This document shows, piece by piece, positions 1 through 64,000 of a stretch of DNA of 64,000 bases (position 1 is its first letter; each line of letters opens with the position of its first letter). The notes below the pieces were generated by a model. The model did no database searches. It saw only the letters and a list, made by a program, of their open reading frames with translations, and had not been told where the DNA came from. The DNA is from Ascoidea asiatica JCM 7603. Lineage: Eukaryota; Fungi; Ascomycota. The stretch spans positions 765,184 through 829,183 of the forward strand of contig BCKQ01000002.1 of assembly GCA_001600695.1 (NCBI GenBank). The letters are read 5' to 3'. The position numbers and the translations under genes were made by a program.

Positions 1-1787
1 CAAAATCGAGATACCTTTTGAGCTTTAAGCTTTAACCAGCGATATCAGCCGAGAAGAACCGTATCCTTGGCTACGAAGAGCATTTGAAGCCATTGACAAT
101 GGGCACTGATAATAAAGAAAAACGTTAATTCTGGTTATCGTTAAGCTAGGGAAGTTGAAATAAAACAGTAGTTACTGGGTTAAACATATAAATTATGGTC
201 ATGATAAATATTTTTCTGTAGAGTAAATAATATACTTGCACATCTTTTTGTAAGTCAATAGGATAACAACACTAGGAGTAAACTAACAATGAATAAGTAC
301 TAAATTCATGAAATCTGTAGGTAAAAATGGGTAGGCATAATATATTATTGTATACATTGTAAGGTTATATAACCTTTACACTAATGTATTCATTACTAAA
401 AAAAAAGACTTTTATTTTTTAGATTTTAACAATTGACCAACAGGGAAGTTGTTAGAAAATGATATTTGTCTTTATTTTAAAATATAAATTATTAGATATT
501 AGTAATTTACTTGGGGAAGTGAAACAGCTGTTTTTCAATTGTATAAATTCAGATAAAAACAAAATCAGTAACATTACTCCAGAATCGGAGAAGCCCTTCA
601 GTAGAGTAAAAAAACTGCCTTTTAAAGGTATTATAAACAACTTTAATGTTACATAATTTCATGTAAGCCTGTATATTTGGTATTTTTCTTTTGAATGAAT
701 TGATATTAAAGAAAATGATTTTTTAATTAAGATCAAGAAATTATATCATAATTGCAATTATTATAATTTGATTGGATAAAAATGCAGATTATTTTTTCAA
801 ATAATGAATTTTAGAAATTGTTGAAGAAACTGAAATAAACTAGGTCATACTAAACTTTAGTATCTCTAGAAACTTTAGTTTATCTTTTATTCTTTATTAT
901 TATTATTTATTTTGGAACAATGGTTATTAAGATATAAAATGCTGATGTAATACGGTAGTTGTTTTTATAGTTAAAGTTAAATTTTAATAACTGGAGGGGG
1001 GCAAATGAGGAAGAATTGAAAATCTTGTGATAATAATTCTGATAATAATGCTGATATTATTAAAAATTAATACAAAAATTCTAATTGAATTCATAAGAAG
1101 ATTATTAAAGAATTCTATTAAAGGTAATCTTCAACGAGAATGATTCAACATTATATGATTAGAATGAATATAATGATGACTATAATAATAATCCAATATA
1201 AAAAACTGTTTTTATACTTTTACCTATTTTGAGTTTCCATGATTGTTTTTTAAACGGTTGAGAGTACTTCATATCACTATTGAATTTCTAATTTGAATAA
1301 AATTTCAAATTCTATATAAAAGATGTTATAAGATTGGAATAAATTTCAAGATATGGCAACAGTGGACATTTTCTATGAATTTGGATAAAGTAGGATAAAT
1401 TTGAATAAATTGGAATGAATTAGAATGAATTGATATGAATTTGGATATCTGTTTGAATTAATTGAGATAGTGCTTATGAAAAAACCAGATATGAAATGAT
1501 TAATACTTTGACAAAGATAAGAGTTCAAAGATTGAAATAGAAATAATGATTTGTGAATAGGAATATAAATTTAAACGATATTAGATTTTATTTGAAAATT
1601 TCACCTAAATGAAATAAATTTGTGTTTAAAATAAATTATACAAGGAGGGTCTGCACTTAAATAAAGGAGGTCCAGAAGTTCAACGAAAAAAAGAGGTTTA
1701 TTGAAGAGGTCTGATAAAATGTCTTATAAGCCACTCTTTAGAGGGCTGCAACTAAAGAGGAAACAGGGTTACAGAAAAGAAGAACAA

Positions 1788-1832
1788 AAGTGAACAGAGG
1801 TGAAGTGAACAGAAGTGAAGTGAACAGAAACA
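1788..1832 (+). repeat. Short purine-rich tandem repeat (~15-nt AAGTGAACAGARGTG x3), followed by A-rich tracts upstream of MRP8
   Basis: Seen directly in sequence. Confidence 0.6.
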
Positions 1833-2351
1833 GAAACAAAAGCGAAATGGAAGGAAAAAGAGAAAAGAATCAAAAAGAAGAGAAAAAAAGAAAAAAAGAA
1901 AAAAAGAAAAGAAAAAAGCAGGCGCGTAGCACAAAGCCAGCTTTGCGGGACATTCCTGTCATTGCATTCTAGATTTCGGTTTGAATGTGCTCAGTGCATG
2001 AGCTGATTGGTTTTGGGTGTTTTGCTTTTAAATTTGGCTCAATTTGCGAAAAAATTAAGAAAGTGAAGTTAATCAATAGTAATATGTTATTCACTTGAAT
2101 GATTCTTTTGTTTACTTTCTAGGCTTCTACACTTTTAAATATCTAAATATCTGAACTTCTGAGTATCTGAGTATTGAAAAATTCAAATCTTTAAGTATTT
2201 AAGAATTCATCTGAAAACCTTAAGCAAATTTTTTCTCTGACTTTTTCTCTGATTTACTTTGTTCTACAATTTCATTTTACTATTAATAAAAAAAGATTTC
2301 TTCCTAAATTTTAAATAAATAAACTATTTCTTTTTTTTCTTTTTTTCATCA

Positions 2352-3212
2352 ATGTCTTCCATCAATCCTCAATCTCAACCACAATCTTCAACTGACTCAA
2401 ACATGAATGCTTTAAAGATATGTCAAGAACTTGCTCAAAAAGTTTCAGCTTTAGAAAGTATAGTTAAAAAACAAAATTCATTGTTATCAAGAACTGGCCA
2501 GCAATTACTTGAAATTCAAAAAGAAAGTCAAGCTGAAAAAATGAAAGTTTTATCATTAAATGATCCAGCAAGTCTATTTTCCCCACAATCTCAATCTCAT
2601 CCACATTCACATTCACAAGCATCTTTTTTAACTCCTCATGAAGGAAATTATGTTACAAATGATGAACTTGTCCAATTAGTAGGAGAATTACAAGGTCAAT
2701 TGGATTACTTAGAAGAAAGATCTATAAGAAGAAATATAAATGCAAATTTAAATTGTCCAACTTTTATACCAGTTTCTTCTTCATCTTTATCACAAAATAA
2801 TTTACAAAATCAAAATCAAACTCAAGATCAAGATCAAAATAGAAATCAAGATCATAATCAAGGTCAAGATCAAAATCAAAATCAAAATCAAGATTATGAA
2901 TATTTGAAAACACAAATGATTTCTCCATTACCAAATATTGATGGTAAAGAACCTGATTTAAAAATATTTCCAAATAATTTATATGAGTTTAACAATATAT
3001 CAATTGATAATATAATTAGACTAATTTTTTTCTATGATTTATTACCTGATTTCTTCAAAAATGATTTTGAAACAATTGATAATGATCAAATAATTGAAGA
3101 ATTTATCCAATTACAAAGAAAAAGTTTTACAACTGATGATTATAATAAATTCTTTGATATTCTTAGTAGATATCTTGGTATTAGATTGAGAAAATCTTTA
3201 AATTCTTGGTAA
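2352..3212 (+). CDS. MRP8: Mrp8-like protein, with an internal Q/N/D low-complexity insert
   Basis: LESIVKKQNSLLSRTGQQLLEIQ, TNDELVQLVGELQGQLDYLEERSIRR, PLPNIDG and C-terminal RYLGIRLR..W match yeast Mrp8 motifs. Confidence 0.85.
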   Translation: MSSINPQSQPQSSTDSNMNALKICQELAQKVSALESIVKKQNSLLSRTGQQLLEIQKESQAEKMKVLSLNDPASLFSPQSQSHPHSHSQASFLTPHEGNYVTNDELVQLVGELQGQLDYLEERSIRRNINANLNCPTFIPVSSSSLSQNNLQNQNQTQDQDQNRNQDHNQGQDQNQNQNQDYEYLKTQMISPLPNIDGKEPDLKIFPNNLYEFNNISIDNIIRLIFFYDLLPDFFKNDFETIDNDQIIEEFIQLQRKSFTTDDYNKFFDILSRYLGIRLRKSLNSW

Positions 3213-3742
3213 TTTATAAAAAAAGTATCCTCTGTTTTAACCTTATTTATATTATATTTTTAATTTCAATTTCTAATTTTAATTTCTGACTCTAATTTCT
3301 GATTCTAATTATTTATTTATTATATTTTCTTAAGTTATATCTATTTTTTCTCATATATTATTATCAGTCTATATTTATATTTTCTTTTTTTTTATTTTCT
3401 TTTGAATAATATTCATTATATTTCATTATACTTTCTTAAATTTTATTATACTACTTAAAACCCTTTCCTTTTCCATTATTTTTTCGGATTTATTTTGTAT
3501 TTTTTAGTAATTATATTATACAACTTTTTCACTTTACTCCTTTTCTTCTTCCTATTTTCCACTTTTTAAATTCAAAACTTTAAACTCTTCTTATTTGTTT
3601 CAAAAAAAACTTGGCGAAATTTTAGCAAATTTCTTTTCTATATAGAGGTAATACATTTCTTTTTTTTAAATATTAAGTCTTAAATAAACTTTATAATGTA
3701 AGAGATTTATAACTATTTATTATTTGCTTTATTTAGCCTCAA

Positions 3743-6214
3743 TCAAAATGAAAGCATAGAATTAAATTCTATTTGATTAGAAACAATAAAATCAAAAATT
3801 CTTAAACTAAATTCAATTTCGGAACCTTCTCCAGTTTCCAAATCAAAATCTTGATTTTTATTTTCATTTTCATATGAATAAATATATTGATCTGGTAAAA
3901 GATTTTTCTGTCTTTCTTTTTCCTCCTCTTCTTCGATTAATTTAATATGCTTTTTGATTTGCTCTTGAAGTTGTATTGCTTGTTGATGAAGAATTGAATT
4001 TTCATTGGTTTTGAAATCTTCAATTTTCAATAGCTTTTTTTGGCTAATTGGAATCAATCTATGAGATGAAAATCTTTCCGTATTTTTTTTATTTTTATCA
4101 TTATTAAAATCCAGTACATCAATTGCATTATAAATTATTGAATTTTTTCTAGATAATAATTTTATAATTTCAATACATTGCTCAAATGGTTCTCTTTTTT
4201 CTGTAAAGCCAATTTTCTTCCATTTTTCTGTTGCAATATATCTAGATAATTTACCAACTACACTTTGAGGTATCAATCCAGTTTTATTTTTTTCAAAAAG
4301 TTTTTGAAAATCATTACAAAATTGAAGAATATCATTTTTAGTAGAAATTTTAATATTTCTATAATTATCATACTTTTTTAAAATTTCTTTAACTTCTGAA
4401 GTAAATTTAATCTCATTTCTATTTTCAATTTTACTTGAATCGATCATGTCACTATTTTCAGCAATCAAATTATAAATCTTGATTAATGACTCTCTTTTTT
4501 TATGGAAAGAATCAGATTCATCCTGCATGTTTATAATATTACTAAGCTCGGGATCAATAACACTGAAATTTTCACTAATAATTTTATTAGAATCAATATC
4601 ATTTCTACTGAAACTTATACTTGAAGGAAAATAATAATTAGAGTTATTTATGTCGTTGGATTCATTCAAAGAATTGGGTAAATCATTACCAGTTTTTGAA
4701 TTTTCTAGATTATCTTGATTTAGAAAAAAATTACTATCCATAGGAAAAATATGAGCACTTTGAAAACTTTTCCTAATATTAGATTTAGAAAAAGCATATT
4801 CTCTAGAAGCTTGATAAAGATAAGAAAAATCATTGTCAGAAATATATTTCAAACCTGTGTTTTTAATCCACTTTTGATAAACAGAAGACAAAGTATCTTT
4901 CAATATCGGAAAACAAAATTGATCCAACGGCTGAACTTTCGAACCATGAGCTGATGGAAGTATTAAAAGATCGATTTGATTAAAAAAACAAAATTCAAAA
5001 AAAGAATATGATAAATTTGTACCCGATCCATCGCATATAAATAATAGTCTTGGGTTTTTGTTACTAGAAGTACTTATTGAATGTTTCAAGGCTAAAGGAT
5101 AGATGTGTTCTTTTAAGAATTTAAGCATTATGTCAGTGGTTAAAAAAGCCTCTTTAGTTTTCTCAAAATTCCAATCCTTGAAGTTTTCATCATTTTGATT
5201 TTGATTATCATAATCTTTTATTAGGGGATCTAAAGGCTCTAAATTTGATTTTGAAACTATAAAGGGTGGAAAAATATATCCATCAGCTGAAATAGACTCA
5301 ATTGCAACTATTTGTTTATCATTTTTCAAGTTAATTTTTAGATTATTTCTAGAATATCTTTTTTTACAAAACTGATCGATGAAACCAATTACATCTATTG
5401 ATTGATCAAAATTTATAATCTGAGAAGGATGATAATTATATTTGGAGATATAATCATTCAATAACTTATAAAAAGGAGCAATAGTTTTAGTCGAAGCGGA
5501 AATATATCTAAAAGATTCTAAATTTGAAATTTTAAATTTTTTTACTAATTTTGAATTTCTTGCTAGAAATTTTCTTCTTAGCCAAGTTTCGGAAGCAAAA
5601 AAAGGTTGAGAAGTAGTAGTATTACTTAAAGTTTCTTTATCCGTTAATAGATTGTCATTTTTATAAAGTAAATAATTTGAATTTAAGTTGGGATTGATAT
5701 TACAACTAGGTACATCTTCTAGATTAAAGCTACCAAGAAAAGAATTATAATTTGAGATTCGTTCATTTACAATTTCATTAACCATATTCAATAAAATATC
5801 AGAAGTTACATAAAATTTAAAGCTTTCACACATTATTATACGTTCACACAATTTTTCTTCTTCATAATTTGATAATAATTGCCTACTCATATTTGATTGA
5901 AATCTAGGTACTCTTTTATCTTTCAATCTATTAGAAAAAGTTTGTCTTGATACATTCAAATTAAATTGTTTTTTAATTTTAGGGAAAGTATAATGAATAT
6001 CAGGATTAGATTTAATGAAAGAAATTGCATTCTGTAATTTATCTTCTTGTTCTTTATATTTTAGTAAATTTTGATTTATTTTGGATCTTGAAGCCAGCTT
6101 AGATTTTGAATTTAACGAAGATTCTGAGGGTGATGTTTTTGGAGATTTCGAAGACTTTGAATTAGCTTTGAAGTTTGGGTTATGTGGATTCAAGGGATGT
6201 ATTCCAATTCCCAT
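3743..6214 (-). CDS. Fot1/pogo-family DDE_1 transposase-like protein with psq and CENP-B-type HTH domains, possibly domesticated
   Basis: N-terminal LQNAI..VSRQTFSNRL and LLSNYEEEKL..SETWLRRKFLAR HTH motifs; NFD.., IESISADG..PPFIV, FICDG and QPLD motifs with 35 residues between the 2nd and 3rd Asp. Confidence 0.85.
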   Translation of the reverse strand: MGIGIHPLNPHNPNFKANSKSSKSPKTSPSESSLNSKSKLASRSKINQNLLKYKEQEDKLQNAISFIKSNPDIHYTFPKIKKQFNLNVSRQTFSNRLKDKRVPRFQSNMSRQLLSNYEEEKLCERIIMCESFKFYVTSDILLNMVNEIVNERISNYNSFLGSFNLEDVPSCNINPNLNSNYLLYKNDNLLTDKETLSNTTTSQPFFASETWLRRKFLARNSKLVKKFKISNLESFRYISASTKTIAPFYKLLNDYISKYNYHPSQIINFDQSIDVIGFIDQFCKKRYSRNNLKINLKNDKQIVAIESISADGYIFPPFIVSKSNLEPLDPLIKDYDNQNQNDENFKDWNFEKTKEAFLTTDIMLKFLKEHIYPLALKHSISTSSNKNPRLLFICDGSGTNLSYSFFEFCFFNQIDLLILPSAHGSKVQPLDQFCFPILKDTLSSVYQKWIKNTGLKYISDNDFSYLYQASREYAFSKSNIRKSFQSAHIFPMDSNFFLNQDNLENSKTGNDLPNSLNESNDINNSNYYFPSSISFSRNDIDSNKIISENFSVIDPELSNIINMQDESDSFHKKRESLIKIYNLIAENSDMIDSSKIENRNEIKFTSEVKEILKKYDNYRNIKISTKNDILQFCNDFQKLFEKNKTGLIPQSVVGKLSRYIATEKWKKIGFTEKREPFEQCIEIIKLLSRKNSIIYNAIDVLDFNNDKNKKNTERFSSHRLIPISQKKLLKIEDFKTNENSILHQQAIQLQEQIKKHIKLIEEEEEKERQKNLLPDQYIYSYENENKNQDFDLETGEGSEIEFSLRIFDFIVSNQIEFNSMLSF

Positions 6215-7068
6215 TTTTGCTTATTCAAATTAACTCCCCTTTTTACTCAATTAACCATAAAGTCATATATAAACTCTTCAATTGTCAACAAGATAGATAG
6301 CCTTGAAGTTTTTCAGCATAATTTAGCAATTGATCTATATCTTGATTGAAATATTATTTGAAGATCATTTCAATAAAAAGTTGTTAAATATGGTGATAGA
6401 TTTAGGTTATTTGAATATTTCAAAACCGCATTTTTCAATTTTTTTTACATGTGATGTAGACTTTAAATCATTCTTGAAAGCCGGTAAAAGCTAAATTTAT
6501 TTCCTTAAAAGGATATTTATCAAAAAGAGTAAAATGTAGGACACTCTTATTGTCCTAAATATTTATTACTAAACAAACCTTAATTATAAATATGCGGGCT
6601 GGTTTGGGTGTGGCGGTTCGGAACAATTTTCAAATATTCTCAACAAATTTCGGGGCATGTTGCGCCACACTTTTTAGTTCTTTTTCACGCCATTTCTTTC
6701 TTGTTTAAGTCTTTATTTGATTTTACCGAAATAAAAGAAACAGTGGTGCTGGAGTAAAATATGTGATAAATCATTGATAACGAAAATTACAAATCGGACC
6801 TGATTTTCTCGCTTAATAATATGATTTACTCAGATTATTATTCCTGAAAATTATAATGATTGTGTTTTGTTCGAAATGAAATAACTTGCAAAGATCTTAC
6901 ATTACTTTTGAATTTTGCAATAAGATTGTATAAATATGGAACAATGATAGATGCTTTATATTAAAATTACTTATAATTATATAGAATTTGATATATAACC
7001 TTATATTGTCGATTTTCTGAAGTTCAATAAGTCGAATATCATCTTTTCCTATTGTGATATTTTTGAAG

Positions 7069-8886
7069 ATGTCTTTTTTAAAAAGGAACATTTCCATCAT
7101 AAATAAATTGCAGAAATCACTTCCAACAAAAAATTGTCTTGAATTATTTTCTCATAGAAGTAATATTACTCGATCTCGAATTTTTTCTAATGAACAACTT
7201 GTAAGGAAATATTCTTCAAAAACACCTCCGTTAAACTCCAATCAAAATAATCCTCCTAAATCAAGTTTTTCTAATAATTATATTAAAAGACGTCCAGTTT
7301 TTAATAAATACTTCTTTCTCGAACTAATTTTATTAATTGGAGGTCTTCAAGCTTCTAAATATATTTACGATAATGTTTATGATTCAGAAAATTTAAATTC
7401 AAATTCATATTCAACTAAAACTTTAGGTAATACCAATTCTCCAAAATATGCTTCAAAAGAAGAAATTGAAAGTGCAATTTTGAAAATTAAAGAAATTGTT
7501 GGATCTGATTATGTTTCAAATTCAGAAAATGAAATTGAATCACATAGGGATTCTTTACAAAATTCATTCAAACCAACTGATTCTGAAAGATCTGATTATA
7601 TAGTTTATCCTTCATCAACTGAAGAAATAATCAAAGTTGTTAAAATTTGTCATTTTTATAAGATTCCAATTGTTCCCTTTTCCGGAGGAACTTCCTTGGA
7701 AGGCCATTTTGTTCCAACAAGAAATGGTATATGTTTGGATTTGCATAGAATGAATAAAATAATAAAATTGAATCAAGATGATTTGGATGTTGTTGTTCAG
7801 CCTGGTTTATCTTGGGAATCGTTAGCTGATCAATTAAAACCATACAACTTGTTTTTTGGTCCTGATCCTGGCCCTGGTGCTCAAATTGGTGGAATGGTTG
7901 CAACTTCATGTTCTGGTACAAATGCTTCAAGATATGGTACAATGAAAGAAAATGTAATTTCTCTAAAAATTGTTTTAGCTGATGGAACATTGATAAAAAC
8001 AAAAAATCGTCCAAGAAAATCTGCAGCTGGTTATAATTTAACTGGTTTATTTGTTAGTAGTGAAGGAACATTAGGTATTTGTGTTGAAGCAACTTTGAAA
8101 TTAAATGTCAAACCAAAACATGAAGTTATTGCTATTTCTTATTTTGATTCTGTTAAAGAAGCATCACAAACTGTATCTGATATTTTTAAATCTGGAATTC
8201 AATTGAATGCAATTGAAATAATGGATTCAAGACAAATGAAATGCGTTAACGTTTGTAAATATACTGATAGAGATTGGGAAGAAAAAAATCTATTAATTTG
8301 TAAAATTGGTGGTCCATCTAAAAATACTTTAAATGATCAAATCAAATTTGTTAAAGAAATATCTCAAAAAAATAATGGCCAGAAATTCGAAATTGGTTCA
8401 GATAAAGATAAAAATGATCAATTATGGTCTGCAAGAAAAACTGGACTTTGGTCTTCAGTTGATTATGGTCGATTAATTGATCCGAATATGCAATATTGGA
8501 CTACTGATGTAGCTGTTCCTGTATCAAGATTACCTGATGTTATTGAAGAAACTGTCAATGATATTGAAGATTCCGGATTACATACAGCTGTTTTAAGTCA
8601 TGCAGGTGATGGAAATTTTCATGCAATTATAATGTTTCCTCCAAATAAAGAACATATTGCAACTCAAGTTTTACATAGAATGACTAAAAGAGCAATCGAT
8701 AATGAAGGAACAGTTTCTGGTGAACATGGAGTTGGATTAAGTAAAAGAGATTTTTTGACTGATGAATTAGGTCAAGAAACAATTGATACAATGAGAAGTA
8801 TAAAATTTGCATTGGATCCTTTATGTATTTTCAATCCTGATAAAGTATTTAAAATTGATCCTTTGGATACAAAAGCAAGTCATTAA
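7069..8886 (+). CDS. DLD1: Mitochondrial D-lactate dehydrogenase (cytochrome), FAD-linked oxidase
   Basis: PFSGGTSLEGH, GPDPGPGAQIGGM, RPRKSAAGYNL, HAGDGNFH and GEHGVG motifs; first ATG at 7069 (track starts at GTG 7054); basic presequence. Confidence 0.93.
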   Translation: MSFLKRNISIINKLQKSLPTKNCLELFSHRSNITRSRIFSNEQLVRKYSSKTPPLNSNQNNPPKSSFSNNYIKRRPVFNKYFFLELILLIGGLQASKYIYDNVYDSENLNSNSYSTKTLGNTNSPKYASKEEIESAILKIKEIVGSDYVSNSENEIESHRDSLQNSFKPTDSERSDYIVYPSSTEEIIKVVKICHFYKIPIVPFSGGTSLEGHFVPTRNGICLDLHRMNKIIKLNQDDLDVVVQPGLSWESLADQLKPYNLFFGPDPGPGAQIGGMVATSCSGTNASRYGTMKENVISLKIVLADGTLIKTKNRPRKSAAGYNLTGLFVSSEGTLGICVEATLKLNVKPKHEVIAISYFDSVKEASQTVSDIFKSGIQLNAIEIMDSRQMKCVNVCKYTDRDWEEKNLLICKIGGPSKNTLNDQIKFVKEISQKNNGQKFEIGSDKDKNDQLWSARKTGLWSSVDYGRLIDPNMQYWTTDVAVPVSRLPDVIEETVNDIEDSGLHTAVLSHAGDGNFHAIIMFPPNKEHIATQVLHRMTKRAIDNEGTVSGEHGVGLSKRDFLTDELGQETIDTMRSIKFALDPLCIFNPDKVFKIDPLDTKASH

Positions 8887-9589
8887 AGGTTATTTGTGAA
8901 AGTAATTTGCTCAAGTATTTATGTTCCTTATCACGAGTTTTAGAAATATTATATTTTCTTACATTTAGATAATCTTTTTAAAAATTTTTATAGATATAAA
9001 ATTTGTCATATCTCAATAGAAAATAAATAGAAAGTCATGAATTAAAACCCATTATTATAAAATGCAAAATGTAAACAAAAAAGTGCAGGACCTGTTTGAA
9101 AAATCAAAATGATTAAATTTTTCTTTCTAATTCTCGAGCTGTATATATTTTTCTATTTTAGTTTTTTTTTCCAATAAAAGGGCCCAAAAAGGAAAATACA
9201 ACTACAGATATAATCATTAGAGTTTAGCATGTTTTAGCAGAGATCTACCGATTTTAAGCAAAAATTTATCTTTACAAAAGAAGCAAATTTGAAAACCAAA
9301 AGTTTTGAAATTTTATTTGAAGAAAAGCACACCTATTAATGTCTATACACATGATTCAAGACAATTAACTTTGAGCTGAAAAAAAAAATAATTAGTATAT
9401 CATTAGTCAGGAGCATAAATATTGAAAGGAAATATTGGGAAAAGGATTCTTTCATGATAAACTTTTAAGGGGTTCAACTTTTCTTAATAATGTGATTTCA
9501 ATAACGAGTGAGTGTATTGTTTAATAAATAGCCTAATTTGAAATTAATTATTATCTGAACTTAATTTAACTTTATATTTGAATTTAACT

Positions 9590-10009
9590 TCAATTTTCAT
9601 GTTTATTTATCTCATTAGCCATTTCGCAAACTGCAGAATGAATAAGATAAATACTTATTGATATATCATTAAAAGAACCAACAAATAAGAAATATTTTGA
9701 TCTTGCAGTTGCAATACCATAATTTTTATTAAAATTTGGTAATAAATCTTGTGGTAAAGTACAAGCCATATGACCTCTACCAGCAATTAAAAAATCATAA
9801 TGACGATTTAAAACAGAAAGACCAGTATATTGAAAAGTATATGGATCATTTATTGCCATTAAAATATTTTGAACTTCATTACGAGATAATCTAATTGAGC
9901 AACCTTCGGCAACTGGACGACAAGTATGAATATCATAAATTGAAACAGTTCCACCAGGCTGACTATATTCAAGAGTATCGACTAAAAATTGTGCAAATGT
10001 TTGATCCAT
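9590..10009 (-). CDS. Divergent profilin-like protein
   Basis: 139 aa; aligns by eye along yeast profilin (SIYD; LSRNEVQNILMAINDP..FQYTGLSVLNRHYDFL; GIATARSKYFLFVG; AVCEMANEI). Confidence 0.7.
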   Translation of the reverse strand: MDQTFAQFLVDTLEYSQPGGTVSIYDIHTCRPVAEGCSIRLSRNEVQNILMAINDPYTFQYTGLSVLNRHYDFLIAGRGHMACTLPQDLLPNFNKNYGIATARSKYFLFVGSFNDISISIYLIHSAVCEMANEINKHEN

Positions 10010-10874
10010 TATTATTTTGATATTTTTTTCAGATAATATTTTTAAAAAAAAAATTGATGAAGCCTAGTAATATTATTAGTGAGTGATTTAATGAATGAAT
10101 TATTCAATGAATTATTGAAATGAAATATTGAAATAAGTGATGTTTTAGTCGAATAGTCCAATAGATATATATAAAAAAAAAAGATTTAGTTAATGTACAC
10201 AACTAAAAAAGGGACTTTTTTACGACTCTAAATGATTTGTCTATATTTGTTTGCTTTCTTATTTAGAATAAAAACTCCATTAAAAAATAAAATAGTCTTA
10301 TTATAGCTTGAATTTTATACCGAATGTGTTGTTTAACAAAGAAACTAATTGAAAGTTTGACTCTTATTTTCAAATAGAGAAATGTATATTGATGTTTAAA
10401 TTGATTGAAATTGAATTAAGTTGTTTTAAAGTGAAAAAAAAAATAAGATAAGAAATATTTGTAATTTCCCGATTTTCTAAATAGCACAAGGGTTATGGAA
10501 AAGATTAACTCAATTAAAGATATATGAAATACCAAAGGATTTAAGTTATTTATCCAAGCTTGATACAATTAAAAATATGGTTGAGTTGTGACAAAAAGGA
10601 ATTAAAAGACTTAAAATAAATATATATCTCTTCAATATTACGGTATTCAGTGTTGTAAAATCAGTGAATTTGAGTTCTAAACTTTTTGAAGACAATTTTT
10701 GAAAAAAAATTTGAAAAGTGAAAAGCTTTGGAACAAACGAATTAGGAAATAGTGCCAGAATGTTGGTCTTTAACTTTTAATTTTTTTAAATTTCTAATAT
10801 GTGCACCTGTATTTGTAGCTATATGACCTAGATAAAGTTTAGATTTCATTTGGCGTCCTGTTTTTAATTGATAA

Positions 10875-10880
10875 ACGCGT
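10875..10880. promoter_or_regulatory. MCB (MBF) element ACGCGT upstream of RFA3
   Basis: Exact ACGCGT ~170 bp upstream of a replication gene; RFA genes are MBF targets in yeasts. Confidence 0.7.
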
Positions 10881-11047
10881 TAAAAACAAAGGGAAATTAA
10901 ATATAAATTATTTTTGATAATATTCAAATATTCAGAAATAAAATATTATCAATTCATCAATATATCAAATAATTTCTAATATAATCTAATCAATCAATTG
11001 AAATATATAAATATAATCATTAAGTCGTTAAATTGTTTGTTTCAAAA

Positions 11048-11392
11048 ATGGCAGAAAGAACACCAAGAGTAAATCAACCATTATTACATGAATTCAAAAA
11101 TAAAGTAGTTAGAATTATTGGAAAATTAACTGAATTAAAATCATTAAATAAAGGTGTATTGTATAGTTCAGGTAATATAAATATAAATATACCACAAAAC
11201 TTAAAATTTGAAGTTGGACAATATTATGAAATAACTGGAAAAGTTTTAGAAGATTTAAGTATTAATACATTTGATAGAGTTTGTTTTTTTAATGAAGATG
11301 ATCCAAATGGTGAAAAAATTGAAATTAATGAAAATGCAGTTAATAGTTTAGTTAAATTTTGTCATAAATTTCCTGAAGTATTTTACGCATAA
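11048..11392 (+). CDS. RFA3: Replication protein A subunit 3 (RPA14)
   Basis: MAERTPRVN..VRIIGK, YEITGKV and C-terminal HKFPEVF; ATG at 11048 in AAA context. Confidence 0.88.
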   Translation: MAERTPRVNQPLLHEFKNKVVRIIGKLTELKSLNKGVLYSSGNININIPQNLKFEVGQYYEITGKVLEDLSINTFDRVCFFNEDDPNGEKIEINENAVNSLVKFCHKFPEVFYA

Positions 11393-11532
11393 TAAATATT
11401 ACATATTTATATTTTATATTTATATTTATATTTGTATGTATATATATATATATGTTTCTAATGTTGTATATCATTGTTTTCTATATATAGAGAGATATAT
11501 TTAATTGAATAAAGATTTTTTTTTTTTTTTCA

Positions 11533-12396
11533 CTAAAATTTAAATACATTATCTTTTGAATAACCTAATTCAGCTAAAACACCAGTAACTTCACCTTGTT
11601 CAGTTTTTGAAGCTTTTGTACCAGATAAGAATTTATATAAAGGTTGTGGACCACAAACAAAAGCGAAAGTTTTTTCATCAGTTTTTGGTAAATTTTCTTT
11701 TAAATAATCTTTTGTAATAAAACCAATATTACCATCTTTCCAATTTTCTGGAGCTTTATCAACAAAATAATGAATTTTAACTTGATCAGGGAATTTTAAA
11801 GCAATTTCATCAATTTTTGATTTTAATAAAATATCTTCAGGAGATTTATTACCATAAAATAAATTAATTTTTGTTTTATCAATTGGATTTGAAGTAATTT
11901 CTTGTAATAATTGAAATAATGGAGTTATACCAGTACCTGCACCTAATAAAGAAATTGAATCAAATTTATTTGGAGACCATTTAAATTTTATTAAAGGACC
12001 TTTAAAAGAAACAGAATCATTTGGAGATAAATTAAAAATATAAGAACCAAATTTTGAATTTGGATAATTTTTAATAACAAAATCTAATTCACCTTTTAAA
12101 TCATTTTTTGAAATTGGAGTATATGGTCTAATAACTCCATTACCTTTTGCTAATAATAAAGAAGCAGTTTCTAAACCAGATATATGATTACTTGAAGGTA
12201 AATCAAAAATAAATTTTTTTGTATCATGAGATAAATCTTCAACTTTTTTTAATTTTAAATCAATCCAATCACCAGTACCGGTAAAAGTTTTAATTGGAAC
12301 AGATTTTAACATTATATTTGTTGAATAATAATAATAAGCTCCAGCAATTGTTGCACCTAAAATTCCAGTTTTTAATAATTTTCCACCAATTGGCAT
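11533..12396 (-). CDS. MCR1: NADH-cytochrome b5 reductase, mitochondrial type
   Basis: RPYTP, GAGTGITP, VCGP, QGEVTGVLAELGY..NVFKF motifs; N-terminal membrane anchor ending YYYY. Confidence 0.92.
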   Translation of the reverse strand: MPIGGKLLKTGILGATIAGAYYYYSTNIMLKSVPIKTFTGTGDWIDLKLKKVEDLSHDTKKFIFDLPSSNHISGLETASLLLAKGNGVIRPYTPISKNDLKGELDFVIKNYPNSKFGSYIFNLSPNDSVSFKGPLIKFKWSPNKFDSISLLGAGTGITPLFQLLQEITSNPIDKTKINLFYGNKSPEDILLKSKIDEIALKFPDQVKIHYFVDKAPENWKDGNIGFITKDYLKENLPKTDEKTFAFVCGPQPLYKFLSGTKASKTEQGEVTGVLAELGYSKDNVFKF

Positions 12397-14389
12397 ATTG
12401 AGATTTAATAAATTAATTGAATTGAATTGAATTGAATTGAGTGAATGGAAAAGTAATTGAGTTAATAGAATTCATATAACTTTATTGATATGATATATAA
12501 AGAAATGAATATATGAATATCTTTAAGAGAATTGAATTGAATTAAAATTTATTGACATAATAAATCACATAATAAATTACATATTAAATAAACTAAATAA
12601 AGAGAAATTGCTCAATTCCACAACCAATACAAAAGTCGCCATTCAGATCCTATCAGTGCAACCAAAACCAGCACCGGCACTATTACTAAAGTTACCGGAA
12701 ATATTACTAATAGTTACTAAATACATCTTCGGGTTGGGAGCACGGCTTATCTCCGCATGCCAGTTTTGTAACGCATCCATGTCTCTGGAAAAAAAGAAAA
12801 TAGGACAAAGGAACATGGAACATGGAAAAAAGGTCTTCCACGAAGTTCCTCTTTCTCTCAATCGTTACCACGCCAACAAATATATGAAGCGAGCCTTCCA
12901 TTTTCATCCATTGCAAATAATATACTACTGTATAAATATATCAATAATGATATTCATTTGAATGTCAATTGGAATATCTTTTTGAATATCAATTGATAGA
13001 ATATCACTGGAAAAAAATATCCTATTATGTTAATTGATAAAAAAATATTTACCGATAAAAATATGTATTAAAAGCTACAAAATTTATCTCAGTTTCAATT
13101 TTCTCCCGAATCGAGACATCAAAAAAGTCTCCAATCAGAACTTCTTTTAAACGAAGAGCATAAATATCAACCATAACTTATATGACTGTCATAGTCTTCA
13201 AAATTGAAATTTTAAACCCTCTAGTATCAAAACTATTCAAGTAATCAATCTGATTCAAGATTATTCAAATAGTTAGTGAAAATATTGAAAATTAGAAAAA
13301 AAAGCTAACAATTTTCAGAATTAATATTAACTAGAATTAACTTTTGAAATGCCCTTAAATTCAATAATTTTGAACTTTTTCTCTAACCTTTTTTCGCCGA
13401 ATCCTATCTTGTCCCTATAATTTTCAACCTTTTTCTACAATAGTTTTTCTACTGTACTGTACTTTTCTCTCTATGGTTTTTGGTCCTCTATTATTTTCCC
13501 ATAATGTTTCCCTGTAGTATCCAGTATATTTCAATTTGTTCAAGTTACTTTCAACAACAGCTTCAAACAAAAGACAGAGAAAATAATAGCTTCAACAACC
13601 TAACATTACTTGTAATATTATGAGCATTACTATTACTGCTAATAATGTTAAACAATTCTAATGGAAAAAAATTAGGATTGTTTAGGAAAATTAATCGGAC
13701 ATGAATTGGAACTGAAATGATAATACTTCAAGTAACGCAGATTTCAATCAAACCTGATATAAAATTAAAACAGATTCTAATCAAAATTTATTTTAAGTAG
13801 AAATGAAATCAATTTCAACCAAATGTGATAATTCTAAACATCAATCTGAACCTTGAGATTATTGAAGACAGAAAATAGATTCAGAGTAAGGAATGAAATA
13901 TGGAATAGGGAATATGGAATTTCATATGGGAAATCAGAAAAGGAAATTACAGAAATAAAAGATTTTCTATGGGTGCAAACTCAAGGAATGCCATGGGAAG
14001 GATTCACTTCACTCTGAGCGCTTAAAAACTAATTCACCTTAAACCTTTACTCAGAATCTCCCTTGTTTCTTCGCATACTTTTTTTTCCTTTGAGTTTCCC
14101 TTAATTTTATTTCCTTTATTTTCACGTTTAAAATTTCTCCTTTAAATTTGTTATTTCATTTCTCATATAATTTTCTACTTAACTTACCATTTAATTTATA
14201 ACTTATATAATCCTGTTTAAATTTCTTTTTTCTTTTTCTTTTTATTTAATCATAAATTCTTTATAAACTGATAGAATATTACCATTAAATTCAAGATGAA
14301 TTCTATTAGTATTAATAATCCCAATAATATTTGTTATACTTGTAATTATTTATAATAGATTAATTATCATCAATTCATTTAGATAATTA

Positions 14390-17300
14390 ATAAACCTTTT
14401 TTGAAGTTTATTTAAAAATACAATCAATTAACTTATTAATCATCTACTGGATGATCATCAATAAAAAGTCATAATGATATATCAAATTCAAGAACTAAAG
14501 AATTAATCTATTAGTCCATTATCCAATAATCAATCAATCAATTAAAGAGCATTATTATATTGATATAAGATAATATATTTATCAATTCCCTTAGCTTCCT
14601 CTTTAACAATTACTATAATAATTATAATATATTAACAATAATATTAATATCAGCAATCTAATCAATTAGATAAATTAAATAATTCAATTTAACTGGTGCT
14701 AACCATTTTTTGATGTATTTGAATATGTGTTATCAATAAAATTATATCCATCAATAAACTTAATCACTTAAACACCACTCAAAGACATTAAAAGACATAA
14801 AGAGGAAATTCATTGAGTTCATTAAGTTTATTAAAGTTGAATTCTTTAAAGAAGATTTAGATACAATCTTTTAAGCCTAATGCATTTAATTCTTTTTTTA
14901 AATTAATTATTTGATCAATAAGGTTTTCAAATTTCATAAGTTTTATCTCACTTTTCTTTCTTGCTTATTCTTTTCTTTTTTAATATTTTATCATCTAAAT
15001 CATTTAATCCATTAAAAAAAACAAATAAAAATAAGGTTTATAATTAATATCCAAAAAATAATAATTTTATAGATAAAAGTTTGAAAATGCAGTTGATTTG
15101 TTGATTTGTTTGTTGCTTTTTAATACTTGGGTTTTAACATTAGAAAACATAATTTTATTTCAATCTCATTTTGTTAATCTTTTTTTCAAAAAGTTGGCTG
15201 ATGATAATAATCAACAAATAGAACTCCTAATACTTTTTCCACCTAAATATCATCGTTTAAATAAGAAAAGTAATTATCAAATAAATCACTTAAGGAGAAA
15301 CCATAAAATGATAAATCTTACTGATATCACTTAAAATCACTCTTCTCCAAATCAGCAAACTTTACTAATTAATTCTTTAATCTCATTATACTTTACAATA
15401 ATAATCATTGAATTGAGGTGTAAAAGTATCATTCGTCTTACAGAAATATAATGAAAGATTAATCGGTGAAAAATTCAAAAAAAAAATAATCATAATTCAT
15501 AATTATTATTAATAGAAGTTAAAATTATAAGATAAACTCTTAAGGTTTTGCTGCATTATTGAAAATATAATCATGTTCACTTGTCTTAGTTCTTAAGTTG
15601 AATGATTGTATCAAAAACCTAGTCCTCACAAATTATTCATAAAAAACAATCTCATCTGATAGTTTTATCTTCAAAATGTAGTTGAGAGAATAATCAAACA
15701 ATTTACCGATAAATACAGCGATTCTAGAAAGAACTGCTGCTGATTTCTTCATTCACATATTATCACTTAAATCAGAAATATTATCATTAATTATTTCATG
15801 AAATAAACCTATATCAAAAGTGGTATTTCTCTGTTATTCAATTTCAATACTCCAATCTCAAATTTCAAATCTTCTTTAATAATTTTCCAATTCTCCATTT
15901 TTAATGAGTTTCAATAGCAATCATTGAATGAAAGACATAATTTTTTTTACAGAAGTGCAATTGAAAAAAATCTATCAATAGTGTTTTTGCATTTGGAAGA
16001 AAAACAGCTATTGCTTTCGTTATTTAACTACTATTGCTCAGATCAGGAGAATGATCATTAATGATTTTTTTGCTAAAATCCAAATTTTAAAGGTAGTAAA
16101 TTTTTTTTAATATTGGTTGTTTTTACCCTCTAATCTTAATTCTTTCATTAACTAATTCTCTGATTTTATCAAGGTTTTATATTGATCATTGAGTTAGGAA
16201 TATCATTTTTCCTATAAAAATACAATAAAGGAAGTAGCTACTAAAAAGAATCAGTATTTAAAATTTATATTCAAACAATAATTAATCATCAAAAATATCA
16301 TTAATTTCACTTATCCTATATTTCTTAGAATTGAATAATATTATTAAAAACTGTTTTTGAAATAAACTTTAAAAAAATATATTTTTTTTTTTGATTTCAT
16401 TTTAATAATCTTTATGAAAATAGTCAAACAATTAACTAGTAATGGTTGATAGTTGAAGGAAAGCTGCTGATACTTCTTAACTTCATGAAGTGTTAGCATT
16501 AATTTTTATAAAACATTCAAAGATGGATAGCCAGTTCAATCACATTCTAAAATTAACATACCAAAAAACCTGAAATTATAAGATATAGTCGTGAAGTTTC
16601 GCTTAATTTTTGGAGAAAAAAGTTTAAATTGTTCACTTATCTTACTTTTTAAAATTGAATGATTGTATCAAAAACCAGTTTTTTGCATAGATTTTTTAAA
16701 AATAATATCTTATTATATTCTCCTTCAGATAATCATTTTTTAAAATGTGGTTATTATTGACAATAGTAAAGAAATAAAATTGCTAGTATTTTTTCTTTTC
16801 GAACATTATCACTTTAATGAATATCTGGTAAATTCACTAAAGTGTTCAGAGATAAAGCACATTTCAATACAAGTGGATATTTTTGCTATCATTAATATAG
16901 TTTAAGTTCGCTCTTCTTCAATTCAGATTTTCCAAGTATACTAATTAGTTCTCTAATATCCCTTAGCTTTAACAATAATCATTTGATTAAAGTATTAGTT
17001 CTTTTAGAAAATTATAGTTGAAGATTTATGGATTAACTAAACAATTAGCATTTACAATTAATATTGAAAAGGAATGATATGATAAATATCTGTTAATTGT
17101 TTAAAAAGTAGTAACATTGTTTCCAGGTATTTCATTTCTTTGAATTGAATTACTGTATTAAAAATTTGTTTTTCAGAAACATTTCATGGAAAAGAATTTA
17201 GGTTTATAATCTTGTTTCAAAGTTGATAAAATAATAATTATCAATGTGTAATGGTTGTAATTTAAGAAGAAACTGCTGATACTTTCTTTATCTAGATATT

Positions 17301-17800
17301 ACTTCAGGAAAATAATTATTGAATCTGTTATTCATTGATATATTATTTTGAAACCAAAGAGTCTATTCAACTTAATTGTCTATTTGTTAATTTAATTTTT
17401 TAGTCTGCTAAGACTAATATTAATTTTTTCACAAAGATAATAATTTTTTTGAAGTATTAGTCTCTTATAGGAAGTTCTGAATAATATTAAATTATTTAAT
17501 ACTAAGGTAAAATGACTTCTTCACTAATTATATTATATTCAATTGGTGAAGCATTAGTTTAATTATACAATAGCTATTATTATTTGCCTTGGTATTCAAC
17601 GATTGAATTGGAAAAACCTGATTTTGAGTCAAAGGAGTTCAACTGAAGTTTTTTCAAAGCAAACTATTCATTTCTATACTTCTGTCTTAATTACTATATT
17701 TGGTTGCACACTTGTAAAATATTATAATTATTGTGTTATTTGTTGTATGAAAAAGTGTCAATTCTCTTTTAATATTATTGTCTAGTGTTCTTTGTTAGAA
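14390..17800 (+). pseudogene. Probable highly decayed F-box/LRR-like repeat-protein gene
   Basis: Frameshifted PF-EVYLKI F-box-like stretch near 14395; recurring degenerate unit ttgaatNNNtgtatYaaaaa (LNxCIKN) at 15598, 16331, 16655 and 17145, each followed ~130 nt later by a gctgctgat-like motif; many stops; boundaries approximate. Confidence 0.4.
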
Positions 17801-19251
17801 AAATTTGTTTTGTTTTGTTTTTCTAAAAAGTTTTATATGGAGATAGAATTTTTTTAAAAGTTTTTCTAGCAAAACAAAAATCCAAGTGTTATCTTCTAAT
17901 AAGAAAAGTTCGAATGCAGTATTTCATTAGTAACATGAAATCTTTTTTGAAGAAGTGGGTGGAGATAATGATGATATTAATTCATTTATATCCATTGTAA
18001 AGTATTTCATTTATATTATCAGCAAATTTAATCCTATCAGTGTACTTATCTTTGAAACTATTGTTTCTCAATTGTTTATGATAGATCTAATATTTTTTGT
18101 CTGAAGATGTCACATCCACATATTATGGCAATATTGCTCCAGCAATTAGTGTTATTTTAAAGTGGACTGTCATGAAGATAAAAGTCAGCAATACAATCAA
18201 TGAAACTATGTATTCTGGTTCTAGTTTCCAATAAGTCAAGAAAAATCAGATTAATAATAATTTTAGTTCACCGTTCTTAAAGCTACACTTATGGGTTTAC
18301 TATTACAATCTTTTTTGGACTCTTTCTTTTATTTATCAAGATAAATTGAAAAGTAGTTTCAAATCTATGGTTAAGACTTAGATCTCGTAATTATTAAAGT
18401 ACAAATTTATATGAATTGATCATACTTTTGCTTTTAAATCTATTTCACAGGCAGCTTACCCATTCCTTTAACCTATTTTTTTATGCTTTGTTTTTTCACT
18501 CGACTCCACGATAGTATGTTTTTCCTGTTCATCCTCTCTACGTGACGTTATGCTAACAGTGCATTATATCCTGGTTAACCTTTGAAATATTTTGGTAAGT
18601 TTTACTTTAGAGTTACGTTAATTTAAAAAAATCTGTTAAAGTTTCGAATATTTGAAAGTTATTTTTGAAAATTAAAAAATAACAATCAAATTTTTCAAAG
18701 AATTATTGGTAGTTTATTGCTTTTTCTAATAGTTTCTACATATATTCTATTTTATTTATTTTTTGGTTAAATACCAAAGTCTTTGACGGTACTGATTCTC
18801 AATTAAAGAAACTTCTGGATTCATAATTTATGAAATTCATTAAGAAGACTCTGAAATTTTGAAATTGGAATAGGGTGAATTTCAGCGAGTTCATTAATCT
18901 AAAATCAGTGGTTAAGCAAATGAATCAATTGAATAATTGAATATTCAAGTACTCTTCAAAATATCCAGAATTGATTGTATTTTTTTTGTCAAACAACTTT
19001 CCATGGCCTTACTTTGTTTCTATCTCAAAATTGGTTTCTATAAACTTCTCTGATTTAACCATTTATTTTGTCATATAAATTGTCAGGAATTTTCCCACAA
19101 TTTATTTTTATTTTGACAAAAAATATCTGTCTATTAGGCAAATAAGAATTCCATACAATAATAATCACCTATTAATACTAGTTTTCAATCATCAGCTTCA
19201 GCTTTTTAGAATATATTTTTTTTCTATATTAATCATCAAACAATTATCTCA

Positions 19252-19785
19252 ATGAACACTGAAGAAGTAGAAAGACGCAAAAAACACCCAACTTTAGAGG
19301 GTTGGCTACAATTAGCAAAAGCTAATCATGAATGGACTTTATTTAAGAATGGCGTTGAGAGAAGAGCCAAAGATAAAATATATCTCAGTGAAAACCTTAT
19401 TGCGCTTGCTCATCGTATTATTTATTATTTTTACTATGCTATACCACAAGGGGATGATTATGAAAAGTTGGTTAATGGTCCTGAGTACGAATATATGTAT
19501 TATTATTTAAAACATCCACCAAGTGATAGGAAAACAATAGAAAAAAGAGAAAAAGAACGAGTATCCAAATTCCCTTTTAGATATGTCTATCCTCCCAACA
19601 TTTATCCAGGTGATAATTATCCAGTTGAAACAAAAGAAGAAAGGGAGAAAAAACTTAAAGCAGATAAAGCTTTTAGGGAAAGAAAAGAGAGGGAATTGCA
19701 AGAAATAGAAAACAAGGTTAGGCGTGGTAATTTGTCTTTAGAGGAAGTACATCAATTATATAACCTGTACAGACCTAATTGGTAA
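19252..19785 (+). CDS. Hypothetical protein, 177 aa, Tyr-rich with a charged C-terminal helix
   Basis: ATG-initiated ORF with protein-like composition; no family recognised. Confidence 0.6.
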   Translation: MNTEEVERRKKHPTLEGWLQLAKANHEWTLFKNGVERRAKDKIYLSENLIALAHRIIYYFYYAIPQGDDYEKLVNGPEYEYMYYYLKHPPSDRKTIEKREKERVSKFPFRYVYPPNIYPGDNYPVETKEEREKKLKADKAFRERKERELQEIENKVRRGNLSLEEVHQLYNLYRPNW

Positions 19786-20334
19786 AGCATTTGGATGGCT
19801 AGTTTCACTCGATATATTGGGTGGGATTTTGTTTATTTTATATCAAATATTATATGAGTTTGTTTGTCAACTTCTTTTCACTATTTTCTTTTTCATTTAA
19901 CATTTTCAACATATTCACATTCTATTTTTATATATTTTTTTACTTATTATTACAAATCAAATATATGCCCTATTTATCTTTTTATAACCAACTTTAAGCA
20001 CGAATCTACTTTTTATGTTTGATCTTGAATCAAATTTTGTTGTGATTAGTTATTTTTTCACTATATTTCAAAGTATTCCGCAACAACATGATTTGTGGCT
20101 CTAACTGAAAGTTATTTTCTGGTATAATTGGTCAGATTTGTTTTATTAGAACATATTTAAATCTATATAAAATACTCTATAAATATAATAAAAGAAAAAA
20201 CTATTTTTGCAAATATTATTTTATTATGAGAAATTTATTTCGATTTTAATTCTTAAAAAAACTAACTTTACAAGTCTTAGCCTAAAGACGAAATCAAAGG
20301 CACTACCGCGATTCTCTTACCACAATTTTCACCA

Positions 20335-21366
20335 CTATAAATGGGTTTGATCAAAATTATCAAATATATCAACAAAAGATTCATGAATATAATCATGAAG
20401 ATCAGATGCTTGTAATGACCTTCCCAAATTCTTAAAAGCTTTTCTAGCTGCAGTTCTAGTTAATATAGATCCACCGAAGCAAGATAGCAAAGGTAACCAA
20501 TTCTCATTAATTTTTATACTGCTATTATTATCAATACTACCATGATCCCATAAGTTTTTGCGATATGCCTTTGACCAAGCTAAGAATGTGGCAATAGTAC
20601 CAGTTAAAGTATCGCCTTGTCCACCGGATCTTTTATTTGAGCCAACTGTATCACTAATTAAATATTCATTTGAATTTGAATTAACTATAATATCATTTCT
20701 TCCTTTTTGAAAAACAGTTATTCCATCAAAAGCTTTTGATAATTTGAAAGCTAAAGAAGGATCATTATAAATAATTTCATCAAATTTGATATTCATTGTA
20801 TTCAATAATCTTTTAAACTCTGGTAAATTGGGAGTGATTAAACAATTTTCATAACCTTTGATTAATTCTGGTTTTAAAGATATCAAAAATAAAGAATCAG
20901 CATCTAAAATCATAAATAGTTCTCTTCTAATAATTTCTTTTATAATTATTTCTAAAGTTTTTAACATTATTTTATTTCTTCCAAAGCCAGGTCCTAAAAT
21001 AATAACATCAACTCTATCTAATATTGAATTAACCTTTGGCATTACTTTAGACTCAATCAAATCAAAATCTTTATCATTATCAGATTCTATTAAATATGGA
21101 TGAACCATTAAATTAGGTGAATAAGTTTTTATTACTTGAGCTGCACTTTTTTCACAAATAATATGGACCATATCTGATCCAGATTGAGCAGCTGAATGTG
21201 CAGAAAAATAGGGGGCACCTGTGTAATCTTCACATCCTCCAATAACAGCTATTCTTCCCAATTGTCCTTTATAAAAATTGGGTGATAATGGTGGTATTAT
21301 AGATTTAGTTAATTGTATTAATTCTTTACCTGATAATTTCGATAATTTTCCTCCGATTTCAATCAT
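20335..21366 (-). CDS. NNR2: ATP-dependent (S)-NAD(P)H-hydrate dehydratase
   Basis: KGQLGRIAVIGGCEDYTGAPYF, LGPGFGR, TPNLPEF and KRSGGQGDTLTG motifs. Confidence 0.95.
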   Translation of the reverse strand: MIEIGGKLSKLSGKELIQLTKSIIPPLSPNFYKGQLGRIAVIGGCEDYTGAPYFSAHSAAQSGSDMVHIICEKSAAQVIKTYSPNLMVHPYLIESDNDKDFDLIESKVMPKVNSILDRVDVIILGPGFGRNKIMLKTLEIIIKEIIRRELFMILDADSLFLISLKPELIKGYENCLITPNLPEFKRLLNTMNIKFDEIIYNDPSLAFKLSKAFDGITVFQKGRNDIIVNSNSNEYLISDTVGSNKRSGGQGDTLTGTIATFLAWSKAYRKNLWDHGSIDNNSSIKINENWLPLLSCFGGSILTRTAARKAFKNLGRSLQASDLHDYIHESFVDIFDNFDQTHL

Positions 21367-21895
21367 TTAAACTTAAATATAACTATGATAACAAAAAAAT
21401 TCCAAACTATTATATTCCAATGCAATCCAAAATAATTTTTTTTTTATTAAACAAACTATCTTTGTTCTCTGTTGAATATTTCAAGAAGAAGGTACTTTGT
21501 TAGTAAATTTATTATATAAATCACCAGTTGCTTCGAAGAACCAAACAACTTTAAAGTATCACAGTAAATTTCAGGGATCGCTTTGATCGCAATGCTCCAC
21601 AAACCTGGTCTCGCTCGGGCCAGTGCAGTTCGCTGTTTCCATCAAAATCCGACGAGAGTGTAAACTTAAATATAGCCAAAGCTTGAAGATATTCCCATGC
21701 TTTCTTAATTTATTGCAAGAATATTGATAAATCACTGAATATCTTTTATTTCTCATTATTGATTATTGATTAGGCTATTTATGTTTTTATTTAGCCATTT
21801 CAAAATATCACCTGTACTATAATATAAAGAGTTTTTCTTAAATTAATCGAATTCCATTTCTGATCAGCTAGTCTTTCGTTTAAGCAACTATAATA

Positions 21896-23323
21896 ATGTC
21901 TGAATTTCAAAAAAAGTTGTTTCAAAAGAAGCTATTAGAAGCCGAAAAAACTCTTTCAATGAGTTTCAGTGAAGAGAATGAAGAAGAAGATGAAGAGGAG
22001 TTTGATGATAAAAATGATAGGTTTTCCACTTTACTTAGAGACGCTCCTTTTCCTCCAAGATCATTCACCGATCAAAATAGTCACAGCACTGGTCCATATC
22101 AAAATTCAAATTCAAATCAGACTTCAGAAGGACAATCTAATGATAGAATAACCTTAGCATCATTGATAAAAGACTCAAAACAAAATCAATTTGGTTCTTT
22201 GAATGGTCTTTCAAGTTCTCACAATGCTTTCAAGTTTAGAGACTCTGATGAAAAAATAAGCTTTAAAAAATGGGATGAATTTTTTGAAACTTCTAATGAA
22301 TTAATTGATCCAATAAGCGAAAACAAATTTAAAATTTATTATAAAGCTCCCAAAAACTCAAATTCTCCTCTATTTATTTTTCATCATGGTGCTGGCTCAT
22401 CAGGCTTAACTTTTTCTTCATTAACAAAATCTCTAATTGATAATTTTAATTTACATGAAAAAGATAAAAATATAATTCCAGGATTTTTAACTTTTGATTC
22501 AAGAGGTCATGGAGATACAATAATAAATGAAAATAATTCCAATAATTTAAATATAGATTATTCAATTGATAAATTTATATCAGATTTTCAATTTATATTT
22601 AATAATTTAATTCTTACTGAACCTTTATATAAAAATTTATTCAATGAAAATTTAAATGATGATCAAAATATATCCTTTCCACCAATTATATTAATAGGTC
22701 ATAGTCTTGGAGGTTCAGTTTTAACAAAAGCTTTAAAATCTGATTATTTTATTAATTTTACAAATAATTCTATTAATTTAAAAAATATTATCAAAGGTTT
22801 AGTTATGTTTGATATTGTCGAAGATACTGCAATTGATTCTTTATCTCATATGGATTCTTTTCTAAATTCAAGACCAAACGGTTTTAATTCTATTATAGAT
22901 TCTATAAACTGGCATTTAAAACAAAATTTATTACATAATAAAAATTCTGCTTTAATTTCTGTTCCTGCTTTATTAAAAGAAAATGATTCTAATACTAGTA
23001 AATTTAAATATATATGGAAGAGTAATTTAGTTAAAACTGAACCATACTGGAAAACTTGGTTCAAAGGCTTATCAAATGAATTTATAAATGCTCCTGTTCA
23101 ATCAAAATTATTAATTTTAGCTGGTAATGATTCTTTAGATAAGAATTTAATGATTGGTCAAATGCAAGGTAAATTTCAATTGATTGTTTTTTTAGAATCT
23201 GGACATTTTCTACATGAAGATGTGCCAAATAAAACTGCAATTAGTTTGTATGATTTTTGGAAAAGAAATTTCAATAAATCTGAAACTAAAATTCCGATTT
23301 TATGGGGTAAAATGAGATCATGA
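21896..23323 (+). CDS. PPE1: Protein phosphatase methylesterase 1
   Basis: HHGAGSSGLTF, DSRGHG, GHSLGG, LMIGQMQGKFQL and GHFLHED motifs. Confidence 0.95.
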   Translation: MSEFQKKLFQKKLLEAEKTLSMSFSEENEEEDEEEFDDKNDRFSTLLRDAPFPPRSFTDQNSHSTGPYQNSNSNQTSEGQSNDRITLASLIKDSKQNQFGSLNGLSSSHNAFKFRDSDEKISFKKWDEFFETSNELIDPISENKFKIYYKAPKNSNSPLFIFHHGAGSSGLTFSSLTKSLIDNFNLHEKDKNIIPGFLTFDSRGHGDTIINENNSNNLNIDYSIDKFISDFQFIFNNLILTEPLYKNLFNENLNDDQNISFPPIILIGHSLGGSVLTKALKSDYFINFTNNSINLKNIIKGLVMFDIVEDTAIDSLSHMDSFLNSRPNGFNSIIDSINWHLKQNLLHNKNSALISVPALLKENDSNTSKFKYIWKSNLVKTEPYWKTWFKGLSNEFINAPVQSKLLILAGNDSLDKNLMIGQMQGKFQLIVFLESGHFLHEDVPNKTAISLYDFWKRNFNKSETKIPILWGKMRS

Positions 23324-23524
23324 ACTTTTACTTTTTGAATCTCTTACTTTATATCTCTACAACTTCTTTTATTAAAATTAAAAAATAAATAATAAATAAA
23401 AATAAAATAAACAGAAAAACTAATAACTATAGTTAATTAAAGACCACAAAACTAAACAAAGAAAACAAATAAAATAAAAGAATCTAATACATTAATTCAT
23501 TAATTCATTGATTTATTAATTTAT

Positions 23525-25681
23525 TCATTCGACAGTTAATTCTTCAAGATTATTTTCTTTTCCTTTTTCAAGTTGTTCAACAATTTCGTCAATCTTTTTA
23601 CCAGCCCATGAAAACCTTGGATCTATTAAAAATGGTCTCAAATCAAATCTATTATCATCAGGAGAATATTGTTCGGCATGATAACTTGGAGTTAAAACCG
23701 TCTGTTTATGTCTATTAACGGCATAAAAATAAAAGAATCTTTTAACTTTGATTGCAGTTTCTTTTGGAGTTAATTTATCTGACCATAAATGATATAATTT
23801 TAAAAACATTGAGTATGGACCACATTTATCAATTTTACGTAATCTACCAAATATCGATAATTCTTCATAGGTCATTCCCATATCAATTTCATCAGATTGA
23901 ACATAATCTTTTGTTATTGGTTCTAATTCAGCAGTTGGAGTTGCAGTTAAAAATTCATCTAAAATTGGTAAATCAAAATATGTTTCAGAAAATTTAATAA
24001 ACTTTTTTAAATCAGTTTTTGAAATTCCACCAATTGGATTAATATCAGCTGATGAACAATCATATTTTGTTAAATAACCTCTTAAACATTCATCAACATT
24101 TGCAGAACCTAAGACTAATAATCCACCACTTTTTTTACCACGTACCCAAGGTAATAATTGAGCAAATAAATAAGCTAAAACCATTCTTAATCTAGCTTGA
24201 ATATTTTGTAAAGCTAAATTTTCAATTTGAGATCCTCCGAAAATTTTAAAAATTGGTCTTTTACCTGTTGCAACTTCAAATAAATTTATCACAGAAGAAA
24301 CTAAATTATCCATATTTAAATCAACATGATAAGAACCAATTTTTTCAGATAATTCTTTTGCTCTTTTTCTTGTTTCAATTGAAGAATTTTCTGTTCCCAT
24401 AAAACATGTATGAAAAATTCTTTTAGAAAATTCAACAGGATCACTTGCTAAATAATGTTTTTCATTTTCATTTGTTAAAGATATACCTGCTATCATTCTT
24501 GCATCTTTAATAACTTGTAAGTTATTTTCTTTAACAGCTTTTGAAACCATTACACACATTGAATGAACAATAACAGCAGTTGCACAAGAATCAATACCAC
24601 CAGATAAAGGTAAAAAAAAACCAGAACCATGACATCTACGTAAATAATCCCATAACCAACAAGCAGGACCAAAAGCAATTTCTTCTTCAGGCTTATAATA
24701 ATGAATTTCTTTTGGTAAAGAAGGTTTTAAATTTGGATTAAAAGTGAAAGATTGTGGAGATAATTCAATTGGAATATGAATTCTTTCATAATGAGTATTT
24801 CTTGAAATTGCTTGCATTCCATGAGATACTAAAGATCTATAGGATCTTACATCTTCTAAATCTATTGTAGCTGTTATTACTTCAACATCATTTAAAGAAA
24901 ATTGATTTGCTTGTGCAAGTACATTACCATTTAAAGCAATTAATGAACAACCATCATAATATAATCGATCACCATCACAACCTTTTTGATTTGAATAAAG
25001 ATAAATTCCACCACATTTAGTTGAAGCTTCAGTAATTAAATTCATTCTTGTATTTAATTTTCTTAATTCATGATGAGAACCAGAAGAATTAGTTATAATT
25101 TCAACTCCATCTAAAGCTAAAGAAATATGAGGAGAATCCGGAGTAAATAATTCTTCACAAGTTTCAAAACCAATAACAGTATCTAAAGTTGAAATTACAG
25201 CATCACCAATAGTCACAGATAATTGATCAGTTAATTTTTGAATCATTCTTGGTAAAAAAAACTTTTCACAATATTTTTGTTTTAACCAAGGAGTAAAATA
25301 TCTCATTTCTCTATAATTACCATCATTAGCTAACCATAATTTTGGTCTAATTAATAAAATTTTACCATTATAAGATATTATTCTACAATTAAATCTTCTA
25401 TTTTTATGTAAAATTGGCATACCAATATCTAATAAAATATCATAAGTTTCTTTATTTTTAAGAATTGAAGCATACATTTCCCATGAATGTAAATATAAAT
25501 CATTTTCTAAGAAATGATCAAGACAACCATAACCAGGTATTTCTAATTCAGGACCAACTCTTAATTTTGCATTTTTTGATTTAGCTATTTTAATACTTTC
25601 TAAAATTCTGTCTCTATTACCTTCAAAATCCAAAGCCCATTGATTTAAATTACAAGTTGCAACGGTGATATAATGAACCAT
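23525..25681 (-). CDS. QNS1: Glutamine-dependent NAD+ synthetase
   Basis: [27 protein letters not shown] and TKYDCSSAD motifs. Confidence 0.97.
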
Positions 25682-26427
25682 TTTGATTTATATATGAAAA
25701 ATTTAACAATTGAGAAATAATAATCAAGTATCAATAATAATTAAATATCTGAATTTATATCTTAAATGATGAAATATATTATTTCTTTAGATTTAATCGA
25801 TGCTAGATTATTACTTCACTGAATTACACTTCTCGATTCTAATCAGCTTCTTTTATTAAAAGCATTAAAAACTAAATGCAGTTCTTTATAGATGTCGGAC
25901 ATCCCTCCACAAGAAGAATATGTCCAAAATATATCTTCTTATTGTCCTATATCGGGGAACCTCGGGTTCACTAAACTGAACTTTAGGTCAGGCTCTAATA
26001 AAATACAGGACATATTAACACTAGATAAAGTTGAATAATTGATCATATCGTTTATGTTACAGATTATGATACAATTGATTATTTAGTAAAGGCTTTAAGA
26101 AAAATATTACAGAGTAATCTTCAAATTTGTTAACAAGCTAATGATTTTTGTTTTACGTTCTATTACAATAATGGTTTAATTTATTCCCAAGAAAACAGTT
26201 ATTTATTTAAAAAATAGAATAAAATATAAAAATACAATTAGAAAAGAATAAAATAGGGCCAATAATTTAAATAAAGAGGTAAACATTAAAAAAGAATAAG
26301 AGAAAAAAATGTTTTTTTTATAAATTTTTTTGTTTTTAAAAATTTTTTTTTGTGGTTTTGATGTTTTTTTTCAACTTTCTTGGGAATTTTTGATAAATAA
26401 TTTTGATATGATATGGTTACTTAATTA

Positions 26428-27735
26428 TTAAGCACAAATAAAACCAGGAAATTCATTATCAACCTTAGGATTACTTTCAACTGTTAAAAGCATCTTACCA
26501 TGAATTGAGGTATGATGAGGTTCATTGAAAAGGCTGTAAAATATTCTAAATCTATCTCCCATGAACTTTTCTGCAATATGTTTAATGAATCTTTTGATGA
26601 AATCTATAAGTTTTTCTTTGGTATATTCATCAAAAAATCTGTCTTTTCTACAGTAAGAAACTTTGAATCCAACAGAATGTGACAAGGATAAAGCTTCAGC
26701 AAAATCGGAATCAGGTGATGCGCTTGACATATTATAAAGATTGGAAGATTCAGAATCATCATTTCTTTTAACAAGGGAAGCAAATTTTTGGAAATCTTTG
26801 TCTTTAACATTAATTTTATCATCTTCTTCAACTTTGTTTTGCTTTTTATTGAAATGCCCATAAATGGCACTGGTTTCAGGAGTATAAGCTCTGATAATAC
26901 ATTGACTTCCATTTTCAAATAATCCAACTTCTAATTCAATATTTCCCATGAATACAGAAAATTCCCATTTTTTAACTTTTGATTTACTATTTTGGATTTC
27001 CATTGATCTAGAATTTTTAGTGGAAACAATTTTATTACTTGAATCATAACCAATAATTTCAGATGATCTAAGTTTATAACCTTCTTCACCAAGTTTTATA
27101 AATCTATTATTTACAACTTCATTAGCAAAAGCAAAATCACTAAATTTAAATTTTTTCTCAGAACTAAAATCAGAAATATTATTATTTGAATCAAAATCTC
27201 TTGTAACAAGAGTAGTACCAACAGTTAAAACTAAAGCAGAAGTAATTAATACCCTACTAGCAGCAGTTAAAGCGGTTCCAATTGTATGAGCGCTACATTC
27301 AAATGCTTTTCCAGGTACAATTGTCCAACCAGCATGATTTGTTGAGTGAATAAAAGCTCCGCTACAAGCAGTTGTCATTCCTCCAAGATTGAAAGCAAGG
27401 CCAGCATAATTTCCCATAGCAGATCCCATTTCACCAGCAATTAAAGCAGTTCCTGCTGGTGTAAGTCCATTATTGGTTAAATTTTTTTCATTTTCTTTAG
27501 AATTTATAGAGTTAAAGTTATCAATATCGATTGAATTGCTTTCGGTACTTTTGGCTTTATTATTCACAATAGTAGTGGTGGTTTCAGAATTAGTTGATTG
27601 TTCATCAGTTGGAGTGGTGGTTCAGTTGAAAGTTGAATTTAAAGTTGGAGGTTGAGATGGTAATGGAACTGGGATTGATTGAACAGTTAAAAAAATTGTT
27701 AAATAAGCCCAAAAATTCTTAGTTGATAAATGCAT
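26428..27735 (-). pseudogene. K1-killer-toxin-like preprotoxin gene interrupted by one in-frame TGA at codon 38 (27622-27624)
   Basis: ATG 27735 begins a signal peptide (MHLSTKNFWAYLTIFLTVQSIP) in frame with the 379-aa track ORF; Gly/Ala-rich hydrophobic alpha-like region; Kex2 site VKR; C-terminal GFKVSYC..IAEKF..ES..NEFPGFIC resembles K1 beta GIKASYC..LAEKLF..EES..NDFEGC. Confidence 0.7.
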
Positions 27736-28807
27736 TTTGAAAAATAATTCACTTAATTAGTTATTATAGTTATTGAAGCTATTATAGTTATTACTATTAT
27801 AGTTATTACTATTATGTTTTTTATTTAATTTTTATTATATTTTAATTATTAATAGTATTAGTATTGAATTATTTATTTAGATTAATAACAAAAGATAAAG
27901 AATAATAAGTATAAAAAAAAAGAAAAAGAATAAATATATATTTTCTATCAAAGGAATCTCTTTCTTTACTTATATATTACATTCATTCTATATAATTTAT
28001 TTCCAAAAGTATATTATATTTTGAATAAATAATGAAAGCTAGCTATTCACATAGTTAAGTTTAAGCTCATAGGATAATATTTTAAAATTATAATAAATTA
28101 ATCATGATAATAAGATGTTGTATTTTATTTTTGAATGTATCGTTTTAGGTATTTCTGTTTTAAAATTTACCAGATTTACTATGCTTATTTCTTATTGGCT
28201 GTGTTTAATATCCTTTATCATATTATATCATATATTTTATTTTATTTTTGATATTTACTATTTTATTTAAAGTTTCTCATTCTATTTTAAAAAGGGTCCT
28301 GCCAAAGCAAGCAGTACCACAGACACGGCTTCTACTCGAATAACAATCTTTTACAAGTTTACAAACACAAACATGCTTTAATCTTATTAAAACAGTGATA
28401 GTCTTTTGCTATTATTGCGAAAGAACGTTGCTATCTTATTTATCTCATTATTGAAATGTAAAAGATCAAGGTAATCTTTGTCAAAAATTCATATTCAATA
28501 GCAAAAGTTTGAAAATAATGTTACTTTCTGCATAATAGGAAACAATTTTAACTAAATCTACTTATAATAATGGATTGTATAGTCTTTATTTTTGAATCCA
28601 CTGTAAACGGATGGAAGCAATAGAAGATCTTATATTATTTACTCCACGTTATGTATCTATCTTAGATTATGGCTTTAATAGGTAAGCTGCTTTCTGAGGT
28701 CAAGAAAGATTTTACTCTGTAATATTCTAATTAAAAAAATATATACTGTACGTATATCTATAGTATTTTATAAATTCAGTTAATATTATATATTTATGAA
28801 TCAAATT

Positions 28808-30532
28808 TCAATCTTCTGGATTAGATAAAACTAATTCAGGAATTGAATCAATTTTATTTTCATTAATCCAAGTTTCTCCTAATGTTAATAATCGAATAGC
28901 TGATGTACTTTTTTTAGTTTTTAAAAATTCATTTGGTAAAGTTATAGATAATAATTTTAATAATTTTATACCTTGATTACCAAAATTAATTAAAAATTCT
29001 TTTGCAGAAGATTCCCACCAATTACTTAATAAATAAAAAACAGAATCATTAATTAAATTTAAATTTAAATTTAAAATTCTTGAAATTAAAATCCAACTAT
29101 CATTTAAAGTTAATGGTAAATTTTTATATGAAATTTGATTTTGAAATAAATTTAAATTAAATTTATTATTAAGATTAAAAATTGAAATTTTTGTCATAAC
29201 AGAATATAAAGTAAAAATTCCTCCAATTCTTTCATTATATCTTTCTAAAGTTTCCCAATTTGAAGATTTATTTAATTTTTTAAAACCCATTAAAATTCTA
29301 TCATTTTCATTATTTATTTCACATGAATAACCAAGTATATATGGACATTTTTTATAAAATTTTGCAAATAAAATTTCTTTGAATTCAGGTAATTCAATTA
29401 ATAATAAATAAGCTAATAAAGCTAAAGGTAAAGAAGAATTAAAAGAAGCACCAATTTCAGATTCAGCTTGTTTTATAAAACATTTTGCAGTAAAATGTAA
29501 TAACCATTTATAATTAATATTATCAATATTATTAATTTTTGGTAAATTTTGATTTTTTGAATCTATTAAAATTTCTACAATTATATCTTTTATTGAAATT
29601 ATTTTTTTAATACTATTTGTTAATTGACCAAATTTTGGATTAATTTTAATTTTTTTCATAAAACAATAATTTTTAATATTTTTAATATTTATATCATTTT
29701 TTGAATTATTATTTATAAATAATTTTATATTATTATGATGAAATTGACAAATTTCTCTATTTTTTAATAAAATTTCTTTAATTTCATTTAAATTTGATTT
29801 ATTATTAATATTTGATTGATTTAATAAATTAAATTCTTTATCTTTTCTTGATTTTAATAATTTTTCTTTTAATTTTTCTTTTTTTTCATTTTCAATTCTT
29901 CTATATTCATCATCTTTTTCTTTTTCTAATTTAAGTTTTAAAATTTCTTGTTGTTTTAATTTTTCATCATTTTCTTTTTTAATTCTTTCTTCTTCTTGTT
30001 TTTTTAATTTTAAAGTTTCAATTCTTTTTCTTTCAGCTTCTTTTGCTTCTTTTTCTTCTTTTAATTTTTGTAATTTTAATTGTTCTAATATTCTTAAATT
30101 TTCTAATCTTTTTTCTTCTTCAAGTTTTAATCTTTTTTTTTCTTTTTCTTCTTCTTCTAATTTTAATTTTTTTAATAAAATTTTTCTTTTTTTCTCATTT
30201 TGAATATTTAAATTAATTTGATTAAATTTTAAATCATTTAAATTAATTCTTTTATTTAAATTAAATGTGAAATTTTCAAATAATTCATTTTTCTTATTTT
30301 TATTAATCTCATCATCTAGATTTATAAGATTTATATTATATTGAAAATCATTATTGAATTGATTATAATTATTTAATTGATTATTTTGATAATTTATTGA
30401 AAATTTTTCTAAATTTTGATTTAATTTATTTATTGAATTTTTTATTGATAAATTTGGTGGATTATTATAATCATTTGAATTGTAATCATTTGAATTGATA
30501 TTAGTATATTCAGGGATATAATGAAATGACAT
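28808..30532 (-). CDS. GLE1: mRNA export factor / nucleoporin Gle1
   Basis: Coiled coil followed by KINPKFGQLTNS, AK..IKQAESE, KKCPY, YNERIGG and WWE motifs. Confidence 0.92.
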   Translation of the reverse strand: MSFHYIPEYTNINSNDYNSNDYNNPPNLSIKNSINKLNQNLEKFSINYQNNQLNNYNQFNNDFQYNINLINLDDEINKNKKNELFENFTFNLNKRINLNDLKFNQINLNIQNEKKRKILLKKLKLEEEEKEKKRLKLEEEKRLENLRILEQLKLQKLKEEKEAKEAERKRIETLKLKKQEEERIKKENDEKLKQQEILKLKLEKEKDDEYRRIENEKKEKLKEKLLKSRKDKEFNLLNQSNINNKSNLNEIKEILLKNREICQFHHNNIKLFINNNSKNDINIKNIKNYCFMKKIKINPKFGQLTNSIKKIISIKDIIVEILIDSKNQNLPKINNIDNINYKWLLHFTAKCFIKQAESEIGASFNSSLPLALLAYLLLIELPEFKEILFAKFYKKCPYILGYSCEINNENDRILMGFKKLNKSSNWETLERYNERIGGIFTLYSVMTKISIFNLNNKFNLNLFQNQISYKNLPLTLNDSWILISRILNLNLNLINDSVFYLLSNWWESSAKEFLINFGNQGIKLLKLLSITLPNEFLKTKKSTSAIRLLTLGETWINENKIDSIPELVLSNPED

Positions 30533-31185
30533 CTTTTTATTTACTTTAGTATGATATTGAATATTTGATTGATTATATTATATTGTATTATTATTTAATT
30601 ATCCATTATCCATTATCAATTATCCATTATTTAATATCTAATATCTAATATCTAATTCTTTAATTCTTTAATTATTTAAACCTTTTTTTTATTATTGAAT
30701 TTTTTACTTTACCGCCCAGAAGTGAAATTAATATTTGAAATCCATCCAGAGACCAGTATTGCGGATCATCTGCCAGTAATCCATCCAGCCTCCATGCTTT
30801 TTGTGTTTGTTTTGTTTATGCTTTGATTTTGTTGTGGAATTGTTGCCTGATTTTCTGAAGCGCTGCGAGTGAGGAAGGTGAAGAAGAAACAAAAGATGGT
30901 TCTGATTCTGGATCTGAGATGAGACAATTGATATAAAATAATTTAATGTTACTTGATAAAGGAATCAATGAAACAATGAATCAATAAATCATTAATCAAG
31001 CTATTATCAACTATTGAATTACTCAATTACCTAGAATATCATTGCAAATTATAACAAGCTATAATATTTACTTTTCATTATTTACTTACTTACTTACTTA
31101 ATCACTCAATATATAATTTGCTTAATCAAAATAACTTATTAATTATTCCTATATTGCTTACAATAAAGAAAAGAAGTTTTAACAA

Positions 31186-31884
31186 ATGTCATTAATAAGT
31201 TCTAATTCAAATCAAGAAAGTCAAAATAATCAGGATACTCATGATACTCAACAACAAGAGAATGATAATAATAAAGAGAATAAAAATTTAGTTAATAGAT
31301 TTGAATTATTGAATAAAGCAACAATTTTTGCATTAAATAAATCTATTGAAACTTTAACATTAGAAAAATTATCAACATGTTATCCAAAAATTTGTAAAAA
31401 TTCAAAAAATTTAAAATTTTTAAAAAATGCAGAAAATCAAGTTAAAGAATTTTATTTAAATGGTTGTAAAAATGAATTTAAAGAAATTTATAAAGAAAGA
31501 AATTTAAAAGAAAATTTAAATAATTTAGATAATTTAATTAATATTGCAAATGAAAATCATAAAATAAAATTCAATGAAAAAAATAATTCAAATTCAAATT
31601 TAAATATAAATAATATTTATAATTCATCACCGGAAAATATAACTTTAAATAATTTATATCAAGAAAAATTAAATTATATTAAAAATTTAAATGAAAGATT
31701 AATAAAATTAACTAATAGAAATAATGAATTATTAAATGAAATAAATTTTAAAAAAAATGAATCAAAGAAAATAATAAGTATGGTTGATGATGAAATTGTT
31801 GATATTAGAAGTATTTCTAAATCTCTTGATCAAGTAAACAAAAATGACATGGAACTTGATTTTGATATTGAACTGGTTATTTAA
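31186..31884 (+). CDS. NNF1: MIND/Mis12 kinetochore complex subunit Nnf1
   Basis: RFELL..AL..S....EKLSTCYP and EF..I..ERNLKE.LN.LD.LI..A motifs; C-terminal coiled coil. Confidence 0.85.
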   Translation: MSLISSNSNQESQNNQDTHDTQQQENDNNKENKNLVNRFELLNKATIFALNKSIETLTLEKLSTCYPKICKNSKNLKFLKNAENQVKEFYLNGCKNEFKEIYKERNLKENLNNLDNLINIANENHKIKFNEKNNSNSNLNINNIYNSSPENITLNNLYQEKLNYIKNLNERLIKLTNRNNELLNEINFKKNESKKIISMVDDEIVDIRSISKSLDQVNKNDMELDFDIELVI

Positions 31885-32596
31885 TTCAAATTCATTCACT
31901 TAATTCATCTAATTCATCTTCTTTATCAATCAATCACATAATAAGAAGAAATGAGACCATACTTATGGAGCTGCTGCACATTGTTTGTTTACTTTTTGCT
32001 TTGTTTTGTTTTGTTTTGTTTTGCTTTGCTTTTCCACTTCGGATTCCTCGCTGCTTTTGCTGGGTGCTCCATAAAACAAGAATTGAAACTGGCTGTTTTC
32101 AGTGTCGGAGGTCATTCTGCACGTGCCGTCTTCTCGGCAGGTCGGGTTGTGAGCCTTGCCTGTTTCTCTGTTATCTCCGCTTGTTTTCTTCTTTATTCCT
32201 TTCTTTGCTGTTTACTCCGCATCTAGCCCAATCTCAGTACTCTTCAAAGCTCTTTTCTTGACTAATTATCAAATCTCACTCGGACTTCAAATCACTAATC
32301 ATTAATTACTCTCTCATCTTTAAAATCTTTATCTAATTATTTTATCAAATAATCAAATTCAAATATATTTATCAAAATATTCAAATAACTACATCAAAGG
32401 AAAAATATTCATTCAATTATATAAACAATTTATCTATAATTCAATTAGTTATTATATCCTTTAGATCCTTATTATATTCTCATTTGTATTATTAATTAAT
32501 ACTTTATTATAAGATTATCTATAATTTTTAAACAAAAAAATATAAGTATTTCAATTCAATATAGTTCAATTCCATTATATTTCATTACATTTTAAA

Positions 32597-34096
32597 ATGT
32601 TTTCAAAATCTTTAAAAGAATTTCCAAGATTTAATCAATCAATAATAAATTCTTCTTCAAAAATTTTTTCAAAAAATTTTTCTACTCAAATTTCTAAAAA
32701 TTCATTATTAATAAATAATTCAAATAAATTTTTAATTAATAATAAAATTTTTTCAAAAAGATCTTTTGCAACTGAAGTTAAAGCAGGTGAATCAATTTTA
32801 AAAAATGCTAAAATTTCAAATCAAAATCCAATTATACCTGATGAAGTTTTAGATTTAAATATAAAAAGTATAAATAAAGATTCTGTTGGTTCAAGACCAA
32901 TTTATTTAGATATGCAAGCAACAACTCCAACTGATCCAAGAGTTTTAGATTATATGTTACAATTTTATACTGGTTTATATGGTAATCCACATTCTAGAAC
33001 TCATGCTTATGGTTGGGAAACTGATAATGCTGTTGAACTTGCAAGAAAAAATGTTGCAGATATTATAAATTGTGATCCAAAAGAAATTATTTTCACTTCC
33101 GGTGCAACTGAATCAAATAATATGTGTATAAAAGGTGTACCAAGATTTTATTCAAAAACTAAAAAACATATAATAACTTGTCAAACTGAACATAAATGTG
33201 TTTTAAATTCTGCTCGTCATATGCAAGATGAAGGTTTTGATGTAACTTATTTACCTGTTAATGAAAATGGTTTAATTAATATTGAAGATTTAAAAAATTC
33301 AATAAGAAATGATACTTGTTTAGTTTCAATTATGGCTGTAAATAATGAAATTGGTGTAATTCAACCTTTAGAAGAAATTGGTAAAATTTGTAGAGAAAAT
33401 AAAATTTTTTTTCATACTGATTGTGCTCAAGCTTATGGTAAAATTGATATTGATGTTAATAAATTAAATATTGATTTAATGAGTATAAGTTCTCATAAAA
33501 TTTATGGTCCAAAAGGTATTGGTGCTGTTTATGTTAGAAGAAGACCAAGAGTTAGATTAGATCCAATTATTACTGGTGGTGGTCAAGAAAGAGGTTTAAG
33601 ATCTGGTACTTTAGCTCCTCCATTAGTTGCAGGTTTTGGTGAAGCTGCAAGATTAATGTTACAAGAAAAAAAATTTGATAATGATCATATTAATAAATTA
33701 TCAAAAAAATTAACTGATAATTTATTATTAATGGAACATACTGTTTTAAATGGTTCTAAAATTAATCATTATCCCGGTTGTGTAAATATATCTTTTGCTT
33801 ATGTTGAAGGTGAATCTTTATTAATGGCTTTGAAAGATATAGCTTTAAGTTCAGGTTCTGCTTGTACTTCTGCTTCTTTAGAACCAAGTTATGTTTTACA
33901 TGCTTTAGGTAAAGATGATGCTTTAGCTCATTCTTCAATTAGATTTGGTATTGGTAGATTTACAACTGAAGCTGAAGTTGATTATGTTATAAAAGCTTTA
34001 CAACAAAGAGTTGCTTTCTTAAGAGAATTAAGTCCATTATGGGAAATGGTTAAAGAAGGTATTGATTTAAATTCAATTGAATGGTCAGGTCATTAA
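32597..34096 (+). CDS. NFS1: Mitochondrial cysteine desulfurase
   Basis: [34 protein letters not shown] and C-terminal WSGH. Confidence 0.98.
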
Positions 34097-34567
34097 ACTT
34101 TCTTTAATTTTTTTTAACTCTTTTAAATCCTTATCATTTTTTTACCAATTTTTATTCAAAATAATAATTCAAAATAATTTGTTAGTGTATTCAGTAAATA
34201 TTCCTCTTTTTTGTCATGTCATTCCTTTTAAATAATTTATCTACATAAATATAATGTCTATAACGTAATAATAACTACAATCAACCTATTAAATAGATAA
34301 TTAATACGATTGATCTCAATCTCTTCGATTATTGTAATCAATGTCAGGGCTCTTAAACCATTGTATAAGGGCTCTTAAAATGAAAGTAACACTTAGTAAA
34401 AAGTCTTTTCAGATATTTTTTCATTAAACTTGTTTATTTATACTATTATAGTCCTTTCAATCATTTGATATCTATTTTATTTTTCTTTGTTTCTTTTCAT
34501 TTATTGTTTATCTAAAAAAATTAAATTAATAAAGGCAAAAAAAAATGAAGTATTTATTCAATAAAAA

Positions 34568-35653
34568 TCAAGCCCATTTTCCAAGAAGAGCCATTAAAGC
34601 AACTCCACAACACAATAAAGTCAAAGCACTTATTAACTTTATTATACTCGAATGATTTTCTTCACCTGGTTTTTTATCAAATTCATTACTAAAGATAAAT
34701 TCATGAGCAATTAATTCTACAATAGAGGTATATAATAATATTCCTGCAGAAATACTATCAAATACACCATTTGTAATTAATGCTGTTCTCGAATTTGGAG
34801 AATAGGAATTCCTAACCCCTAATCCAATGGCAATTGAAATAGGCGTACATAATCCATATGCTATGGCTAAAAAATATGGAATTTTTTTTTTACTTTCAGA
34901 CCATTCAATTTCACAAATCCTTGAACCTAATCCTAATCCTTCAAATAATTGATGAAAAACAATTACAACATATAATGTTTTAAATTCTTCTCCAGAAACT
35001 GCTAAACTTAAACCAACAAATATTGAATGAAATATAATACCAAATTCCAAAACCAAGATAGAAAATAATTGTCCTGAAAATGAATTGACTTCATTCATTG
35101 AACTTTTTTCCTCAATTTTAATTTCCCTTGATTGTTTTAAATTATTATGTTTATCGGAGTTATTATGTTCATATTCATTAAGATCTGTGTTATCCAAAAC
35201 ATCAGAAAAATGTAAATGAACTTCATTATTTTTTTCGAGTTTCGTTTTCAAAGTATCTTTGAAATAATAGGGATTTCTTTTTAGATATTGCAAAATAAAA
35301 ACTTCAAAAATAAATAAAACTACTAATGTCATCAAGGAAATAGCTAAAGCCCAAGGATATTCATCAAATACACCACCGAGACATTCATTTGATAAAGCTT
35401 CGATAGCAGGATCTAATAAATGAATGAAAGAAGTTGCTAAAATAACACCACTACCAAAATATTTACAAAAGAAGAAACACCAGTCCGGGACTTTAATAAA
35501 AGAGTATTTTGATGAGAGCACAGGAAAAAAGGATCCAAAACTTGAAGAAACAAGAACAACAAAAACTGAGGAAATTCGTGCCCCCAACAACTCATTTGTA
35601 TAATCATTACCAGCTAAACATGTAGTTTCTCGGGTATAAAGATTCTTAAACAT
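34568..35653 (-). CDS. ZRT2: ZIP-family zinc transporter (Zrt2-like)
   Basis: KYFGSGVILATSFIHLL, ECLGG.F.EYPWA, EFGIIFHS, FHQLFEGLGLG and MALLGKWA motifs. Confidence 0.88.
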   Translation of the reverse strand: MFKNLYTRETTCLAGNDYTNELLGARISSVFVVLVSSSFGSFFPVLSSKYSFIKVPDWCFFFCKYFGSGVILATSFIHLLDPAIEALSNECLGGVFDEYPWALAISLMTLVVLFIFEVFILQYLKRNPYYFKDTLKTKLEKNNEVHLHFSDVLDNTDLNEYEHNNSDKHNNLKQSREIKIEEKSSMNEVNSFSGQLFSILVLEFGIIFHSIFVGLSLAVSGEEFKTLYVVIVFHQLFEGLGLGSRICEIEWSESKKKIPYFLAIAYGLCTPISIAIGLGVRNSYSPNSRTALITNGVFDSISAGILLYTSIVELIAHEFIFSNEFDKKPGEENHSSIIKLISALTLLCCGVALMALLGKWA

Positions 35654-36035
35654 TTTTGAAATTTTCTTCCAAAACTATAAAAAATATCTATATTATTCTT
35701 AGATTTTCATATTTTATGGAGGTGAAAATATTAATATTCAAGGAAAATTGCTAATATATATCGTCTTCAAACTGAAAGTTTGAATTAATTTTAAAAAATC
35801 TTGGAAATCAATTTATTTGAGAATTTATTTCAGCATAATTCCCCTTCAACAAAAGAGGTTACTGCGTAACTACTTTTGTATTTAACTGCTTAAGACATTG
35901 AATTTTGAATTTTTCTGGAAGTAAATTGAGGTTATTTATTTCAAATATGATCTAGTTTAAAAATTGAGAGAACCTTCTTCAATATGTCCGATTACTTGTT
36001 ATTCAATAATTACTCTGGTTCAAAGAACAAAAAAT

Positions 36036-36046
36036 ACCTTGAAGGT
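36036..36046. promoter_or_regulatory. Zinc-responsive element (Zap1 site) ACCTTGAAGGT
   Basis: Perfect match to the ACCTTNAAGGT consensus, ~380 bp upstream of the ZIP transporter. Confidence 0.8.
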
Positions 36047-37357
36047 TAAGAAGACAAAAAATAGTTCGTTCTGCTTAGCAAATATTATAATACAGAGTAT
36101 TGTTGCGCTTATTATGGAGAGAAAGATTCCATACTTGGTTAGGACAGTTTCTTTTATTATACGGACACATTCGCCCAAGTATAGGACGGCCTAAAAATAA
36201 CAACCATAAAACTGGTCTCTAAAATAATTTTGGAATCAATTTTGCTAAGATTAGAGTTACACTTAACATTAAGGTTAAAGTTAACGTCCTCAACACAATC
36301 ATCAAATATTTTGTTTGCTATTTTGAAAGTTGATTAATTAAAAAAGTTTTTGTGTAAGTTGTATTATACTTTTTTTTAAAGAGCTCGAGAGCAATGATAA
36401 AAAAATATTAGTTTTGTTGCAACAGCATTATGTGCTGTGATAATCATAATGTATGTGCTCCTGCAAAATCCTCGGTTTAGATATAATCAATGATTTTTAA
36501 AATGGTATCTCGTATTTTTCCTTTTTTTGCTTAGCCATTCTCATCCAATTATTTTGTACTTCATGAATGTATTATCAATTTTAAAGTCTAATCTAGTTCA
36601 GTGAACTTGCGCTGAACTTGGGTCGTCTATTACCTAAAAGTTCCAAGAAAAAAGGAACTTTGGATATGTCTGTGCTTTCTTGAATTTGATTGCTAATTGG
36701 TCCATTTTTATTTAAGGGTTGGTTTTGATGATAATCTTCTGCAAGTTATGATATTTTTTATTTGAAATATGGACTCCGAATTCATTTCGTATTATTGGAC
36801 TTCTAGAAAAATAGAAAATTTTGATAACTACATAGCAGATAAGAAACAAACAGAGTTATTGAGGGCTTTCCTTCTTCAAAGTATAATGCACTCAAGAAAT
36901 ATTCCTATAAAAAATATATTTTCTACTATGATTCAATGCTAAAATCCTCGGTAGTCTTCTTTTGAATAATTCTACTTGTTCCATGAGTGCTTCTGGACTC
37001 TAACCCCACTAAAAAAAGTAAAAGTTTAGCTTGGCTTTATGCTTCCCTTTAACTATTCTGTATAATAATTTTGTTATTATATTACTGTACTACTATATTA
37101 TTGTAATTTGCAAAATTTCAGCTGTAATTTGATAATTCATTTTAAGTATTTTACCTCAATAAACTATGCTGAGATTTTGGGAAGGCAAATAATTTACAAA
37201 AATTCTAATTTCAATATAAATTGATGAGATGTGCTCAGTTTTCTGAAATTTAGCTCAATGAATACTAAGTATTAAATTATTTATTTTCCATACTAATTTT
37301 GAAAAATTTTTAAAAACATTTTAAAATTATCCACCTCTATATATTTATCTACCAATA

Positions 37358-37924
37358 ATGCCTTCAATTATTTTAAAATTTAAACCTAACATGGTTTCAA
37401 AAGTTTCTGGTAAAGGAATTTTAGATGATGATGTATCTGAAAGTAGTTTCAATGACAAATCTGCCAGAAGTTCAATTGTATCTTCTTCATCAGTATTTTC
37501 AAGAAATTTTTCCTCTAAATCCACTTTAGCTTCCAGTAGACGCACAAGTATAAGTTCTAATTCAAAGATAAGATCAAATTCAATTTCAAATTTTTCATTC
37601 AAAAAGTTAAAGCTTTTCCTTACTAAACACACCTCAGATGATGAATATCTTATAACAGATGATCATTTACTTCAAGATGAAAATCAGGTTTACTTTCCCT
37701 CGTTTGATATTACTACTGAAGAAAATGGTACTACTAATAGTAATAGGAGTAACGAATGTTTTATCGATAGTTATGATAACAGTTGCCCAGGTGATTTATG
37801 TTTGTCTTATACTTCAGAAAACAACAATAAAAACTTCGAATACGATAATGAAGATTTTATAATTCATGAAGGCCAGTTTTATGATCATGTTTTAATTAAT
37901 GATAAGTTTTCTATGTGGGTATGA
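37358..37924 (+). CDS. Hypothetical Ser-rich protein with an acidic C-terminal half
   Basis: 188-aa ATG ORF in good context; no family recognised. Confidence 0.6.
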   Translation: MPSIILKFKPNMVSKVSGKGILDDDVSESSFNDKSARSSIVSSSSVFSRNFSSKSTLASSRRTSISSNSKIRSNSISNFSFKKLKLFLTKHTSDDEYLITDDHLLQDENQVYFPSFDITTEENGTTNSNRSNECFIDSYDNSCPGDLCLSYTSENNNKNFEYDNEDFIIHEGQFYDHVLINDKFSMWV

Positions 37925-38514
37925 TAGAAAAATAAGTGAAAAGATGCTATATGGCTCATCTTTTTTATTGTTATAAATAGTTTTTTCAACTATCTATGGG
38001 TCAATTTTCTAAGTATTAATCAATATGAACTATTATATTTAGATTCAGATGGTGTTTCTCAATTTTGATTTTATTTTGTTTTTTTAGTTCAGGTTTGTTT
38101 AGGTTTGGTTTAGGTTTTTTTTTAGTTTTTTTTTAGGGTGGGCTGGTTCGTTTAGATTTATGTAGTTTTATATAAAGTGTTAATTATAATCTTTCTGTTA
38201 TGAGTTTTTGATATCGGGATGTAGTTGTAGACGTTTGATTGTTAGATTCAGTACAGTTATTCAAAGGTTCTATTGAGCATCTTTTATCTGGCAGTTTTTT
38301 TTTGCAAAACTGCTATCAATTTTTTTCTTGATTCGCAAATAGTTAATAAGAATAATTTTTATTACAAAGAAAAGGTTTTAATATATACTGTATTTACTTT
38401 ATAACCAAACATTAATTTTTTTTGTTTTCTTATAAAATAAGCGTATTATATTCAAGCTTTGAAAACAAAAATTCCATTTATTGAATATCAAAATCCAATA
38501 AGTGTTCATTATGC

Positions 38515-39123
38515 CTAATTCTTTACAAATCTTATATTTTTCCCATATTTCTGTTTTTTTTGGATTCTTGGTTTTCTTAGTTTCCTTCCATTAGGTCTTG
38601 GAGAGTATACTCTACAGTTCTTTGACAAAAATTTATTACTTTTTGCAATTTTGGAAGTATTGATTGTATTTTTGGTCATGCTAGAAGTTTTCATTAGTGA
38701 TTCATTTGGAATTGAAAATTGAAATTTTTTGTCAATTTTAGAAGGAAAAGTTACTAAACCTTGCAGCAGTTTCAATTCTCTTTCTACAATAAAAAGATAA
38801 TTCTTCCTTTGTTCTGATTGTTTAATATCATTTGTTTCTCTTGGAGAAATTGAGTTAACTTTATCTAAAATTGAAAGATTGCCGAAGTTTTCTAAGGTGA
38901 TATCATTTGGATTAATACTAAAACAGTCTTTATTGGTATCATTATTTTGAGTTAATGCTAGTGATGAATCGAATTCACTTGAATTATTTAGTTCGGAATT
39001 TGAAAAATCTATTTGATAATCTGGATTTAAGAGATCAGAAAAATTGAAAAACTCAGGATTTATAAGCAGCTGGTCAGAAGTATCATCAAAAGAAAGATAT
39101 TCAAGAATAGAATTTGGATTCAT
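38515..39123 (-). CDS. Hypothetical protein with acidic N-terminus and basic NLS-like C-terminus
   Basis: 202-aa ATG ORF in AAAA context; no family recognised. Confidence 0.6.
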   Translation of the reverse strand: MNPNSILEYLSFDDTSDQLLINPEFFNFSDLLNPDYQIDFSNSELNNSSEFDSSLALTQNNDTNKDCFSINPNDITLENFGNLSILDKVNSISPRETNDIKQSEQRKNYLFIVERELKLLQGLVTFPSKIDKKFQFSIPNESLMKTSSMTKNTINTSKIAKSNKFLSKNCRVYSPRPNGRKLRKPRIQKKQKYGKNIRFVKN

Positions 39124-40369
39124 TTTTTGATTTGAAAATATTTGAATTGTATAATTTTATAAAAAATATTGTTTCTGGAGTTAATTGATATAGAATTATA
39201 ATTAGTAAATGTAATTTATTTTCAATGAATTCAGTTATAATTGAAAAAAATTGAAAGGGTATTCTATTGCTTTTTATACTCTATTTGAAATTTTAAAATT
39301 AGAGTGTTGGGAGACAAAACTGATTTGAAATATAAAATTTAAAATTTGGTTTAAAGATTGAATCGTACATGTTCTGATATGATAATTACAAGAAAGATAA
39401 TTGAGTGAGTAAAAATAATTACATAAGTTCTCAAAATTGCAAATTTTTCAATTTCTACTGTTCTTATTAATAATATTTTTACTATTTTATATCTACTTTA
39501 GGAGAATAAATGTTGGGTTTTGCATAAATGTAGCCATAAGGTACTATATAATACAGTTGATAGACTATCTGCTCGTCTATCTGGAATGAAAAATCAGCGG
39601 CCGAGATAATTTTCTCGAGAAGATAATATCTAAAACCATGAAAAATTTATTTTTATCAGTTGCAAAATAAGTAGTTATCAGTAAATTTTGAATGTGCCTG
39701 AAGCACGACTGTGGTATTGTTAGAAATCTTTATTTTAGTTACTGCCAGTCTCTTCTGAAATTTCATTTTTGGCACCATATTTTTTGTGGGACATGATTTT
39801 TTGGGGCCCAAAACAATCAAATACATTCTAGAATTCAAAAATATTATAATCAATTGAGTTCGTCGAATAAACACTAAATAAAAGAAGGTGTATTCAGTGA
39901 ATTAAATTGAATTGCCAAATTAGGAAATCGGCTTAATTGATCTCTTCGATATATAAATATGCATGCATGCTGTGACGATACTGGAGAAAGCATGAACTAA
40001 CGTCTGGTCAAAGCTTCTGTGCAAGGAGGCAGCTTTGCTGTCTGCCTCTGACAGCTCTTTTGTCTCCGTATCTGGTGGCGGTATTTTCCTGCATGAATTT
40101 TAGCCGATGGTGCCAAACCAAAAACCAGAATCTCGGGTGCTTTTCTGTTGGACCACTTTAATGTTCCCTAAACAAAAAATGTAAACCATAATTCTTGAGA
40201 TATCTATTAAAGAGAAAAGAATTGTGGCTAGTAACAAATTTTAAGATTTTTAAAGAGCTTTCTTATTTTTTTTTAATTAACTTGAAAAACCTCAAAAGAA
40301 ACAGAAATTGGCAGATAATCTTTATTTGTTTGGATCAGTATTCTCAAAAACTGGAAGCTCAATTACAAT

Positions 40370-41692
40370 ATGGTTTTCAACAGAGGTGTTCCTTTTCCTA
40401 TAACTGATAAAATTATTTCATATCTTCCAATAGATAAAATATTTTTATTGACTTTATCTTCTACAAGTTCAATCGCAAACCTTTCAAGAAAATGGCTATT
40501 TCAAAGAATTAATTTACTTTTTTATGACACAAAAACTACAGGAAATCAACCAGTGAAATTCTGGAATCATGAAACAGGTTCAAAGGGCATTTTTAAATTA
40601 TGGTTAAATTGTTCTGATTATTCAACACTTGAATTATTGAAAATACAATCCCATTTTATAAAAAAATTAAATCTATATCTTTTTGATAGAACAAAAACTG
40701 AAAGCTTACTTAATTCAAATTTTAAATTAATTAGCTTTAATAATTTATCTTATTTAAATTTTAGTAATGCTTCAATCATTGAAATACCAAATTTATTTAA
40801 AAATTTCATTAATTTAAAATCTTTGAATTTAAGTCATAATAGTATCTTGCTTATTGAAAATTTATCTCCTTTGTTGAATTTAACTACATTAGATTTATCC
40901 TATAACAAAATTTCAATTTTAGTCAATCTAAATAGTTTGAAAAATTTAAAAAAACTTTATTTATCTTTCAATGATATATATGATTTATCTTCATTAGATA
41001 AACTAGAAAATTTAATGAAATCTTTAAATACTCTATTTTTAAATAATAATCAATTAAATTCCTTACCTCCCGTACTAACTCATTTCACTAACCTAAAACA
41101 TTTATCAATTGGATTTAATAAAAATTTATCAACTCTTAATAATATTCCAGATTCAATTGAATATATTTATATATTTGGTCACAAGATAAAGCAAGTTGAT
41201 ATTAATATTTTTAAGTCTACAAAAATCAATAAAAAACCAAAATTACTAATGAATATTAATGATTACAGTAGACTTGAAGATGTATCTAGTTTTGAGCAAC
41301 AACTTTATGTTGGAGGATTTTATGAAACTAATAGTCCATGTACCTTCACTAATTCTAAAGAAAAAAGTTTTAAAAAAAAAGATTCAGAATTATTAATTAG
41401 AAATTTGGAATTTTATAATATTGAAATTTTTTATTGTGGTCGTTGGTTGATGAATCAACCATATTTAGATTTATTAAAATACATTGAAGAAGGTGTACCA
41501 GGTATTTTTGATGAGGAACTGAATTATTCTGATGAGGCTTATGATGAGGCTAACTATGATTATGATGAGGCTAACTATGATTATGATGAGGGTAATTATG
41601 ATTATGATGAGGCTGATTATGATTATGATGATGATAATTATGATGGTCTTTATGGTCAAATTTATGGTTATACTGGTAATGATGATTATTGA
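40370..41692 (+). CDS. F-box-like / leucine-rich-repeat protein with acidic Tyr-Asp repeat tail
   Basis: N-terminal PFPITDKIISYLP..LFQRI; LxxLxLSxNxI repeats (LNLSHNSI, LDLSYNKI, LYLSFNDI, LFLNNNQL). Confidence 0.8.
   Translation: MVFNRGVPFPITDKIISYLPIDKIFLLTLSSTSSIANLSRKWLFQRINLLFYDTKTTGNQPVKFWNHETGSKGIFKLWLNCSDYSTLELLKIQSHFIKKLNLYLFDRTKTESLLNSNFKLISFNNLSYLNFSNASIIEIPNLFKNFINLKSLNLSHNSILLIENLSPLLNLTTLDLSYNKISILVNLNSLKNLKKLYLSFNDIYDLSSLDKLENLMKSLNTLFLNNNQLNSLPPVLTHFTNLKHLSIGFNKNLSTLNNIPDSIEYIYIFGHKIKQVDINIFKSTKINKKPKLLMNINDYSRLEDVSSFEQQLYVGGFYETNSPCTFTNSKEKSFKKKDSELLIRNLEFYNIEIFYCGRWLMNQPYLDLLKYIEEGVPGIFDEELNYSDEAYDEANYDYDEANYDYDEGNYDYDEADYDYDDDNYDGLYGQIYGYTGNDDY
41540..41644 (+). repeat. 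21-bp coding minisatellite x5 (TATGATGAGGCTAACTATGAT; YDEANYD)
   Basis: Five consecutive units visible, the first two identical. Confidence 0.9.
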
Positions 41693-42881
41693 TTTGTTAT
41701 GGGTGATTTCTGATCCTAAATTTCAGTTTTAGTTTAAATTTTCAATTTCTCATTTCTAGCTTGTAACGTCTAACCTCTTTTTTATTCATTTTCGTACTTC
41801 ATTGACTAAAATATAGTAAACATAATAAGTCTTAATATTATTAGGGTATGATTGTTGTAGAAAAGAGCTAACATCAAAAAAATTACGCTAGGCAATTAAT
41901 TATTAAAAATGAAGATGGTTCAATTGTCGAAGGATGGTTCAAATGAGTTGGATAAAATCAAGACTATCATTTTCGTGTTAATTTATCTGTTTGATTGAAT
42001 TTTTTTTCTTTGATTTAAGTTTATGACTAAATGTTAGTTTGATTCTTATGTACTGAAATAATATATATTTTTTACAAGATCTTATTTCATCTTGAGTATT
42101 TTAAAGATTAATTTTTCAGACAGTAGTAAAATTTTGTTTTAGATCTTCAAACTTGATAAGAGTTTCGTATCTTGAATGGTGCAAGAATTATATTTTAGTC
42201 TATTGATTGAAGTTTCATAAAGGGATAAAAAAAAAAGGGGTAGGAAAATATTAATACTGTATACAATCAGAATTCTTTCTTTGAATGTTCTTGTTTCTTG
42301 AATTATCAAATTCTGGAATTGAATTTGAAAAAAATAGTCTGACACTGAAAATTTTATCTGAAGTTGATAACCTTTTTCAACAAATTTTTCATCCAATTAA
42401 ACAGAATTTCTATTTGAGTCATATATTTAGTTTTAGTTTTGAATTAGTTCAATTGATTCACAAATACGAAAAACTCTTTAGGACCTGCTATAAAACATTC
42501 TTAAACGAAGCAACCTTTATTTTTTAGTAAAAAGAAATGAAATGAAATGAAATATTAACAAATTATATCACAATTAGGCCTAGATAATGAAAGTTGATCT
42601 TTTTATTTTCGCGTTTATTTAATTTCTATAACTTCAGATAGTCATGTGACTTTGCATGTGGCCAAATGTACCTTTTTATACATTTATCTACCTCTAAATA
42701 CTGACAATTCCGGGATCTTCCGGTTGGTTTTTGTGGTTCACTCAGGGCTCTATTTTAAATAGGTGGCGTATATTTTAACTGGTAAAATGTTGCTTCAATA
42801 TGCTAAAGTGAATTTGTTTAATTAAACTATTCTATATTTCTATTTACAGTTCAATAGTTTTTATTTAATACTATACAAAGA

Positions 42882-44732
42882 TTATGATAAAGGAATTCCC
42901 CTTTTGATAATTTTCGGTAGACCTTTTATCCAACTTTTATTTTCATTTTTATTCACAATTAAAAAGCATCTTCCACTTTGATTCATTCTTCCAATTCTTC
43001 CAGTTCTATGAAGTAAATCAATTGAAGTTTTTGGAACATCATATAATACTAAATTTTTTATATTATTAAAATTTACACCTCTTGCTAATAAATCAGTTGT
43101 TAATAAAATTTTCATTTTAATTGGTTTTTTCAATTCTGTATCTGATAAAGTTATATTATTATTAATTTCTGATAAATCTTCAATTTTTAATTCAGGGTTT
43201 AACTTCAATTTGTTTTCTAATCTTACATCATTAATTGTCCTTGCTGGATTTATGAAAAGTTTTAATTGACTTAATCTTTCTTCTATTGTATTACCTCCCA
43301 TTAAAGTTGTAACATCATGCCCATATTTTTCTCTTAAAATTCTACTTAAATCTTCAATTTCTGCTTTCTCATTAACAAAAATTATACATCTTTTTTCATA
43401 ATTTTTTTCAGTTCCATCCATATAAATTGCATAAAGACATTGTGCCAAAGCTCTTAATTTAGATCCATTATATGGAGTTATTGAAGAATCAATGATTCTA
43501 AATTGAATATTTCTAGGTAATTTATGTAAATTAGATGTTGCTATTGGTATTAATTTATCTATTCCAAACATTCTACTCATTGTTTTATTAAATTCAGAAG
43601 GTATTGTAGCTGAAACAAATACTAAATCTTTTAAATTTTTTTGTACTTTTAATGTTTTCATTGTTTCTGCAGACCAAGAAAGATCCATCAAAGTATCTGC
43701 TTCATCAACAATACAATAACGTATTGATGAAAATAATTGTTGAGGCTGAGTGATTGAATACATTTTGGAAATATAATTGAATCTATTTGGTGTAGTCACC
43801 AAAATATCTATTCTATTTAATGCTTCTTTAGTAGAACTAGTAAATCTGAAATTTGCAATAAAATCCGGAATTGGAATATTTGAATCAAGTTTAAATATAG
43901 ATAAATTTAAATCTTGAAATAAATTTTCTTTTAAATCTCTATAAACTTGATCAACTAATTCATGTGTTGGTAATAATATAACTGAATTTATTCTTGGATT
44001 TTTATCTGATCCACTCATTGAAAGTTGATCTTTTCTTAAATTATTTAATAATGGAATCAAATATGCCCAGGTTTTTCCAGATCCTGTTTCTGCAGCCATT
44101 GTATATATCTTTAACTGATTTGGATTTAATCTATCTTCTTTTAAAATTTCTTTAATTGCAGAAACTTGAATTGGTGTAGGTTTTATTATATCTTCTACTT
44201 CTAATTCATTTGTTTTTAATGCTGGTAAATTATAATTAATTATTGAACTTTTCATAATTCTATCCACACAAAATGAACGTACTTCTGGTAAAATCTTCAA
44301 TGCTTGAAAATTTGTTATTTTTTTAGTTAAATTCTCATTTTTATATTTAAGTTTAGAATCAACATCTTTTAAAAAATTTTTAGACCCAAATCCATATCCA
44401 TAACGTTGATCATGTTGTTCTGGTTTATGTTTATCATCCTTATTAGTTTTTTTAACAGGAGATTCTAATTTTGTTACTTTTCTTGTTTTAGATACTACTG
44501 GGCTAAATCCGGTTTTACCTGCAAACTCTTTTTTAGAATTTGATTTAAATTGAGGTTTCCTATTAAAAGATTTTCTGGAATCATTTTTTTTTGAATTAAA
44601 ATTATTTTTACTTGACTTTTTAAATCCACCTGATGAAGGTCTTGCATAACTATTACTACTTGTATAAGAAAGGTGTCGCAATGACGGTTTTAAAAGGCCA
44701 TTGGTATTTCGAGAAATAAAACTTAGAAACAT
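42882..44732 (-). CDS. MRH4: Mitochondrial DEAD-box RNA helicase
   Basis: PTPIQ, AAETGSGKTWAY, PTHELV, DEADT, SAT and HRTGRIGRM motifs; mitochondrial presequence. Confidence 0.92.
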   Translation of the reverse strand: MFLSFISRNTNGLLKPSLRHLSYTSSNSYARPSSGGFKKSSKNNFNSKKNDSRKSFNRKPQFKSNSKKEFAGKTGFSPVVSKTRKVTKLESPVKKTNKDDKHKPEQHDQRYGYGFGSKNFLKDVDSKLKYKNENLTKKITNFQALKILPEVRSFCVDRIMKSSIINYNLPALKTNELEVEDIIKPTPIQVSAIKEILKEDRLNPNQLKIYTMAAETGSGKTWAYLIPLLNNLRKDQLSMSGSDKNPRINSVILLPTHELVDQVYRDLKENLFQDLNLSIFKLDSNIPIPDFIANFRFTSSTKEALNRIDILVTTPNRFNYISKMYSITQPQQLFSSIRYCIVDEADTLMDLSWSAETMKTLKVQKNLKDLVFVSATIPSEFNKTMSRMFGIDKLIPIATSNLHKLPRNIQFRIIDSSITPYNGSKLRALAQCLYAIYMDGTEKNYEKRCIIFVNEKAEIEDLSRILREKYGHDVTTLMGGNTIEERLSQLKLFINPARTINDVRLENKLKLNPELKIEDLSEINNNITLSDTELKKPIKMKILLTTDLLARGVNFNNIKNLVLYDVPKTSIDLLHRTGRIGRMNQSGRCFLIVNKNENKSWIKGLPKIIKRGIPLS

Positions 44733-45958
44733 ATTTCAAATAAATTTAATTCATTTACACAGTCTTCAGTTTTAAAAATTATCCATTCTTCTTTTCAATT
44801 CTGATCTCAAAATAAGATTGTTTTCTATCAAATAAAATTTAATTTTTCATTTGGAAAAGGAATTATTCTAGTTCCGACCTTTACGGTTAAATTTATTCCT
44901 AAAATCAGCTGACTGAAAAGCAAATTATTATTCTGGGTACATTCCGGTTTATAGTACATTCCCTGATTATTGGAAGTGTCGAAAAAAAAAGTCCAGGCTT
45001 TGAGTTAAGAATAATAAAAGAAGTGATTCAATCTAATCAATGATTGTTAATCAATGAAAACAAAAAGACTTAATCCTAAAAAGAAAGAAGAACCTCAAGA
45101 GAATCAAGTAACTTCAATTTACTTTGGATTTTTGTTTTTAAAGAAGAATTGAAAGAAAAACTTTGATATAATGAAAAGCCTGTTTGTTTACAAGCGTGCA
45201 ATTTGAATAATAAATTAATTGAAAAGCAAGAAGTTGAAAAAGTATGAAACTGAATATATAAAAGAGAGAAAGAATATAAAAATTTGATATATGATGTCCT
45301 TTTTAGATTTAAATAAAACCCTTCATGATATGCTTACCAATTTTAGCCAATTCAACTTTTTTAAACATTGAACTAAAGAAATAAGTTTGAAAGCTATCTG
45401 GTAATACTGAAAATGACTAAAATTGAATCCAAAAAGCTTCTTTATTTTCCTTTACTTGGACTAATCTGACAACCTAATTTGTTTAATTTGATTGAAATTG
45501 TTTAAGAGTTTGTAATTAGTTTTTCATCAATGTTATTATTTATTAGTGATAAAAATTGATGACTTTGAGAAGGATCAAGCTTTGTAGAAGGCTTGGAGCC
45601 CTATTCTCGGGTTTATACGAGAGCTGGGATAATAGCCTAGGACTCTTACAGTGGGCTAACAAAATTAGCTTGAGCAAGAAGAACAAACTCCAATAGAACC
45701 GTGAGGCACTAATATTAGAGATTAGAGTCAAAAGGGAAAATAGCAAAATAGCAAAAAAAGGAAAGTTTGATATTAGACAAATTATTATCTGGGACTGTTA
45801 GTAGAAATACTCTTATTATTGTAGAGAATCATCTAATTGAAGAAGTTTTTATCAATATAAGTGAATCAGTGGAACAAACTGATTTCAGAATATTCATGGA
45901 TAACATTTATAGGATCAAAAATAAAAAGCGAACAAAGAAATTCTACCAGTTGCTATAG

Positions 45959-47047
45959 ATGAAATATTTTACATTTGGAATTGTGCTTTTATGTCTTTTA
46001 GAATGGGTTCATTCTTCTCCTGGTGATAAATTACAGGTTTTCAAAGATTGTGTTGAAGCTTGTAAAGATTTATCATGTGAGTTTCCTCCTGTTCGTGATC
46101 CAAATAATGAGTTTTCTCATTTAAGTTATTTTGATAAACCTCCATTACCATTACATTTAAAATTATTATTATGGGATTGTCCTTCAAGTTGTGATTTTCA
46201 ATGTCAAAAAATTATAAGTGAAATAAAAAGGTCAAGAAATGAAGAACAATATCAATTTCATGGAAAATGGTATTTTAGAAGAGTTTTAGGATGCCAAGAA
46301 TTCTTTAGTTCAATTTTTTCAATATTTAATTTTATAAGTCATTTTTGTGGTTATAAATTACTTCAAGATTATAGAAAGTCAAACAAAAAGTCCTTATCCC
46401 CTGAAATTACAAGATTAATCAATCGATATGTTTTTATTTCAATTGTTTCAATGCTTGCTTGGTTTTTTAGTACTATATTTCATATTAGAGATTTGAGTGT
46501 AACAGAAACTTTAGATTATTATTTTGCAGGTGGAACTGTTGTATCAATGTTTTATGCAATTACTGTAAGATGCTTCAAGTTATTCTTGAATGAAAATAAT
46601 AATAAATTAAAAAAGTTTACAACAATTTGTGCAATATTATATTCATGTCATATATTAAGATTAATTATAAATTGGGGATATAATTATAATATGAGATTTA
46701 ATATTATTATTGGACTTTTTCAATATTTTGAATCATTTTATCTTGGAATTACTACATTTAAAAAACATTGTGATGAAAATTATTTGAGAATAAATAAAGA
46801 TGGAAAAAAAAATAAGGTGAAGAAATATCAAATAACTAAAGAAAATTATTTTCATTTGATGCCAATTTTTTTAGTTATATGTGTGACGTGTGGAATGTCA
46901 TTTGAACTTTTTGATTTTTCTCCAATTTATGATCTTGTGGATGCTCATTCTATTTGGCATGCAACAACAGTTATACCTGGTTATGTTTGGTATAAGTGGA
47001 TGATATTTGATTGCAATAATATGAGAAGAAATAACAAAGAATCTTAA
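45959..47047 (+). CDS. PER1: GPI-anchor remodelling protein Per1/PGAP3
   Basis: SPGD, WDC...CDFQC, QFHGKW.F.R..G.QE, FHIRD, ELFDF and DAHSIWH motifs. Confidence 0.95.
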   Translation: MKYFTFGIVLLCLLEWVHSSPGDKLQVFKDCVEACKDLSCEFPPVRDPNNEFSHLSYFDKPPLPLHLKLLLWDCPSSCDFQCQKIISEIKRSRNEEQYQFHGKWYFRRVLGCQEFFSSIFSIFNFISHFCGYKLLQDYRKSNKKSLSPEITRLINRYVFISIVSMLAWFFSTIFHIRDLSVTETLDYYFAGGTVVSMFYAITVRCFKLFLNENNNKLKKFTTICAILYSCHILRLIINWGYNYNMRFNIIIGLFQYFESFYLGITTFKKHCDENYLRINKDGKKNKVKKYQITKENYFHLMPIFLVICVTCGMSFELFDFSPIYDLVDAHSIWHATTVIPGYVWYKWMIFDCNNMRRNNKES

Positions 47048-47567
47048 ATTTTTATCTCTTTTTATTTTTATTTTAAATTTTTATTCAAGTTTTATTCAAG
47101 TTTTATTCAATTTTTTGTTATATTTTTTTTTTTGGCTATCGTATTGTACAGTACTGTAGTGTAATATTCATATATTCGTAGCACTTTTTCGATATAAAAG
47201 TGAAACGGTGTTTAGGTGCTTAGTTATTTTTATCTCGAGTTAATTAAAATAGCTTAATTTAATACTTACTCGGATTAAAATTTCAAATAAATTTTCTTCA
47301 GATCGAAAGTGAAGCCATTTTTCAACTTATAGGAGATAAAGGAAAGAGGAGAAAGGAAATATTTATTAAGTTCAATATATTGAAATAATTAAGAATAATT
47401 ATAAAAGCCATTGAAACAAAATTAAATGATTTAAAGGAATAGATTCTAACTATTTAAAACACCAACAAAACCAGAATAGAAGCAAATAAGCAAAAAAAAG
47501 CAAACTTAAGTAACTAAAGGAATTAATGGAAATAGTATGAAATGAAATTATAACTTTTAAAAAAGAT

Positions 47568-48059
47568 TTAAAATCCATGGATTTTAATATTCTTTTTATC
47601 TAAACCAAGCTTTTCAGTTAAAAATTCGAGGACCTTAGCACGCTGGTCACCTTGTAATTGGATAACTTCTCCCAATTCTTTATCTTTAACGATATTACCA
47701 TTACAGGCAAAATCTTTTTTTAAAGCTTTTAAAATTCTTTTAAAGTCATAATCTTCTGATAAACCTTGAACAGTTGTTAATGTTTTACGACCATTACGTT
47801 GTTGAATACGAATATGAATGTAATTTCTTGGTTGAGTATCGTCGTCACCAGTATCGGCAAAAGGATCTTTATTTTAAAATATATTATTATTGTTAGTATT
47901 TTTATTTAATTTTAAAGAATTCTTGAAACATTTTAGAGTTTTTATTTTTTTATCATTACTAAAAGGACAACTAGCCAACTAGCCATCATTAATATAAAAA
48001 CCCAATAAAAGATAATATTAATACATACCAAAAGCTTTGAGGTTCTCAATAGAAGTCAT
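47568..48059 (-). CDS. SUI1: Translation initiation factor eIF1, 109 aa; exons 48059-48029 and 47866-47568
   Basis: Spliced translation MTSIENLKAFDPFADTG..YIHIRIQQRNGRKTLTTVQG..IQLQGDQR..IKIHGF; absent from the ORF track. Confidence 0.97.
47867..48028 (-). other. Spliceosomal intron of SUI1 (162 nt)
   Basis: 5' GTATGT at 48028, branch point TACTAAC at 47898-47892, 3' AAG ending at 47867; splicing restores the eIF1 frame. Confidence 0.93.
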
Positions 48060-48365
48060 TCAATGATATCAGAAAAAGGATAAATAATAGATTAGAGCCA
48101 AATCAATAAACAAATAGTTTTTGTTGTTTTTGTTGAATTTTTTAAAAATTAAAGATAATAGCAAAAAAAAAAATAGAAGTAAGAAAAACAAAAAGAAATC
48201 GAAGCAGGAAGAGGAATTTATATTATTTGTGACTCTCAGAATTGCTGTTGTCTTCCAATTAGTTTCTAGCATCGCTTCTCTCTTAGGGAGGCGCATGACT
48301 TGGCAGTTAAAGTTGCTTGGTCAGGTGCAGAGCTTCAAAAATAAAATACAATTGCTGCTCGGATA

Positions 48366-48373
48366 CACGTGAC
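48366..48373. promoter_or_regulatory. Cbf1-type E-box (GTCACGTG on the minus strand) upstream of SUI1
   Basis: CACGTGAC on the + strand. Confidence 0.5.
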
Positions 48374-49585
48374 TTTTTTTAAAGTTGCTTTTTCAAGAAG
48401 ATCCACAGTTCTGGATTCTCAACTTTTTTCAAAATAATTCTATTTTTACTAGTCTGTGGGTTTCAGAGAACTCCGAATAACAAGCAGTAGAATAACAGGG
48501 TAACGTTAACTTTGATAGAGAAAAAAAAATAAGTGTATTTCTCGAAGACATCGGAAGTTAACCTGAAAATTATTGTGCGAAAACTACCAACAAAGGGAAA
48601 CAAGAAGAAAAAGAAATGAATAAGATTAAGAAAAGCAAATAAAACTTTTCATTAGGCATGGAGCAGATTGTATATAAAGAAATATAATCAAAAGTGATAA
48701 AAAAAGATAAATCAAAATCAGAATCAGAAAAATTGGTATGTAGTTTGGGATAAGTTGAATAATAATTGATGATGATTAATTCAATTCGCATTTTATACTT
48801 CGATTGTTTTTAAAAAATATGAAATTTTTCGACTTTAAAAATACCTTGCTACGTATAATAGATTATTATAAGTGATTATAAATAATGGCTATACTGTTAT
48901 ATGGATAAGATTCAGATGGGGGATAGTTATAAGGAGGAAATTTTGCCGAGGATATTTAAATAAAGGATTTTGATTTTAAACACTACTAATGAGGTTTTAA
49001 ATTATTGTGATATTGTAGCCGTCAGATATTGTTGCCGTTTGTAATTATCATAACTTTTTACAAAAGATCCGAATTAGTTCTTCTTCTTTCTATTTTTTTT
49101 AATTTCTGTATTGTGGGTGATTATAAGTTCAACATACATAGATGAATGGTCTGAAGTTAAAAAAAATATATGTTTTGTTACTTCGAGACCTTCTTGAAAA
49201 TAAAATTAGCTGGGTTTGATACTTTTAATTTCAATGACTTTTGATATTCACTTGGATAGAAATTACAGAAACTTGGATTTCACATTATTCTAAAATCTAA
49301 GATAAGAAACCTACAGTTTTACTTCAATCCTTAATGTTGAAAAATCAAGAACTATCTTTACAATCCAAAATATCAGAATATAAATTTATCACATACTTTC
49401 TTTTCTTTTTATTTTTTTTATTTTTTGAAACTTCAGTGTCTAGAAAGAACTTGAAAAACTGAAATTATTAATATCACTCGGGTTCATCTTATCTAGCACT
49501 ATTCTAACAACCCAATTAATGTGTTACGATAAATTTAACTCAAACTTCAGTCAACATTTATCAAATAAAATAACAAATAAATAAG

Positions 49586-50013
49586 AAAAATTAATAAAAA
49601 TGAGTTCAGTTGGGGTTTCTTATGATTTGACAAAGCCTACGAATCAAGTTATTAAGAGATTGTATGAACTATTAATGAATGGTAAAAAGTCTTTTCCAAG
49701 AGTTGATCTTGCCTTTGAATTTGTGATTGATCATTATACAAACGCTAGATATTTAGTAGTAATTGCAAATGACCCAGAATTTACTTTAAATAAATTCAAC
49801 TTAGTAACAATAAATGCAACAAAAAATAACCTAGATGGAAATGGTGATATTGCTGCAGTAAATAAAATGCCATTCTCAATTTTCAGAGTTTTACACCGAA
49901 CTGAACATTTTATTGTTTATGCATTTGATAGTGAGACTGAAAAACAGCTTCATTTATATATAATGATAGAAAAAGATGATGTTTATGAAAGATTTAATTT
50001 TCATGGAAAAGCA
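49586..50013 (+). repeat. Left arm of a perfect 428-bp inverted repeat
   Basis: Base-by-base identical to the reverse complement of 51593..52020. Confidence 0.95.
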
Positions 50014-50112
50014 ACTGTATCTGGCTCTGATCGTTGTTATACAATATCTTATAAACCTCCAGATGTGACTCAACAATTTTCACCACTTCAATATCTGTAC
50101 TCGTACTTATAA
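49600..50112 (+). CDS. Orphan protein, paralog A (170 aa)
   Basis: ATG in AAAA context; first 138 aa identical to 51485..52006. Confidence 0.8.
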   Translation: MSSVGVSYDLTKPTNQVIKRLYELLMNGKKSFPRVDLAFEFVIDHYTNARYLVVIANDPEFTLNKFNLVTINATKNNLDGNGDIAAVNKMPFSIFRVLHRTEHFIVYAFDSETEKQLHLYIMIEKDDVYERFNFHGKATVSGSDRCYTISYKPPDVTQQFSPLQYLYSYL

Positions 50113-51484
50113 GCAATTATGATAATTTACTCTGTTTATCATACTATCCTTAGGTGATACCTTTTTAATAGGATTTTACAAAAATGTAACTTATGAAATG
50201 CTGATGGATTTTATTCAACGTTAGCTATCAATCGGCTTCTACTCTCATTATACACTTTTTTTTGGTTCCAATTTTAGTTTCTGGCTTCTTTTTATTTATT
50301 TTAAGTAATACATAGGATTTTTTTTTTTGATTAGTATTGCAAAGGCAATATGCTCAGATTTTTAGGAAAAGTCTCATTTTCTTTTTCAATTTTGTTTATT
50401 TCTTTTTTATTTCCTTTTTTTTTTTTGTTTGCAAAAAGGTAAGAATATTTCAATCGTCTTTTGCTTTAGATATCTTCAAATAAATTTATCCTTTCCTGTG
50501 TAATAAGGTTGATACCGACTAACCGTAATGGCCACTATTGTAAGTTAAATTCATATTTAATCAATAATTTTAGAAATTATAAAACTTTTAAAAACAATTC
50601 TTCTTAAAATAATTCGGTTAACTTCATCCAGGATTGTGTCTTTTTGACGTTCACTGAAAAAAATAAACCATGCCGAAGGAGCTTTTGATACAATTCTCCT
50701 TACAGTAGATGTCTTCAAGAACCACTATTTTGGTACTCTACTAAGTGCTGACTTTAGACTGAAGAAGGTAACTTTATATCCAACTTTGTCTCGCTATTCT
50801 ATTTTTTTTTGCTTTTTTTGAATAACTCTGCAATTTAATTCTGGTTTCTTATTATTAAATTATGCAATGACATTTGATTGGCTTTTCTACAGTGCTATTT
50901 TTGTAAGTGGTCTGTCTAACTAGTAAAACTTTTAGAGCCTGTCAAAATATTCAAATCCTTTTTATAGAGGACCCTTTAGTAGGAATTTTCCAGGGAAAAC
51001 CAAATCATTATTTCTCTTTAAAAGTTGATTACATTTTTATTACAGAGGTCGATTTTTATAAAATAAAACTAAATTGCTAGTGGACTACATAGATAAAAGC
51101 ATTATTGCAGTAAATCCCTTTTTATTGAGTATAAGTCTATCCCAAGCTTCCGAAAAATTTTAATTGTCATATAAAAAATCAAAAAAAAAGAGTATTGAAT
51201 ACAATTGTAAAAAAAAAAAAGAGAATTTTCCCGAAAATGCTAGAATATTGCTAATAAAAAGAAAAACTGTTATTAGCTATTCAAAAAAGTAAAAAAAAGC
51301 TATAAACCAAAATTGAAATTTGAAAGAAAAGAGTACACTCTTGAGGAATAATTGAGTATCAACCAGTGAGAAATAAGATGTACCAGAATTTTATTAAACA
51401 AAAATTTTTTGATGAAAATTATTTTCATCATAAATTTTATAAAAAGGGAGAGTCTGAGAATAGTTAACAAATAAAATACATATA

Positions 51485-52006
51485 TTATAAATGTCTCGAA
51501 ATATAAGCACGTATATTAAAACGACGGTGTTTCTTGGTCACTTTTGAAGGTTTATAATTTATGATATAACAACCATTAGAGCCAGATATAGCTGCTTTTC
51601 CATGAAAATTAAATCTTTCATAAACATCATCTTTTTCTATCATTATATATAAATGAAGCTGTTTTTCAGTCTCACTATCAAATGCATAAACAATAAAATG
51701 TTCAGTTCGGTGTAAAACTCTGAAAATTGAGAATGGCATTTTATTTACTGCAGCAATATCACCATTTCCATCTAGGTTATTTTTTGTTGCATTTATTGTT
51801 ACTAAGTTGAATTTATTTAAAGTAAATTCTGGGTCATTTGCAATTACTACTAAATATCTAGCGTTTGTATAATGATCAATCACAAATTCAAAGGCAAGAT
51901 CAACTCTTGGAAAAGACTTTTTACCATTCATTAATAGTTCATACAATCTCTTAATAACTTGATTCGTAGGCTTTGTCAAATCATAAGAAACCCCAACTGA
52001 ACTCAT
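51485..52006 (-). CDS. Orphan protein, paralog B (173 aa)
   Basis: First 138 aa identical to paralog A; divergent, basic C-terminus. Confidence 0.8.
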   Translation of the reverse strand: MSSVGVSYDLTKPTNQVIKRLYELLMNGKKSFPRVDLAFEFVIDHYTNARYLVVIANDPEFTLNKFNLVTINATKNNLDGNGDIAAVNKMPFSIFRVLHRTEHFIVYAFDSETEKQLHLYIMIEKDDVYERFNFHGKAAISGSNGCYIINYKPSKVTKKHRRFNIRAYISRHL

Positions 52007-52020
52007 TTTTATTAATTTTT
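51593..52020 (-). repeat. Right arm of a perfect 428-bp inverted repeat
   Basis: Base-by-base identical to the reverse complement of 49586..50013. Confidence 0.95.
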
Positions 52021-53216
52021 ATTAGTTTCTATTAGTTTTTATTAGTTTTTTGTTGTTAGGTTTGTTGAGTGTTGATTGAAGTTTGAGTAAAATTAACTGT
52101 ATTTACTTAAAGTTATAGGAGTAATATTAGATAAGTTGATTCCTAGTGAGTTTATATTTCTTTTTTGTTTGTTTTTATGATGATTTAAATAATAGTGAAG
52201 CTAAAAACAAAAGGGAGAAATGTAGTAAATATATATGTTCGAAGTTGAAATAATTTTAACAATAAACATTAAAGTAAAACCAGAGATTATATATTTTTGA
52301 TTTTAGAATAGTAAGAAAAATCCAAGTTTCTGTAATTTGTAGATAAATATATATTAAAATACATCAAAAGCAAAATTACTCAAACCAACTGAGTGAATAT
52401 TTTTATATTACTAGGAATTGCACCTCTCAAAGTAAGCTAAAACTTGAAATAGTTTTATTTTAGAAGACATTTCACTATTGCATATTGTATTTACAATGAC
52501 CCATAGTACAGTAAGCTTAAGAAACCCAGAGAAATGAAAACAAAATATTTTCCTAAATCATGCTATCATAAAAGGCTTTAAGACACAGAAGTTAGGATGA
52601 GCTCAAATTATACTTTAGGTCTCTTAATGACTAAATAAGTAGGATTATCCAATTAAAGAAAAAAAAAAAAGCTTTTAAATAACCCATAATTTCACAAATA
52701 TTATAGTATTACTCAGCGAATATTATACTATCCAATATCCAAAAAAAAGAATAACCAAACAAAGAATAAAAAATGTAAATTATCCTTGAATACATTGGAC
52801 AGATTTTTGTATTTCCTTTTTATTATTCGAAGCTCAATGCTAAGTCTCACATTTGCTTCAGATTCTAAAAGTTTTACTGGTATATCAAATATCCTGGTGC
52901 AAAATGGATATATTTTTCGGTAAGAGACAGAACCCTTGATGTTGGGTGAACCGCTATACTGCCAGAAACACTAAATACCACCTCAAAATCTTCTTTTTTA
53001 CATAGTAAACGTTGTTTCTAAAACAAGAACAAAAACCTCAAAATAATCCAAATAATTTTTTTAAACACTTTAAACCCTTACAAACGGGACTATCTTTATA
53101 TGTCATATGATTTAGCTTATTACTATGGTCCCGGACCACGCATTTTTGGCAGTATATAGTGGGGCCCGAAATTGGCCTCAAAAGAACCGTTATCGAAATC
53201 CGCCAAAAAACAAATC

Positions 53217-53335
53217 CGCAAATTTCCTTTAGACGCAAAAGCTCTGCACGCATATTTGCTACGCAAAAACAACGCTATTTGCGGATCTCTTTTTTTGTTT
53301 GCTTTACTCGATGAATAAACAAAAGAAAGTAAACA
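53217..53335. promoter_or_regulatory. Cluster of four CGCAAAW (MSE-like, Ndt80/Sum1) motifs plus a forkhead site GTAAACA upstream of SLI15
   Basis: CGCAAAT 53217, CGCAAAA 53234 and 53262, ATTTGCG 53277, GTAAACA 53329. Confidence 0.5.
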
Positions 53336-53637
53336 TTGGAGAATAATGCCAATTTTATTTTTATATTCGATTCATTATTAACTGTTTAAAAATAAGATAC
53401 TAATTGAGAGTAGTTGTGATCCTCAAATAATTTATTCAATAACCCATTTCTCTCAGACTTTTACTTATTTATTACGCCAATTGATCATTGATCATAATTT
53501 GTTTGTTTTTGTTTCTTTCAAAATAGAGAAACTCCAATGGAAATAGACTAACTTCAAAATATTAATCAATTTTTTTTTGTGCTAAATTTTTTTTATCTTT
53601 TTTTTTTTCAATCAAATATATCCTGTATTCATTTATC

Positions 53638-56600
53638 ATGGAAAACTTTTGGGTAATGGATTTACTAAAAGGTTCAAAAAATGATAAAAAACTAATACCT
53701 GGAACTTCAAATTGGATATCATCTCAATTAGTTGAAAATAATAATCAAGTTACAAATTCTTTAGAAACTTTTTCAAAAAATTCTTTAAATCAAAATTTTG
53801 AGTGGTTAAATAATCAAATGTTAGAAATTTTATCTTTTCAGAACGATAATGCTAACAATAAAAATCTAACGCTGCCTGAGATTTTATTTAAATCTCCTAT
53901 TAAATCAACTAATGATCGAAATAATCAAGATAATTATAATATTAAAGATTCAGAAGAATTTGATGATACTTTTAATAATTCTAAAATTCAAATTTTACAA
54001 ATAGATGAATCTGATATTTCAACTGACAAAACTTTAACACCTTTAAAAAGTTTAAGTTTTCAACTTTTACCTCCATCAAGTATAAATAATGATAATGATA
54101 TAAAACAACCAAAAGAAGAGAATTTTGAAAATTTTAGCGACAATGATCAAACTTTAACAAATGTGAACATTTCAAATCAAAGTAATCAAAGTAATCAAAG
54201 TTCTGAACAGATAATAGATATTAACGTTTCTGATATTTCTGATTCTTTTAGTATGATAAGTCCTAGATTTCATGATCAAATTGAAAGAGAAAAAAAACCA
54301 AATAATGAAATACAAACTAATACTGAAATAAACCAAGAAAATAATGAAGACAACGAAATTGAAGAAAATGAAGAAAATGAAGAAAATGGAGAAAATATTG
54401 GCAATCAAGAAAATGAAGAGGATGAAAATTTTAATAATCAAAATAATATAAATAATAATGTGGATCAGCGAATACCGTTAAAAAATATTACCTCAACAAT
54501 AAATTCTCCAGTTAAAAGTGTCATTGAGAAGCCAAATAAACCTTTAAATTATAATTCTAATCACAATAATATGAATAGAGTTTCAAAAAAATTTCCAACT
54601 TTACCTAAAAAATTTTCAAATGCAAAAAAAAATGTTTCTAACAATTTTAAAAAATTAAATAGAACTTTCAATGGAAATTCTTTTCAAGTTTTTAAAGATA
54701 GTGATATTAATATAATTGAAGAAGAAAATGATATATATAAAAATGTTAATTTCAAAAAATTACCAAAAAGTGAAGGAGAATTATTAAAAATGAAATTAAT
54801 AAACGATAATGAAAAAACTAATGAAATTAATTGTCAATTAAAAGAAATTTATGAACAATCAGTTAAAAATCGAAATTTAAAAAGAAAAACTTTATTATTA
54901 AAAAATCAAGAATCTCAAAAGAAACAAGAAGCTATTTCTACTTTGATAAATGATTTAAAAAAACAAATCTCTGCTGAAACTGAAGAGCTTTTGAATATTC
55001 AAAATCCCAATATAGATTCTCAAGATTCAAATATAATAACAAAAGAAGTCCTTGAATTAAAATTGAAACTTAAATCTTTACAGGTTGAGAAAGAACAAAT
55101 CATTCAATTGGCAAAAATGGAAAAACAAAGACATTCTAATTTGATATTAGAAGAGGAAAACCATTTAAAAATTTTAAAACTTGAAAAAAATCAAAGACTT
55201 GAAAGAATTAAAAATCTTGAACAAATTAAAAAACAAAGAGAACTTATAAATAAATTAGAAAATGAAAAATTTGAATCAGCTTTAGAAGATGAAAGAATAA
55301 AAAGAATTGAAGAAAATGATAAAATTCAAATTCTTAGAGAAGAATTACAAAAAAAGAAAAGTGAAGAAGAAAAGACAAGACAAAATTTGGAAAAAATTAA
55401 AAGTCATTTAGAATTAAAAATTAATGCAGAAAATCAAAAACTTCAAAACTCATCCAAAGAATTGAGTAAAATTGAACAGCTTAATCAAAAGAGAAAAATT
55501 GTAATAGAAAAGGTTAGGAAGGATCTCGAAGATAAAATTCAAGAGCAATTAAACCTAGAAAAATCCCTTAAAGAAGAAGAAGAAAAATTACTTCAGCGAA
55601 AGTTAGAAATCATGGAGCAAATGACCAAAAAACGAAAATTAGAAGAGGAAAAAAAATTAAAACAAATTTTAGAAGAAGAAGAAGAAGCTAGGAAAAAGAA
55701 GATAGCTGAAGAAAAAGAACAGTTAAGAATTAAAAGGTATACTAATGATTTAAAGTTGAAAAATGAACAGCGACAAAAAAAAGAACAGGAAGCTAAACAA
55801 GCTTTGATTATACAGCAAAAAATTGAAAAGGAAGCTCAGCTTCAAAAACGGATAGCTCTAGAAGAAGAGTATAAAAAAAAACAGGAGATTGAAAAGCAAG
55901 AGATAAAAAACAAAGAAATTGAAAAAGAGAACCTTAAAAGAATGCAAAGTAAAGAAAAAGATGAAAAAAAAGAAAAGCTTAAAAAACAAGACGAGGAATA
56001 TAATCGAATAAAAATGGAAAAGGAAAAAGAAGAAGAAGAAAAGCAAAGAAAAAAAAATGAAGAAGAAAAAGAAGAGATAATACGCCGAGAAAAAGATGAA
56101 ATTGAAAGAAAAAAAAGGCAAGCTGAGGAAGTAAGAATATTAAGAGAAGAAGAGGAAAAGACCCGAAAAAAAGAAATTGAAAAGTTCAAAAAAATGGGAG
56201 AAGAATTTCAAAAAAAGAGAGAACAAAGAATAGCTAAAAGAAAGAAAGAAATGGAGCTTGAAAAGTTGAACAAAAACTCCACAGCAGGTGCAAATGAAAA
56301 TAGTTTTCACCAATATACTTCACAAAAATTTAAAATGTCCGAAGAAATCAATGCTTTCAATGATTCTGTTTACAATTCTAATAATTTTTCAGGTAATGTT
56401 CCTAAGTCTGCTCCTTTACCTTCAATAGAACAAGCAATTGAAGAAGAAAATGTCCAAAAAAACACTGGCTTCAAAAACCAATTAAATAAGACTGCGAATG
56501 AGAGCTTTTATAAAAGTGGATTACCTAAAAGACAAAATTTTTTCAGAAATGATGAAAATAAATCTAAACAAATTGAAGAAATTGATATTAGCTCCAATAA

Positions 56601-58038
56601 TATATCAGATGACAATTTATCAAAACATGACACAAGCATTAATTGGAAAGAAATAAAACTCAATGATGATACCAGAAGAAAGGAAATGGAAAGGATAAAA
56701 AAATTAGCTAAGGAAAAAGTTATGAATATGAGATTTGAAAGTAAAAAAAATCTTGATATCAATTTTAATAAAGAAGAGAACTACAATGAAGCAAAAGCGA
56801 AGAAAAATGAAAAACAAAATTTCAAACTTGAATCTACTAAATTAAGATTTGAAGATCAGAATAATATAATTAATAATTTTAATGGGCGCCGTCCTTCGGA
56901 GTCTAGTAAAGAAATAAAGCAAAAGAAAATTAGTAACTACTTTTCTTTAAAAACCTTCAATGAGCTGGATAGAATTTCAAAAGTCTCAAGTCCAATTGCA
57001 TTTAGAAAAACTGATTTTGGTAATGAAAAAAGCTTTTATTATGATAATGAAGAAAATGATAATAATATCAATAATATTAATAATAATAAAAATGATAAAA
57101 ATAATAATAATAATAATAATGGAAAAAACTTCAGTGAGAATTTTGGTGAAAACAAACTTCTTTCACGATTACTTCTTCCTACACAATCAAGTGCAGCCAA
57201 GTCAATAATGACTCAGTTTGGTAATCAGCAAAATTCAATTAGTCCATCAAAAGAAAAAGCTTCAAGAATCAGTAAATTCAAAACTTTGTCACCACTGAAA
57301 GCTAATGGTCTTAAGTTTAGTATGGGTTCAAAAACCAAATCAATTAATACAGGAAGAGCATCAACAACTATAAAAAGAAAATCAAATAAATTAGAAAATC
57401 AAGATCAAGGAAATAATTCATTTTCTCGTAAGAGAAGTTTCAGTAGAACTTTAGGAAACAAAATTTCTTTTAATTCAATAGTTGAAAATGAAAACAAGAG
57501 ACAAAAATTGAATACTAAAATAATCAATTCAAATAAAGAAAAAAATATCAATAACAACAATAGTCATTTTACTTCAAATAACAACAATAATATATCAAAT
57601 ATTTCCAAATTCAGCACTTTTGCCAAAGGACCAATGACAATTAACTCTTCAAGAATAAAAAATTCAAATGGAATGAACATCAATGGTGATCCAATAAATG
57701 CAGTAATGAACAGTAGGAAAACTCCAACCCGAATCAATGGTACTTTTTCTCCAACAGTTTTACCTGATATAGAGTCAGGTTTTGAAGATGAACCTAAAGG
57801 AGAAGCACTTAAAGCCTGGGCAAATTCTCCAGAACTTAAGCAATTATTACTTCAACAAAAAATGATTGATCCCGAAAATGTTTTTGGACCTATAAGGCCA
57901 TTAAAAATGGAAGATGTTTTTAAAAATTCTTCGGTGACAATCAATAAAGCAAGAGCTCGATCTACTTCTACAAGATGGGATGACAAAAGAACCAGACAGG
58001 AAAAACCTAACCCTCGAAGCTTCTTTGGACTTAAATGA
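53638..58038 (+). CDS. SLI15: INCENP/Sli15 chromosomal passenger protein
   Basis: C-terminal IN-box LPDIES..WANSPELKQLLLQQKMIDPENVFGPIRPLKMEDVF; N-terminal W..IPGTS motif; central E/K/R-rich helix. Confidence 0.88.
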   Translation: MENFWVMDLLKGSKNDKKLIPGTSNWISSQLVENNNQVTNSLETFSKNSLNQNFEWLNNQMLEILSFQNDNANNKNLTLPEILFKSPIKSTNDRNNQDNYNIKDSEEFDDTFNNSKIQILQIDESDISTDKTLTPLKSLSFQLLPPSSINNDNDIKQPKEENFENFSDNDQTLTNVNISNQSNQSNQSSEQIIDINVSDISDSFSMISPRFHDQIEREKKPNNEIQTNTEINQENNEDNEIEENEENEENGENIGNQENEEDENFNNQNNINNNVDQRIPLKNITSTINSPVKSVIEKPNKPLNYNSNHNNMNRVSKKFPTLPKKFSNAKKNVSNNFKKLNRTFNGNSFQVFKDSDINIIEEENDIYKNVNFKKLPKSEGELLKMKLINDNEKTNEINCQLKEIYEQSVKNRNLKRKTLLLKNQESQKKQEAISTLINDLKKQISAETEELLNIQNPNIDSQDSNIITKEVLELKLKLKSLQVEKEQIIQLAKMEKQRHSNLILEEENHLKILKLEKNQRLERIKNLEQIKKQRELINKLENEKFESALEDERIKRIEENDKIQILREELQKKKSEEEKTRQNLEKIKSHLELKINAENQKLQNSSKELSKIEQLNQKRKIVIEKVRKDLEDKIQEQLNLEKSLKEEEEKLLQRKLEIMEQMTKKRKLEEEKKLKQILEEEEEARKKKIAEEKEQLRIKRYTNDLKLKNEQRQKKEQEAKQALIIQQKIEKEAQLQKRIALEEEYKKKQEIEKQEIKNKEIEKENLKRMQSKEKDEKKEKLKKQDEEYNRIKMEKEKEEEEKQRKKNEEEKEEIIRREKDEIERKKRQAEEVRILREEEEKTRKKEIEKFKKMGEEFQKKREQRIAKRKKEMELEKLNKNSTAGANENSFHQYTSQKFKMSEEINAFNDSVYNSNNFSGNVPKSAPLPSIEQAIEEENVQKNTGFKNQLNKTANESFYKSGLPKRQNFFRNDENKSKQIEEIDISSNNISDDNLSKHDTSINWKEIKLNDDTRRKEMERIKKLAKEKVMNMRFESKKNLDINFNKEENYNEAKAKKNEKQNFKLESTKLRFEDQNNIINNFNGRRPSESSKEIKQKKISNYFSLKTFNELDRISKVSSPIAFRKTDFGNEKSFYYDNEENDNNINNINNNKNDKNNNNNNNGKNFSENFGENKLLSRLLLPTQSSAAKSIMTQFGNQQNSISPSKEKASRISKFKTLSPLKANGLKFSMGSKTKSINTGRASTTIKRKSNKLENQDQGNNSFSRKRSFSRTLGNKISFNSIVENENKRQKLNTKIINSNKEKNINNNNSHFTSNNNNNISNISKFSTFAKGPMTINSSRIKNSNGMNINGDPINAVMNSRKTPTRINGTFSPTVLPDIESGFEDEPKGEALKAWANSPELKQLLLQQKMIDPENVFGPIRPLKMEDVFKNSSVTINKARARSTSTRWDDKRTRQEKPNPRSFFGLK

Positions 58039-58597
58039 TTGCTAGTATTTTTATTTTAGATTTTTTCAGATATTTTAGATTTTTTTTTGCAATGTTCCTA
58101 TGTACTATAAATGTGTATGATTAATGTAAATTTATTGTAATTTTATTATAATCGATAATCACTCCATATTCCGCATATTAGAATTTATATCAGTGATTTA
58201 AAGGTACCCAATAGAGTGGTCTCTTTTTGGCACGAGACTACAACCATTATAAACTGGTTCCGAGGGAATTCCGGCTCTTATTGTTTTTAATTTCCAAGCA
58301 AAAACTGAGAAGGTTAAACAATTAAAGGGCCAACTTGTTCTCTTGCGCAAAGTGGGTGGGTGTAAAGCTAAATGATTATGATTGAGAAAACTTTTTTTGA
58401 GGATTATATCCAAAGAATAAGATAAATCAGTTGAGATTATCTGTTTTTATTTCCAACAAGAATTATTTCCTTGATATATATCATTCAAGTACATTTTTAC
58501 TTAATACATTGGACATTTGCCTTATAATTTACCTTTTATTGGTGAAGAATACTAATCTTGAATCAAATCTTCAAATCTAAATAAAGCAAAATTTAAG

Positions 58598-59404
58598 ATG
58601 ATTCTTGATATTCTATCGTATTTTGGAATCACTTTTGGTTTTATATTTCTAACTTTAGCAATTGCCTCAGGTTTATATTATCTAAGTGAATTAGTTGAAG
58701 AATATGCTGAACCTACAAAACGAATTTTAATTAAAACTCTTGTCGCAGTTATACTGACATTTATTTTATTGATGGTTGTCGATGGTTTTCCATTTTGGTT
58801 ATCTTTCTATTCAATTTGTTTAAATATATTATATCTTAAAAATTTACAAAAATTTCCTTATTTGAATATTGAAGATTATGAATTTATTTCTGCGCTGGTT
58901 TTAACTTTATTAAATCATTATCTTTGGTTTAGATATTTTAATAATTTATCAAAATACTCACCAACTTATGAAGAAAGAATGAGTTCAGATTATCATCCTC
59001 CAAAAATTGCAAGTTTTAGTCAAATTGCAAGTTTCTTTGCTTTATGTGTATGGTTAGTTCCATTTGCTTTATTTGTTTCATTATCTGCTGGTGAAAATAT
59101 TTTACCAAGTAGTAATGAAAATATAAATATAAACTTGAATTCAAATTCAAGTTCAAATCCATCTCATCATAAAAGATATAATAGCTCAGGCTCTGGTGCA
59201 AGTTCTGCAATAAGTGCAAGATTTTTTGAAAATACTGCTAACTTCGAAGAAACTGCCTCTAATGCATCTGTTGCTTTCACAAAAAAAAGTAGAGGTTTAA
59301 TAAAATTAATAATAACGAAAGTGAAAGATTTAACTATAGATGCTTGTAGAGCTCTAGGAATTAAATTTGATGATGGTTATGGAAGACATGATAGGTTTGT
59401 CTAG
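58598..59404 (+). CDS. SVP26: Svp26/TEX261 ER-Golgi cargo adaptor
   Basis: FLTLAIASGLYYLSELVEE, NHYLWF and CVWLVPFALFVSLSAGENILP motifs. Confidence 0.95.
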   Translation: MILDILSYFGITFGFIFLTLAIASGLYYLSELVEEYAEPTKRILIKTLVAVILTFILLMVVDGFPFWLSFYSICLNILYLKNLQKFPYLNIEDYEFISALVLTLLNHYLWFRYFNNLSKYSPTYEERMSSDYHPPKIASFSQIASFFALCVWLVPFALFVSLSAGENILPSSNENININLNSNSSSNPSHHKRYNSSGSGASSAISARFFENTANFEETASNASVAFTKKSRGLIKLIITKVKDLTIDACRALGIKFDDGYGRHDRFV

Positions 59405-59914
59405 AAGTTTGGTTTTTTTTCCATTTTGATTTTAATTTTTAATTTCAAATTCATATTTCCAGTCAGATTAACATTCAAAATTTACATTTACTGTTACATT
59501 TCCACTCGCATTTACAGTTACAGCTACATTTACAATTTCTTTATAATTTTCAATTTGGTTTCAAAAAGCTTTAAGGTTTAACATTTCTCACTTGTATTAC
59601 TAATAGTTTTCGTTTGTATAGATTATATAGCGTTAACTTATCTCTACTATCAACATATTTTTATCATATTATTCGTTGTTTTAATTATCAAAACGAAATG
59701 AAGGATAGAATCTTGAATTTGAAAAAACTCATTCTATTGATGATTGAAAAGAACTGAAGAAAAATTATACCGTGCAATTATATAATGAAATTGAAAATAT
59801 TCTTTTTTTTTTCTAATATAAGAAAAATCTATATATATAAAATTTGTACAAAAAAAGAAAAATCATGAAAAAAGTTAAAGCATTATACCATTCATTAAAA
59901 ATTAAAATAAAAAA

Positions 59915-62742
59915 TCAATTAGCTATATCAATTTTGATCATACTTACACTTCTTGATCTTTGTCTTTGTCTTGCTGTAAGACCTGCTCCTGATTTTGATC
60001 TATCTCTCATTTTCATAGGTTTTAAAGTTGATACATTATTTGGATCTTGAATTCTCTTGGGCGAACCATTTGGTGAATTATTAGGGCTATTATGTGCAGA
60101 AACACCAAATTTTCTTAATTTAAGACCATCTACAATAATTGTTGGAGCTGCAAGTCCTGGAAGGGTATTTGATTTATTTAAATCAGGAAAGACTTCTGAA
60201 TTTTCTGTTGGTGATGTTAATGTTAAAGATTGAGTTGCATGAGGAGATCTATGCAGACTTATTGATCCATTACTTAATCTTTTCAAATTACTTTCTGTTA
60301 AAGGTTTGATAATATGTCTATTAAATCCTTCTTTTTCTCTGATTAATTTTTCTTGTTCTCGTTTGATATTTTTATATTCCAATTCAATTAATAAATCATT
60401 TAGTTGTTTGAGATTCTGTTCAAATATTATATCTTTAATAAATGATTTTATAAAAAATTGATATTTTTTATTTACAGGTTTGGAATCTTTATTACTTGCA
60501 GTTGAAAATGAAGGTCTCATTAATAAATGACTCAAAGGTATTGCACCACTGATTGAATTATTAGGATTGCATAAGTCATCCAAAAATTTAGTTTGAATTA
60601 ATTGAAAAGATTCAACTTCTTCATCATTTTCAGCTAATTGAATTCCATATTTAGAAACATCAATTAAATATTCAATTATTGCAATTAAAGACGAAAGATT
60701 TGCTCTTGGAATTGAATGAAATATTTTTAAAATAGAATTAAACCTTTCAAGATTATATTCAAATTTATAAGTTGGATCATCTTCAATTACTTCATATAAT
60801 GAATAATAAAGTTTTTTTAAAGGTTCATAAACATGTAAAGGAATTATACTATCTGGTAAATCTAAAAGCCATAATTTTAAACAAGAAATAGTATCGTCTA
60901 AAGAATTTGATTTGAATAAGTTTTCAATAACATCATTAATAACATTATTGTTATTATTAAAAGTAATAGAATTTGAAAATATATTAGAGTCATTGGAAAA
61001 TCTTTTTGAAAATTGATCAGAAGATTGATTTGGAGGAGTTTTGAAAGAGTTTCTATTTGAATTTGATGAATTATTATTAATTTCATTAATTTCTTTATTC
61101 TCAATATTTTTATTATTTTCAAGATCTTCAACATAATTCAAAATAAATCTTTTTAAATCATAAGCTTTTAAAATATTCAATGGTTGTAACCATGAATTTC
61201 TAGTTTCATTGCTTTTTTGTAAAATTTCAGGTTTATTATCAATTGGAATTGAAATTAAAATTTGACGTAAATTAAAGATATAAATTGATAAAAAATTTGG
61301 TAAAGATTTAATTTTCAAATTATTTGATTCATTTAATACATTTATATTTTGAACTTTATTTAATAAAGAAACATCAGTACCAAATAAAGAAGTTGAAGAA
61401 TTATTATTATTATTTTGATTATTAATTGAATTATTGAATTTTATATCTTTTTGTTCAAATTTATAATCAATAAATGGAGAATAATAATTTAAAGAATTAA
61501 ATCTTAAAATTTCATTTAATTCAAAATTTACAGATAAATTATTATTTGATTCAGAAATTAAATTATTTAAATTTTGATATTTTTTACATTCAAATTCAGA
61601 ATTTTTCATTAATAAAAAATTTAAATAATTTAAAGAATTTAAAATTTTTGAAATTTTTGATTTTTCAAATTCTTCAAATTTAATTAAAATATTAAAAAAA
61701 TTATTTTCGAAATCTTTTTTTAAATTTTCTAAGATTATTATTGAATCTTTATATTTTTTTTCTGATTTTAATAAATTTTCTTTTGCTAATTGTTTTTTAA
61801 TAATTGGATTTGTTAAAGATTGAAATTGTTTTGATAATAAATTTGTAAAAGAATTTGTTGTTGTAGATAAATTATTCAGTGGATTTAATTTTGATTTTGA
61901 ATTAGATGATGGTGGTATTAAAGAATTAGATAAAGATTTTGAAGGAGAAGTAATTGAAATCACTGGAGAAGATGATAATAAAGTTGAAGATCTATTATTT
62001 GAAGACATATCAGTTGTTGAAATTGAAGGAATTCTATTATGAAAATTATTATTTTTTGGAGTTGAGGGTGGATAAGTAATTGAATGATTAACTTTTGTAT
62101 TTATTATAATATCTTTTTGAATTTGATTTTGATTATCATTATAGTTTATAATTTTTTTAGATAAATCAGTTAATTCATAATAAGTAATTGAATTAATATT
62201 ATTAATTTGAAAATTTGAATTAATAATAATTGATTTAAAAATTGAATTTTTTGAATAAGATAATTTAATTAATTTTAAATTTAATAAAGAATTACCAAAT
62301 TTTTCAATATCACTTATTGAGAATTGAGATTTAGAATTATTTGATTTTAAAAAATTAGAAAGATTAAAATTTGTAAAATTTAAATTATTATTGTTATTGT
62401 TGTCATTGGTGTCATTGTTAATATTATTATTATTGATTGAAATTTTTTTATTTAAGAAAATTATTTCATCATTTAAATCAGATAAAAAGTTTTTTAATTC
62501 AATGAAATTATTAAAATTTGAAACACCAATAGATAAAGGATAATTGAATGTATTTATTATTAAATCATCATCACTAATTTTTTTTGGTGGATCTGATTGA
62601 GAATTTGAAATTGAATGAGAAATGGAATTAGATCTTGAAAGAGAATTAGATTCATTAAAAGTCATTGATTTTGAGAAAGATTTAGATAAAGATTGAAAAG
62701 GAGATTGATTAATGTTATTATTATCAGAAGTTGTAGCGGTGG

Positions 62743-62773
<31 letters not shown>

Positions 62774-63475
62774 GATGGTGGTTGAAATTGAATTTGAATT
62801 CATTGGAGATTGAAACTCATCATATAATTTATATTTATTAAAATAATCTAATTGTAAAATTGATAAATTTTTTAAAATATTATTATAATCATTTAAGAAA
62901 TCAGAGAAGAAATTTGAATTTAAAATTATAAAATTATTAAAATTTTTTTTAAAATTAATTAAATCATTTAAAAATTTTGAATTAATTTGTAAAATTAAAT
63001 TTTTTTTAAGAAAATTAATATCATTTAAATTATTTAAATTTAATTCAAAATTACTTAATAAAGATCTTATTGTTTTTTTATTATTTTTAATATTTTGATT
63101 AATTTGATTATTTGATTTAATATTATTTATAAATGATTTTTTATTTGAAGAATCTATAATATTTAAATAATTATAATTTAATGGGAAACCATTAAATTCA
63201 TTTCTTTCAATTATATTAAAATCATCATCAATTATTGATCTTAATTTATAAAAATCATTAAAAAAAGCAGATTTATTTTTTAAAATTAATGGATTTGAAA
63301 TTGAATTAATTTTTTCATTAAATTCAATAGATATTGAAATTGATTCTTTTATTGAATTTATGAAATTAATAATTTCAATTAATTCATTAAGTGAAAGATT
63401 TAATCTATTTAATAAATTATCAATTTGAAATTTATAATCTCTATTTGAAGACCAAAATGAATTTGCAAATCTCAT
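59915..63475 (-). CDS. RGD3: F-BAR/DEP/RhoGAP protein (Rgd2/Rgd3 family)
   Basis: N-terminal FANSFWS..DY (FCH), IEKFGNSLL (DEP-like), LFGTD and LKLWLLDLPDSIIP (RhoGAP); adjacent to SVP26 as in S. cerevisiae. Confidence 0.7.
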
Positions 63476-64000
63476 TATTATTATTATTATTGAAATATGT
63501 GTATATAAAGAGAAAGTTTTAAAGCAGTTTGAAGTTGAATAGCTAATGATAATTTAAAATAGGAATTTAGAATATCTATTTATATTATTTCAATTTGATT
63601 TGTTTTAACTTGAATTAAATTGATTTACCTAGTTTTAACTTAGATTAATCAAAATTTTCTGAGTTGATTTGAGATTATTATAATATGAGAAATGAAAGAA
63701 CTGAAAAAAAAAAAGAAATCAAATAACTCTAAGGTGAAGATTATTAAATGATTATGATATAATTAATCATTTATTGAATATGATATAAAAAATTCAGTCT
63801 TAAGAGTTGTTCTTTTATATTAATACTCAAAATATATTTAAAATAGTTCCAAAAATACGTATATAAAACATTATATTTTCATACTATTTTTATTAGATAC
63901 CTAAGAGTTACTCAGAGATGGTTTTTGGTGATTGAGCGTTACAGCTAGCGCTAACAGTAACAGCATTTAGCACTGGCTGGCGCTAACGTCGACGTTACCT

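Follow-up and report, generated by a model that had tools for sequence, protein, structure and literature searches.

A perfect 428-bp inverted repeat in two convergent orphan genes of Ascoidea asiatica, an old duplication probably homogenised by gene conversion

Bacterial shufflons and invertases (R64 PilV-Rci, Mu Gin) rely on short sites at which a dedicated site-specific recombinase acts, and have a single promoter and a single constant region. Mating-type flip/flop of the FF1 kind is described for Ogataea polymorpha, Pachysolen tannophilus and Ascoidea rubescens (PMC6692504). Outside MAT, the FF region of Saccharomyces chromosome XIV (the Centroid genes YNL018C/YNL034W, and YNL019C/YNL033W) is a published flip/flop of an orphan family, whose inversion is read as a passive by-product of gene conversion and which is stable in the laboratory; about 4% of conversions were resolved as crossovers, and no flip was seen in ~53,800 mitoses and 950 meioses (PMC9731477). 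The Centroid family is restricted to Saccharomycetaceae (PMC9731477). An earlier sequence-only reading of the A. asiatica locus described here had known of no such switch for a non-MAT orphan family, and the FF region supplies one.

We analysed a 64,000-nucleotide stretch of A. asiatica JCM 7603 (the window, whose positions are used throughout). Between the housekeeping genes SUI1 and SLI15, in the middle of a contig (~815 kb of 2.5 Mb), lie two convergent paralogous ORFs, copies A and B. Exact extension re-derived the perfect 428-bp inverted repeat that had been claimed within them around a 1579-bp spacer. The arms are 100% identical at all synonymous sites of codons 1-138 as elsewhere, and residues 1-138 are the same in both proteins. 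The features are as follows.

49213..49585, + strand: promoter region of copy A, sharing ~68% identity with the copy B promoter region
49586..50013, + strand: left arm of the perfect 428-bp inverted repeat, comprising 14 nt of leader and codons 1-138 (exact extension, read-set contigs)
49600..50112, + strand: copy A, orphan ORF, 170 aa, pI 6.5, last 13 residues frame-shifted relative to copy B
50014..50070, + strand: codons 139-157 of copy A, diverged but sharing the frame of 51536-51592 in copy B
50071..50122, + strand: frameshifted tail of copy A, offset by one base from the register of copy B
50014..51592, no strand: spacer, 1579 bp, holding the two tails, the two 3' regions and a unique centre
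50251..50420, + strand: 3' flank of copy A, with 71% identity to 51173-51335
51173..51335, - strand: 3' flank of copy B, homologous to 50251-50420
51485..52006, - strand: copy B, orphan ORF, 173 aa, pI 9.5, basic tail, convergent with copy A
51593..52020, - strand: right arm of the perfect 428-bp inverted repeat (exact extension, read-set contigs)
52021..52386, - strand: promoter region of copy B, homologous to that of copy A

The read evidence consists of k-mer contigs from three public short-read sets, which come from two studies and possibly from one strain. Each set gave a single 428-nt contig spanning exactly 49586-50013 with 0 differences, at a depth of 95, 142 and 105 compared to ~45-64 in the flanks (about twofold), and the unique flank contigs ended at the same 428-bp edges in all three sets. 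An assembly or polishing collapse that made merely similar arms appear identical, which the earlier reading had named as its own refutation, is therefore extremely unlikely. Although the data are short reads and read-derived contigs lose minor variants, this could conceal no more than one or two isolated SNPs that distinguish the arms, and these would leave the picture unchanged. No read-derived contig spans the repeat, and the contigs are blind to orientation. A read-contig joint from 48706 to 50561 had suggested copy A as an insertion; this was rejected, as outside the locus the spacer matches nothing but an AT-rich, low-complexity stretch of an unrelated gene on contig C4, which also weakly matches 48677-48707.

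The homology beyond the arms is diverged, as had been proposed. Upstream, 49213-49584 and ~52042-52386 are identical at 256/379 positions (local score 127, compared to a shuffled mean of 26 and maximum of 43), and the 3' regions 50251-50420 and 51173-51335 at 127/180 (score 86, shuffled mean 33, maximum 49), so that both alignments, at 68-71% identity, lie well above shuffled scores. The promoters share colinear exact blocks of 21, 12 and 12 bp, which lie at -340, -314 and -62, respectively, in copy A and at -332, -304 and -82 in copy B; the upstream word noted in the earlier reading proved to be an exact 21-mer (49260-49280 and 52318-52338). In contrast to the flanks, the two sides of the spacer centre showed no homology in local alignments. 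The spacer holds no further ORF longer than 56 aa, and neither it nor the rest of the locus holds a tRNA or an Rfam match. The arms thus resemble each other much more closely than a duplication of this age would lead one to expect (100% in the core, 68-71% in the flanks), and the chance of 428 identical bases given 80% background identity is ~1e-41, which supports the earlier view of an old duplication with a homogenised core. The edges had been called sharp. This is correct at the 5' edge, which abuts an indel/tandem-expansion block (on the copy B side a short expansion of an A-rich ~11-nt unit, ~52021-52053), but the 3' edge, which lies within the ORF and has no indel at that point, is graded, with 4 differences in codons 139-147 followed by 8 in codons 148-157. 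Such edges, at indels and at graded substitutions, would be predicted if pairing is halted by indels and substitutions (PMC3924837).

Taken together, these results suggest that an old duplication in inverted orientation has been homogenised by gene conversion and that inversion could arise only as a side effect, and we consider this the probable explanation. A species-restricted gene for a small soluble protein would have been duplicated long ago, inverted and convergent, together with its promoter and terminator, and the copies, 1.6 kb apart, would serve each other as repair templates through non-allelic homologous recombination (gene conversion). The coding part that is free of indels would remain alike enough to keep converting; the flanks and the weakly constrained C-terminal tail would gather indels and escape. 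The latest tract, or overlapping tracts, would reach from the indel block that shortly precedes the ATG as far as codon 138, and copy A has since acquired a one-base frameshift near codon 157 that gave it different last 13 residues. A minority of conversions may end as crossovers, which would invert the spacer and exchange the tails of the two homologous promoters; such a side effect would probably be rare and near-neutral. The anatomy, the identity in independent reads, the graded divergence and the frameshift are observed, whereas we infer that conversion is the cause, be it recurrent or one recent event, and likewise any actual inversion.

Two search results count against the conversion explanation or limit it: the 428-bp pair is the sole exact inverted repeat of at least 50 bp in the 264 kb scanned, and the searches found no orthologue and no second strain or sister species with a detectable copy from which a concerted-evolution tree could be drawn. 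A search of the genome for a third copy found two copies only. In A. rubescens, the SUI1-PER1 and SLI15-SVP26 neighbourhoods contain no homologue and no such repeat, and gene order differs from that of the A. asiatica locus on both sides (a synteny break).

The tails bear on a further possibility. The last ~33 codons had been described as related but different, which holds for codons 139-157, in frame and diverged by 10 nonsynonymous and 2 synonymous differences (pN 0.23, pS 0.14), and needs correction for the last 13-16 codons, which are frame-shifted. Since the tails beyond codon 157 are homologous DNA read in different frames, the left tail is a frameshift derivative. At this register 29/51 nt are identical (shuffle p = 3e-5 before allowing for the ~25 offsets tried), and in the shifted frame 50071-50122 of copy A is open up to a stop at 50120-50122 that aligns with the stop of copy B, which probably retains the ancestral frame and stop. 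The one CTG codon of copy A, codon 166, lies inside its frame-shifted tail. The two alternative protein ends differ largely by one base of frame, and they differ in charge: the tail pI is 5.6 in copy A and 10.7 in copy B, with 8 K/R and no D/E in tail B compared to 2 and 2 in tail A. The same conversion might have been accompanied by selection that keeps the C-termini different, basic versus neutral (e.g., for localisation or partners), without any switching, on the model of opsin-type divergence under gene conversion. The charge gap and the 10 of 12 differences that are nonsynonymous just past the edge fit such selection, and to that extent weigh against conversion alone; the indel-free 3' edge inside the ORF also fits it. 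However, 10:2 is close to the neutral site ratio of 43:14, the end of tail A is a frameshift product, and per 100 aligned columns the tail has 69 identical positions and the non-coding flanks 55-73, without the divergence peak that is the signature of selection in PMC3924837. We therefore regard selection on the tails as unlikely.

Inverting the spacer in silico confirmed the prediction that a crossover between the arms keeps both ORFs whole and swaps the protein that each promoter drives. This geometry would permit a programmed flip/flop, in which regulated recombination within the 428-bp core would exchange tails between differently regulated promoters, and inversion switching at MAT has evolved in the genus, in A. 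rubescens (PMC6692504). Yet such a switch is very unlikely here. The promoters are homologous, and either orientation encodes both proteins. The SUI1-SLI15 interval, spacer included, has no ORF beyond the pair and hence no recombinase ORF, and on sequence evidence (centromeres are unmapped in the species) the mid-contig locus has neither a telomere nor a gene desert next to either arm in the 264 kb scanned. The MAT locus of A. asiatica is separate and heterothallic (PMC6692504). The shufflon-like or phase switch that had been proposed is not supported, given homologous promoters next to SUI1 and SLI15, a gap between the tails that is largely frameshift, and the absence of a divergence peak. 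That inversion is frequent or regulated, so that cells differ in the promoter driving the basic- or the neutral-tailed form, is likewise highly improbable; if true, it would be a eukaryotic, recombinase-free C-terminal swap outside mating type. The locus would be surprising only if a condition-dependent flip with different tail functions were demonstrated.

The protein itself is one more orphan without a detectable homologue or a confident fold. The ORFs matched nothing in Pfam or PHROGs, and no homologue was found by a word-index search, in PDB sequences, by exact look-ups, by full phmmer against 1.84 billion representatives or in viral and metagenome contigs. AlphaFold2 gave mean pLDDT values of 35 and 32, and a structural search with these low-pLDDT models reached a best Z of 5.5, with none at 8 or above. 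ESM Atlas features returned nothing for copy A; a match of copy B at 0.90-0.92 to phage hypothetical clusters (one with DUF6934) was rejected for its low recognition (1895) and lack of Pfam support. A link to sporulation was also rejected, since CRCAAAW (the middle sporulation element core) is absent from both proximal promoters. By analogy with the wtf drivers, the pair could be a poison/antidote or toxin/immunity-like selfish module, in which a shared interaction domain would be kept identical and the tails would set the fates. A species-restricted orphan at a synteny break, with a common N-terminal domain and differently charged tails, would suit such a module. However, neither a signal peptide nor a membrane segment was predicted (maximum 19-residue hydropathy 0.89), the genome has two copies only, the promoters lack CRCAAAW, and no sequence or fold links the protein to any such family; we give this reading very little credence.

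Compared to a shufflon, the A. asiatica locus is alike in that inversion would combine one constant N-terminus with alternative C-termini, and unlike in having two complete genes, two promoters and no recombinase. Instead of short crossover sites with a nearby recombinase it has a 428-bp coding repeat and no other ORF from SUI1 to SLI15, and instead of one promoter with silent alternative C-termini it has two full ORFs with homologous promoters. Like FF1, it is a single inverted repeat, which may include the 5' end of a gene and permits inversion by homologous recombination; the FF1 arm, however, is ~2 kb (PMC6692504), compared to 428 bp here. No MATa or MATalpha gene lies in or at the ends of the segment that would invert; its spacer has no other ORF above 56 aa, and the ORFs of the pair have no Pfam match. 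FF1 places expression against repression beside a telomere or centromere, whereas the A. asiatica arms, flanked by SUI1 and SLI15, have no such silencing site by the same sequence evidence.

The FF region is closer, as a non-MAT inverted repeat of lineage-restricted orphans with conversion-homogenised arms and invertible enclosed DNA, which short reads likewise collapse to one contig at 2x coverage. Its arms, however, are 4.2 kb with whole genes and promoters, its inversion covers 24 kb and 15 genes, and both orientations have been shown, whereas the A. asiatica arm of 428 bp ends inside an ORF and encloses 1.6 kb. The FF region genes are sporulation-specific and centromere-linked, and neither the phmmer search nor the promoters (no CRCAAAW) connected the A. 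asiatica pair with the Centroid family. The convergent and divergent paralogue inverted repeats of Caenorhabditis (PMC1803023) are also inverted pairs kept alike arm to arm, unlike the present pair in that its flanks have decayed and it is known from one species. The likeness extends to the local-paralogue gene conversion described by Fawcett and Innan (PMC3924837), with identical tracts of a few hundred bases in older duplicates, ended by indels or substitutions, although the pair lacks the divergence peak of their opsin case. The locus would thus be a compact case of arm-to-arm gene conversion, with a tract that ends inside an ORF.

Exact extension reproduced the perfect inverted repeat proposed in the sequence-only reading, with two identical 428-bp arms (the core; 49586-50013 and 51593-52020) around a spacer of 1579 bp, and this is the only exact inverted repeat of at least 50 bp in the 264 kb scanned. 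Each arm comprises a 14-nt leader segment plus codons 1-138 of one of two convergent ORFs:

49600-50112, + strand, copy A ORF, 170 aa
51485-52006, - strand, copy B ORF, 173 aa

At the local base composition, an open frame of 170 codons would arise by chance with a probability of ~2e-7, so copies A and B are probably real (predicted) genes, and they are the only two copies in the 20.3-Mb, 71-contig genome searched. As had been claimed, diverged homology continues outside the core, for ~370 bp upstream (68% identity) and in the 3′ flank (71% identity), both far above shuffles; no A-versus-B homology was found in the spacer centre by alignment against shuffles. Flanks that are diverged yet homologous around an identical core thus indicate an old duplication with a young core. 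Another old inverted paralogue pair on this contig (G000:C2:588305-591717 and 621124-624506; 3.4 kb, 67% identity, 29 kb apart) contains no identical tract of at least 50 bp.

The contigs of three public read sets each show a single 428-nt record that spans exactly 49586-50013 with 0 differences, at a depth of 95, 142 and 105 compared to ~45-64 in the unique flanks, and the flank and spacer contigs stop at the matching edges with 0 differences from the window. This pattern is as expected for two identical copies. The read sets come from two studies, may all represent one strain and may also be the assembly's own source. An assembly collapse, in which merely similar arms were made to look identical, could draw on the loss of minor variants from read-derived contigs, which might hide one or two isolated SNPs between the arms; given the doubled depth and shared edges in all three sets, we consider it exceedingly improbable. 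None of these contigs crosses the repeat, so the orientation of the spacer cannot be read from them.

The edges of the identical tract had been described as sharp. The 5′ edge abuts a block of indels; there, an A-rich unit has undergone a short tandem expansion in copy B. The 3′ edge, in contrast to that description, is graded: codons 139-147 carry 4 differences, and codons 148-157 carry 8. Of these 12 differences, 10 are nonsynonymous (43 sites, pN 0.23) and 2 synonymous (14 sites, pS 0.14), which is close to the neutral ratio. Past codon 157, the best DNA alignment of A and B is one base out of register (29/51 identical; shuffle p = 3e-5, or ~1e-3 allowing for the offsets tried), and the protein alignment there is misleading. 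In the shifted frame, copy A DNA is open, has a stop (50120-50122) aligned exactly with that of copy B, and matches copy B in an F-N-I stretch and in the last residue, Leu; in A's frame, as read from the alignment, copy B DNA runs for six codons and then meets a stop that does not coincide with that of A. Since the shifted A frame shares B's stop and the reverse reading does not, copy B most likely retains the ancestral frame, and the last 13 residues of copy A would be the product of a one-base frameshift. The charge difference between the tails, the codons past 138 (pI 5.6 in A vs 10.7 in B), is real but seems largely a consequence of this frameshift. The sole CTG codon of the pair (50095-50097, codon 166) is in the frameshift-derived tail of copy A; A. 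asiatica decodes CUG randomly as either Ser or Leu (PMC6041473).

Selection against conversion leaves a divergence peak as its signature (PMC3924837). With 69 identities per 100 aligned columns, against 55-73 in the non-coding flanks, the tail is no such peak, which, together with the near-neutral ratio, makes it unlikely that distinct tails were selected without switching. We favor as the likely explanation gene conversion between old inverted duplicates, which would exchange sequence arm to arm; the indel-free coding sequence would remain recombinable, the flanks and tail would have escaped conversion, and inversion of the spacer would be a by-product of occasional crossovers. Either recurrent conversion or one recent event may have produced the tract. 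The feature is real, and its mechanism is most likely ordinary.

It had been proposed that a crossover would keep both ORFs intact and swap their products between promoters, as in a shufflon or phase switch. In-silico inversion of the spacer bears out the exchange: the left locus then encodes B and the right locus A, with both ORFs intact. However, either orientation encodes both proteins, and the promoters stay in place. They lie in intergenic regions shared with SUI1 (left) and SLI15 (right), ~815 kb into the 2.5-Mb contig, and are homologous, sharing blocks that are exact and colinear at -340/-332 (21 bp), -314/-304 and -62/-82. There is no adjacent recombinase, since the SUI1-SLI15 interval contains no other ORF longer than 83 aa. 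MAT flip/flop acts as a switch through a silent-versus-active asymmetry (PMC6692504), and no such asymmetry is visible at the A/B locus. A. asiatica is described as a heterothallic diploid with its MAT locus between ADR1 and MHP1 (PMC6692504). These results argue against the switch: a programmed one is very unlikely, and so is a functional tail-swap switch.

The A/B protein had no match in Pfam, PHROGs, PDB sequences, a word-index search and 1.84 billion cluster representatives, or in viral and metagenome contigs, and hydropathy revealed no membrane segment or signal peptide. The two AlphaFold2 models are unusable (pLDDT 35 and 32); both point to beta strands after a single N-terminal helix, and a structural search gave no meaningful match. 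Our tentative guess is that the protein is small, soluble and rich in beta structure, and that its C-terminus is under loose constraint. That the pair forms a poison/antidote-like module is highly doubtful. Ascoidea rubescens is the source of the closest PER1 relative and of the closest named SVP26 relative. Its SUI1-PER1 and SLI15-SVP26 neighbourhoods contain no A/B homologue, and its gene order differs on both sides of the pair; A/B thus lies at a local break in synteny and seems to be confined to its lineage. PER1 and SUI1 are convergent in the window (45959-48070) and tandem in A. rubescens (L017 8983-11134), and the two species also have different genes upstream of SUI1 and of SLI15.

A MITE, a non-autonomous DNA element of ~225 bp whose terminal inverted repeats are imperfect, has a copy at 52944-53167; this copy is ~930 bp away from the right arm and has no relation to the edges of the 428-bp repeat. 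The genome has at least 9 near-full copies at 89-96% identity; several copies elsewhere have 9-bp target-site duplications, which suggests a Mutator-like family, and the 52944-53167 copy has no clear duplication. Adjoining it, CGCAAAW occurs four times within 70 bp upstream of SLI15 (53217-53283), with no enrichment across the whole window. Other features of the window are:

3743-6214, - strand, 823-aa ORF resembling, by eye, a derivative of a pogo/Fot1-type (CENP-B-like) DDE transposase
9590-10009, - strand, 139-aa ORF that looks profilin-like by eye, no PHROGs match
12400-19250, ~7 kb of 22% GC without a convincing ORF, between an MCR1-like ORF and a 177-aa orphan ORF
26428-27567, 379-aa ORF

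The A/B locus belongs neither to the FF1 mating-type switches nor to the shufflons. The sequence-only reading knew of no such case for a non-MAT orphan family, but the FF region of Saccharomyces chromosome XIV is one: inverted repeats of lineage-restricted genes are homogenised by conversion and undergo recurrent inversion (PMC9731477), which its authors regard as a by-product (PMC9731477), with no flips in ~53,800 mitoses and 950 meioses (PMC9731477). Unlike A/B, the FF region has demonstrated inversion polymorphism, and A/B is not a Centroid gene; moreover, the A/B tract ends inside the ORF, and a flip would therefore exchange C-termini, unlike in the FF region. With these differences, the A/B locus works like a miniature of the FF region.
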